Positions 1-64,000 of a DNA stretch of 64,000 nucleotides are shown here, one piece after another (within the stretch, counting starts at the first letter, position 1; every line of letters begins with the position of its first letter). Below the pieces are notes generated by a model that searched no databases, had not been told where the DNA came from, and saw only the letters and a program-made list of their open reading frames with translations. Both the position numbers and the translations under genes were made by a program. The stretch is from Octopus sinensis (lineage: Eukaryota), in assembly GCF_006345805.1 (NCBI RefSeq), contig NC_043008.1:27962001-28026000 (forward strand), written 5' to 3'.

Positions 1-486
1 GCTAATTTTTCAATTTGATGTATATCATTAATTATTTCATTGAAAAATAACATATTAAAATTACAAGCATCAAAATTCGCTATTTCAGATTGGAAGATTT
101 TATCAAAATAAAAAATAATTAGTTTCGTGTAATATTAGATATGTCCTTCAGAACATCGAATTAGGTTTACCACAAAACAAATGATTTTACGGTCTGAAGG
201 TTGTAGGTAGCCTGTTACTAAGTTTCTAACCTATATCTTTCTTCTTTCTATTGCCTTGTGACACCTTTTGCATAACAGCGTCTATATTTGCAGTCAGGAA
301 TCGAGACACTCATGTCAATTTTCCAATAAAATGAATTGTTTTTCACTAAATGTCATACAAAAAAATATTCATGTACGTTAATTATGAGAATTCATTGAAA
401 ATATTGAATGTACCCACCGTCTTTACTCCCGTTCTCCGCATCATCCTGAAAATTTCTTGGTCTGTTAATATCATCTAACATATATT

Positions 487-712
487 CTTTTATTTGTTTC
501 AGTCATTTACTGTGGCCATGCAGGAGCACCACCTTTTGTCGACCAAATCAACCCCATGACTTATTCTTTGTAAGCCTAGTACTTATTCTATCGGTCTGTT
601 TTGCCGAATCGCTAAGTTACGGGGGCGTAAACACACCAGCATCGGTTGTGAAGCGATGTTGGGGGGACAGACACAGACACACCAACATATACACACACAT
701 ACATATATATAT
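487..712 (-). mobile_element. SINE family A, 3' half
   Basis: Reverse complement of the 3' half of the full copy at 56169-56584 (tttcagtcatt..ggccatgc.ggagcacc..taagttacgggg.cgtaaacacaccagcatcggttgt). Confidence 0.85.
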
Positions 713-1207
713 CGCCTGCCATCCATGAGCATGAGGTGAACACGTTCAATGTTTTTCCTTTGTGATAGCCGTTGCAGTAAGTATAGATCTTGGATCATCT
801 TCTGTTGATAATGCTGAAATGTCAACACCCTCATTGAGCAAGTATGCCAGCATAAATGTCATTGGAGTCTATAAACCTTTTCTACAGCACAGACGTATGT
901 GGATCGCAAATGTCACTAGGTTGAATAGTAAACATCATTTGGTCACATTCCGTGAGAGTTACTCGGTCCTTCTATGAACCTTTCTGCAGGTACTTGGTAA
1001 CAACCGCGATGCTAAATTTTATCCATTTTGAAGAGAAATCGAGCAGTCACTTTTGAATTTTTTTTGTACAGATATGTTTCAGTTTGCTTGGCAGGAAACA
1101 ACACACTTATCTATAAGAGGAGATAGAAGAGTTATTCATCCAAGAGTTTACGGCTTCAGCATCATTCCTTTGCAGGAATCCTCCAACGTTTTCAGCCCAC
1201 CCTCATA
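713..1207 (-). mobile_element. Degenerate mariner transposon, 5' part (TIR and transposase N-terminus)
   Basis: The minus strand reads MDKI..KYLQK.. then EDDPRS..TAITKENIERVHLMLMDGRR across frameshifts, a mariner HTH region. It begins with a TIR-like TATGAGGGTGGGCTGAAAA. Confidence 0.7.
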
Positions 1208-2139
1208 AGACATTGCTGGAACTTTTCATTATCTAGTCAAATACAATTGAGTGATTACCTATAGTATATACAGTATATAAAATATTACTTTATATGACAT
1301 ATATATATATATATGTGTGTGTGTGTATGTGTGTATGTGTGAGTGTGTGTGTGTGTATATGTATGTATGTGTGTATGGGTGTTGTGTGTGTTTGCGTGTA
1401 TCCGATTAATGAAAGAGATGGAAGATGGAATATACTAGAATGTTTGTTGATCACTGCAATCACATAGTCCCATCAAGTATCGATCCCGCGCGGATGGGAT
1501 AATGCACGAGTGGTTTAGCTCTATCCCTCGGTCTAATGTGTCTCATCGGGTGATTACAAGAAGCATTTCGTTAAAATAAACTCTGTTTCACACAACTTAC
1601 TACTGAATGATTTCTTCTTGCTCTCCGTAGATAGAAATGGACAATTGACGGATACTACTTCATTTATGTAGATCAATAACAAAATAAGATACATAAAGTA
1701 ACAAATACACAATAAAGCGAAATCTGCTATTAGTAGATGTGTGCGCTTTTGGGTATACACTTTTATAATACATGATGGGTATCTGCAATTCATGGCATAA
1801 AGTGGTGGATACGAATAAAACAGTAGATAACATGTAATTAGCACATACATAACAAGTGATCGAAGTCTTTTTAACAAGTCGCATAGATTCATATTTAAAA
1901 TCATAAGTACTCATACATATCTGAGTCACATACTTTCATTATCTTCTCAGGTCTTTCAATCATTCTTTTTCATTAACTCTCTTCTATTACATTTGGGCAT
2001 GATGATGGCGTGGTGCACACGTTCGGTGTGAGAGCGCTAATATTCATATGCTGGGAAGTTTGGTACGCTTCATTTTTCCCCTACGCAAATCAATATATAC
2101 ATTATATAAGTGCGCGCGCACACATACAAATGTTATACA

Positions 2140-2140
2140 T

Positions 2141-2179
<39 letters not shown>

Positions 2180-2339
2180 ATATATATATATATATTATAT
2201 ATATATATATTCATATATACATACATGTAGTTACGGCCTGCTCTGTAATATAAGTAGATCAATTGTATTCAAGAGTAGGAAAATAAATTGTACGTCTCTC
2301 TGTCTCTCTTTCTATGTAGCACTCATTCTGTATATATAT

Positions 2340-2372
<33 letters not shown>

Positions 2373-2373
2373 A

Positions 2374-2415
<42 letters not shown>

Positions 2416-2434
2416 ATATATATATATATATATA

Positions 2435-2492
<58 letters not shown>

Positions 2493-2566
2493 TATATATA
2501 TATATATATTATATATATATATATCTATATATATATATATATCTATATATATATATACAGTTAATT

Positions 2567-2604
<38 letters not shown>

Positions 2605-2660
2605 TTGCGCGTATATATATATATTATATATATATATACTATATATATATATATATATAA
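2140..2660. repeat. (TA)n/(CA)n microsatellite cluster
   Basis: Direct inspection. Confidence 0.95.
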
Positions 2661-5600
2661 AGTGAGTGGGTGAGAACGAAAGAAGGAAAGACACAGAGAG
2701 AGAGGGACGTAAATTGCCATTGCCTGCTCTTTAATATAAGCAATGCAATTGTAATTCTTTCTTTCAAATATTCTCTCAGTCTTTCTCTTTACGTTCTTTG
2801 TTAGTATCGATCTGGCTGTGGCATGTAGAGCAACATGACAATCTTCCAACACTGGAGAGAGAACAAGATTCTTAAGTCATTCGCTGTTAAAAGGCCAAAC
2901 ATTACAGTGAGATTAATTCAAAAGATGAATAAGGATAATTGCGCCTTTGATGGAGTTATTGTGCTCTGTTTTATTCTTCTATTCTCTTTCTAACTTCACA
3001 TTCGTTTTCTTCGAAGTTTCACCTTCCTTCCATTTTTGTCCATTCATTTTCACCAACTTTTTAATTTCTTTTGCTTCGCATTTATTTCTTTTTTAAATGT
3101 ACGTCTGAAACATTTTCGTTTTCTTTAGTTATTTTTAATTTATTTCTCCATTTTCTTTCTATATTTGTTTTGTTGCACACATCTTATGTTGTTCTATTTG
3201 AGTTTATTTTTCTCTCCTTGTTTTGTCATCATTTTTATCTCTTTTCTCGTGGAAAAGTAAAGTCAATTGTCATTTCCCTGACTTGTCCTTTATATTCTCC
3301 GATCAAAGTATACACAGAAACACTTATACCACATACAAATGGGCACATTATCACACTTACTCATATAAACAAACATGTGAATACATATGCAGACATACTC
3401 TAATACAGATGTGCACATCGAAACAAGTACAAATTCATCCATATAATCAAACACACACATCATCTATTTTGCCATTCAATAGAGATATTGTGTATTTTAC
3501 AACTATGTTCTATTTCTCTTATCTTCCAATCACTTGCGCACACGTATTATCCAATACAATGAATTTCAATAAGAAGAGCACCCTTTCTGCAGTGTCTCTT
3601 TCACATCCTTAGTACATTGTCTCTCACATCGCTATAAGGAAATCTAGAACCGTCACTGAAGATTTATAATATTCTCATAATATATATTTCATTAAAAACT
3701 CATATATGCAAAAAATTACTCTATTCCGTAAACTATTACACATACATACGTATTCACGTAGACATGTATAAACGTGTATAACATATCTATTGGTGTAGGA
3801 AATCACTAGAGTAACAACATGAAATCTTTTAAAACATGGAAACATCCTTATTATTACTTCAAAGACACTAACAGTAAAGGGTGTATACCATCTGCATTTG
3901 CTCAACAAAACGCTGTATATGCTTCATTGTTCTTGACTTGATAGTCCAAATCAGTTTCGTCCCTACTTCTCATGCTGCGAAATGAAAGCTCTTTTCAATT
4001 CACTAATTCAGCTTCCAGACGCCGGAATGTTTCGAATAAATGTATTAGAATACAATGGGATTTGCAGTGCTCCAGTTTCTTAATCGGTTAAACCACATGC
4101 CACTAACTGGCACTTCTTTTTACCTATATACCAACGTAGATTAATAGATGCAATTTGAATATTTACTATATATATTTTGAAGAAGCCCATGTCTCTTGCT
4201 CACTCTCTCACAGCATATATAACTTTATGTCTAACTCAGAGTAATCTCCACTTTACCCAGATAAACAAACACGCATAACTTATACACTCCCCACACATGC
4301 TCTGTCAAACTTCAAAAATGTATTCATTGTCCTCATTGTAAAAGTATCAATGATAACACGAACGCAAAAGTGTTGACTCTTGAAAAGAAAGAAGTAAACA
4401 CTATAGCATGCTATGTTGGTATTAAGCAAACGCTTTTGTTCAGAAAAGTAGAATATATCGTTGTCTCCTTCAATGGTCATTCTATTCATCAGGTATAGTG
4501 TCTACAACATATTTCATTATAATACTTTCTTTAATGATATTATTCTTAGATTTATTTCATGCGTACATCATTTATTATGTTTTGTATAGTTATAGAGCTA
4601 CATATTAAAATGGGTGTAGAAAGAGGATGTGTGGCGTCCATGCTATTCTTGTGGCAAGGCCAGCTGAGAGAAAGGACGTATATTTTAATTTACATATACT
4701 TTTAATATCATGATATTAGCACTAATGTTTCATGATAAATCTATGTGCAAATCCAATTAACTATTTGATATATTAGAGAGGCTATTTAATCGTAACTATT
4801 AGATTGAAATACATAGTAAATAATTGCCCTGCAACAATAGCGGTTTCCTGACGCATCTTGTTTTATTTATGCCGAATATTTTTTATCTATATTCTATCGA
4901 TTTTAAAGTATTAAAAAGAATAGATGTAGTTAATTTATTTGACCCAGATAACATTTCGAAAAAGAGATTCTTTACAAGAGAATTATTTTCGTGGATTTAT
5001 GTGATGTATACACCAGGAGAATGGGAAACTGCACAGACGTATATCGTCACAATGTCGACACAAATAATCACATGTCTAGTATGAAATGACCGTATAACAA
5101 ATTCTAGTCGACATAATTAAAGAATTGCTGCGCAGATATTTAAACAAACATGAATAGACACTTTTCCTCTTTACACAAACATACATGGAACAAATAAGTA
5201 TCCGTTGAGGCTCCATCATTCTAGTCATTGTTCACGTACACACGATGGTAAAAGCTATTTCAAACCTATGATTTAATAATTGAATTCTTATTTGATCTAG
5301 CTGATAAAATTTGCTGATAGACGTACTGTTAGGGACGGCTATTATGTAGATACAATGAGAACAGATCTACACACAAATACATTGAATATAGTTTTCTATA
5401 GCTGTGTAATTAGATTAGGTTGTTAAAATAGATGGCTTCCTTCTACTGAATGTCACGGAGATAATTCGAAAACCCAAACAAGTTGTACTAAGCAGTTTAC
5501 ATATGCAGACAAAATCAGATAAAACTGCAGTAATCGAAACCTCAAAGGGTTCAATAAGCAAAGATGGTCATGAATTATCTTAGCTCAAATGGAATATTAC

Positions 5601-6213
5601 ACAAGGAGTCTAAATGTATGTATATTAAGTTTAATTATGTAAACATCTTTGCAATTTACCTTGTATTCGCTTTCGGTATATTATTTCATTAATAACTTGC
5701 CAACATAAGCATAGTATGCAATTGAGAGAAATTTGGAATGTAACTCAGTATTTTCTAGTTATAAATCTATACCTTTTCATGTTTTGAGAGAAGTGCGCAT
5801 ACATAGAACTCACGACAATTCGACAAAAACGATGAAATTAGTCTAATCTGTATTGAAAAGTTTTGCAGATAGTATACTAATTTAGGCAGAAGGCTACAAA
5901 TTATGTATACATTAAACATAAACGTTAAACATTTATATGTGAATCACTTATACGTCTATTAAAATATCATTTGCAGATTCCAAGAAGCATTCAATAACTG
6001 CTTACAATCTGTTGTCAACATGTTCAAGACAATTTTAAGCGCAAGATAACTCACCAAGGCATGCATGTGTGTGTGTATGTACAAGCAGACGTATGTGTTT
6101 GTGATATAACAATAGTACCATGCTTTTTAGTAAGTGAATTTTCTGAACAATGATGATGGGATAAATTTTGTAGAGGTTAAAGATGTAAAAAATGTGCAGG
6201 AGTGTCTCATAGA

Positions 6214-6374
6214 CGCAGAAGTGGGTGCGTGATAAATAGCTTGCTTACGAACACATTGTTCCGGGTTCAGTCTCACAGCATGGGACCTTAGGCAAATAAC
6301 TTCTACTATTGTCTCGGGCCTAACAATGCCTTGTGAGTGAATTTGGAAGTAGATGGAAGCTGAAAGAAGCCCAC

Positions 6375-6472
<98 letters not shown>

Positions 6473-6690
6473 TGTGTGTGTGTGTGTGTGTGAGTGTGTG
6501 TGTGTATGTGTGTGTGAGTGTTTGAGTGTCTGTGTTTGTCTCCCAAAATCGCTTGACAATTGATGCTGGTATGTTTATGTCAATGTAAATAAGCGGTTCG
6601 GCCAAAGGGAGCGATAAAATAAGTGTTAGGCTTACAAAAACACGACTAAATGCGGTGGTCCAGCATAGCCGAAGTCAAGTGACTGAAATA
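6214..6690 (+). mobile_element. SINE family A, full length, with internal (TA)n/(TG)n expansion
   Basis: Diverged tRNA-like head (B box ggttcagtctc), body ttgtgagtgaatttgg..ggaagctgaaagaagccc and 3' gtcaagtgactgaaa, all collinear with 56169-56584. Confidence 0.85.
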
Positions 6691-7119
6691 AAAAAAAAGA
6701 GGAAAACAATACAAAAGGAAAATATATCACGGGTTCATTATTTCAGCAGTTTATTGTTTGTTGCGCACACAATCGAACCAAGAAGGATTTTATGTCCGAG
6801 CAGTGTGTTGTTCATTGATGTGGTGGAATGAATTAATATTAATAAGGAATTATTGAATTAAAATTATCTCGCACCTGTTTGAAGTTTTACGTAAAGTCAC
6901 GTCACATATTCATGGTTCAACCACGACGAACCCATATTATTCTACATTTCTGCCATGGGATAAAATGCAATAAGTTTATTTATTTGTAACAATTGTTTGA
7001 TTGAGCCCCGCTTTCTACGGATTTACCTTTCTGCAAACGTAAAACTGTGATATTTGAGACATTCTAACTATGCAAATTCTCATTATTTACATTATTTACA
7101 TTCGTCGGATATAATAAGG

Positions 7120-7125
7120 ATAATG

Positions 7126-7173
<48 letters not shown>

Positions 7174-7248
7174 TAATAATAATAACAACAACAACAACAA
7201 CAATAACAACAACAACAACAATAATAATAATAATAGTAATAATAATAA
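7120..7248. repeat. (TAA)n/(CAA)n microsatellite
   Basis: Direct inspection. Confidence 0.95.
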
Positions 7249-7445
7249 CATCCAAAAATACCTTAGGAATGAGAACCCAGGTTCGAAATTTCTCCAAGCC
7301 ACCTGACGAAGGCTGGATGGTATATCAGCCGAAAAGTTGTGTTAACAAGAAACAACATGAGGACAAATATCCGTCGAATGTAAATAATGAAAATAATGTA
7401 AATAATATACATAATTCCTCATTTCTTCTATATAGAACTGTATGC
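7249..7445 (+). mobile_element. HHR-bearing repeat family 1, copy 1
   Basis: Collinear with 41790-41970 and 45510-45660. Confidence 0.85.
7300..7341 (+). ncRNA. Minimal type I hammerhead ribozyme (family 1; helix III CG>AG lesion)
   Basis: cac-CTGACGA-a-GGCTG..CAGCC-GAAA-ag-TT-gtg. Confidence 0.7.
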
Positions 7446-8289
7446 AAATACTCTACAAATATTGTCTGAAAATATAAATTAGTACAATATGCATGCAAAC
7501 TGCTGTGCAAAGCCACAAAATATTCCCATAAATTGAGGGTGAAATTGAATTGACACAAACTATCAGAGTTAATGAGAATGAATGTTTACATCCCAGACTT
7601 TTAGCCTTCATATTTCAGTCGGTTTATCACTGCAACCATAACCATAGCGACCGTCACTCTACTGAATTAAGAACGACCAATGTGCTAGGTATAATTACTT
7701 ATAATAACACGATGGTCTCAGCCCTGATTGGTACTGAAGCAATATATGATTCGGATGTGTTCATTCATTTTCGCAGTTATAGTTCGTTATACTAAACATG
7801 CCATATATAAATACTTTTCATCTCCCCGGTTAATCCAAGAACAAGGACAAGTACTCGCGCCAGCGGAGAGATGGAATGCGTATTATATATGCTGTTATAA
7901 GGAGAGAGAGAGTTTTTCAAAGAATTTGCTGTCAGACTGTCAGACGCTGGAAAAATATTGTTAATCGAAATAACATGAAAAGGGACTGATACACAATATA
8001 AATTGTTGAAATTAAATACAGTTTAAAAAAATTAGAAGAAAATTGTCTCATACTTCACATTAGACCGGATAGGTAAGGATATATAATTGAAAATGCATAC
8101 ATTTCTAACCATATGCATTTATAAGCGTAAGGCAATTTACAAAAAACCTATTTCAACACAAAGTAGAATATAATGAATATCTTCACTAATCAAAGTGGTT
8201 TAAATCATGCTCTCACAAGTACAGAAAAGAGCTCAGAATTAAATAACATATATGCATGAATACTAACATGCACATACATACACACACAC

Positions 8290-9240
8290 AGCGTGACCTT
8301 ACTTTCACGGAAACAACTGAGCTCCTTCCTCTTCTTTGTTCAATCATTCCATCCTGCCCTCGAATCCCCTTACACACTCTCAAACTCCGTCCAATTTCTC
8401 GACATTTCTCGCAGCATACACAACTCCGCTCTCACTGCCCCATCCACTACAAACACACTGACTCACACTCCTATATTAATTTCTCCTCCTCCCACCATAC
8501 ACACCCCAATATCTTCTCCCCTACTCCTACTTCCTCAATCTACGCAGGCTTTGCTGGGATGACCATGGTTTTGTGACTCAGTTTCAACTCATGGCTCGCC
8601 AATTCATGCTACATGTATATCCCCTTACCATTATCCATGCTGCCTTACCGAAGCACGACCTATGTACCGCACATCTGCTCTTTCTCTTCACCTACCCATT
8701 TTCCACTGTACTCCTCGAACGCACCATTCTCTTAACCTTCTAGTGACCCCAGTCCGACACCTTCACCTCGCACATCTTCCCTAAGCTACAGCTTTCTTCG
8801 TTTAATTGATCATGCGTAACGTCCTGGTCCATAGTTTTTTCGCCACACAAACCTCTCTGCCTAGCTGTTTGTCTTACTCCCGCTCACGCAGTCGCACCTG
8901 CCCCTAACTCTCCAACACCTACATCCTCACAGGCACACACCACCGCCCATATCACGTCACCGACTCCTTTACTTGCACTTCTACTAATGCTATTTACTGC
9001 ATCACCTGCTCTCTTTATCCTTCCCTGTACACTGGAAAAATGGGACGCCGCTTATCCGACCGGTTCGCAGAGCACCTCAGAGAAATCAGACTCGGCAACG
9101 ACACCCCAGTGACACGCCATTTCTGTTTTAACTATCATTAGCTACATCTGTCCGTATTTGAACTGTCTCTGGACAGGGGCAACCCCGACAGCTGCCTCGC
9201 TGTAAACAGGGAATAATCTTTTCTCTGCGTTCCTTTGTGC
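8290..9240 (+). pseudogene. Penelope-like element remnant, RT C-terminus and GIY-YIG endonuclease
   Basis: 8986-9123 translates NAIYCITCSLYPSLYTGKMGRRLSDRFAEHLREIRLGNDTPVTRHF, a typical PLE GIY-YIG domain. The upstream part is C-rich and decayed. Confidence 0.8.
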
Positions 9241-9285
9241 CACATAGGCTCACCTCCCCTCCTCTCTTCATCTGTCACCAACTTC

Positions 9286-10530
9286 ATGCCGATAGAAGAG
9301 ACGGGCTATAATTACTTGGGGATTTTGGAAATGTATAAATTGATAGAGAAGGAAATGACAGGAAAATTTAAGGTGGAGTATCTGCGCAGACTGAGACTGA
9401 TTCAAACGTTGAAATTAAACAGACGGAATAAGATTGAAGCTATCAACACCTGGGTGCTTTCAATCCTTAGATATGGAGCAGGGGTATTCGCAGGGACAGT
9501 AAAGGAACCGAACAGCTTGGACAGAAAGACAAATTAGTTGCTAACTAGATAGGGACACTCCAAACAAAAAGTGACATGGAGAGATTCTATGTACCAAGAA
9601 AAAGAGAGGAAGAGGACATAGTGGATATGAACACAGCTTGTGTAGGATGAAAGATTGCAAAGATAAAGCACTGTGCAAAACATTTTAAAAGAATGTAACT
9701 GAAAATACGTAGGTAAAGATACGAATGCATGGACAATTTCGTGGGGATGTTGAAGATAAGACAGACAGATAAAAAAGATGGTGCTGTCGGTGACTAAATG
9801 TGATTTAAAGCAGGAAACTGAGGCTCTAATCTGTGCTGCTCAAGAGCAAGCACGAAGCACAATCTACATAAATTACATAATAGAAAGCACATCGGAAAGT
9901 AATAAGTGCTTAATCTGTGAACAAAATGGTGAAAACATATGGCATGTTAATAACCAAGTACGCCACTAGCCCAGAAGGAATATAAGAGACGCTTGTCCAT
10001 TAGAAACTTTGTAACAAGTATGAACTTGACAGAATAATAAATTGATACGACTACACACCTGAAGGCTTCATCGAAATTGATAATGAAAAGATCCTGTGAG
10101 ATATTAGGATTCAGTGCGATCATGAGATACGGAATAGGTAGCCAGACGTAGTCTTAATTGAGAAAGATAACAAACTATGCTGGATCATAGATATAGCATG
10201 CCCAGCTGACAACCAGGCATGCGATAAGGAAGAAAAAAGTCGATAGATATGACAGGTTAGCTTGGGACGTTAAGCAGTTGGGTTCGATAAAAATGGTGGT
10301 AGTAGGACCAATAACTTTCGGAGCCCTACGAACAGTGCGTACAATTCTTGAGAAGTATATGGTACAAATAGGTGTTGCAATAAGGACGGAGCAGTTGCAG
10401 AAAGCAGCACTTCTTGGGATCGCTCGAAAACTCCGGAAGGTGCTCGAAAACTAAGAGGTGTACCTTTATTCACTGGTAGTGCACAGCTGACACCATAGTA
10501 CCTCTCCAGCGTTAGAAGCTGTGCAAACGC
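9286..10530 (+). mobile_element. 5'-truncated R4/Dong-type LINE remnant
   Basis: YNYLGILE..YLRRLRLI..NKIEAINTW..LRYGAG, ETEALICAAQEQ, Zn-knuckle CLIC and PD..IDIA restriction-like endonuclease motifs, with frameshifts. Ends in (TAA)n. Confidence 0.9.
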
Positions 10531-10560
10531 AATAATAATATTAATAATAATAACAATAGT

Positions 10561-10640
<80 letters not shown>

Positions 10641-10650
10641 TAATAATAAC

Positions 10651-10699
<49 letters not shown>

Positions 10700-10730
10700 G
10701 TAATAGTAATAGTAATGGTGATAATAATAA
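10531..10730. repeat. (TAA)n microsatellite at LINE 3' end
   Basis: Direct inspection. Confidence 0.95.
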
Positions 10731-11639
10731 AGAATGTTTAGAAAATCATAAGTTTGAGAAGACTGGAATATTTAATTGAATATTTTATATTCAACGTAAA
10801 ATTGCTAGGTAACTAAGAGCTGAATAATCCCTATATATTTTAGATATATATCTAAAACTTCTGTCTCTTTTATACTGGATGATATATCATTAAATCACAT
10901 TATGTTGAGTTCTAGTTCTAATTCATTATCCAGCAGTTTCATATACGATGGTATTTGTTGAGATGAGGAATATGATATATCAAATGCATATATCGTTACA
11001 GCGTGCGAGAGAAAAAATATTGGAAATGAATATATATCTGGACCTGCAAATAAAATCAAATTATGGTTAGGGTTATAAAAGAAATATTCTCAATATGTCA
11101 ACAAGTATTATCAATATCTCAACAATAAAATAAATAAACTTATGTTATTACGTATATCCTCATTGAAAAGTAATTAACATATGTATAACATGATGATTTC
11201 ATAAGACTAGTGAAGTAAGGCAAATACTTGAAATATATTGCAAAATCTATACCATATTTCAGAAATAAAAATGGTAATCGTGAAAAATGCATTTAAAGAA
11301 ATATTGAAAAATGTAGTCTTGACCAGTATTGGCTTGAATCTTGTTGGCGATGATTTAAATACATCTAAAAATCACATAGGACAACAAATATGAAAAGTGA
11401 TAACTAAGTAGAGAAGACATAAAGTGAAATGATGTTGATAGAACTGAATATGAACTTATACGTTTTAAATAGTCCATCATTTCGACAATTTACTATCATG
11501 TAAACGTTTTCACTGGACGATCTGCAACAGTCGATTATGACACTTGTTTAGAAAATATATATAAAATAATACAAAAAACGGAAGAAAACAACAATAATGA
11601 TCACACAAAAGAATGGTGACCCAACAAAATATTGATTTC

Positions 11640-11810
11640 AAATTTTGGCACACGGCTAGCAATTTTGGGGAAGTAGGTAAGTCGATCCCATTGACTTTAG
11701 TATTCAACTGGTATTTATGTTATCAACTCTGACAATGATAACCGACCTCAGCAGAATTTGAACTCACTACATTTGCTCGGTGTGCTATCAATTGGGCCAG
11801 TTAACTACCG
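11640..11810 (-). mobile_element. SINE family B, degenerate
   Basis: aactggtatttatgttatc..gacctcagcagaatttgaactc matches the reverse complement of the family B core seen at 19766-19975 and 34220-34440. Confidence 0.65.
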
Positions 11811-14800
11811 TATGGCCCATCAAAATATTGCTGCATTATAAGTCCCTTGATCGTCTAGCTTATAACGTCATTCATTGAATAATATAAGACAAATATCTCT
11901 TTCAAACGGTCTTGAAATTTTAGTTTTTCAAGAACAGCAGTTTTGCAAATAATCTTTCACTGGTATACTTATCACTTTCTTTTTATGTTTTAAGACAGAA
12001 ATGTATGCTTTACATCATTTATGTCATCGCAAATCAGCATATTTAATCGACAAATTGTGTTACACTGTTGCATACTGAAGACATTAAAAGCTAAAATTAC
12101 ATTATGGGCATTTTGTTCTTAAATGATCGCTTCATGGCAATATAGAATTAAATTTAAACAGCAAGCTGGCAAAATCGTTAGCACACCGGGTATGTTTCGT
12201 ATCACAGTCACCAAAAGATCTAAATTATTTATGAATATATTAATTACCTGTTAGCTTATAGCTCTGATTATTGCATTTCTTCAAAATAAATTAGATGATA
12301 CATCATACATTTACAGTCAGTATACGGGCTTCGTATACACTTTATTAATTCTGTGTTTTATCTGGATGTTGCTTGAAATGGGTTTTTTTCACACACTTGT
12401 GAATCATATACTATTTAAGAATGGCGATTGACTGAAATACGTTAATTTTAAAATGAATAATTTTTAAAAAAATCTTTTTGGTATTTCATATCTATTCCAT
12501 AACTGTACTTATTACACATTTTAAATTAGCAGTCACAGGCGTAGCAGATAAAACGACGCTTGCTTGATTACTTCTACCTAAATACAACCCAAATGACTTC
12601 AGCATTGATTCTCGTCTTTATCGCGTCGAAATGTATAACAGTTATAAATCATTTATCGGTGTTTTTTTCTATCATTTCTGTGTGTCTTTTTGTTTCACTT
12701 CAACTCGTAATGCAAAGAACGTCTCGAAAGAGCGCTTATGCCATCTAAAATGGAAAACGTAGGAGCGAAAATTAGCAAAAATATTTTCATAGTAAAATTT
12801 CTGTAAAGTTGATACGCTGTACAGTATCGATAACAAATTAAGAATAACTGTAATACATTTTTATTTGTGAGTGTTTTTTTTCGTATTAAATATATTAGTA
12901 TGTAAAAAACAAAAACAGTAAAAATGATAAAAAAAGGAAATCCTACGCTCTTTGGCAGGATTTCGCAAAGTATAGTTTCAGTTCTCATATTCCAAAATGG
13001 GAAAATACATGTAGAATATTTGAAGGGTTGAATATTTGTTCCTCCAATGTATAGATTAAAAGCATTTCCACATTCATAACAACATATGTTCAAATGAATT
13101 TCCTGCTGTTTTAACCGTTTTTTTCTAATAGTCTTTTGTTGACAGAACTTGTTTGCGTAAATCTATAAAGTGAGTGAGAGAATCAGCTGGCTCTTTGATG
13201 TTATATTTTACCTACTCTCTAAATGTTTAGCTGCATTGCAACTACATTTACTCATATATACATTCACTATTCATTGATATTGATTAAATTTATTATTAAT
13301 TTATTGTTAATTTATTATCGCAATATTTCGATTAATCCATAAGTTTCAATTATAAGCTATTTCAATTTTACTTGTTTCACAGCAATAATTGCAATAATTA
13401 TTGTGCAACAATAAAATTTAGTTTAGTCTTGATACTAGTTATTTTGAATTCATAAAATATGAAATTCAAATTCATACAATTATCCCAATATTAATTCATC
13501 ACATCAAAGTAATAAAGAAATTTCATTGAAATAGCGAAAGTTCATCTGGGCATTACAGTTTCCATTACAAGATTATTTTGAAATCGTGATTTTTTTCAAA
13601 TAAGGCAGATTTCTCCAATCAGAAACATATCGGAACAGAAGGTTATTTTAATATATGAGTGCACTCACCTATTGTGGGACTATGGAAAAAGCGAGAAATG
13701 CATGTAGCATTAGTATCGACAACGAAAATTAATTTTTATATTTAGGTTTTATAGTTGTCTTTTTAGGTTTTTGTTTTCTTTTGGAACCATATTTGGTCTA
13801 ATTACATTTAAATGTGCGATCAGTTGTGTCCTTCTCATTCCGTCCAACAATTCAAATTTGATTTTTAATATGTTTTGGGAATAAAACTAGGGATACTCTT
13901 TACTTGTTTTATGAGCAATTTTTATGAAGTTGTTTCGCTTGCTTAGAGGAGAGAATCTATTTCAAGTGAATTGTTTACTTCGCTTGCTTTAAATTTATTT
14001 TTAACTGATTTTGTAATAAATAAAAGAATGAGATTCTGACCCAATCAAATAATTGCAAATAAAATAACCGCATGTCTTAATATTCCTATCTTAATTTTAA
14101 GCCTTTACATTCATGTGGGCATAAGTTTAATCAATCCATATTTCAGATAAATGATTATTCTAAGTCAGAAATCTGGCTACTGCGGTTGAAATTGAGTGAA
14201 TATATATGATCATATTTTCTAGTGGAGAAAACATTTGAACGATCCAATGTAAGTTCACCAAGCAGAGATTTAAGCTCCATTATTTTCCTTGATTATTTGT
14301 AGTATCCATATATTTTCGAAAAATATATTTTTGCAGCTATTTATTTTTGCTCATTTTTTTATTTACTAGCCAGCATATAATAGCAACTTGTATATAAAGT
14401 CAATAGGCTGTGGATATTACCTTAAATTTCGAGTACATTGTAACATATTTTTAAGCAGGGTAACCCTTAAATGTTGCAAGCAACATTTTGATTTTTCTTA
14501 GCCTATCTATTTTTTCTTGTTTGATGTATGAGTTTGTTCCCAAATGCTATAATCATTATATTCAAATTTTAAAAAATCCTATATGTTATAAATTTTTTTA
14601 TGTGTATTGAACGTAATAAAATATACATATTCATTTTGCTTTGAATTGATCTCAGCATAGCAGTAGAGTATTATGGCTTGAAATTCATATGCATAGGGTT
14701 GTGACAAGTGTTTTTAAAGAGATATTTTGTTTTCACATTAAAAGGTTTATTCGAAAACGCAAAAGCTGATATATCGAAGAGATTGCAGTATATTGTCACT

Positions 14801-15399
14801 GAATATGATTCAGAACAGAATGTCACGTTGAAATGTTTTGAAGTTGTAATGGATTCAGAGTACTTTATTTTTCAAAGAATATGTCCATTTTTATCTCGAT
14901 TCTTAATCAAATTTATATTTTTCATGGAAAACGTAAAATTCCGATTTTTACGGCTGGTTGCAAAAGCATTTTATTTAGCAATTGTTTCGTGCAAAATGCA
15001 TCGCATTTATGCGATCAATTTTATGGTTAATTGCCTCTTAAGTAAACTGAGTTTGCAGGAAACATATTTTACATCAGCAATGCGTAGTGACTATAAGACT
15101 CGCAATCGTTAAAATTAAGCTGGTATTAATATTAAAGGTGTTTTCTCTCAAACCGGCATGCACTCCATCATTTAATCGAATATCAAGCAGAAAGTCTATA
15201 TTATGATTATTTATTAGTTATCCACGAGGAACACACAATTGTAATATTGCCTTCGTTTTTAATATACTTTTCAATCTCTTTCTGTATTATGATGATGATT
15301 TTAATGATTATGATGATGATTCTAATATTATGATGGTGAAGAAAAAGGAAATGTCAGCAAGAATAAAAATAATAACGAAATGTGTCGGAAAAGGACTAT

Positions 15400-15565
15400 T
15401 GTTTTACAACCACACCAGTGTTTTATAGGTATGTAATTTATAGACGCCGAAAAGTTGTGTGACAAAGCTGACCTCGGTGGAATTTGAACTCAGAAGGCAG
15501 CGACGAACGAAATACTTCCAGCTATTTCGTCCAGTGTGCTGACGATTCCATCCGCTCTCCGCCTA
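15400..15565 (-). mobile_element. SINE family B, degenerate
   Basis: gacctcggtggaatttgaactcagaa..aaatac..gctatttcgtcc..gctgacgattc. Confidence 0.65.
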
Positions 15566-15639
15566 AATAATATTAATAATAATAATATTAATAGTAACAA
15601 TAATAATAAAAAGAAGAATAACAAAACAAATAAGCCATC

Positions 15640-17285
15640 TATTTTGTATGGATGACTTAAAACTCTATGGTAAAGACGATAATGAATCTGAAGGCCTATT
15701 GCGCACTGTGAAAGCATTCAGTGATGACATCGGGATGGAGTTTGGGCTTGAGAAGTGTGCCAAGGCCACTTTCCAGGAAGGGAAAGTGAAGACAACAAAT
15801 TCAGTCGTGTTAGATGTTGACACAGTCATAAGAGAGTTGAGCAAGAACAAACCTACAAATATTTAGGAATAAATGAAGGCTCTGGTATTCAGCATGCAAG
15901 CATGAAAGAGAAGATCAGGAAGGAATGTTATCGGAGAGTTCGAGCAATCCTGAAATCTGAACTAAATGCACGTAACAAGTTGTTAGCTATAAATTCCTTA
16001 GCAGTTTCATTTGTTACTTATAGCTACGATGTGTTGAACTAGAATATGAGTGAAGTAAAGAAAATAGATAGGAAAATACGCAAGCTACTGAGTTGTAATA
16101 GAATGCACAACCCAAAGGCAGACGTAGATCGCCTTTATCTTCCCAGAGCCCAAGGAGGTCAAGGCCTGATCCAGTTTGAACTAGCTTAAAAACAACTACA
16201 ATTGGACTGGCCAAATATCTTGAAATAACGAATGACTGGATGCTAAATCTCGTGGAAAATCACGAAAGAAGCTTCATTCTATCATAAAGGAAAGCAAAAA
16301 ATTTGCTATTGATCTCGTGCAGGATACCCAAACTGAACAATCCGAGGGAAGTACGGCAACTATTGCTGCAAAGAAGGTGAAAATAATGGCAACGAAAAAG
16401 AGCACAAGCAATTGGCTGATAGGTGGGAGGAGAAACCTCTACACGGCAAGTATGTGGTCCGTAGCAAACAAGCTGATGTTAACCAGAAGCAAACCCATCC
16501 AGGCAGCTCAAGATCAAAGACTATTAACCCGGAACTACCAGGCCAATGTGATGAAAAATGGAGCAGACCCAAAATGCCGATTCTGCAACGACATGATTGA
16601 AACAGTGGACGACCTAATCTCTGGATGTAAAGTTTTAGCACCAGTAGAGTATAAATTAAGACATGACAGAGTTGGCCAATATCTACACTGGCTAATAAGT
16701 CGGCATTACAATATCAAAACTAAAGCTGTAACTGAAGGAGAAAATGTTACAATTCTGTGGGACTTTCCAGTACATACAGACCGAACAATCAAAGCCAACA
16801 AACCGGATATTTTTGTGAAAGACCAAAACAATAAAGTTTGCTTATTGATCGACATGACCATCCCCTGTGATCATAATATCTCAGCGAAAGAATTTGACAA
16901 GCTCAGAATATATAATAACCTGCTCATTGAAATTGAGAAAATGTGGCATCTCAAGGCGGTTACAATACCAGTGATCGTAGGAGCACTTGGAATGATCAAG
17001 AAGTGAACCGAAAATTATATGAGAATGATCCCTGGCTTACCATCCCTGCAAGATGTGCAAAAGGTTGTCTTAACTGGAACATCACAGGTATTGAGAAGAG
17101 CATTGTCGATGTGAGAACTACGATTACCCATGTAATTTAATTTACCTCTTTTCCTATAAAAAAAATGAACGCACTAGTGAGTTTAGCTTAATGGCCTACC
17201 AATGTATACCATGAGTTTCTTTGTCCTAGGAGTCGGGAACACACTCGGCAAGAAACGGAAGCAAATTTAAAAGAAGAAGAAAAAC
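15640..17285 (+). mobile_element. 5'-truncated R4/Dong-type LINE (RT C-half, Zn knuckle, REL endonuclease)
   Basis: YMDDLKLY..FSDDIGMEFGLEKCA; CRFC..ETVDDLISGC; RHD; ILWDFPVHTDRTIKANKPDI..LIDMTIP..K..Y; IPVIVGALG. Flanked by (TAA)-rich tracts on both sides. Confidence 0.95.
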
Positions 17286-17287
17286 CC

Positions 17288-17354
17288 ATAAATAATAATA
17301 ATAATAATAATAATATAATAATAATAATTAATAATAATAATTAATAATAATAAT

Positions 17355-17401
<47 letters not shown>

Positions 17402-17414
17402 TAATAATAATAAT

Positions 17415-17505
<91 letters not shown>

Positions 17506-17523
17506 GTAATAATAATAATAATA
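17288..17523. repeat. (TAA)n microsatellite
   Basis: Direct inspection. Confidence 0.95.
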
Positions 17524-18298
17524 AGCTCAGGACTCAAAGCAGAGACGGAGGGATTTTTAATTGCACCACAAGACCAAAGTATCCTCGCAAGAAATTAGCA
17601 ACACCATATAATGAAAAGAAACATAAGAATAACTGCGGAATATGTGGAGATGGACAAGAAACAATAAATCATATTATCTCTGACTGCCCAGTCCTGGCTA
17701 AGAAGGAATATATTCAGAGACACGACAGAGTCGGGACCTATATACACTGGAAGTTATGCCAACGTTATGGAATAACAACAGAAAAAAGATGGTATATTCA
17801 CACGCCAGAAAATGTCACAGAAAACGAGAAAGCAACCATACTCTGGGATATGCCAATACACACAGATAGAGAAATTAAGGCCAACAGGCCAGATATAGTT
17901 GTCAGGGATCATGAAGAAAAAATGCTTTCTAATTGATGTATCAAAACCAGCAGATGACAACGGGTCTCTAAATGAAATGGAGAAACTTTCAAAATACAAA
18001 GACCTGGAAATAGAGGTAACGCAAATGTGGAATCTAAAAACAGAAACAATTCCTATCATAGTAGGTGCATCAGGTATGATGAAAAAAACTCAGACAAATA
18101 CATAACAAAACACCAGGACTTACAAACATATGTAACATACAGAAAATTGCACTACTGGGCTCCCCACATATCCAACGCAAAACGCTTTCAATACAGTAAC
18201 TATCAGAACATCATAACAAATCACAGCACATACCCAAGACATACAGAGCTGCGCTCGGTCGTGAAGTGAAAGCACGCTATAAAAATAAAACTATTGAA
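17524..18298 (+). mobile_element. Short 3' fragment of a second R4/Dong family
   Basis: SGLKAETEGFLIAPQDQ, ETINHIISDC, RHDRVG, ILWDMPIHTDREIKANRPDIV, LIDVS..EKLSKYKDLEIE..IPIIVGA. Embedded in (TAA)n. Confidence 0.92.
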
Positions 18299-18396
18299 TA
18301 ATAATAATAATAATAATGATAATAATAATAATAATAATAATAATATAATATAATAATAATAATAATAATATTAATAATAATAATAATTATAATAAT

Positions 18397-18760
18397 ACTC
18401 TTTACTCTTTACTCTTTACTCTTTACTCTTTACTTGTATCAGTCATTGACTGCGGCCATGCTGGAGCACCACCTTTAGTACTTTTTATCGGTCTCTTTTT
18501 GCCGAACCGCTAAGTGACGGGGACCTAAACACACCAGCATCGGTTGTCAAGCAATGCTAGGGGGACAAACACAGACACACAAACACACGCATACATATAG
18601 ACATTATATACGACATCTTTCAGTTTCCGTCTACCAAATCCACTCACAAGGCATTGGTCGGCCCGGGGCTATAGCAGAAGACACTTGCCCAAGATGCCAC
18701 GCAGTGGGACTGAACCCGCAACCGTGTGGTTGGTTAGCAAGCTACTTACCACACAGCCAC
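18397..18760 (-). mobile_element. SINE family A, full length
   Basis: (CTCTTTA)n tail at left, body, and tRNA head rc (gggactgaaccc..ttaccacacagccac) at right. Confidence 0.9.
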
Positions 18761-18768
18761 ATAATAAT

Positions 18769-18827
<59 letters not shown>

Positions 18828-19394
18828 CAACAACAACATTCTTATGCAATACAAGACATTGGTTGTCATGTTTCTGATCCTTACTGACTGAAGTGTTATT
18901 GCGAGCATGCATTGCTTTCGTGGAAAAGATGTGCTGCTCCAAATATTCTGCTTAATATAGAATTGCTTGACCTGAACCATTTGATCATGTCCCCTACTGC
19001 CTGCTAATATGTGCATCACTCATCACGTGCAGGTGTAGTGGGATTGAGTACCAAAGCAAGGTTTGGGAGCATTTATTGTTTTGAATAATTCCTCCCTAGA
19101 AATATGGGTGTTTCATTCATCATCGTTTAACAACACATATTCAAGGAACTTTTAAGTAGATGTGCTACAGAACATGAGGTAAATTCAAACTGGGTCCCAA
19201 CTATTAGGTCATGTTCTATTTATCTTGATATGACTCATCATGCAGATATAGTTGTAATACATGTACCTAGTGTAACCTAATAAGAAGGGGAGTTACATTG
19301 GGCATATTGGCCTTCGTGCCTTTCTACCTCAGAGTCATTTTTATGAGCTGCTATCTCATAATAATAATATTAATAATTCGGAAAATGTGTAATC

Positions 19395-19590
19395 GATTGC
19401 ACTGAGGCCAGTGTCCAACTGGTACTTATTTTATCGATGTGGAAAGGATAATAGGCAAAGTCGACTACAGCAGAATATGAACACAGGATGAAGATACTGA
19501 TGAAATGTCGCTAAGCATTTCACTTGGCGAGGTAACGATTCTGCTAGCTCGCTGCCTTACGCAGTGATGATGATGATGATGATGATAATG

Positions 19591-19651
<61 letters not shown>

Positions 19652-19665
19652 TAATAATAATAATA

Positions 19666-19697
<32 letters not shown>

Positions 19698-19975
19698 ATT
19701 TGTACAATTGGCACAAGGAGCTAGTAGATTACATTGAAACCAGTGCGTAACTTGTACTTAATTATGAAGGTGGCGAGCTAGCAGAAATGCTACCACGTCG
19801 GTCGAAATGCCCAGCAGTATTTCGATTATGTTTATGTTGTGAGTTCAAATTCCACAGAGTTCAAATTCCATTCGGGGTCGATAAGTTAAGTACCACTTGC
19901 GTACTGGAGTCGATCTGATCAACTGGCTCCGGCCCACAATATTTTGGGCCTTGTGGCTAAAGTAGAAAATATTAT
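19395..19975. mobile_element. Two SINE family B copies in opposite orientation around a (TGA)n/(TAA)n microsatellite
   Basis: 19395-19560 minus; 19766-19975 plus (ggcgagctagcagaa..gagttcaaattcc..ttcggggtcgataagttaagtacca). Confidence 0.75.
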
Positions 19976-20484
19976 CTACGTATGAAAGTACCTGTGGTGT
20001 GTGTCACAGTTAGGCGAAAGGAAGATGTAAAAAGAGAGAAATAAAACTTTTTAAGCAGAGGAAGTATAGTTGAAGCTAGAGGTAAAGCAGCAAAGAGAAG
20101 GGAGTGAGAGAGAAAGTGTGTGTGTGAGAGAGAAGATTGATAGGACTGAGAGATAGTAGAAACGCGTTAAAAGCAGGTGACGTGTGAGAGGCAAGGAAAC
20201 AGAGGAGGGAGAGGGGAGAGGGGAGAGGGGAAAAGAGAGAGACAGGGAGAGACAGGGAGGAAAGAGAGATTTAGAGAAAGATGGTTAGAAGGAAGGGAGT
20301 GAATAGAAAATATTAGTGAAAGAATGAAAAGGATTTCATATCGTCATAGAGAAAACGGTGGAAAATTTTCGCTTTGGACGAGATATGATAAAGCTCCTGA
20401 AAATATGAAAATTCAAAAAGAAATGTTGCCTATCTATCTGTTTCACAGTTATTCAGTCTGTCTGTCTGTCTCTCTCACATACAT

Positions 20485-20524
<40 letters not shown>

Positions 20525-21584
20525 ACTATATGTGGATGTTACTGTTACTCAAGGGTGAGGTAGAAAGAGAAAGATATATAAAAAGGTGTTAAGCAGAGGA
20601 GATACAGTTGAAGTGAGTGACGAAGCTAGAGAGAGAGAGAGAGAGAAAGAGAGAAAGGATAGAAAGGGAGTGAGAGAGAAAGAGAGTGAGTGGTGTCTGA
20701 AACGAAGGTGCCGTTCGTGTTGTGTTTCTAAATGTTTATCGGTATTTTGAGAGTAGTCACACACGCACATACACACAGTGTTCGAGATAGTTTTTACTTT
20801 TGACGATCTCTTTAACTGTGGTTTTGTGATTTTAATTTTTTTTTATCAAACTTTCTCATTTCGAAGTTGTGTTTCAATATGCAGGTAGATGCAAATGAAA
20901 CCATTTTGTTTTCTTTTCTCTTATCATCGTTAGTAAGAAAGTTTCATTTTAGTCTTGAGTTTTTAACACATCTTTTTTCATTTTCGATTATTTTCGTATC
21001 GTTCTATTCAATGTTAGATACTTGTTCGCTTGCTGTGTAAACCACAACCTGTACCTAACATCTTTGTACGACGAATAAAGTTATAGGAAATTTTTAAGAC
21101 CCGATATCCCAGATCCATCACACCACCTCTCCTTGTAGTTTGTTAAAGATAATGGTAGTGATGATACTCATTATAAAATGATAGTAATATATATGTTAAT
21201 TGGGTTGATAACAAGAATAGTAACATTAGTGGTAATCATAATTTTGGAGGTAGGGACGGTAATGCTAGTTATAATAATCATAATATCCCAAGTTAATTGG
21301 CATCCTAGGTAATTTTGTTTGTTAGTGAGGTTCTTTTGTTTGTAAATAAACATTCCTGATATTTACAATTAAATACAATAGAGGTAGTCTGTCATTAAAC
21401 AATTTAATCAATTCTCTATGAATCGTTACTTAAACTTGCAAGGGAATGAAGATGTAGCGATTCGGTAAACAATTCCGAATCGAGAACTCATTTGACAAAA
21501 TACATATGACTGAAGAAAGGTTTTGCAGGGTCTGGAAGATATAATGGAGGGGCAGTTTAGCATGAGTATTAAGTGTAAGCTTCA

Positions 21585-21629
<45 letters not shown>

Positions 21630-21639
21630 TATATGCATA

Positions 21640-22066
21640 CATACATATATAGCACCCGACGCGCTAATGATTCTTATTTCTCTATTGCCGACAAGGGGCT
21701 AAACATAGAGGAGATAAACAAGGACAGGCAAAGAGATTAAGTCGAATTCATCGACCCCAGTGCGTAACTGGTACTTAATTGATCGACACCGAAAGGATGA
21801 AAGCAAAGACGACCTTGTCCTACATATGTATATAAATATATACATATATATATGCATATATGCATACATACATATATAGCACCCGACGCGCTAATGATTC
21901 TTATTTCTTTATTGCCGACAAGGGGCTAAACATAGAGGAGATAAACAAGGACAGGCAAAGAGATTAAGTCGAATTCATCGACCCCAGTGCGTAACTGGTA
22001 CTTAATTGATCGACACCGAAAGGATGAAAGCAAAGACGACCTTGTCCTACATATGTATATAAATAT

Positions 22067-22075
<9 letters not shown>
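21640..22075 (-). repeat. Near-identical 227-bp tandem duplication containing a SINE B 3' part
   Basis: Units start agcacccgacgcgc at 21651 and 21878. Confidence 0.9.
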
Positions 22076-22129
<54 letters not shown>

Positions 22130-22169
22130 AAAACTGAAAATGGAGATGTACTGATGAACAACAACTGAC

Positions 22170-23400
22170 TTACACCAATTATTATTTATCAACTCAATGC
22201 AAATAAACTGCGTCCCATCTGACAGCTGGTTCTGCTTCCAATGTTGTATAGTATTGCCATTGATATGCAAACGTTACGTAAAATATGCATCATATTTGGT
22301 AATAAAGCCGATCTGAAATAAGGAGTATCACCAGAGTGAAGACTAAACCAAAGTAGCAATTGGTGGATTGATTCGATGTTCAGGTTAGATTGGATAGATA
22401 CATAATAAAATATAAAAATACAAGAAATTATAACGCGGCAAGAGGTTTTAGTCGGAGGAGAGATGTAGATACAGTAAGGTTTCATATTAGTCATAATAAT
22501 TTACAAAAGCTGTGTTTGTAATATTAATTAATAGTATTACTCATAATAAATTGTTAACAGGTTAAATGTATTTTCAGTTATTTACTAGTAGGTGGTTAAG
22601 CCTTTCGACGTGTTGTCCAAATTGTGATAGGCGAAGGTCCAACGTTCGAAGTAACTGGTCAGTTGAAATTTAAGAACAAATCACCAGCTATTAAGACCGT
22701 TATACAGGGTAAGATAAATAAATGAAAAGGCAGGTGGTATTTGTTGTAAGAGTCCCCAAGAAGCTTAAAACAGTAAATGTTAGATTAAAAAATAATATTA
22801 TGGAATACATATTACAAGAGGAGGAAGCACTTCGTACATTTAGGAACTAAGACAATTAGGTTTGGAAATGGTTGAACAGTTTATTAAAAGGAGTATGAAA
22901 TTACTAAAAACAATGAAACTGATTTATACCGTAGGAAAGATATGGAAATAACAATTATAATATATATTGTATTGCTATATTAATACATACATAGCTACAT
23001 GCATATGCCAGTTTAAACAAATAAATCTCCCAATGCAAGTATTAATACACATAATAACAATAATAACAATATTAATAGCACGGAGATAAAAGCTACCCGC
23101 AGAACAAACATCAAGCAAATACATACCTAAAAGGGGCTGTGGGGTGTTAAGTTAGTATTAAAGTGTTGAATAAATACATATTTAATTATGAGGAGGCGGG
23201 AAGTGAAATGTGTAAGTCCATTGGGGGTCTTCATTAATTAGAAGTAGACCTATGCTGACTTAGAGTGCTCTAGAATAAACTAAAGTGAAACAAGCAAACA
23301 ATGAGTATGCGATGTAAAGTATGTTGCAAATTAGAGACGAATTCATTCGTTATTATGTAACAAAAAAGAAACGCCACTTGTGCATCGATGACATTTTTTC
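22170..23400 (-). pseudogene. Decayed PLE fragment (RT N-terminal region and 5' region)
   Basis: KPYCIYISPPTKT..SNLN..LLLWF resembles the PLE RT 'CRLINP.KS..NQW....WF' block. 23200-23360 is an inverted homologue of 23886-24040. Confidence 0.5.
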
Positions 23401-23829
23401 CATTTAAAGTCTAGATTACTACTACTCAACGCCAGGGAAGAGCGAAATATACCTGTCTGCACAAGGATAAATTTGCTTTCTCTATGTATGAAAAAAGTGT
23501 AGGCATCTAATAGGCCTTTTCTCCTTTAACTGTACCCATAATTCTTCCCCAGGGAAATAGTATAATTCGATTCTAAATGTTGCCAAAATCTACTTCTAAT
23601 TAAGTTTGGTTAATAGATTTACTTATCAAGGTTCCTTTTAGGTAACCCAACAATATACCCTTACAATGATCTATCTGAGTTTTAAGATGTTTCTCCCATG
23701 TATAGCAACTAAATGATATTATATTATATTGCATCATTTTACTACCCCTCAGTATAACCTTAACACATTCTTATAACCATATAATACAAGTTACCTTAAC
23801 TCTTAAAATAAATTTCGTCTACAGAGGGC

Positions 23830-25230
23830 ACAAGTATCCATTCCCCTACCATACAACCCCCCCTTTATCATACCTGGACCCTCGACCATAATAAGGAATA
23901 AATTTGTCTGTATTTGTAACATACTTTACCATTGCATGCTCATTGTTTGCTTGTCTCATTTTAGTTTATTCTAGACCACTCTAAGTCAGCATTGGTCTAC
24001 TTCTATTTTATAAAGACCCATCTACTGGATTTACACATTTAACTACAACCAGTCCATAAACCTAGTTCTCCCGAACAAGGCAATAATATTCATTAAGCGC
24101 AACTCCGACCCCACTAGGGAAGAAATATGTATGAATTTAGCACTAGGAACACTTTAATAGAATACGGAGGAAAACTCTGAGCGCCATCAGACAAAGTTGA
24201 CTCATTCGACATAACAATGGGGTCTAGCATCTCTGCGCAAGTCAGGTATAGTAGGCATAAACTTATTATCGCAAATCTTATTATCGCTGAGCTTAGCGTG
24301 GGGATTATAAACATACGACATTTGTTCACTATACAGAAAAGTAGCAACGTAGAAATAGAAATTTGCCAAAAAAACTTTTCAAATTCCTTAATATATTTTG
24401 ATCGGAAACTGAATAGAAAAAACACTAAATGGTAAAATTCTTTGACATAAAGTTTAACCTTACCGAAACGTTCTATAAGCTAAATGAAAACTTTAAATTT
24501 TTGAGCCGAGGATCCAACCATACGTAACATATGTGAAGCATGCGAAGAAGCGTGGGTAATAGAATATCCACAACTGAACGGATATTCGATATGCATGCCG
24601 AGTATTTCAACTCAGCACTCAGAGTATAATATATAGCGAAAATAAGACAGAAAGTGTACGATGCCCAGGGGACATTATTAATAGGAGGGATAATCATATG
24701 CGTAACCGCAGCGCACCGGAACCTAGAAAAATAGAAATTATGACAGAGACCAAAAGAGAAAGAAAAAAACATGACACTAAAAGAGATAGATATAAAACAG
24801 AATCCACGAAACTACGATGATAGTAATAATGATAACAAAGCAGGAGAATGCACTATGAAACCAAAGCGATATATTAAAAGAGATGAAAAATAACTTATGA
24901 AATTATTTGGCTTAACCCAATCTGCAATTCACAACTGAAATCCAAAATAGGTCAAAGATTTTTCGCAGCATTCGATAAGCACTCACCGAAATACCCAGAT
25001 AACTAGATTAACCTTCATGCTAGAATAGAAATGGATGGATATTCCTCTGTTTTACATCCGCTAATGATATATCCCATGAAGACATTAGTCAATGAAAATG
25101 TCCACGGATACTACAGACGGCACTGTAATCATTCCAGGAATACAGATCGTGATCTTAAGAGAAATGTGATATCAGGATTCGCGCGTAGCGATGCATAAAA
25201 TGCTTATAAATTCCATCCAAGAATTATTGT
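23830..25230 (+). pseudogene. Decayed PLE, RT core
   Basis: SFDITMGSSISAQV..GINLL and frameshifted VKFFDIKFNL motifs. Same type as the RT at 51680-51960. Confidence 0.7.
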
Positions 25231-25237
25231 TATATTA

Positions 25238-27618
<2,381 letters not shown>

Positions 27619-27689
27619 ATATATATATATATATATTATATATATATATGTATATATATATTTTCATATATATACATACATATGCATAT

Positions 27690-27872
27690 AAATTCAACAA
27701 CAATTGAGGAATGACCTTAATAGGCCATTCGACCCACTAGAAAGAGCAGCCAGGACTCAAACCGCCAAGTAGTAGTAATCCAGAAATTAGAGAAAATTTA
27801 AAAACATTTACCCTAAATCATCTTTAGACAATGCATTGTTTCGGTGTTTTTAATGGCAAACCAGCTTAATAG
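27690..27872 (-). mobile_element. Truncated relative of the HHR element at 62104-62944
   Basis: taataggccattc..ccactagaaa..cagcca..agagaaaatttaaaaacatttaccct is shared. Retains the HHR 3' half GAAA-CAATGCATTG-TC (rc 27827-27842). Flanked by (TA)n. Confidence 0.8.
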
Positions 27873-27899
27873 ATATACATAAATAGATATACATATCTT

Positions 27900-27956
<57 letters not shown>

Positions 27957-28139
27957 TATATATATATACATATATATGTGTATATGTATATATATACTGT
28001 GAGGTGACATTATGTAGCAGTGAGAAGGAATTCATAACCATATTATATATACATATATTGTGTGTGTGCGTGCGTTGCGTGCATATATATTTGTGTTTGT
28101 TTTATATTCTGAATTTATTTCCTATATAGAAAAAATTGG

Positions 28140-28177
<38 letters not shown>

Positions 28178-29949
28178 TATATTAACTATTATAAAAATCT
28201 GATGTTCGCTCCATAGAGCATGAAACCTGAATTTGTATCGGCATAAATTGTTTTGAGCCTGAAAATATGTAATAATATATCACTGAGTGTAAGTTACCAT
28301 GCGAATGAAACTGCGCTCTAAATTGAAAAGAATGTTTATTAAATGAGGAATGTTCCACACTAAAACAATCTAATACGCGCCGACATATTGTTTGCCTGTT
28401 TATTTGGTGTACAATATCGCGTACGGATACAAAAGGTAAAATATTAAATTTATCTCTATCTCCATCCAAAGAATATTTCCTTCATGAATCTTCAATTAAA
28501 CTTCAAATCCTTGTAAAGTATTTGGATATATACTTATGAAAAGACAAAATTTAATAACGTATATATAACATTGTTTCATCAAGCACATTATTCATGTTCC
28601 AACTTCTTTCCTGTTCCTAGGAATATGTTTTGATATATTTCTGCAGCATACTGCTACGTTTGACAGAGGAGACGTCTGTTTGAAAACAATTCAGACTTTC
28701 AGTCTCCTTATTTGTATTGAGTCTCTTAATATGCAAGCAGTGTTATGTTGCTCCCTCTAATACATGATGTTTGCATAATTACCAAACAGGATAACACACA
28801 AAGATACGAAGATTAAAGAGAAATAAAAAATCTGCCTGAAGGTGGCAGCGTTATGTAAGCTAAGCAATGGATTTCATTTCAATAACGTGTATTTCATCTT
28901 TACTTACGACTTCGAAAAACATGGACTCACTTATATGACTCGAAGAGTATATTGAACAAAATGAAATATGAGTCAGTCTTGTCTGAAGAACAAAATGCAT
29001 TAATATCCTTGGGTGGACTGATAAAATCATTTTTATTTGTAGCTAATTATTGGGAAAAGATAATCTTTTCGAGTAGATGACTGCAATTTAAAATTCATCC
29101 ACACGCGATAAAACAATTTATTCTACTTTTCGCTAGCAGACTGATGTTGCACATAATGAAAATATACTGTGCAATGTAGCCAAAATGATTGAGAAAAAGG
29201 CTCTGTAGCAGGTTTATCCGAATAATTGCAATGCGGGTACCATACACCGCATACATAATTTCAGGGCTCTCAATTACGCTATAGACAATTTCAGATATTG
29301 CCACAAATCGATGTCTGTATTTTAGATATTACCACAAACCGATGTCTTTGGAGCAAATATTACCTGTCATATTCTAGCAAATCACTTGTGAGAAGAGAAG
29401 AAGCAATTATCTTATCGGAAATAGTGAATAGAGACGCATCAGCAGAACCGTTTGCAATTGATTTACTTTTAATTATACTTTATCATAATCTACGAGTTGT
29501 GAATGAAATATTTTAATGCAATCTTTCAATACGGTGTGACATTTTACTGATTATTATTACACACCTTTTCGAAATATGAGTCTCTGATGGAGATTAACAT
29601 ACCGATGCATATTGTAATGCCTGAAAAAATGTAAATAAATCTCCAACCATCATTTATTCTCGTCAGTCCTCTCGTACTTTAATTCCCAAACTGTAACTGA
29701 AAGTAGGGGATCCAGTGAAGTCGTTTGTACACTCAGATACATCATAATCAGCAGCAATCACTAAAACAAATGGAAGCAGTTAGGACCTATGTGATCAAAG
29801 TCATCAAAGACGTCGATTTCGGGGGTTTGTATATAATGAAATGATAAAAAATATGTATACACTATATACACTAAAGATGAAGGTACATATGCATAGCATA
29901 CAGAGGTAGAAATATATTTTTTAAATGGCGGGGAGGATAATAGAGATGT

Positions 29950-31620
29950 GAGCGATTTCCCACAAACAAAAATAAAAGGGAGTGAATTCGTCTCTCAGTT
30001 TAAAACATCGCTAGACATTTATGACCGGAAACAGAGCTACCAAACAAATACATGCGATTTTCGATATGTCTGCCTACGATATGACAAATACACCCACTCA
30101 AGGAAAATGGAAGCGGTGTTATATCAAAACGTTGACAATGAACTAACTGACCTATCTCCTATTGTCACCGTCAATGCTTTAATGACAAGCCAAATCTCAT
30201 GCCGAGTCGATCATCACCCGGGACAACAAGGACAGCGTTACTCAGTGGAGGACCAGACTGAAGTCAAAAAGTCTACTGCTGGAACAAACTCTTTAAACAA
30301 CGAACTACGAGGGTAACACAAGACATATTGTGATACCACGAAAAACATCCCTTAAAGCAAGACGTATAAACGGGACTAGAGAGGATTATAGAGGTATGTC
30401 GAAAGATGTTCATATAGCCAAGCTAAACCCAAAATATAACCGCATTGTATAAACATACATTTCATGGAGAAGCTTAATAGGCAACGGAGTACGCAGATAT
30501 ATAAAGGCAAATAACTTAGGTAATGTACTTAGAGACATCAGTAAATATTAAAGGTTATATGACGCATAAATTAGCTAAATTAGGAAACAAATATCTCATG
30601 GCAGACAAAATAAATAGAACAACAAGGCAGACGAAATAGGGAACAAATGCACAGAACCCAGTATATAAATAGCACATTTCAACGAAGGCTGAAGACTGAA
30701 TAACGAAGAACAGAAAAGCGGGAAAAGAGAAGAAAGTAAACCTACATCAAGAACACCAAAATAAATATCATACAAAGTTTGAAGTGAATAATAAAGAGAA
30801 GATCATTGAAGGAAAAGGAAATATTGTGAGAGAACTCAACAAGACAGATTTTTTCTGGCATGATCAATAGGGAACCACTACCAAATTTTTCACAGAGTAT
30901 AAAAAATAGCAACGCAATCTTGATATGTAATGTTGCTCTTAGCCATATATAAAGAAATAAGGGAAATGTCCTAACAAAGTTAAATAACCTCATCTATTCC
31001 ACTTCTTAAGTGGATACTGCTCAACTAGATATAAGGACGACACAGAAAAGGACCAACCATGTCAATAGCCCTCCTAAGTGGAAAATAGCAATACAAAATT
31101 CGATCGAATCTCTGCGGGCGGATGTGCCAGTTTTCTATAAACTTTTTTGAGGAGTAAATGTTAAGACAAAATAAGCTACAAAAATCAAAAATATATATAT
31201 ACCTCCATGCAACCAAGGAAATGGTGAAGTGAAACAACGAATAAAACTGAAAGCCTAACGACTCAGAAAATATGACAAAAGAATCACATTTTTTTGACAA
31301 AACAAGGTATTCAAGTCGGACGCAAAGAAATGTTATAGTGAAATTGGCAAAAGCAAGATAGAAGTAAAAGAGCTACTTAAGATTCAGGAAAGATTTCTGC
31401 CATCTAAGATTTCTGGAAGAAGGTAAAAATCAACGAGAAAGAATATGTTGCTGAAGCTCACTGGATAGAAAGTGAGCAAATGAGAGTGGATGAAGTTGAA
31501 GAGTAGAAATGGGAAGCAATAGGTGTAGAAGAGCTAAGATATGTTCTAAGAAAGTCTAATAAATAGAAAACACAACGACCGGACCGGATACCTAACTTCT
31601 GGCTGAATTCTTACCCTATG
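29950..31620 (+). mobile_element. Decayed 5'/middle part of an R4/Dong LINE
   Basis: FW..V, ELRYVLRKSNK*K...PDRIPNFWLNS matches the R4 RT N-terminal W.K.PGPD.I.NFW motif. Many stops. Confidence 0.65.
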
Positions 31621-32587
31621 TACAGGACTTCGTTAAAACTCATCATATTAAGACCTTGCAGTAAATATGATTATTTCTGTTTATATATAAATATTAATGG
31701 TCAATAGAGAAATGCACAAATGTGCCAGTGTAATTGTAATTTTCCCTGTTTTCTTCCTATCTATTAAAACAGCTTTGAATATACAACATTTATTTAGCTG
31801 GAACCGTTATCTATTTTAGCTCTGCTTAGTCTTGTAACTCGTAATGTTAAGTAAAGTATTTAAAAGGAAAATCTGAAATATATGTTAAACAACAAACCGT
31901 ACTTTCTTCCATCCCAATGAAAGGTGGTAGGCAGTGAATAGTAGTGAGATAATTATTAAGTATAACTGATTTAAATATGCACCTTACGAGCAATAGTGTT
32001 TTAAACATCTTTTTCCATGATAGCAAGCAAAAAGTAAAAATAAGAGAACGGCAGCAGTCTTAAGAGCAACGCAATGAAAAACACAAAAAAAAACGTGGAA
32101 CGTAACTAAGTCAAACAAATTTGAAGGAAAAAATTAATTCAAGCTGGGCATAATTTTAAAAAAGAAATGGAGACCCTACGAAACTGACAAAAATCAATAT
32201 GATCATGAAGTGAAAAGAAAACATTTAAATCACAAATTATAAATATGAAATTAGATTATAACAAAAAAAAAACCTAATGCCACATCTTACAAAAATATTT
32301 TCAGTCATGAATAATTATGTCAACGAGAAATAGACGAGTACAGTTTAGTCATTAGATGGGGGAGGAAAATATCTGTTTGTGCTTTTAAAAACTAAATTAA
32401 ATCAAAATTAATCTGCGACAGATTCTGATTGATTTTCCTATTAGTAGCTGGAGGCTAAATTTGATAAGAAATTATTGTTTGTTTATTCCACTTTCAGTCA
32501 TCTCAGTGCTTGCGTCTTTTTTCGTTCAGGAAACCTAGCGACTAGTAATTTCGTATACGTTTCAAAAATCTGCATATGTGTGGGCGT

Positions 32588-32628
<41 letters not shown>

Positions 32629-32861
32629 CACGCCCACACAAACACATATGTATATATATATACATACATACATACATACTTATATATATATATATATATA
32701 TAAATATTGTGTGTATGTATGTATCTATATATATATACAAATATATACATACAAACATTCATGCATATATATATGTATATATGTTTATGTATATATACAT
32801 ATATATAAGTATATATATATGTATATATATATAATTTTACTTATATATATATATGCATATG

Positions 32862-32919
<58 letters not shown>

Positions 32920-34219
32920 GCTTTCGTCTCTCTCTCTCTCTCTCTAATTACCTATCTCACTATATACATAGATATATATAAATGAGTGTGTGTGAGAAAG
33001 AGTGTGATTACGACTAGGAATGGGAGCAATTATAGACATATAGAAAAGTCAACGATGCCATATTTCCTCTATCTAAACATTTAAAAACGAATAGGTTATA
33101 AATCGAATAATGTGACTACGCTCCTTGCAAAAATAGGTAACTACCCGTGATAAATATGTGAAATGCTTCTGGACAAATAATAAGAGATGATGAACAATTT
33201 TAGAAACATGCATCTTAAATTTCAGATCATCATGTTTTAATTGGTAGTCGTAATAATGTAGAAGCAGGGGCATACGAGCTATAAGTGACCACTTTATTTT
33301 ACACTTCCAAGCATCAATACTGAAAATTTAAATTCAGCAGCACAAGCCAGGAAGCACAGTTGCCGAAGGCGGTAAGCTTCTTGGTTTTAAAGCTCAGAAA
33401 GCTTCATTGCATCTAGCAACAAGTGCAATATGGATTTATCAAGGATAATACAACGATACTAATAGCGTATTAACAGTCCTATAAATAACCGCAACTAAAA
33501 GTTAGATGAATATATGACAGTGACAACTAACGCCAGTGGAATTCTGTTCAGTAGAAACCAAGATCATAATGAAACATTTAGAGTTCATATTTTGCTTTCG
33601 TTGAAAGAAAAAGACATGCACCAAACACCTACACACCTACACAAAGTAACACAAATGACGTTGCATATAATCTGTACAATATATATAAATCTTTGAAATG
33701 AATCATAAATCAGCAAAGCAAATATTGCAACCAAGTAAAAAAGATTTAATATACAAACACCAGAACGGATTTTCAAAGATAGCGTCGTACATATTTTTAT
33801 TGCCTCGAAATTGCATCATGTGATGTAGCTGTAGTTTATATATTGCCGTTAATAACTTTTTTTGTTTATTTGCAAGAAGTTTGATTTTTTTAAGGGAAGA
33901 GTTCGAAGACATATTGAAGTATATGCATCAATTACATCGAGTGTTTTATGATGAAATCATGGGAAGAATAGAACGCGAAATAAATAAGTAGAGATTTTAG
34001 TTGTCAATGCCAAGGAAAATCGTGCAAAAAAACACAGTACTACAATAATTACTAAATGTAAGATAACTTACTGATATATTCTCGTGATCAGTGATATTGG
34101 CGAACAATATATCCAACTCAGTTGTATTTTTCATGAGTTTCACGATGCCTTCAAGACGTTTTCTGAATACAATATACATATCTATCAAGGCTATTTATGT
34201 GGCCAATTATTTTCATCTT

Positions 34220-34440
34220 TAGGGCAATCAGCGGGCAGAATCGTTTCCACGCCTTGCGAAATACTAAGTAGCATTTCTTCCGTCTTTACGCTCTAAGTTC
34301 AATTTCCTCAGAGCTCGATTTTACCTTTCAACCTTTCTGGGTTGATGAAATAAGCAGCAGTTTTGCATTAGTGTCGAGGTAAGTCGATCACCCGTTGCCC
34401 CGAATTTGCTAGCATTGTGCCGAAATTTGAAAGCAATATT
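34220..34440 (+). mobile_element. SINE family B, degenerate
   Basis: ggcagaatcgtt..aaatactaag..gcatttc..gtctttacg.tct.agttcaa..ccttt.tggg.tgat.aaataag. Confidence 0.7.
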
Positions 34441-34499
34441 AACCTTTCCGTTTTCAACATATTTTCCTCAGCAACAATCTTTCTAAATGGAACTTAAAT

Positions 34500-36345
34500 A
34501 AGAAGTAATCATGGTCGATCACGTATGACTTTGTCTCCTCTGCTTTCAATGCTGTTCCCTGTAAATTCTTTGACACGCGATAGAGTGGAATTTTTTTTTT
34601 TTTTCATGAGGTTGTTAATAATCATTTTTGTGAAGAAGATTTTTTTCTAGTGTGTGATCGCTTTCGTTTAGCCTTTTCAAACACACATGCTCTTAAATGG
34701 GAAATTGTTATTTCTGTGGTAGTGGCAGTGTTATTTCCGATTTAGTTTTGAAACTTGTGGTTTAATCATAAATATTCTTATACCACTGTTTATTGTATGG
34801 AGTGTAGGCTGTTTCCCGTTTAATTTCGGATTTACAATTTTTTATAAAGTATAGTGTTTTTGCTTTTCATTGTTCTACATTGTCATTGTTTATTTTGTAA
34901 AATGGAAATATTAAAATCTTTCTATTTGCGCGGATATCAAGATGTTTCCTGCATGAGATATTCCTAATAGATGAATCTCTAAATTGTTGTTTATGCACAT
35001 TGTAACAGCTGGTCACTTTCCATCTAGTGTCCCCCATATAATTTTCATTTCATTGTGGGAATGTGATGTAGTAGATAAGTTTTTTGTTTGGTAATCCATG
35101 CTTACATTCACATTTAATTTCTTCTTATTCATGTGGGGTTTTTTGTCCCATGTTCAATCACTTCGCATGTCCCACAACGGGGTTTCCCACAGTTGGTTAC
35201 TTGCTTCGTTTCTTTTTCGGTTAGGAGTCTCCTGGGGTTAGGTGGTTCTCTTCGACTGTTTATAATTTGTGATTTCTTAATTATTGGTTGAAGATTTGAT
35301 GATTGATGTAGAATTCGGCGGCATAAGTTGGACGAGTGCAGCGTATTGCGGTTTCTAGGTCTGTGTTGAGTGCAGACAGAGTATTTGTATTTCTGTTTTT
35401 ATTTTCACACCTAGCCTTGGTGTTTCTCTGTAAGGTAGAAATGGAGATTTCCATTGCTGTTGTCATGGCGTGTTGAATTTACTTGTTGGCATATTTTTAT
35501 TTCTGAAGGAATATATTACGTTCTCCCAGTCTTTTCTCTCCTCTAACAGTATCGGTGACTGTTGGCCATATCCACCTTGCCATATTAGATGGTATGTTCC
35601 TTTTTGTATGTGATGGGTGGGGAGATCTAAAATGTAAATATTGGCGCGTGTCTGTGTTATTGTAGTAGAGTTCTATTGTAACAGCCTCACTTTCTTTTTA
35701 ATTATCAGGATGCCCAGAAAGGGGAATTCCTTTCCCCTCATTTCGATAGTGAAATGTTTGAGACATGAATACTCTTCGTTAATTTAAGGGATTTTGTGTA
35801 GTCCTCCTTCACTAGGATCCAAACAAGAAGGCAACCATCTAAGAAAGCTTTTCGAGTTTCCTATAATGTAGCTTTGGAAGAGATAACTAAAAGTTGTTTT
35901 GGATAGGGTATTGATTTTTTCTTCTAGGTATCCCATTACTAGTGTGGCAAATGCCAAATGCCGATGCGACGTTTGTCACCAACGAGGTGCCTTGTATTTG
36001 TAGATAACATTGTTTATCAAAGAGGAAATAGATGTTCTTCAGAAATATCTATAAACGTTAAGTATAAATTCTGTTGAGAATCTCTCCTGTATTCTTTTGG
36101 GTGTTTGTTTTTCCAGAATTTTACTTCTTTTAGTCAATATATACGGGGAATATTTGTGTAGAGATTAGTTACGTCAAATCGATCTCTTTATCTATACCTT
36201 CTGGGATATGGTTTAAGAATTCCATTACTCAGGAAGTAATCTCTATAAAGGCTTAAAAGTTATGTCCAGCGAGTTGCTGAATCTTAGGATGGTGAATACT
36301 GGTCCTGTAACAATCGGCCCAGTTTCAGATCAGTTGGTTTCAAAA
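34500..36345 (-). pseudogene. Decayed PLE (RT to GIY-YIG)
   Basis: Minus strand NIYFLFDKQCYLQIQGTSLVTNVAS..FATLVMGYLEEK, the PLE RT 'GTAMGT..AP.YA.L.MG.LE' motif. Also RPIVTGP, FDVTNLYTNIP and IPLSGH-type remnants. Confidence 0.8.
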
Positions 36346-36395
36346 TTTTATATTTGGATTATAGATGTATTTTAATCTGTTGTCATCTATATGCA

Positions 36396-37300
<905 letters not shown>

Positions 37301-37604
37301 GTCTCTGTATCTCACTCTCATTCACTGCACACTGGCACATACACACAGTTTCTCTCTTTCTCTAAATCTCACTTTCTCTCTCACTCTAGCTTTCTCTCCC
37401 ACACATATATGCATGCAGACTTGTTAATGCGCTCGACAAAATGCTTAGCAGTAATTAATCTGTCTGTAAGTTCCGAGCTTAAATATAGCCGAGGTTGACA
37501 TCTAGTGATCCTTTACGTATACATGAATTAATTTACAGTAGAATGCCACACCTCGTCCCTGTAGTAGAAAGAGTGAATAGATAGGTATGTATATCTATAT
37601 ATAA

Positions 37605-37770
37605 AGCTCTTTTTATTCTCTCCCTGTTTATTTTCTCGTGTTCCTTTGTGTTAAAAAGCGTAGGGTTGAAATGTAAAATTATTTCCTCACCTTCCCGAGC
37701 ATTAAACTAATACACCTGTTTGTTGTTTATACACCTGTCTTCGTCTTTAGTTTCTTTTGTAAACTTCAAA
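37605..37770 (+). mobile_element. Decayed copy of the small repeat at 55885-56078
   Basis: aagcgtagggttgaaatgtaaa..actaatacac.tgtttgtt..cacctgtcttcgtcttt is shared. Confidence 0.7.
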
Positions 37771-37822
37771 TATATCGATATGTGTGAGTCTGAGTATGCA
37801 TGTGTATGCGTGCCAGCGTGTG

Positions 37823-37855
<33 letters not shown>

Positions 37856-37859
<4 letters not shown>

Positions 37860-38174
37860 GAAATGAAGAAAATGCTGACAAAATAATTTAAGTAAGGGAG
37901 AGTGTGTTTAATTAGGTGAAAGTTCTTATTACCGGTTGCGCATTTGTTATGCTTATCAAAAGATATTTTTTTAAGCGAGATAGAGTTCCTTTCTGATAGA
38001 TTTTTTTCTCTTATCAGATAATAGAAAAAAATCTATCAGAAAGGAACTCTATCTCTCTCAAAAATATCTTTTGATAAGCATAACAAATGCGCAACCGGTA
38101 AAAATAACTTTCCCCTAATTATATACACTCTCCCTTACTTAAATTATTTTGTCAGCATTTTCTTCATTTCCTTT
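37856..38174. repeat. Near-perfect ~154-bp-arm palindrome between (TA)n tracts, with a variant HHR-like motif in each arm
   Basis: 37856-38009 is the reverse complement of 38023-38174, with a 13-nt loop. Confidence 0.9.
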
Positions 38175-38214
38175 TTTTATATATCACAACTCGTGTTCCA
38201 CATCTCCTTTTTAA

Positions 38215-38277
<63 letters not shown>

Positions 38278-40268
38278 TCTACACTACTTGCCCGCCTTGA
38301 TGGCGTTAGATTTTATTAAGAAGTGAAAAGTTCATTTCTGCATGTTTTTTTCTTTTATTGCTTCCCTGGCAAAAACTGTTTACTCTGAAGTTCTAGCTCA
38401 TGTAACACAGTAGGTGAACGTGAAGAAGAAATTCAAAAGTCTTCCAAGTATCAGACTCACAAATGCTTATGATTTATGTCATACCTCCTCTTCATTAAAT
38501 AGTTATTGTTATTATTTTTAATTTATCTGATGAATTTTTCTACTTAAAATATTGTATTGATTCTACTTTTGTATCATTGAAATATATTGGTTGCATTTCC
38601 CTTTATATACTCTTTTAAGTTAGATCTAACTTCCAATTAAAGTTCTTGTGATAGCGTAAATTTTAGATTTATAATTTTGTCAATATTCATGAAATATTTA
38701 TTTATTTATACTTATTACATCCGTGGTAACATCCTATGCCATAACTGAGGTAACTGAATTTAGTAAAAATTTAAACATACAAAGTATCGCGCCAAAAGAG
38801 AAATTTTGTTGAATATCAACCTGAACTATATATCTCCCAAAATCATTGTATTAACATATATATCAATAAGCGCTCTCTACACAACAAGCAATTTTCTATT
38901 GTTTTCTTTTAACAGAAATCTCAGTGTTTGGAAACTGAGAATAAAGGATCGCATGTAAATAGATGGCCTAAGAAATTGTTTTAACTGATAAGTGCATGGA
39001 CACCCTGAATTTCTTTACTATGTGTTTGCATGCTCAAATATGTATTACCGAAAAGTTAATTCGTTATTTCTAGTCATCGGAATGTGTGCATTATAATTGT
39101 CAACAAAATGTCAAATACTATTGAGATATTCAAGAAAACTCCTCCTCATATACATTTCACCTCTATTACTCGCAGTGCTAAATGAGTACCAATTGTAACA
39201 AGCCGTGCCTTATAATTTTATTTAATACTGAAGTTTTTGTATATTTTTGTATATTTAGAACAAATATGAACTACAAGAAGACTGATTTACAAAATGCAAA
39301 CGAAATTTGTGAATTCAAATCGCACGCTTGTTAATAGTGTTGTTTCTTCGAGACGGCAGCATCTATTCTATCCACAGACATAAAGCTTACAGCTTGTTGA
39401 GAAAATATAATACTTCATAACGTAAGATGTTATGTAGTTGCGATGAAAGGGGACATATAAAATATAAAATGATAAATAATCCTTTTATCAAACTTTTTTT
39501 ATTTTATTATAATTGTATATATTTTTCTTTGTGTCAATGAAATAGAAGATTAAAGCAAATTAGTGTGGAGGTTTGGTGAAATTATAAACTTGAGTTTAAA
39601 GATGTAAAAATGGTGCTATAATAAAAAATAAAGACAGAATCCCTAGGTTTGGGAAATACTGAAATGTGATCATTATACGATAATTAATGAGTGAAAGTTA
39701 GATAACTATTAATGCATTTGATGTCACAATAACAAAGCAATATTTGAATTCTGTAAAACATATTATGATCGTCATGTTTAAAATTCATAAGCTGTTCTAT
39801 TATGTGTAACACTGTCAAAATAAGACAAATATTCGCGACAAAAAACTGCATAGAAAATGTATATCAGTTTACTGGTAACACTCACCATTCTGTGAACCTT
39901 GTAGCTGTGCAGCAGACGTTATGCGTAGGGAATATGCCGATATACTGATTTATTACATCTTCACAATATATGTACTGAAAAATAAGTGTGTCCGCTCAAG
40001 AAAGAGTTAAATAATTTAAACACCTAAGTAAATCATGGACTTGTCTAAAATTTCGTCTCTCCCGTTTCTGCTTCTCCTGCGTTATTTTGAATAATTGGGA
40101 AAGATTTTCAGTCGATCTCGCTCCTTGGATATCGGTGTCAGGAAATGCCTTCACAAAGAGCATTTACTTACGCTCTTTAGAGAGAGAAATCGTTCGTTAT
40201 CATATAACACAACGTCAAATGGTAACATACGATTAACATTGTTACTAAACAGTGGTGTTGAACTAATA

Positions 40269-40304
<36 letters not shown>

Positions 40305-41541
40305 TATAGTGCTTTGTGCTTAGACATGAGGCTGGTACTTTGCTATGACCGCCATGGCTGGACACCTTGGCATGGTATATCAACGACATCATTACATTTG
40401 ATTCAACACAGGGCATAATTAGCTGTTATCACAGTAGAAGGTAATCGGTGGTCGATTTGTAGAGTACTAACAGATTAGTGTCAACAGCATTTCCATGGGA
40501 TTAACTATATTTGGCGACGTTCGATTAACATTTGTTTGTGCACATTTGAGAAATATGGTGATACTAAATTAAAAAAATAAAATTTTGGTGAACAGCTGTC
40601 CCGATATCAGTATCATCGTGAACGCTGATGGTTCATTATGGGTGAGGAGGGCAAGCTGCCGTTCTCGTTTATGTGTAGAGCATCACGGTTTCGAGAGCTT
40701 TGACCTCAACTGATTAATATCTTTAATCTTTAGTCTTAATATCTTTAAGTTGCGACGAGTTGGCTCAAACTATCATTACATCACACATACACACAAACAC
40801 ACGCACACACGCCCACGTCCACGCCCACACCCATACAATCACACGCACATACATACATATAAATTCAAGCGTTGCTTTAATCTAGTGTCGATATACACTA
40901 TTGCATCTGAACTTTTTATACATGCAGCTATTTTTTGTACGTTTTGAAAATGTGTAGCATATTTCTACAAAATGATTTTCCTGATGCCTAATTAATATTA
41001 TGTTGTCTCTCTATTTCGTGTCAAATATCATACATCAACTGGAAACATTTAAGCGGAGGTAAGTATTTGTGTCTCTTCTGCAATACCGCGATACAAGGTC
41101 AGTACTATAGACATTTCCTGCAGGATTTATAATTAGTTACATGCATGCCAGATTTAAATTTAATTGTAAATTCAGGACGAAAAACTGAACTTCTCAAAGG
41201 AGGGGATTCTCTAAGTGGAGTCAACGACAATGCTTAGAGTGACAGAATCATAGAGAAATATTTTGTGAAGGTGCTATATTATTACCGGCTTTGTGCATTG
41301 CACTAATGTTAAAAATTCTTAGCTGTTTTATTTTAATTTTAATTATCATCGTTTTGAAACACAAATGACCTAATGGATAATAACAGTAACTTGCTGATTA
41401 GCTGTCCAGAGTATATTTAAATTCTGGAAGTTGTGTATCTGGATTTCAATAAAATATTTACCAGCATTTACCAATCAAGTAAATTTCTGCCTTTCAGAAA
41501 GATGAGATAATGTACGTGCATAATTAATATTTTTATCATAG

Positions 41542-41970
41542 AGGTCACTGACTGGAATCGAACAGGGAATCTTGGGGTTAGTAGTCCGCTCTCTTAACCA
41601 TATGCCTGCGGGCAATTATAGATTGAAATTTAGGGCTTATAAATTATCCTATCCTTCCTTAATACCGTTCCCATATGTTGTTCATATCTGCACTCGGCCT
41701 GCTTAAGAGGTTGTAGGATGAAGTTAAAATAATAGAGAACACCACTGGAAAGTACAAAAACTAAAAGAAGCAGCACATATACTAGGACACAACATCGAAA
41801 TATGCCTTTAAATTGAGATCGCATGTTCAAAATTTCCCCAATACACCTGATGAAAGCTGGAGGGTATATTAGCCGAAACGTTGTGTTAACAATAAACAAG
41901 ATTAGGACAAATATCCGTCAAATGTATATAATCTACTTAATTGCTCATCTATTTAATATAGAACTGTATG
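41542..41970 (+). mobile_element. HHR family 1, copy 2, preceded by a minus-strand tRNA-like head
   Basis: 41542-41600 is the rc of the tRNA head at 45363-45429. 41790-41970 is collinear with 7249-7445. Confidence 0.8.
41843..41886 (+). ncRNA. Minimal type I hammerhead ribozyme (family 1)
   Basis: acac-CTGATGA-a-aGCTG..TAGCc-GAAA-CG-TT-gtgt. Confidence 0.75.
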
Positions 41971-42769
41971 TGTATAATTTGAATAGTGGGTAAATATATC
42001 AAATTAATTTTCTTTTTGATTTGTATTAAATCTGCCAAATTAATGTATGATAGCCATTTAGAAATATCTCTTCATTTTATGAATCGGAAAGAGTAAATCT
42101 ACATGTAATGTTTTTCACATATACATACTCATAGACAGATATTAATGCCCCGACAGTGACTTAAGTATTGGTTAGATTATTTACCTTAAATGTAATGTGA
42201 ACGTATATAATATAATAAACATAAAATGATACACTTCGAAAATATCTCTCCATCAGTGTTGCGGTAATCTCTGAGGTTGTTTCAATATTTCGCATTGAAT
42301 ATCAACTGGAAACATGTAAACACAAGAAAATATTTGTGTCTCTTCTACAAGACCGTGATCCAAGGTCAGACATTTCCTGGAGCATTTATAATTGGTTACG
42401 TGCATGTCATATTTAAATTTAATTGTAATTTCAGGACGACAAACTGAACTTGTCAAAGGACAGGATTCATTAAGTGGAGTCAACGGCCACCATTAGAGTG
42501 ACGGAGTCCTAGACTTTATTTAGACATAATTCTGGGAGAATCAATTTCAGAGACAGAACCTCCCACATTGTGAAACTGGAAATCTAGCACTTATTTGTTT
42601 CTGCACTACGTTGTTTTCTTGGTGAATGTAATAACTGTGACATGCAAGCTGTTATTAATTAAACATTTCAGCCCAGGCAATGCTGACAACGATTGTTTTC
42701 AAAATGTTAGAATAAATAATTTATTATTGATGGTCATATAAATCTACGACAAGCATTATGTAAGGATAT

Positions 42770-42975
42770 ATCGTTGCACTCCGTCGGTTACAACGGTGAG
42801 GGTTCCAGTTGATCCGATCAACGGAACAACCTGCTCGTGAGATTAATGTGCAGGTGGCTGAGCACTCCACAGACACGTGTACTCTTAATGTAATTCTCGA
42901 GGAGATTCAACGTGACAGCGAGTGTGACAAGGCTAGCCCTTTCAAATAAAGGTACAACTGAAACAAGAAGAAAGA
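42770..42975 (+). repeat. GC-balanced interspersed repeat, probably a SINE fragment
   Basis: Sharp compositional island (ggttccagttgatccgatcaacggaaca..gtggctgagcactccacagacacgtgtac). There is no second copy in the window; recognised from memory only. Confidence 0.4.
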
Positions 42976-44165
42976 ATGAAAGTTGCGCCGGAGCCTCTAT
43001 TTCATTTAGATTTTGAATCGTTTGGGGTTTGAAATTATTATTATTATTATTGTTATTATTATTGTTGTTGAAATATTATTATTTATTTATAGTTTCTTGA
43101 TAGTTATTATTTACGATCGTTATTATGATATCTATTTATAAAGGGATTTAACGTTTTACATATGATTTAATTTGAGAATTATTTTCGTTAGAATATACGT
43201 TATTTAATAATTAGGTGATATTTTATTAAGTAGTATTACATTTAAGTAAATTAGTTTTAAAATAAATAATATTATGTTCAAATTTATTATCGTGTGAAAT
43301 ATGAAGTCTATAGATACTACATATGTTAATAATATAGTTAGTTATATAATTGATTTGGGTATATTTGAAACATTTCCTATTTTTTATTGTATTATTCATG
43401 ATTAGTAATAGCATTGGGTATATTTATAAGACGCTAAAACCTATTTTTATACATTTAAAATCCAGATAGATTAATTTAATCGTTGAACTTCGTAACATTG
43501 TTTGTTTATCAATATTATTTGAATCTTGTATTTTATTGAGTTTGATTGTTGTTGTTATTATTTTTTATTGTTATTGAGTGGATTTGTAGCGGACTGTCGG
43601 TTGTAGTTGAATGTCTTCATAGTGTATTGTTCATTTGGTCTAATATTTTTTGCACCTTTCTTTAATTTATGGGGCTTAAATTTTCCTTACTTTTCATTAG
43701 TAAATAATTTTCGACATTATAACATTTTTAAATATATTACGAGTTGTAAGTTACAATAGTTATAATTATTATATCTATTTATTTAGAATGATTTGATATT
43801 ATTTTCATAAAGGGATCTAAAGTATTACATTTAATTTAATTCGAGAATTAATTTTTGCTAGACAATATATTATTTAATTATTAGCTGGTATATTTATTAA
43901 GTAGTATTAAAGTTAAGTAAATTAGGTTTTATATTAATTGATATTTGGTCAACTATATTATTGAGTGATATATTAAATCTTTAGAAACTACACATATATT
44001 ATAATTATATTGTTTATTTAATGAGTTTGTCTATATTTGAACCATTTCTTATTTTGATTACAATATTAATAGCTTGTACTAGGATTGTGCATATTTTAAA
44101 CTATTGTATAAATTTAGTATTGTGGTTAGTTTTCACTTAATGTATATTTAAAATCTTATATATAT

Positions 44166-44212
<47 letters not shown>

Positions 44213-44297
44213 TATATATATAAGAATATATTTATATTTTAAAATATTATTTACGTATTTTTATTAATTAATTATTTTATTATTGGAGTTTATTTTT

Positions 44298-44400
44298 AAC
44301 CTGATGAGTGGCTATATATATATCGAAGTGATTTTACTACTGCTAGTAATATATTTTACTATTATCATTTCTTAAATATAGCCACGAAACACGTGTGGTT
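44298..44400 (+). ncRNA. Type I hammerhead motif with long helix II (GUG at cleavage site, probably inactivated)
   Basis: aac-CTGATGA-GTGGCTATAT..ATATAGCCAC-GAAA-CACGTG-TG-gtt, with a perfect 10-bp helix II. Confidence 0.75.
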
Positions 44401-45354
44401 TTTTCTACCAAATATAAACGTTTTACTTATTATTTTGCAATTTACTTAAACATCGGTATATTATTGTTATTTTATATTTAATATTTGTATTATATGTAAT
44501 TTTCTAGATGGTATAATTTATTGTTCATTTTGAATTGATAAAAAGTGATTTTTTCTCATTTTTATATATATATATATATTATATTTTGAGAAATTAGATT
44601 TAGCATTCCTAAATTGAATTTTTCGCCGTAAGTTAGGAATAATATTCACTCAAATTATTATTATTGTATATATATATATATTATATATATATATATATAT
44701 CTATATATATATATATATATATATGTATTGAAATGGCTCAAATATTCAAAGAAAGAACGTTTTAAAGTTAGTAACCATTTAACAAAAATTTAAGTTATGT
44801 TACAAGTAACACAATATTTAAAAGTAGACTTTTTAACAAACTTTAAAAGAAACTATTAAAATGTATTCATCAACCTTTCAAAAAGAAGATTCTATGTAAC
44901 ATATATTTTCTGTGTAAGTTCTTTCGTTGTTCAGCGTTTGAAACACGTGTTCCAGGATAATGCTTTGACAGAAGCAACAAAACAAATCAGGTAAAATACT
45001 AAAATCAGAATGTAGACGATTATAAAAATACGAACAAACATTACGGGCTACAATTGGTAAACACATACATAAGCACAGATGAGGAAATTTTATTGCAAAA
45101 ACAGAGAGGTCTATAACTGCTGCTTCCCTAATAATCTATAAGACAAATCTAAAAATAATCGAAGGGTGACTACTCCAATTTCTATACAAGATAAGTGAGT
45201 GAAATGTTCGAAGGCCCACAAAGATACTCCCAAAGAATGAGGTCAAATGAGGTTTATTTTTCAATGTGGAAAAACTTCTGGTCAACAAATGTCTACCATC
45301 GGTTTTCAATGATGGGATCCCATTGGTGAAGAAGCTGTCATCCTTTGGTCAAAA

Positions 45355-45469
45355 TGTATATATGGCGTAGTGGTTAAAAGCTCGGGCCACTAACCCCAAG
45401 GTTCCGAGTTCGATTCCAGGCAGTGACCTAAATAATAATATTAATAATAATAATAATAATAATAATAAT

Positions 45470-45512
<43 letters not shown>

Positions 45513-45665
45513 TCAAAAAATACCTTAGGAATGAGAACCCAGATTTGAAATTTCCCCAAGACACCTGATGAAGGCTGGAGGGTATATCAGCCAAAACGTT
45601 GTGTTAAGAACAAACATGATGAGTACGAATATCTCTCAAAAGTAAATAATATAAATAATATATAT
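45355..45665 (+). mobile_element. tRNA-headed SINE-like element: Pol III head, (TAA)n, hammerhead tail (family 1, copy 3)
   Basis: A box TGGCGTAGTGG 45363-45373, B box GAGTTCGATTCC 45406-45417, (TAA)n 45431-45510, HHR 45560-45605. Confidence 0.85.
45560..45605 (+). ncRNA. Minimal type I hammerhead ribozyme (family 1; GAAA>AAAA lesion)
   Basis: gacac-CTGATGA-a-GGCTG..CAGCC-aAAA-CG-TT-gtgtt. Confidence 0.7.
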
Positions 45666-47502
45666 GATGTCATTATAACTACTATCCTGGTTCGTAGTCA
45701 AGTGATTTTCATGATAAGGAACAGATGATAGTCAGATGGGGTCAAATAATAGGATTTGGGAAGGCGATCAACAAGTTCAAATTCAAAGTCACGCACACTA
45801 AGTAAGGAAAGCAAGGACTTAAGTGCTGAAGCATTGCCTTGAAAAAACAAGATCCCTTTCGTCAGTTTTCTATGGCGTTTAATCTCGACAACCTTTTGCA
45901 ACTGCCTCAGCAAAGCAGCATAGCATTCTCTAGAGACGGAATGGCTCGTTTCATGATAACCATTAGCAACAATGCCTTTTACATCCCCCAAAATGAGATC
46001 ATCGCCTTCCCTGCAGACGAAATGACCGTAGCCTTCTTGGGAGCAGTGAGGAGGGCTGATTACACTGTATGGATTTTGTCCTTGTCTCTGGCTCAAAGTT
46101 ATGTGTCCTACACTCATTCTGGGTTAGGAAATGTTTAGAGCAACTAGGCTGGATGTGCCTCAAGTAATACCAGAAATATTAAAATATATACTTAAAGCAA
46201 AATTCTTTGTATGTTACAAAAATGTAATGTGGAATTCTTTTTGTTTTGCCGCGGTATCCTCTGGTGTTGAAATTCTATCTAGCATCTTTCATAGTCAAGG
46301 GAATATGTACCAGTGGAACACTGGAATCTTCTAAGGTTTTCCTACTCTTTTTATACTCCTGTGATAAAACTAGAAATAATTATTGTTATTATAGTAGTAT
46401 TTTGTTCTCTGTAGTTACTGTACGAATTACATTATCTTACAGTAGTTCAGATTTTATAGAATTACCTATGGTATATCATTCATCAGTAATTGTAAACTAT
46501 GTTTACAAAAGAATGTGCAATTATGATAAATCACATGCTATGCTTCATTAATAATGGTATTATTAATTTTTATAGAAAAGTAAATGATATAATGAAATAA
46601 ATTGTTTGTAATATATATTTATTAGTCTTAGAGATTATTAGCTTCTACTGATAGTTCCTCTTCATAGGTTACCAGTATGAGGTAGATAATAATTGAATAG
46701 TCATTGTTAAGTGTACAATATAATCCTTTTTTATTAATTACAGTGAAATGATAAACGTGTTTTAGCATCATCGTAGAGACTAAACTCATTATTAATTACC
46801 ATTTTGCACAAACATTTGAAGCATCTGAACAAATAGCCATTACTTAAAATTGAGAAATCAATGCTTTAGAATAGCCTTGGAATTCATATGTTGTTTATAA
46901 TGAAGCTGTTAAAATATTGAAGATTATGATATGAGATGCTATAGATGTCAGGGATTATTACTAGAAATATGAGCCACGAAATTAGAATTTGCTTGGAGAT
47001 ATACCTAAATTTATATATGTGAGTACCTGCATTATGTAAATATATTCTGGGAACGCTACTGAATATAGGAAAATTGCCGGTATGTAATATTGTGTGTAAC
47101 GCTATATAATTATGCATATCCTTGAGTGTATAGTAGGGTAAGAGTGAATAAATATATTGAACCAAAATTTCATACTCCCGAGGAGTAGGAAGTTGTATCA
47201 CTCTCAGTAAAATATGAAAGTACGTGATAATGTTGATGAAACAATTAAATCGTCGTGTATTTAATACTTGGTCATACGGATATTTTGTTATTTATTCAAT
47301 AGCATAGACTCGCGCACAGACCCACATACGTACACACACATAAGCACACACACATTCGCATATATATATACGCAAAGGCGTATGTACTGAAACGAGATAT
47401 CATAGGTATTTAGATTAAAATATGTTTACGCATGAACATAAATTTATCTAGTCCACATATACATGCATATATATGTGCACTAGATAAATATATGTATATA
47501 TG

Positions 47503-47592
<90 letters not shown>

Positions 47593-47619
47593 ATATATAT
47601 ATAATATATATATATATAT

Positions 47620-47651
<32 letters not shown>

Positions 47652-47654
<3 letters not shown>

Positions 47655-47820
47655 TGTGCATGGCCTAGGGGTTAGGTTGTTGGACTCACGGCTTTGCGGT
47701 CATGATTTCAATTCCTTGACTGGGTTGCACGGTGTGTTCTTGAGCAAAATCCTTTGTCTCACGTTCCTCAGCGATCACTTGGACACTTGACAGGTGACAC
47801 ACAGTGGACCTGTTCAGACA
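47652..47820 (+). mobile_element. tRNA-derived SINE 5' part (family D)
   Basis: A-box-like tggcctaggggttagg, B-box-like atttcaattcc, then gtgttcttgagcaaaa. Confidence 0.6.
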
Positions 47821-49286
<1,466 letters not shown>

Positions 49287-49289
49287 AAG

Positions 49290-52200
49290 AGTTAGGGAAT
49301 GGAGTAGTTAAGATCCCAGTCACATATGTTTCATAGCAAACGGAACCTCAGAGATGCTAAATATCCAAGTGAGGTGTATACCGAAAACTACTCTTCAGGC
49401 TAACGATACTTTGTTTAAAAGAAAATTTACAATGATGCAAGAAAATACATGATAACACAAAGAAGATTCAATCAGTATGTATAGAGAGTATAGTATGAGA
49501 TGTGAATATATATGTAGGGAGAAATAAAAATTAAAAGAAGGAAGAATAAAAAAACAAAGGAATGAGTGGAGTGTGGAATTTAAGCAAGTTCGTTTGACCG
49601 CTCGTATTCAATGGGGCAGTTATGGCAGAATTCCAGAAATTTGCAAGGGGGGTGTTATTTTTTAAATATGATAATGTGGAGAGAAGAAGTGGGGGTATAT
49701 TTTTGATTAAGAGGGAGAAAAAAGTGTGCATGAAGAATGCAAGAGAGAATGAGGAATTTAAATCCGGTTATTTGACCGATAGAGCTGTTTTGGCCGAATC
49801 ACAGAAATTGGCAAGGGGAATGTTATTAAAAAACAGATAATAATATGGCAGGAAGAGGGTGGGGAAATATTTCTGGTCAAGAGTGAAACAACATAAATAT
49901 GCATGAAGAAAGCAAGAGAGAACGGTGAAGAATAGTGGTAGGTACTACTGGTTTTTACCTGAAGAATGTATATTGTGTGCGGTGAGCGTGTTTACAGTAT
50001 AACGTTATAAACATGTGGTTGGCATATGTATTTATAAGTTTATGAAGGGAGGTGAGTAGGAGGAGGAGACAGACTAAATGAGATTATTAAAAATTTAAAC
50101 GGTAAGGAATATGCTCAATTGTATGTAAATTATAATAAGGAATTGAAAGGAAGGTATATTGTAGGTTTAATACAGATTGGTAGTGAGGGTAGATAAGAGG
50201 GAAAATGTATGCAAGTTAGGCAAAGTAGGATGGGGTTGCTGGTATTTCTATTTTGAGAATATATTTAGTAATCGATGATTGCAGGTAAAAATTATACTGC
50301 GGCGTTCAATAAGACAATCCGTGGATTGCAAAATATCTAAGACTTCGTCTATGCAGAGATCACGCCTGTCATTATAGTTGTAGTATGGCTTGGCATGGGT
50401 GACTATGGGCCACTAGAGAGTGTAATCTGTTGAATTAATATTCAGTTTATTGATAAACTGAGATAAAGATGTACTGTTGGATTCTGTTTAAACTTGAAAC
50501 TGGAGAAGCCCTTGTTCACTCTAACTTTGAAGGTGGTGCTACATGAGATAATATATATGTAGTTACATTTGGCAATCGATACTGTGCACTTACAAACAAT
50601 GTTGTTTGCGACAAAGCGGTTATCTAAAGGACGGGACATGAAGCGTCTGAAGTTGCAAAAGATTATAAGGGATGATTCGGAGGGACTTGTACGGGGATTG
50701 TTATTTAGAGAGGAACTGGTGTTTGGTGTGTTATTATTGCTGGCGATAAAGTTGGTACTTTTAACGAGTACATGGTGGTGTTGTGAGGTTGTATAATATG
50801 GTAGCTATTGTGTCCGAAGTTATCTTGTAGATTTTGCTCTATATTTGAAAGCGGTATAGTTAGGCGTTGTGCTAAATTTAAGGATCGTGTGTTTGTAGTG
50901 GAAATAATCGAACATATACTTGTCGTTATGAGGTTTAATGTTGTTAAGGCGGGGTAAATTGCTGTTTTGGGTTTAATTGCATGGCGCTGGAGATTATGTA
51001 GAGCTAATTTATTAGAGTGGAGCTCAGCTGGTTGTGGATTTCTGAATTTCTTGTTGCTACGAATATTGGATTATGTCAATTTTATTGGCTGGCAGTTAAA
51101 TATTTTTCTCAGAGAGCTAGACTGAGGAAATTGGTTTTTGAGTAAGTCGAAGAAGAGTCTGAATATTAATGGCAAAGAGGGGTGGAACAAGACAACTTCC
51201 CGGGTTCTCTTTCCTCTAATGCGACTAGGGGGGTTAACTGGGCGAGGATAGTGTGTTGGATGTGTACGGTGGTGTATGTTTCGTTGAGGTTGGATGTATA
51301 TAGGATTTTGGAGTCATCTGGTTGGAGGGTTTTTGTTAGGCCGTCTGTTACTCTGAAATTTAGACGGGTATTGGAGAGGTTGGATAAGGGTGATATGTTT
51401 ACTATATAGGGGTGCACAAGTGGTTTTATTTACAGGTTTAGTGGAGAGAGGAATATCTCACATGGGGATGTATTCGATTGAGATTTTATATCCTGAACTT
51501 TGATGGGCACTATTGATCAAATAAAACTTTAATCGCAGGTACTGAGGAAATCTGGTTGGAAACGCTTTTTCTAATAGATTTTAAGACAAAGGAGAGTGGT
51601 TGAAGAGGAAGTTCATGCAGATGAGTTTTTACCCCAGGTTTGTGCTATGGGTAAATAGTTTGGTTTTGTAAGTTCAGGATTTAGTCCAACAAATTAGCAG
51701 TTTTAATGTTGTAACAGAAAGAGATGCTTAGGTCGATGTTTTTTGTTTTAATACTTCTTTTTCTTGTATGTTCGATTATCCGATTGCGAGAATTTTGGAT
51801 GGCGAACAGAGCGTCATCTGTGTATAAACCATCGGAGATGCTAGGAAAGTGTTCATGGAGACAGTTAAGAATGTAATAACCTGCAAGTTTCGTAATTTGA
51901 GCAGAATCTCTGGTCCACATAGTGATATCGAAAAAGTTGGGTGTATCCTTGCGTGCCCTGGATATCCCACCGAACAGTATTATATTTCGGCAGGCTGCTA
52001 AACTTATATCAATATTAGCATCAACTGGTAAGGAAAAATACAGAGGTAAGTATGTAAATGACAATAAGGAATTAAAGGGAAGATACACTGTGTGTTTAAA
52101 ATATGGTAGTCGCGAGGGTAGATTGGAGGGAAGTTAGTGGAAAGGTAGTGTTCGTTATTATTGATGGCTTTCAGATTGGTATTTGCTAAAGAGTTGAAGG

Positions 52201-52400
52201 TGGTGTTGTGCGGTTGTGGGATATGATAATTATTGTGCCCAGTGTCGTTCTCTATTTTTTGCAAAAGTTATTGTTGGGCGTTGTGGTAAATTTAAGGATA
52301 GGGTGTTAGTAGTGGGATTATAGTTGTTGTTATGACGGCTAATGTTCTTAAGGGGGTCAATTGGTTTTTTGGTTTATTTCTATGGAGTTGTTGTGTTATC
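49290..52400 (-). mobile_element. Near full-length decayed PLE (RT, C-terminal GIY-YIG, 3' HHR), possibly Naiad-like
   Basis: FFDITMWTRDSAQITKLAGYYIL..GLYTDDAL..NLLD (RT); FCNFRR..RPLDNR..NNIVCKCTV..YIYI..STTFKVR (CxC-linked GIY-YIG); HHR at 49317-49402. Confidence 0.85.
49317..49402 (-). ncRNA. Degenerate hammerhead in PLE 3' terminal repeat
   Basis: Minus strand tagc-CTGAAGA-GTAG..CTAT-GAAA-CATATG-TG-actg. Confidence 0.65.
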
Positions 52401-53439
52401 CGACCTCTCAGCAACAAACTCACAAATACACAACCCGCTAGCTTCTACTCTAATAAAGTAACTCAAGTTGATCAGGATGAAAAAGAGAACGATAATTTAT
52501 TTCAAATGCTTTCACTCAATACTATACGTATCTTCATACAGCATAGACTAATCAGCATACATGCATATATGTGTATGTAGAGGTTACACCCGCACTGTGT
52601 GTAGGCGCGTTCGCGGTCATATGCACAGGTGAGTAATTCTGAGTGTTTCTGCATTTGTATTAGTATATGTATGGATGTATCCCTAATTATCAAGGTTAAA
52701 AAATGAACGAAGCCGTTGAAGCAAAGAAGCACTTAGACGATTATGTCAAATTCAAGCCTGATATATATAAGTTTCGAAACGAAAATGCTAGCAAGTAATT
52801 CAATCTTCATTGTATTACTGTCTAAAAACAATTTTCGCTGGTGTATACAATTATATATTGTAATATCCAGTCAAGCATATCAAATATCAACCTGTGATTG
52901 ACGGTACCGATAAAAAAAACGTTTTATTTTGTGCCTAAATCCTTTAGGGATTATTCGATAGCAGGTCTGATATCAGCATTGTTGTGCTACCATGTAATCG
53001 GTGCGGGTGTTTATGTGCGTATATATGCAACTTTAATATGATCATTTTTATTCCTGGAATTTTCTCTATGATATATTTACAGTTACAGCACACAGCTATG
53101 TTATAACATCAGAAAAAAATCATATCATCATTTGGCCAATTCATTCCTTCTTAATTCGCAACTACAGCATGCATTTAATAAATTATACATAATATATAAG
53201 ACAAAATCTTTCCTGTTATAAATAACAGCGTTGAAAACAATTTCACTTATTATTAATTCATCCCATTGACATACAAACTAGAGTTAGAAAGGAAAAGTGA
53301 ATACATCCAACATAGATCACATAAACTGCCTAAGCGCAGGTTTTTAATCATATAAACTGTTGTTGGTGGTGTAATTTTGATACGCAAAAACATCGTATTA
53401 AAAATCTCTTTGAATTGTAATATGTCAAAACGTTTAACA

Positions 53440-53800
53440 AAAAGAACAAGAATAAAAATAATAACGATATGACAAGGAGTATTTAAAGCAGGAACAAAAC
53501 AGTAGTATCATCAGCCAAATTTTATAACGGAGACCAACTTTAAGGTCTTATGGGATTTTAATGTATGGCCTGATCGCGAATTTCATGCAAGGCGACCAGA
53601 CATCGTTATCAATAAGGTGTATTAGGAGTGCATCATCAAATACGTGGCTGTATATGCGAACATGAACAAAGAAGTCAAAGAACATGAGGAAATAAGAACA
53701 TATCAGAATTTGGCTTGGGAATCCATATACTTTGGAGAATGTTCACCAAAATAATCCCAATTTTAATAGGCGCCCTGGCAGTCTCCTTATTGAAATTGCT
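53440..53800 (+). mobile_element. R4/Dong endonuclease remnant
   Basis: KVLWDFNVWPDREFHARRPDIVI..IKYVA..K...YQNLA..IPILIGAL. Confidence 0.7.
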
Positions 53801-55884
53801 CCACATATTTGAGTTGTATTTGTTCTACTCGAAACAGCAAGGATTGTAAAGAAGATCTTCAATATCTACGGTCTCAGCCAATAGATTGATCTATCCTGCA
53901 CGTGGTAGATGGCGATCCTCAAAACTCCAGAAGTCAGCAGTCCTACAAATGCGTAACGATTGTACAGGTGCGTAACGATCAATTTCTCTGATGTGCAGCT
54001 TAATGGCGCTTCCAGTGTATGTGCGGCTGTTAGTAACTTTTCACAAGAGCCCTCATTACAGAGATCCATTTTACAATTTGTTTCTTCAAAGATGGACGGG
54101 AGCATTGGTACTGAAATGATGCAGACAAATTTTTGCGCTCAAGTAAAACACGTTATCGTGGTTAATGACTAAAATGTTTCGTTGTTGTTCTCTTGCGTCT
54201 CCACTCGTTGGGTCATCAGATGATTTAACACATCGTGATATAGAGTACGTGCTCAGACGTTGCAAGATTCGTGCATAGCATTGAAGAATTTACGAAAAGG
54301 CAATCTTAACTATAACATCCAATTAAGATGCATTGCTGAGCCTGGCAACTAAGTATCTGTTTCGGTCCTTGTCTGATCTAATTTTCTATATTGTTATTTC
54401 CTTCCAAAGTCTAACTTGTCCCACATTAATTCACCTTTCTAGGACATTTCACCGTGTCCTGAAGTCTGACCTCGTCCACACTCGCTTAACTATTGACCTG
54501 GGGTTATTGAACCAGTGAACCTGCTTGCAAAGTGATCACAGGCCTATTCTCAGTCAGGTCATCTTGGACATAAGGAATGAAGCATCTACTTACATTAGTT
54601 ATTAATTCGTTTATCGTTTACTTGCTTTTGTTGGTGATGTGGCTGTCGAGATACGTTTCCGTTTTGTTGATGATGATGCTATTTATTCCGCTGTCAGTTG
54701 TTTCTTTTGCTATGATGTTCCTCTGATATTTCTAAAGGCCAGATGTCTCCCACCGCTTCGGGGTTTTATCATATGATTTGTGTTGTCTGGGTGATATTTA
54801 TTTTTGTTGTTCGACCAGTTGGTTGTATGATTAATACGCTCTTGACAATTTTGTGTTTTGTTAAATGTGTTTCATTAATGTGCTGCATTCGTTTATGGCA
54901 TTCAGATTTATGATGTTTATTTGTTGCTGTTGTACAAAATTTGGGTGAAGAACGTGATTGGCTGGTGTTTGTATCGTTGGATTTGTCCGTGCTATGATTG
55001 GGAAGGTATTGATTGTGATGATCGTGATAATGATGACGATGAGGATGATTGTGGTATTGATAACATGGGCGTTGTTACTGACGTTGGTGTGTTATTGTTT
55101 TGAGTCGTCGTTTCTCCGGCGGTTGTAACATTTAGATTATTTTTGACTTGCTATTTGCCGTTTTTTTTCTATTGATTTGTTACTTCGCGCCATATATTCC
55201 TATGTTCACCTATGTTCCTATGTTTTGTATATATATCTGCATTCGGCAATTTTAAGTTGCGTGTCTCTCCTGAAAGATTCCAGTATCATTAATGTCTACG
55301 CTCCACGATTTCGTTGTCATGTTTATTTTATTTTATTTTAATTTCGTAAATCTTGTGATCTCTCATATCTGGCGGACATTGTCGGTAAACCCGGCAACTG
55401 TAGATTTACATATATATTCCCTTCAACTATTATCGCCGTGTTGATGGTGGAGATGACTAAGGAGGTGGGATTAGCAGATATGCTAAAGTGACAAATTAAT
55501 TATTTTGCTTTTGTTTTTGATTTTGCTGCTGATCTCAGTTCGATACAAGAAATAAAACCTGGAATTCTACCGATTGGTACAATACCACATATTGACAGAT
55601 TAATTTTTTTTTGGAAGGAAGATTGAAAAAATGTAATTCTAACTATTCGTGTGTATATCTTCAGCTACATATACATGCATATATTAGTCTTCTTTGTTGC
55701 TGTTGGCAAGATATCTACTCTGTAGTTTCATGTTCGTTAAATTTCATCCTGCTTCTATTTTTAGTGTGTAGAATAAAATATTTGGTGAATTTTCATTTGT
55801 CTTTTAATATGTCTGATGCGTTATATTCAAAATGGTTTTATCTTTTAACTTACATAATGGACCGTTAGCTCCTACACGCATTTT

Positions 55885-56078
55885 TTTTCTCTCCTTGTTT
55901 CTTTTCTGTGTATCATTCTGTCGAAGAGCGTAGGCTCGAAACGTAGAAGACTTGTTCTATTTCTATTCCTGAGCGCCATACTAATACATTTGTTTGTTTG
56001 TACTCCACCTGTCTTCGTCTTTTGTTTATCTTCGTAAACCTGCCTTCGTCTTTTATTTATGTTCGTAAACCTTCCCGT
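55885..56078 (+). mobile_element. Small repeat with variant HHR-like motif
   Basis: CTGTCGA-a-GAGC-gtag-GCTC-GAAA-CG-TA at 55918-55945. A second copy lies at 37605-37770. Abuts (TA)n. Confidence 0.6.
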
Positions 56079-56081
56079 TAT

Positions 56082-56159
<78 letters not shown>

Positions 56160-56168
56160 TATATATAC

Positions 56169-56584
56169 AGGCGCAGGAATGGCTGTGCGGTAAGTAGCTT
56201 GCTAACCAACCACATGGTTCCAGGTTCAGTCCCACTGCGTGGCATCTTGGGCAAGTGTCTTCTGCTATAGCCTCGGGCCGACCAATGCCTTGTGAGTGGA
56301 TTTGGTAGACGGAAACTGAAAGAAGCCCGTCGTATATAAGTATATATTTCTATGTGCATGTATTTTTGTGTGTCTGTGTTTGTCCCCCTAGCATTGCTTG
56401 ACAACCGATGCTGGTGTGTTTACGTCCCCGTCACCTAGCGGTTCGGCAAAAAGAGACCGATAGAATAAGTACTGGACTTACAAAAGAATAAGTTCTGGGG
56501 TCGAGTTGCTCGACTAAAGGCGGTGCTCCAGCATGGCCGCAGTCAAATGACTGAAACAAGTAAAAGAGTAAAAGAGTAAAGAGT
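56169..56584 (+). mobile_element. SINE family A, full length, young
   Basis: A box tggctgtgcggt, B box ggttcagtccc, central ttgggcaagtgtcttct, and (GAGTAAAA)n tail. Inserted in (TA)n. Confidence 0.92.
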
Positions 56585-56924
56585 ATATATATATATCTAT
56601 ATATATGTATGTATATATAAAAAAAAGCACGTTTATCAATTTGTTTTGCAAGATACCTGCTGTGAAATCATGCGTTGAAATAGTGTTATTGTTTTTCGGG
56701 ACGGTTTTTTTGTTGTTTTTTCTTGGTAACTAAACACGTGCACGGTGTATGTGTTCTCTCGTTTCTTCATTTTATAAAACAATATTCACACATGTATATT
56801 ATCCGGAAATCTTTCGTCACACATCTATAATTTCTTCAGCGACACTTTTCATTTGCATGTGTGCTCATGCTCCACTTACTCCATTCTGTTCTTCTAAGAT
56901 GTGCATCCACATTTGTGAGCTATT

Positions 56925-57663
56925 CCAGGTGATAGGTTAGCATCTTCATACACTGGGTATTCTGTCATCAGAGACAAGGTGTGCATGTATGACAAGTCTA
57001 GACAGGGAATTCACAGTTTATAAAGGGATAAAATAGTAGATAAAATAGTAGATAAAATAATACAAACAGGAGAAGAAAGCTCATCGTCTTCCAGAGTGTA
57101 TGGAAGTTCGTCCGTACCTCTCTAAAGGTATAAGTTCCAGGTAATTCCAAGCGGTATTTTTAATCTTGCGTTCATGTTGAAGGAATATATCAAGTGGTTA
57201 GCTGGTAATGAAACGGTCCACGTGGGTATATAGAGTGAGAAAGATAGACATCATGATAGACAGATATCGACAGAATAGAAGAGAGAGGAGAAAGAGAGAA
57301 ACTTGATCTACTCCTTCAACATAAACGCAACATACAAAGTGTTGCCAGAATACTGCCTCGATTTACCTGGGATTAAACTTAAGGACCATTACCCTCACGG
57401 AAGTACGGACCAATCTCCATACCCTCTGGAAGAAGATGAGTCATAGCATTTATCGTCTATGAATGATTTTATTCCTTTATAAACTGTGAATTCCCTGTCT
57501 AGAACTTTCTTAATATCCGATGATGGAATGACCAGTGTATGGAGATGCTAACCTATTATCTTGGATATCCCAGAAACAGCTGTAAGACAACAAATAATCA
57601 ATTAATTGCTTCTAATTCGCCTTATTCTGATGACTTGCGATACTCGTCCTGTCTTTTTCCTCT

Positions 57664-57665
<2 letters not shown>
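56925..57665 (+). mobile_element. Diverged inverted-repeat HHR element (arms ~56925-57196 and 57301-57570)
   Basis: The arms share tctagacagggaattcacagtttataaagg, gttagcatct.catacactgg and others. HHR motif at 57514-57587. Confidence 0.75.
57514..57587 (+). ncRNA. Type I hammerhead motif (core lesion in this arm)
   Basis: CCGATGA-TGG..GGATATCCCA-GAAA-CAGCTG-TA-aga. The inverted arm preserves tct-CTGATGA, giving helix I tct/aga. Confidence 0.65.
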
Positions 57666-57757
<92 letters not shown>

Positions 57758-57916
57758 TTGTATAATATCAACATAACTTCACAGTCCCGTAGAGGGAATT
57801 ACACCACCGCTATATAGCCCTGGGAAGCATCGACGCTTCCTGTCGGCTTTGACACATTTCCTGTGTCCGTATATTCGCAGTGAGGAGGCAAGCACCACAC
57901 CAGCTAGGACTAGTAA

Positions 57917-57962
57917 CCTGAAGACATGCATGTTTCTGGGTCTTTCCCGTCATCAGTCCAGG
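57917..57962 (-). ncRNA. Type I hammerhead ribozyme, inverted copy
   Basis: Exact rc of 58229-58274. Confidence 0.85.
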
Positions 57963-58228
57963 GTAGCGAGTCCCGCTAGCGGTGATACTTGCCAAGCCTT
58001 CGCAAGCCCTATTCCTAGAGCTATATAGCGGTGATGTAATTCCCTCTAAGGGACTGTCCCGTTATGTTGACATTATACAACCACTCTGTCGCTCCACTAC
58101 CGCCCATGTCTCTATGAGTCATTTAGAAATTCAATATTTCTAATTACGGTGACCAGTGAATAGATTTCACTTTAAATATATATATTTGCGAAGGCTTGGC
58201 AAGTATCACCGCTAGTGTGACTCGCTAC

Positions 58229-58274
58229 CCTGGACTGATGACGGGAAAGACCCAGAAACATGCATGTCTTCAGG
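58229..58274 (+). ncRNA. Type I hammerhead ribozyme
   Basis: CCTGGA-CTGATGA-cGGG-aaaga-CCCa-GAAA-CATGCATG-TC-TTCAGG, with a GUC cleavage triplet. Confidence 0.85.
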
Positions 58275-59256
58275 TTGCTAGTCCTAGCTGGTGAGAGTGC
58301 TTGCCTCCTCATTGTAAATATACGGACACAGGTAATGTGTCAAAGCCGACAGAAAGCGTCGATGCTTCCTAGGGCTATATAGCGATGGTGTAATTCCCTC
58401 TACGTTAATTCCTGTCACGTTATATTGACATTATACAACCACTCTATCGCTCCACTACCGCTTATGTCTCTTTAGAAATTCAATATTCAATATTTCTAAT
58501 ATATATATACATTACGCGCGTAATGTCCGTGTATATATGCGGATATTCTGTTGTATGTATGTGTGTGTACGCGCGTGCGTGTGGGTGCGTGTGTGTTTAT
58601 GTACGTGTTTACACGCGAGTGCGTGTGTATGCTTATAGGCTTGGAGGCGTATATGTACGCGTGAATGTGGGTGTATATATCCATGATGATATGTATGTAC
58701 TAGAAGTCCATTTAATTCAAGGAACCAGATTAAATGCTCATCAGCTCTGATTTACAACGCATTAAGTCCCCAGACGAAACTGTTGATGTACTGACAATTC
58801 TACAACTAAATTTTATCAATCTCCTGACCACCATGCTTGGTCCATAACCTCTATACATCCTTATCTTTACATTCTTTTACACTTTTATCATGTTTTTATC
58901 AGGTTTTTTTACTTTTATTTCTATTTCTATTTTTACTTTATATTTCTTTATACCCCCTTTACATCTACTTACAACCCTTTATCCTCTACATTTTTATATT
59001 ATTCTATACTTACACTTTTTATACATTTTTTATCCCTCGTCCCGAACTCTCGCCCCTCCATCTTCACCTCTATATATGTATTTATTTATTTACATTACCT
59101 CAACATCCAATTTTCCTCATTCTACATTGAGAGAAGAAAGAGATGGACGCTTCAACTCTATGCTGCTACCGCATTATGTCGCACGTGAATGAGAGGATTT
59201 GCATCCCCAACCAAGAATTTTTGATGTAACACATGTCCTTGTGGAAGGTGTGGTAC

Positions 59257-59334
59257 GCGGCTGAAGAAGGCCACAGACATACATTATGCATTGTTATAAA
59301 TCTGTCTAATAAAGGCCCGAAACATATGTACCGC
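59257..59334 (+). ncRNA. Type I hammerhead ribozyme in a probable PLE 3' terminal region (58690-59370)
   Basis: GCGG-CTGAAGA-aGGCC..GGCCc-GAAA-CATATG-TA-CCGC, with a GUA triplet. Confidence 0.85.
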
Positions 59335-59416
59335 TGAATCCTTCGCATCATGTTTTTATTTTATTTTGATCTATATATAATATATATTATATATATATAT
59401 ATATACATATATATAT

Positions 59417-59462
<46 letters not shown>

Positions 59463-59622
59463 AGTGATACCACCATGCCGAAATAGCAGTCAAAACCCTA
59501 ACCCGGGCAATTTGACTGGTCTGGTAAATACGTGCATGTATATATATGTATGGACCTTCGTATGTGTAAGTATAACGTATGTTCTGTATGTATATATTTG
59601 GATTTATGTACCCATCTGGTAT

Positions 59623-59681
59623 ATTCCACTGACGAAGGCAGAGCTTATTTGAAGCAAAGTCAGAAATCCAGGATCTTGAAT
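59623..59681 (+). ncRNA. Hammerhead motif within a small element (59465-59885) with inverted 29-bp repeats
   Basis: ATTCca-CTGACGA-aGGC..GTCa-GAAA-TCCAGGA-TC-ttGAAT. Inverted repeat 59469-59497 / 59771-59799. Confidence 0.65.
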
Positions 59682-59881
59682 TATCCAGTAAAACCTTTTT
59701 TGCTAATTTATTTTGTCTCTGCCTCATCCCATTGCGCGATATGAACATTTAAGGTGGTTTTTAGGGTCAAGGTTTTGATTGCTATTTCGGCATGGTGGTT
59801 TCTCTAATATACCATTGTCTATAGTTTCAAATAATTATTACCTTTGTATGGTATTCATTCCCATGCTATATTATAACAATG

Positions 59882-60140
<259 letters not shown>

Positions 60141-60699
60141 TAACATTGTTACTGAACAGAATAACAGCTAAAACGACAACAACACCCGTAGCTACAACAC
60201 TACCACGACGACAACCACCACCGCCACCACCACCGCCGCCGCCAAAACAATAACAGTGATGATGATGACCGGGTTTTTACAAAACGAAGTAAGTTATAAA
60301 AAATTTATATTACAAAGAAGTAGCCAAAATACCTCAAAGAATAAATAATTCTCTATAAAGTGGTAATACAATGTGTGCTGACTGTGGAAATGCGCTCATA
60401 TATGACCTTCGGTCCCGAACACTGGCGGTGAAGATCAGCTTCTTGTTTCTTTTACAGCCCAATATTTTCCTGAGAACGTCAGTGTATTAATCCACCCATG
60501 TCTGGCTGATCAATGCAACAATGCAACTCATTGCCTGGCCCATAAATATATAGCAATGAAGCTCTCTGAAGTAGACGACCGGTGGAATTACAAATCCACA
60601 TCTTTTAATTGTCAATGAACTGTTTCAAATATCGAAACCGCAACTCTTGACAGCATATCACTAGCAATTTTGGGCCCAGTCTATCACTCTTGAGAGATT

Positions 60700-61060
60700 T
60701 TCAGCAAAAGTGGTATTAAATCAGTGGAACTCATCAATTCCATAATCAGATATGATTCTCCATTCGTCTCAGACATGACATGGAGGAATATAGGCGATAA
60801 GGTTCAAAAGAAGATGGAAAATGTTGGCAATGTTTACCTCTGCTTATGGGTAGTTTTCTCTTGGACCATTCATGGGTGATACTGGCGATGTTACTTGTCC
60901 CGTCGTCTCTGATATCGTTCACTTGATGTTCAGCAAACCAGGATGCAAGGATTTTGACAGGGATCTCCATCCAGCGGATCGTTACGCGTTTGAATGACTT
61001 AAATTTACTCCTCTTGACACACCGATATTCTTCACTTGCTTTTCGCTCCTGATAACATTA
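60700..61060 (-). mobile_element. Highly decayed Tc1/maT-type transposase remnant
   Basis: DDGTSNIASITHEWSKRKLP and frameshifted LNLIAY resemble QDGAP.H....QEW and SPDLNP.DY. Confidence 0.4.
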
Positions 61061-62029
61061 TTGTTGTGGACTCAAATACAGTTGAAGCGGAAGCAGGATC
61101 TAATCATAAAAGCTCGAGTGGTATGACAATAATCTAGTTATTGTAGATATTATTTCTTGAACTCATACTACCATTTCTCCTACACCCACTCCTCGGTATA
61201 TTTTTGACTGTAACCTCCATTTGTCGATATAGTCTAATTGTTTATTTTCAGATATTAGTCGTTGGTGTTCGTCGATTTTTGCAAGTCTTCACGTTGTCTC
61301 TTGTTCTGAGCATATTAAGTTAGAATCCCTTCTGGACTCACACCACTTCAGTTGAAAACACGGCAATACGGAATTTACAACAATTAATTCAATGGGGATT
61401 TCTAAGTCAACTAAATCTAATCCTATTTACACATTCATCGAGAAACTTAATAGCTGTTCGGCTTATTGTCAAACACATTGTAATTACATCATTTCTAATC
61501 TTGTTTATACAATAACATTTATATTATCTTCAAGGTATTCGCTGAATAAATGGTTACTTCTTCAATCAAAATTACATGTATTCAAACAGAAATATGTAAA
61601 CATATATTCAAAGAAAATGCTTTTGTACGACTGGGTACAGGAACTATAAATGTACACGTTTAAATGATATACATGTAAATCATAAGCAAAACGAACAAAT
61701 ATTATTTAAACGAACGTAATTTATATAAGAATGTGAAGAACATCAATGTAGCTATGTAAATTTAAGCGTACTGTAGAATAAAAACTTGAAATTGCATGTA
61801 GTGAAACACAATAGTTTTGAAAACGACATAAACATATTTTCCAGAAAATAAGACGGATCTTATTACCTATATTTACAAATATGCATGCATATATGCATGC
61901 ATATATTCATACAAACATGCACACAAAATCACACACCTAAATGCGTGTACATTTGTATGTGAATCTGAGAGTATATTAGGGTATGTAAATATAAATATAT
62001 ACATGTATATATATATATATTATATATAT

Positions 62030-62073
<44 letters not shown>

Positions 62074-62334
62074 TTATATATATAATATATATATATATAT
62101 AATTTAATCAATATAGGGTGGTGAAAAAAATTTTTGTAGAATTCTTTTGCCACCAGCGGGCCCAGTGGGAAAAAATTAAATAGTCATAGACCATTTTTAA
62201 GTTCAACATCAACAATCAAGGAACGGCCATAATAGGCCATTCACCACTAGAAATAACAGCCAAAGCTTCAACCCCGCAAATAAAGATCAATTCCGTAAAC
62301 AGAGAAAATTTAAAAAAAACATTTACCCTGTAAT

Positions 62335-62437
62335 TTCTTGTACGATGCACCGTTTCGTCTGCTGTTTAATGGTAAACTAACCTGATTAAATTAAATCAAG
62401 CCAATCTTCCATAGGCCCTCAGATTCTTCAGCAAGAA
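62335..62437 (-). ncRNA. Type I hammerhead ribozyme, inverted copy
   Basis: Near-exact rc of 62718-62819. Confidence 0.85.
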
Positions 62438-62717
62438 ATAGCCAAGATTGTTGATGTTGAACTTAAAAATGGTCTATGACTATTTAATTTTTTCCACTGG
62501 GCCGCTGGTGGCAAAAAGAATTCTACAAAAATTTTTTTCACCACCCTATATTGATTAATTATGAATTTTCTGGTTAATTCCGTAATGGAATCGACGGCTT
62601 ATATTTATTTGCTGCCGATAAATTTGGCGCGAGTGCGACGATTTGAAAATTTTAGGTCAGATATTAACTTGGCAGGGTCGGAAATGCCTCGTGTAATATC
62701 TGTTCCGACTTGGCTAT

Positions 62718-62819
62718 TTCTTGCTGAAGAATCTGAGGGCCTATGGAAGATTGGCTTGATTTAATTTAATCAGGTTAGTTTACCATTAACAGCAGACGAA
62801 ACGGTGCATCGTACAAGAA
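62718..62819 (+). ncRNA. Type I hammerhead ribozyme with large helix II insertion
   Basis: TTCTTG-CTGAAGA-aTCTG..CAGAc-GAAA-CGGTGCATCG-TA-CAAGAA, with a perfect 6-bp helix I and a GUA triplet. Confidence 0.88.
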
Positions 62820-62940
62820 TTACAGGGTAAATGTTTTTTTAAATTTTCTCCTGTTTACGGAATTGATCTTTATTTGCGGTTGAAGCTTTGGCTGTTATTT
62901 CTAGTGGGTGAATGGCCTATTATGGCCGTTCCTTGATTGT

Positions 62941-62986
<46 letters not shown>

Positions 62987-63011
62987 TATATATATCTATA
63001 TATATATATGT

Positions 63012-63089
<78 letters not shown>

Positions 63090-63365
63090 TATATTATAAT
63101 ATATATATTATATATATAATATAATATATGTATGTATGTATATATATATACTAATATTAGGGTTAGCAAAGGACTTTTTAAGTAGAAGAAATGGCTTACA
63201 TTTTGGCTGCTATTTCTGAGCTTCGGTATGTGGTAATGCATTCCTTTGCTGACCCCTTAATTTAGTATTACTACAATTTACCGTATAACGGTCCTGTTTT
63301 CATACCGAATTCTACTTGGTGAAATTATTGATTACTTCGTAATTAATTAGTTTTACCCTTAATTA

Positions 63366-63445
<80 letters not shown>

Positions 63446-63473
63446 ATATATATATGTTTATATATATATATAT

Positions 63474-64000
63474 AGGGTGCCATGTGCAATTGTCACCATA
63501 CTATATTTGTAATTTTGCTCATGCGCATTGTTTGTTTTTGTTTTGTCGACTACACAGTATAGTAGGGTCAGTTGGGCAACATGACGCAATTCACTCTGCC
63601 AGAAATTTTGAAACGACATGCTGAACCTATTGGCACTCACTCCGGAAGCTCGATTAAAAAAGAATTAGACTGTCTGGTTGTCATTCCGAGTACAGTGCAT
63701 GTACCGAGAGCGATAAAAGAAAACATCCAATCAACATCATGATGTTTTGGAGTGATCACTAGTGATTGGGACGGTATGCCTTCATTCGTTCTACCCACAC
63801 GGCCCCAGTCTCAACACAGAAGCCTACATCAAGTGACCGGTGTATGTACTGCTGACCTGGGTCAAAAGATTGCGTGCTGGAAGACCCTGTGTCTATCAAC
63901 ACGACTCTGCACCATGCTACACGTGCAGAGGAACCCAACTTGTTTGTCAGGTAATTTCTGCGACCACATCACTCCTAAAACCTAGCTACCTGACACCATA
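63474..64000 (+). mobile_element. Degenerate maT (DD37D-like) Tc1/mariner element, running off the window
   Basis: KHPINIMMF.VITSD.DGMPSFVLP..LNTEAYIK..LLTWVKR..AGRPCVYQHDSAPCYT..LSGNFCDHITP, across frameshifts. Starts right after (TA)n. Confidence 0.8.

Follow-up and report, generated by a model that had tools for sequence, protein, structure and literature searches.

The locus at 57668-58509 of the window, by which is meant the whole 64-kb stretch of Octopus sinensis DNA analysed here, raises the question of what kind of element leaves a hammerhead-bearing sequence in mirror image and in partial tandem between two microsatellites, and of which machinery placed it there. The answer, which is very probably correct, is one old insertion of a non-autonomous 354-nt retroelement carrying a hammerhead, that is, a non-LTR retrozyme living as a parasite of Penelope-like elements (PLEs), which would have been inserted in trans by a Penelope-like reverse transcriptase (RT) together with a GIY-YIG nuclease. 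The kind of element and the layout are both already known, and the locus adds a new example.

Read from left to right, the locus consists of (TA)28(GA)15, an inverted arm, a 6-nt filler, 1.38 direct units and (TA)5. The left target microsatellite, in which (TA)28 is followed by (GA)15, occupies 57668-57753, and its final bases overlap the end of the element. The inverted arm (57751-58005, minus strand) is a 5'-truncated copy, equivalent to 58186-58445, which stands head-to-head with the direct part and carries no tail. This inverted pair lies where the sequence-only reading had placed it: the reverse complement of 57751-58005, aligned with 58186-58445, is identical in 238 of 260 columns, and blastn gives 91.4% over 256 nt (E 5e-99). 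The figure of about a dozen differences between the arms was too low, as 19 events were counted (17 substitutions and 2 indels). Two features had also been overlooked, namely the filler with its palindrome at the join and a 55-nt one-sided tail. The filler (58006-58011) forms part of an 18-nt palindrome at 58005-58022, a putative mark of self-priming, in which 6 of 7 stem pairs form and which is built from the filler plus one shared base; the probability that a 7-nt match arises so near the join by chance is about 0.007.

The direct part, on the plus strand, measures 489 nt, equal to 1.38 units, and runs through the predicted cut site. It is made up of a full, circularly permuted 354-nt unit (58012-58365; 44% GC, without a long ORF and highly self-paired as a predicted circle) followed by the beginning of a second unit (58366-58500). 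The upstream partial unit at 58012-58144, which is 5'-truncated, pLTR-like and includes the tail, is repeated by 58366-58500 with 115 of 137 columns identical and a start-to-start distance of 354 nt. A terminal redundancy of about 130 nt had been proposed; the repeat at 354-nt spacing is present, but its nature is that of a partial tandem of 1.38 units. The segment from 58145 to 58185 (plus strand), between the tail and the long stem, has multi-copy depth and bridging pieces and belongs to the unit rather than to the host flank; in the predicted fold, its (AT)5 forms pairs with the region at about 58313-58322. The 55-nt tail of the right outer end (58446-58500, plus strand) is found at that end only and terminates in a hairpin, beside the right target microsatellite, (TA)5 at 58500-58509. 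The inverted arm ends at the equivalent of 58445, 55 nt before the right end, so that the locus has two outer ends, each joined to a microsatellite and separated by 55 nt on the unit. At the left end 4 nt are shared with the (GA)n tract, which at the start site agrees with the cDNA in 8 of 10 nt, and at the right end 1-2 nt are shared with the flank. TA repeats of at least 4 units make up 4.1% of the window, in which no further copies of the family were found.

When the unit is folded as a circle, the predicted energy is -104.7 kcal/mol (z -4.3), a stability reached by 0 of 100 shuffles, with 67% of the bases paired. A search of the direct part in six frames found no long ORF, and the RT and GIY-YIG ORF expected of an autonomous PLE was not found inside the element. 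A 50-codon frame in the inverted arm was dismissed, being broken in the direct arm.

Part of the stretch occurs in 20 of the 24 listed public sequencing runs, under four organism codes and with at most 27% of the words in each. Four runs were mapped at 80% likeness on 58012-58505, and the contigs fitting the unit numbered 1110, 1540, 1742 and 154; the 354-nt unit is a high-copy family. The run with 154 contigs (X17) may be RNA and is not counted as expression, and none of the listed runs in which the stretch occurs is recorded as RNA. The segment 58145-58185 is multi-copy and bridged by pieces at 58050-58171, 58115-58240, 58121-58241 and 58147-58273, which together with 58229-58377 and 58349-58460 tile a closed unit, each piece coming from a different copy, the longest listed one measuring 149 nt and none spanning the stretch. 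The unit of 354 nt closed by this tiling agrees with the earlier proposal of a size in the range of retrozyme monomers.

The ends of the family can be followed in the same contigs. Among the best 24 of 435 loose ends, 10 contigs of run X1 depart from the unit at 58145, which corresponds to the right end, and continue into sequences that differ from one another (median 255 nt, agreement 0.51), and 3 contigs of X17 leave at 58094 into a TC/TA repeat, like the inverted arm. Of 8 listed joints, 5 connect opposite strands, each at a different place and with one contig per run, and joints called at less than 95% likeness can come from repeats. Contigs of single-copy depth account for the ends at 58094, for the pieces bridging the junction and for the inversion joints, and some of them may represent the present locus in a relative. 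Two further break-offs, at 58334 and 58399, were rejected as element ends, as they lie beside private changes of this copy. The locus itself has 1.38 units, and two hammerhead-bearing units in tandem were not seen among the short family pieces, which measure up to 149 nt among those listed. Motif scans gave 0 matches in viral contigs and 0 in two metagenome scans, and searches that included cephalopod-directed ones, covering the main texts of a mostly open-access literature, found no paper tied to this family.

These pieces also bear on an improbable reading in which the locus would be made of truncated stumps of an autonomous PLE, two 3' ends in tandem and one inverted, and the 354-nt element would not exist independently. 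Truncation at the 5' end is frequent among PLE insertions, and opposite-strand hammerhead pairs 100-700 bp apart are read as truncated PLEs in the available text of PMC4209133. In all four runs the summed depth over 58335-58402 is far above that of the hammerhead part, as if this portion were common to another family, possibly a commoner related one, although summed contig depth differs from copy number. Against such stumps stand the diverged contigs that bridge the tail-to-stem junction (58050-58171, 58115-58240 and 58121-58241) across a multi-copy spacer, the folding of the unit as a closed and very stable circle (z -4.3), and a direct part free of long ORFs in all six frames.

The state of the copies indicates how the locus has aged. 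Within 58186-58445 there are 28 listed differences from the family, and 17 of them represent the majority state in each of the three large runs. At these 17 sites, the minority letter stands in both arms in 7 cases, the family letter in the inverted arm in 8 and a third state in 2, and the segment that is present three times carries 4, 4 and 5 private changes, counted by eye. The sharing of letters and the private changes would fit one source template followed by independent decay, while the shared minority letters could instead mark a subfamily specific to this species, an alternative left by the coverage of at most 27% of the words in any run. A test for gene conversion around the centre gave no support (10 events in the inner 180 nt versus 9 in the outer 80, P 0.12).

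The same counts bear out the earlier argument that the divergence speaks against an assembly artefact. A chimeric or fold-back read could in principle yield a mirrored locus, PLE structures are known to trouble assemblers according to the available text of PMC8557442, and each listed run covers less than half of the words. Such an origin is nevertheless scarcely credible, given that the arms differ by 19 events, that each of the three diverged copies has private changes and that the inverted arm has the family letter at 8 of the 17 sites where the direct arm departs from it.

The hammerhead of the direct arm lies at 58229-58274 (plus strand), with a GUC site ending at 58268 and a predicted cut after it, and that of the inverted arm at 57917-57962 (minus strand), with a predicted cut after 57923 on that strand, mirroring 58268. 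Both are of type I. The direct-arm motif has a 6-bp helix I, a 3-bp helix II whose base shows a C-A mismatch and a short palindromic helix III; helix II contains 3 G-C pairs and one additional base on each side, C on the 5' and A on the 3' side. When the window was scanned on both strands with a descriptor, 5 full type I matches were returned, 2 of which are these arms. Rfam gave 0 matches over the whole window at the gathering score, and 9 matches over 57700-58900 up to E 5, none of them a hammerhead; the 9 are miRNA and snoRNA models starting at or beyond 58459, over the simple-sequence right flank. Because Rfam scores no hammerhead here, the ribozyme call consists of the descriptor match and the folding. 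The 46-mer alone has a hammerhead fold of -6.4 kcal/mol against a minimum-energy fold of -9.8 kcal/mol, and within its long stem the values are -50.6 and -55.0 kcal/mol, which places the monomer hammerhead 3.4 to 4.4 kcal/mol above the minimum. When two 46-mers are co-folded, the active dimeric hammerhead is the minimum-energy form (-29.5 kcal/mol). On these models, the hammerheads of the locus qualify as predicted type I ribozymes.

As had been reported, the 46-nt hammerhead with its GUC site is identical in both arms, and it lies inside an identical run of 58 nt. When 19 events were placed at random over 260 columns (200,000 draws), the probability of none falling in a fixed 46 nt was 0.021, and that of an identical run of at least 58 anywhere in the arms was 0.13. 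The count of arm events, 0 in 46 nt within the hammerhead versus 19 in 214 outside, gives P 0.03 in a test chosen post hoc. For family differences the corresponding counts among the best 40 of 93 are 1 in 46 versus 39 in 448 (P 0.16), and the sole hammerhead change among these 40 falls in loop II. With P ranging from 0.02 to 0.13, arm identity was not accepted as proof of selection on the hammerhead, and the identical motif is weak evidence of selection at this locus. The family alignment that had been suggested as a source of covariation gives no clear signal: of 17 stem variants, judged using the window's own partner letter, 9 are not paired, 4 preserve the pairing and 4 disrupt it.

By its composition the unit resembles the non-LTR retrozymes of animals. 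It combines a hammerhead core with 354 nt of non-coding sequence at 44% GC, a multi-copy family and a self-paired predicted circle, where the range taken for a retrozyme unit is about 150-450 nt with GC below 50% and without the layout of LTR retrozymes. In the available text of PMC7229834, units measure 350-390 nt in mussel and 330-350 nt in axolotl, and the features in common with the locus are the non-coding nature, a GC content below 50%, a type I hammerhead with a short helix III, a highly self-paired predicted circle, high copy number and head-to-tail continuity. Axolotl HHR_Amex2, from the same source, also has a mismatch at the base of helix II, which is U-U there and C-A here. Li and others, in the main text of their preprint, have argued that non-LTR retrozymes represent non-autonomous derivatives of PLEs (Li et al., 2026, bioRxiv 10.64898/2026.07.22.740005). 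Their rule for an active element is two consecutive complete units, whereas the locus has 1.38 units with one hammerhead per strand and falls outside it. To the retrozymes described, the locus adds an inverted copy, a tail and microsatellite targets: a term search of the available text of PMC7229834 did not return "inverted", and in the preprint's main text neither "tail" nor "target site" occurs and "inverted" appears in the reference list only.

The layout, for its part, resembles PLE insertions. According to the available text of PMC8557442, these comprise partial tandems with an adjacent inverted 5'-truncated copy, have a tail of 30-40 bp that is often at one end only, and are biased towards microsatellites. 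Head-to-head PLE joins carry palindromes, one of them 18 bp long, which were read as self-priming, and pLTRs act in trans, as stated in the part of PMC3846280 consulted. Inverted pLTRs and short extensions are treated as ordinary PLE traits in sections of a curation guide (PMC8969392). The locus displays the pLTR partial tandem, the inverted truncated copy with a join palindrome, the one-sided tail, an AT-rich microsatellite target, no discernible target duplication and a hammerhead within the repeat, each of which has its counterpart in the PLE passages available. It differs in having no RT/GIY-YIG ORF and in a tail of 55-57 nt, compared with the 30-40 nt cited there. By this analogy, the mirror-plus-overlap layout is the described PLE insertion pattern and was already known.

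The likeness extends to the ribozyme. The minimal hammerheads of PLEs, in the available text of PMC4209133, likewise have an extra nucleotide after position 9, a palindromic helix III and loop 3 and a predicted dimer, and metazoan type I motifs are described there as dimeric hammerheads. Helix II is 7-8 bp in those motifs and 3 bp here, helix I is 6 bp here, and the G10.1-C11.1 pair, reported there as highly conserved, is not formed at this locus. Non-autonomous Chlamys elements such as MRC1 offer a further parallel in the accessible portions of PMC8557442, being non-coding PLE dependants with pLTRs and head-to-tail copies, but they occur in green algae and most lack canonical hammerheads.

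A helper PLE was sought among the ORFs of the window. For 9 of its 24 long ORFs compared with Pfam, 2 weak RT-related matches below the cut-off and no GIY-YIG were obtained. A broken frame at 51681-52133 (minus strand), accompanied by repeats at 50121-50984 and 52050-52385, has a YTDD motif that we take to be RT-like; this candidate RT relic had no Pfam or Atlas match and no match among 464 longer candidates. Fragments resembling ORFs of non-LTR retrotransposons were seen at 16236-17936 and 47706-49150, with weak zf-RVT and RVT_1 matches below the curated cut-off.

Some 4 kb from the locus, a second head-to-head hammerhead element lies at 62104-62945 between TA tracts, with arms 97% alike, a long helix II and an A-C mismatch at the base of that helix; a diverged partial relative of it is found at 27689-27861. 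The 354-nt family is unrelated to this 62 kb element, as had been claimed, with no sequence similarity (best E 2.9). An identical architecture had been claimed as well, and in its detail this does not hold, the join of the 62 kb element having no filler and its inverted arm crossing the unit junction, of which the direct arm holds about 10 nt. The head-to-head layout between microsatellites is common to both, but the proposal of a shared integration mechanism is not supported in the form given, as the architecture is not a new mechanism and corresponds to the known PLE pattern.

This neighbour is one of the observations that tell against a very unlikely reading, in which a single retrozyme or SINE-like copy was rearranged at the DNA level after insertion, by fold-back replication or repair, and the inversion would be uninformative on mobility. 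The hairpin filler at the join is what DNA fold-back events leave, and the minority letters common to both arms would also be compatible with them. The inverted arm, however, stops cleanly in a microsatellite where family contigs also end, other inversion joints exist within the family, the head-to-head layout recurs 4 kb away in an unrelated family, and palindromic joins are typical of PLE insertions in the available text of PMC3846280.

For a PLE-driven insertion of the 354-nt retroelement, the following course may be proposed. The source locus would make an RNA longer than one unit, either as an uncut tandem transcript or as a circle read for more than one round. Because the 489-nt direct part crosses the cut site intact, the template would be RNA longer than one unit, and therefore not a ribozyme-excised linear monomer. 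The PLE protein would nick the (TA)n/(GA)n tract and prime reverse transcription inside the RNA at the end of the tail (58500); the cDNA would stop at 58012, fold back over 6-7 nt and join a sense copy starting at 58186, and a second start site (58445) would set the left end, with the help of pairing to (GA)n. The three copies would then decay independently. The inverted arm could arise by self-primed second-strand synthesis or by a second priming on the other target strand; the join palindrome favours self-priming, while the fixed left end, together with the 62 kb element nearby, points to second priming. In the parts of PMC11167929 available, the PLE protein cuts and extends both target strands, and its RT starts inside the RNA at two sites bounding the tail, uncut RNA being the principal substrate.

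This copy itself is probably inert, because it has one hammerhead per strand and a read-through RNA of the locus would pair all 46 bases of the hammerhead with its own antisense arm; on this model it is an unlikely source of further copies. A bolder reading, which is conceivable and is offered tentatively, sees in the family a retrozyme that is still alive as circular RNA. A PLE RT would copy its circles for more than one round, with priming from the two nicked strands of the target at a pair of fixed sites some 55 nt from each other. If this reading were true, such loci would document directly in the genome that retrozymes are moved by PLE machinery, the 354-nt unit would be a minimal substrate for the origin of the PLE tail and inverted copy, and the hammerhead, provided that it works, would add a small variant in which C-A stands at the base of the 3-bp helix II throughout the family.

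The mobility of retrozymes has so far been argued from co-occurrence and pLTR homology. At this locus the marks of PLE insertion (inverted copy, join palindrome, tail and microsatellite target) are seen directly on an ORF-less 354-nt unit. With its many copies and two apparent fixed ends, the family offers a natural data set and an in vitro substrate for distinguishing self-priming from two-ended priming, and it is equally suited to asking whether circles or uncut multimers serve as template.

Other repeats of the window deserve mention in their own right. A near-perfect palindrome of 317 nt (37857-38173, 93%), with almost no spacer, lies between two (TA)n tracts and is possibly a fold-back insertion; hammerhead scans found no core in it. 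Three copies of another family, 80-85% alike, occur at 7251-7406, 41791-41941 and 45509-45668, two with a PLE-type minimal hammerhead core (7303 and 41847) and two following AAT repeats. Just to the left of the locus is an old inverted pair, 56912-57195 and 57301-57576, which is 66% alike, and near 57500-57590 a decayed hammerhead-like stretch was recognised by eye. Another repeat forms a nested arrangement at 23202-25825, where its partial copies, 86-93% alike, stand in direct and inverted orientation. Hammerhead-core motifs of other families are found at 44301, 49398 (minus strand), 59257-59334 and 59629, and the window is dense in such relics.

Follow-up and report, generated by a model that had tools for sequence, protein, structure and literature searches.

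A hammerhead-bearing 489-nt unit with an inverted arm in a (TA)n tract, probably a non-LTR retrozyme inserted by Penelope-like enzymes

The window, a 64-kb stretch of AT-rich, animal-type DNA that is rich in microsatellites, contains a short element flanked on both sides by (TA)n tracts. Self-alignment resolves a direct unit of 489 nt in the order A-S-B, preceded by an inverted arm and followed by the first nucleotides of a further unit, ATTGTTGAT at 62936-62944, which repeat 62447-62455 (Table 1). The reverse complement of the inverted arm (62099/62104-62446) aligns unbroken to B plus A (BLAST E 2e-108 and 9e-49); its left end is ambiguous where it overlaps the TA tract, owing to an extra one-base difference at the edge. 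At its 3' end the inverted arm reaches about 105 nt further along the unit than the direct copy, which stops at 62944. Aligned to one another, the two arms give 336 matches in 346 columns, with no substitutions and nine indel events, every one of them in a homopolymer. The direct part amounts to 1.02 units with a single hammerhead, and self-alignment finds no long direct terminal repeat (LTR) in the element. An earlier note, made from the sequence alone, had described this layout as an inverted B plus A, followed by A-spacer-B and nine nucleotides of A, with arms that differ mainly by homopolymer indels, and both descriptions were borne out. Its further statement that the B-A junction is fully represented in the inverted arm only was half right: the junction is absent from the direct part, but it is also found in a second copy at 27680-27861 and in all four sequencing runs compared below. 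The left (TA)n tract is likely one half of the target microsatellite, and since (TA)n on both flanks hides any target-site duplication, none can be read.

The element is non-coding, as had been proposed. The longest stop-to-stop frame, whether in the element or in the closed unit, is 69 aa, and none of 24 Penelope-like proteins (from 150, those of at least 440 aa minus two repetitive ones) matched the 489-nt unit below E 0.14, so that no remnant of a Penelope-like element (PLE) protein is seen in it. ARAGORN finds no tRNA gene. The spacer does contain a 13-mer resembling a polymerase III A box at 62625-62637, and B-box look-alikes occur only with two mismatches. Because such two-mismatch look-alikes are equally common on the opposite strand, the 13-mer was dismissed as evidence, and a tRNA origin was rejected for want of a tRNA gene and a convincing B box.

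Table 1. Features of the element, its predicted ribozyme and related sequences in the window.
Feature	Position	Strand	Basis or remark
Left (TA)n tract	62006-62103	.	sequence and tract map
Inverted 5'-truncated arm, B then about 112-116 nt of A	62104-62446	-	left end 62099-62104
Head-to-head joint of two 5' truncation points	62446-62447	.	1 nt microhomology
Full 489-nt non-coding unit	62447-62935	+	37% G+C
A	62447-62562	+	116 nt; self-alignment
S (spacer)	62563-62708	+	146 nt; self-alignment
B	62709-62935	+	227 nt; self-alignment
First 9 nt of next unit, 3' end of direct copy	62936-62944	+	self-alignment
Right (TA)n tract	62945-63156	.	sequence and tract map
Predicted type I hammerhead in B	62718-62819	+	descriptor, fold
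Stem I, 6 bp	62718-62723/62814-62819	+	
Hammerhead core CUGAAGA	62724-62730	+	
Stem II, 4 bp	62732-62735/62793-62796	+	A.C at 62731/62797
GAAA of hammerhead	62798	+	
GUA triplet	ending 62813	+	descriptor; predicted cut after 62813
Inverted hammerhead copy	62335-62437	-	core 62431, predicted cut after 62341
Old relative (73%), 3' part of B plus about 16-20 nt of A	27680-27861	-	between (TA)n tracts
Decayed Penelope-like ORF	50227-52076	-	tblastn, phmmer
Decayed Penelope-like ORF	24041-24390	+	tblastn, phmmer

The predicted hammerhead has a 57-nt loop 2 that holds a hairpin of its own and a stem III of 3 bp formed as a near-palindromic stem-loop. Folding 62714-62823 without constraints gives this structure as the energy minimum (-27.9 kcal/mol), and the descriptor detects six hammerhead sites in the window compared with none or one per shuffle, two in total, across 20 block shuffles. 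The Rfam Hammerhead_1 model scores 18 bits (E 0.34) against a gathering score of 34, a low value that results from the 57-nt insertion in loop 2, and Rfam at its gathering threshold yields no match in the window. The best relaxed Rfam match, MIR1435, merely reflects the long hairpin and was rejected. The earlier note had seen an intact hammerhead on each strand. The core is indeed intact, but the base of stem II (position 10.1-11.1) is an A.C mismatch, and the two cores (62724 on the plus strand, 62431 on the minus strand) are a single ribozyme duplicated by inversion; the descriptor detects no ribozyme on the antisense strand of the unit. The G10.1-C11.1 pair is highly conserved in hammerheads according to the available text of PMC4209133, and the available portion of PMC3088659 does not address it.

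The closed unit folds better than shuffled sequence (z -3.1, 30 shuffles), and modeling of the closed monomer predicts that stem I is trapped there (pair probability 0.01). A read-through RNA of the locus is predicted to form a 340-bp hairpin that would trap both ribozymes, each paired with its mirror copy. With one hammerhead per strand, the locus cannot release a monomer.

At least part of the unit is present in 20 of 24 listed public runs (12 studies, several organisms); run X20 (feces, share 0.06) was left out of the family counts. Four runs, X1, X3, X7 and X8, each in the form of contigs, were compared at 82% likeness. Contigs drop rare variants, X7 and X8 are guessed to be RNA, and X1 may be the window's own source. 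The unit was found in 12,117 contigs of X1, 5,971 of X3, 50 of X8 and 5 of X7, a depth that is no copy number, and the family is plainly abundant and diverse. Coverage of the unit extends to all 30 of 30 bins in X1 and X3 and to 28 of 30 in X7 and X8. An end-to-start joint, 62939 to 62452, occurs in 28 contigs of X1, 12 of X3 and one each of X8 and X7, that is, in runs taken to be DNA and in the two guessed to be RNA. One X7 record spans B-A-S and another S-B. Contigs of the four runs taken together cover all three unit junctions, and no single contig spans the whole unit. Such end-to-start joints in independent contigs indicate that the unit closes on itself. Searches of metagenome contigs with two motifs and of viral contigs with one 20-nt ribozyme motif returned no matches.

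Variation within the family bears upon the ribozyme. Variants are listed at 27 of 498 positions, seven of them inside the hammerhead. Two base pairs change from G-C to A-U, 62723/62814 (64/58% in X1, 50/84% in X3) and 62735/62793 (32/37% in X1, 19/49% in X3), the two sides of each pair being counted separately and unphased on one molecule. At 62797 a variant converts the A.C mismatch at 10.1-11.1 into an A-U pair in 38% (X1), 62% (X3) and 100% (X8), while the change of 62731 from A to T, at 4-13%, restores no pair. The free core position 7 varies, with two alternative letters, and the 12 fixed core positions carry no variants, an observation that is weak alone, as about 0.65 would be expected at 27/498 (hand computed). 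The pair-preserving variants point to selection on the RNA fold. The old relative at 27680-27861 spans the B-A junction. Of the hammerhead it retains GAAA and a stem III in which a G-C pair has become A-U, and it is without the CUGA half. In two further records (X3 record 13 and X8 record 27) the hammerhead region is about 85% alike and is joined to different sequence upstream; judged by sequence, these may represent related families with a similar ribozyme.

The window holds other repeats of comparable appearance. About 4 kb away, an unrelated and older hammerhead repeat (57755-58500) shows the same inverted-plus-tandem plan, with a unit of about 354 nt, about 1.4 direct units and an inverted arm of 251 nt. 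Its hammerhead is a compact type I form with a palindromic stem III and a GUC site (cores 58235 on the plus strand and 57956 on the minus strand), its arms are 91% alike with 17 substitutions and no homopolymer indels, its ends are offset by about 59 nt, and its left flank is (TA)n(GA)n. A third type I hammerhead-like motif at 59257-59335 (core 59261, GUA at 59330) also has an A.C at the base of stem II, and the best local fold there is not a hammerhead. At 59466-59802, two (TA)n tracts enclose a 39-nt inverted pair that has a hammerhead-like core at 59629. A motif resembling TTTG.CTG.TATTTC, a possible common recognition signal, is shared by this pair, the 3' part of B (62887) and 63201. A short repeat whose hammerhead is of the minimal PLE type (an extra A after the core, a long stem II) is present in three copies, 80-85% alike, at 7251-7406, 41791-41941 and 45509-45668, two of them adjoining (AAT)n. 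A near-perfect palindrome of 317 nt (93%) at 37857-38173 sits beside (TA)n tracts, and no hammerhead was found in it. An old inverted repeat at 56912-57576 (66% over about 300 nt), ahead of (TA)n at 57667, is possibly another decayed insertion of the same type as the 489-nt element. Between (TA)n tracts at 21633-22049 lies a tandem 190-nt duplication with one substitution and no gaps, either a young duplication or an assembly repeat. No local alignment between the 489-nt unit and six neighboring repeats scored above 38.

Coding remnants of a potential helper are also present in the window. The two decayed ORFs at 50227-52076 and 24041-24390 match proteins of 700-800 aa that carry reverse transcriptase (RT) motifs, then a cysteine linker, and an endonuclease-like region at the C terminus (tblastn E 1e-21), and the remnants keep these parts in that order. 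A phmmer search with the remnant gives 237 matches at E <= 0.001. From these RT and endonuclease motifs, we take both to be PLE-like. Pfam names no PLE family in the matched proteins and reports a weak RVT_1 in one of ten; the remnant itself escaped Pfam (110 of 122 listed frames, plus or minus one added), Atlas and a word-index search and was found by phmmer. The remnant at 24041-24390 adjoins inverted repeats at 23202-25825. Other non-LTR remnants at 15567-18266 and 47706-49150 give weak RVT_1 and zf-RVT matches in Pfam, and their frames resemble restriction-like endonuclease (REL) and RTE/CR1-type ends. Among the 24 Penelope-like proteins compared, none links the 489-nt unit by sequence to a particular helper.

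We propose that the element is probably a recent-looking insertion of a non-LTR retrozyme, with a predicted hammerhead, into (TA)n by Penelope-like enzymes. Briefly, tandem units would be transcribed, and hammerhead cleavage in each unit would release 489-nt monomers that could be circularized. A Penelope-like endonuclease/reverse transcriptase would cut both strands of a TA tract, and each cut end would prime internally on the sense RNA, at about unit position 9 on the right and about 113 on the left. The right-end cDNA would measure 498 nt, a full lap plus nine, and the left-end cDNA about 340 nt, and their 3' ends would be joined head-to-head. As both cDNAs cross the cleavage site, the template would be a ligated circle or an uncut multimer, and the closed 489-nt map leads to the same pair of options; to the extent that sequence can tell, this bears out the earlier suggestion of a circular or multimeric RNA of about 489 nt. 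The identity between the two copies of B favors one physical unit as template, and a homogeneous tandem donor fits too.

At AT-rich sites in vitro, a PLE protein cleaves both strands of the target and extends them, starting at two positions inside the RNA and using mostly uncut RNA (Frangieh et al. 2024, PMC11167929, available portion). In line with these data, two primings, one per target strand, appear to fit the locus better than a single strand switch. The still more specific proposal that the 489-nt circular RNA was itself the direct template, on which one dimeric Penelope-like enzyme primed from both target strands and one of the cDNAs completed a full lap, is tentative, and we regard it as possible rather than likely.

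In a repeat of such high copy number, bordered by (TA)n, long-read sequencing or assembly might have produced a spurious inversion while the family itself is genuine. Indels confined to homopolymers are the pattern typical of long-read consensus error, and all nine differences between the arms are of this kind. Another part of the window holds a direct repeat of 190 nt that is free of gaps. The contigs of X1, X3, X7 and X8 contribute no strand-change joint, at 62446/62447 or otherwise, among the nine joints listed, so that the inversion is unconfirmed outside the assembly, also for the rest of the family, although contigs are expected to lose rare variants. A fold-back chimera, in contrast, would mirror from one center. 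At this joint two different positions of the unit meet, the B arms are separated by 262 nt, and the sequence order of the inverted arm includes a B-A junction that is absent from the direct part. The arms also have minority alleles in common at 62499, 62539-40, 62723 and 62814 (product of the eight allele shares 0.0007 if independent, which the shares are not), indicating that they derive from one source and not from two collapsed loci; four of the arm differences (62493, 62518, 62787 and 62817) likewise vary among the family contigs. Moreover, the older neighboring element shares the plan with 17 substitutions between its arms, so the plan predates, and is independent of, sequencing error. 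The inverted layout is probably real, and its origin as an artefact is unlikely.

Three other histories start from a genuine inversion. The pieces might be what is left of an autonomous PLE, its truncated ends with pseudo-LTR and tail, in place of a free-standing non-autonomous unit. The layout matches that published for PLE ends (PMC8557442, PMC3846280), PLE pseudo-LTRs bear type I hammerheads (PMC4209133), all as given in the available text of these sources, and a few contigs (the X3 and X8 records above) carry the hammerhead region next to other upstream sequence. Opposing this, the map closes at 489 nt and independent contigs cover each of the three junctions, the share running into unlike DNA is zero in X1 and X3 (where contigs are mostly about 100 nt), the unit is without an ORF or PLE protein remnant, and its ribozyme has a full stem III instead of the minimal PLE form; such an origin is improbable. 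Spread as DNA, in the manner of an ordinary tandem hammerhead satellite whose inversion arose without any RNA intermediate, through template switching in replication or through repair, would account for end-to-start joints in DNA runs and has precedent in hammerhead satellites such as pDo500 (PMC2837043, available portion). Here, in contrast, just 1.02 units and an incomplete inverted copy stand alone inside a microsatellite, and the relative 35 kb off is a solitary piece, also flanked by (TA)n, that stops close to where the direct copy ends. For about 105 nt the inverted arm goes past what the direct part could template, and the selection on RNA fold suggested by the pair-preserving variants also argues against a purely DNA-borne history, which we consider quite unlikely.

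The last of these histories accepts a retrozyme family and attributes the inversion to one RT that switched strand, as the earlier note had proposed, or primed itself. Self-priming has been invoked for head-to-head inverted PLE joints, and an antisense-template version has been proposed (PMC3846280, available portion). Fold-back at this locus would add no more than the 9 nt of A next to B, unless 104 nt had since disappeared from the right end, whereas the inverted arm contains about 113 nt; the joint is without a palindrome and shows 1 nt of microhomology. The copy at 27680-27861, moreover, stops about 16-20 nt into A, close to where the direct copy ends, which suggests a true priming site. 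A single strand switch therefore fits poorly and is very unlikely. The earlier note had also called the unit circularly permuted, but the start of the direct copy at 62447 is a 5' truncation point and hence is not itself evidence of permutation. Overall, the note's description of the layout holds, and its interpretation is supported in part.

Retrozymes and the PLE-type insertion layout are both already described. The retrozyme helper has been argued from co-occurrence and sequence likeness (PMC7229834, PMC7761336, bioRxiv 10.64898/2026.07.22.740005), and how PLEs build tandem and inverted insertions is presented as an open task (PMC8557442), in the text available from each. A young, abundant, ORF-free family with a PLE footprint offers ends and joints that can be counted to test both helper and insertion mode; one locus alone settles neither. 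If two-ended priming on a circle is true, inverted retrozyme insertions would constitute a genomic record of it and would provide the missing insertion-level proof that Penelope-like elements mobilize animal retrozymes, and start sites could be mapped from thousands of copies and at least two families in one genome. In open main texts we found no published description of the 489-nt family or of inverted retrozyme insertions; supplements may list some.

Among known systems, viroid-like circular RNAs resemble the unit in size and in the predicted compact circle. They carry a ribozyme in each polarity, and a two-polarity viroid-like RNA was rejected because the hammerhead lies in one polarity only and the unit occurs in DNA runs. 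The pDo500 satellite of Dolichopoda crickets (PMC2837043, likened here by its description only, as far as available) is similar in its length of about 500 nt, its one hammerhead per unit and its compensatory stem changes. It forms satellite arrays, whereas the 489-nt copy is dispersed and inverted.

The resemblance to PLEs concerns the insertion. In the available text of Craig et al. 2021 (PMC8557442) and Arkhipova et al. 2013 (PMC3846280), PLE insertions comprise a partial tandem plus an adjacent inverted 5'-truncated copy, mostly head-to-head, with an optional tail of 30-40 nt and a bias toward (TA)n targets. The likeness to PLEs that had been claimed at the outset holds against this published plan in the inverted 5'-truncated copy, the partial tandem, the offset ends and the (TA)n. 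With endonuclease-bearing PLEs in particular, the locus shares the head-to-head plan, the offset of the outer ends, a (TA)n target that hides any target-site duplication and a hammerhead near the 3' end. It differs in having no palindrome at the joint, a canonical rather than minimal hammerhead and an end offset of about 105 nt (about 59 nt in the neighbor at 57755-58500) in place of a 30-40-nt tail. An autonomous Penelope-like element was rejected, as there is no ORF with RT and GIY-YIG domains.

Non-LTR retrozymes, for which a PLE origin is argued in bioRxiv 10.64898/2026.07.22.740005, are the closer counterpart of the unit itself. As described in the portions available of that preprint and of PMC7229834, they are likewise non-coding, a few hundred bases long and below 50% G+C, each unit having a single type I hammerhead; further points in common are the high abundance, the head-to-tail junctions, a well-folded predicted circle and PLE-like remnants in the genome. 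At 489 nt, the unit exceeds the 170-400 nt of the retrozymes in PMC7229834 (Cervera and de la Pena 2020) and falls within the 51-972 nt of the preprint (Li, Clavereau and Pollet). It departs from retrozymes in its long loop-2 hairpin and in having A.C or A-U, not G-C, at 10.1-11.1, and the trapped stem I predicted for its closed monomer is unlike most metazoan retrozymes in PMC7229834. The insertion here is inverted and head-to-head, whereas in the available main text of the preprint 'inverted' appears only in the references. The preprint takes at least two consecutive hammerhead-bearing units as the mark of an active retrozyme; with its single direct hammerhead, the locus falls short of that mark and represents a monomer derivative. 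Apart from two consecutive units at the locus, the 489-nt unit appears to possess the testable features of non-LTR retrozymes set out in the available text of PMC7229834, PMC7761336 and bioRxiv 10.64898/2026.07.22.740005.
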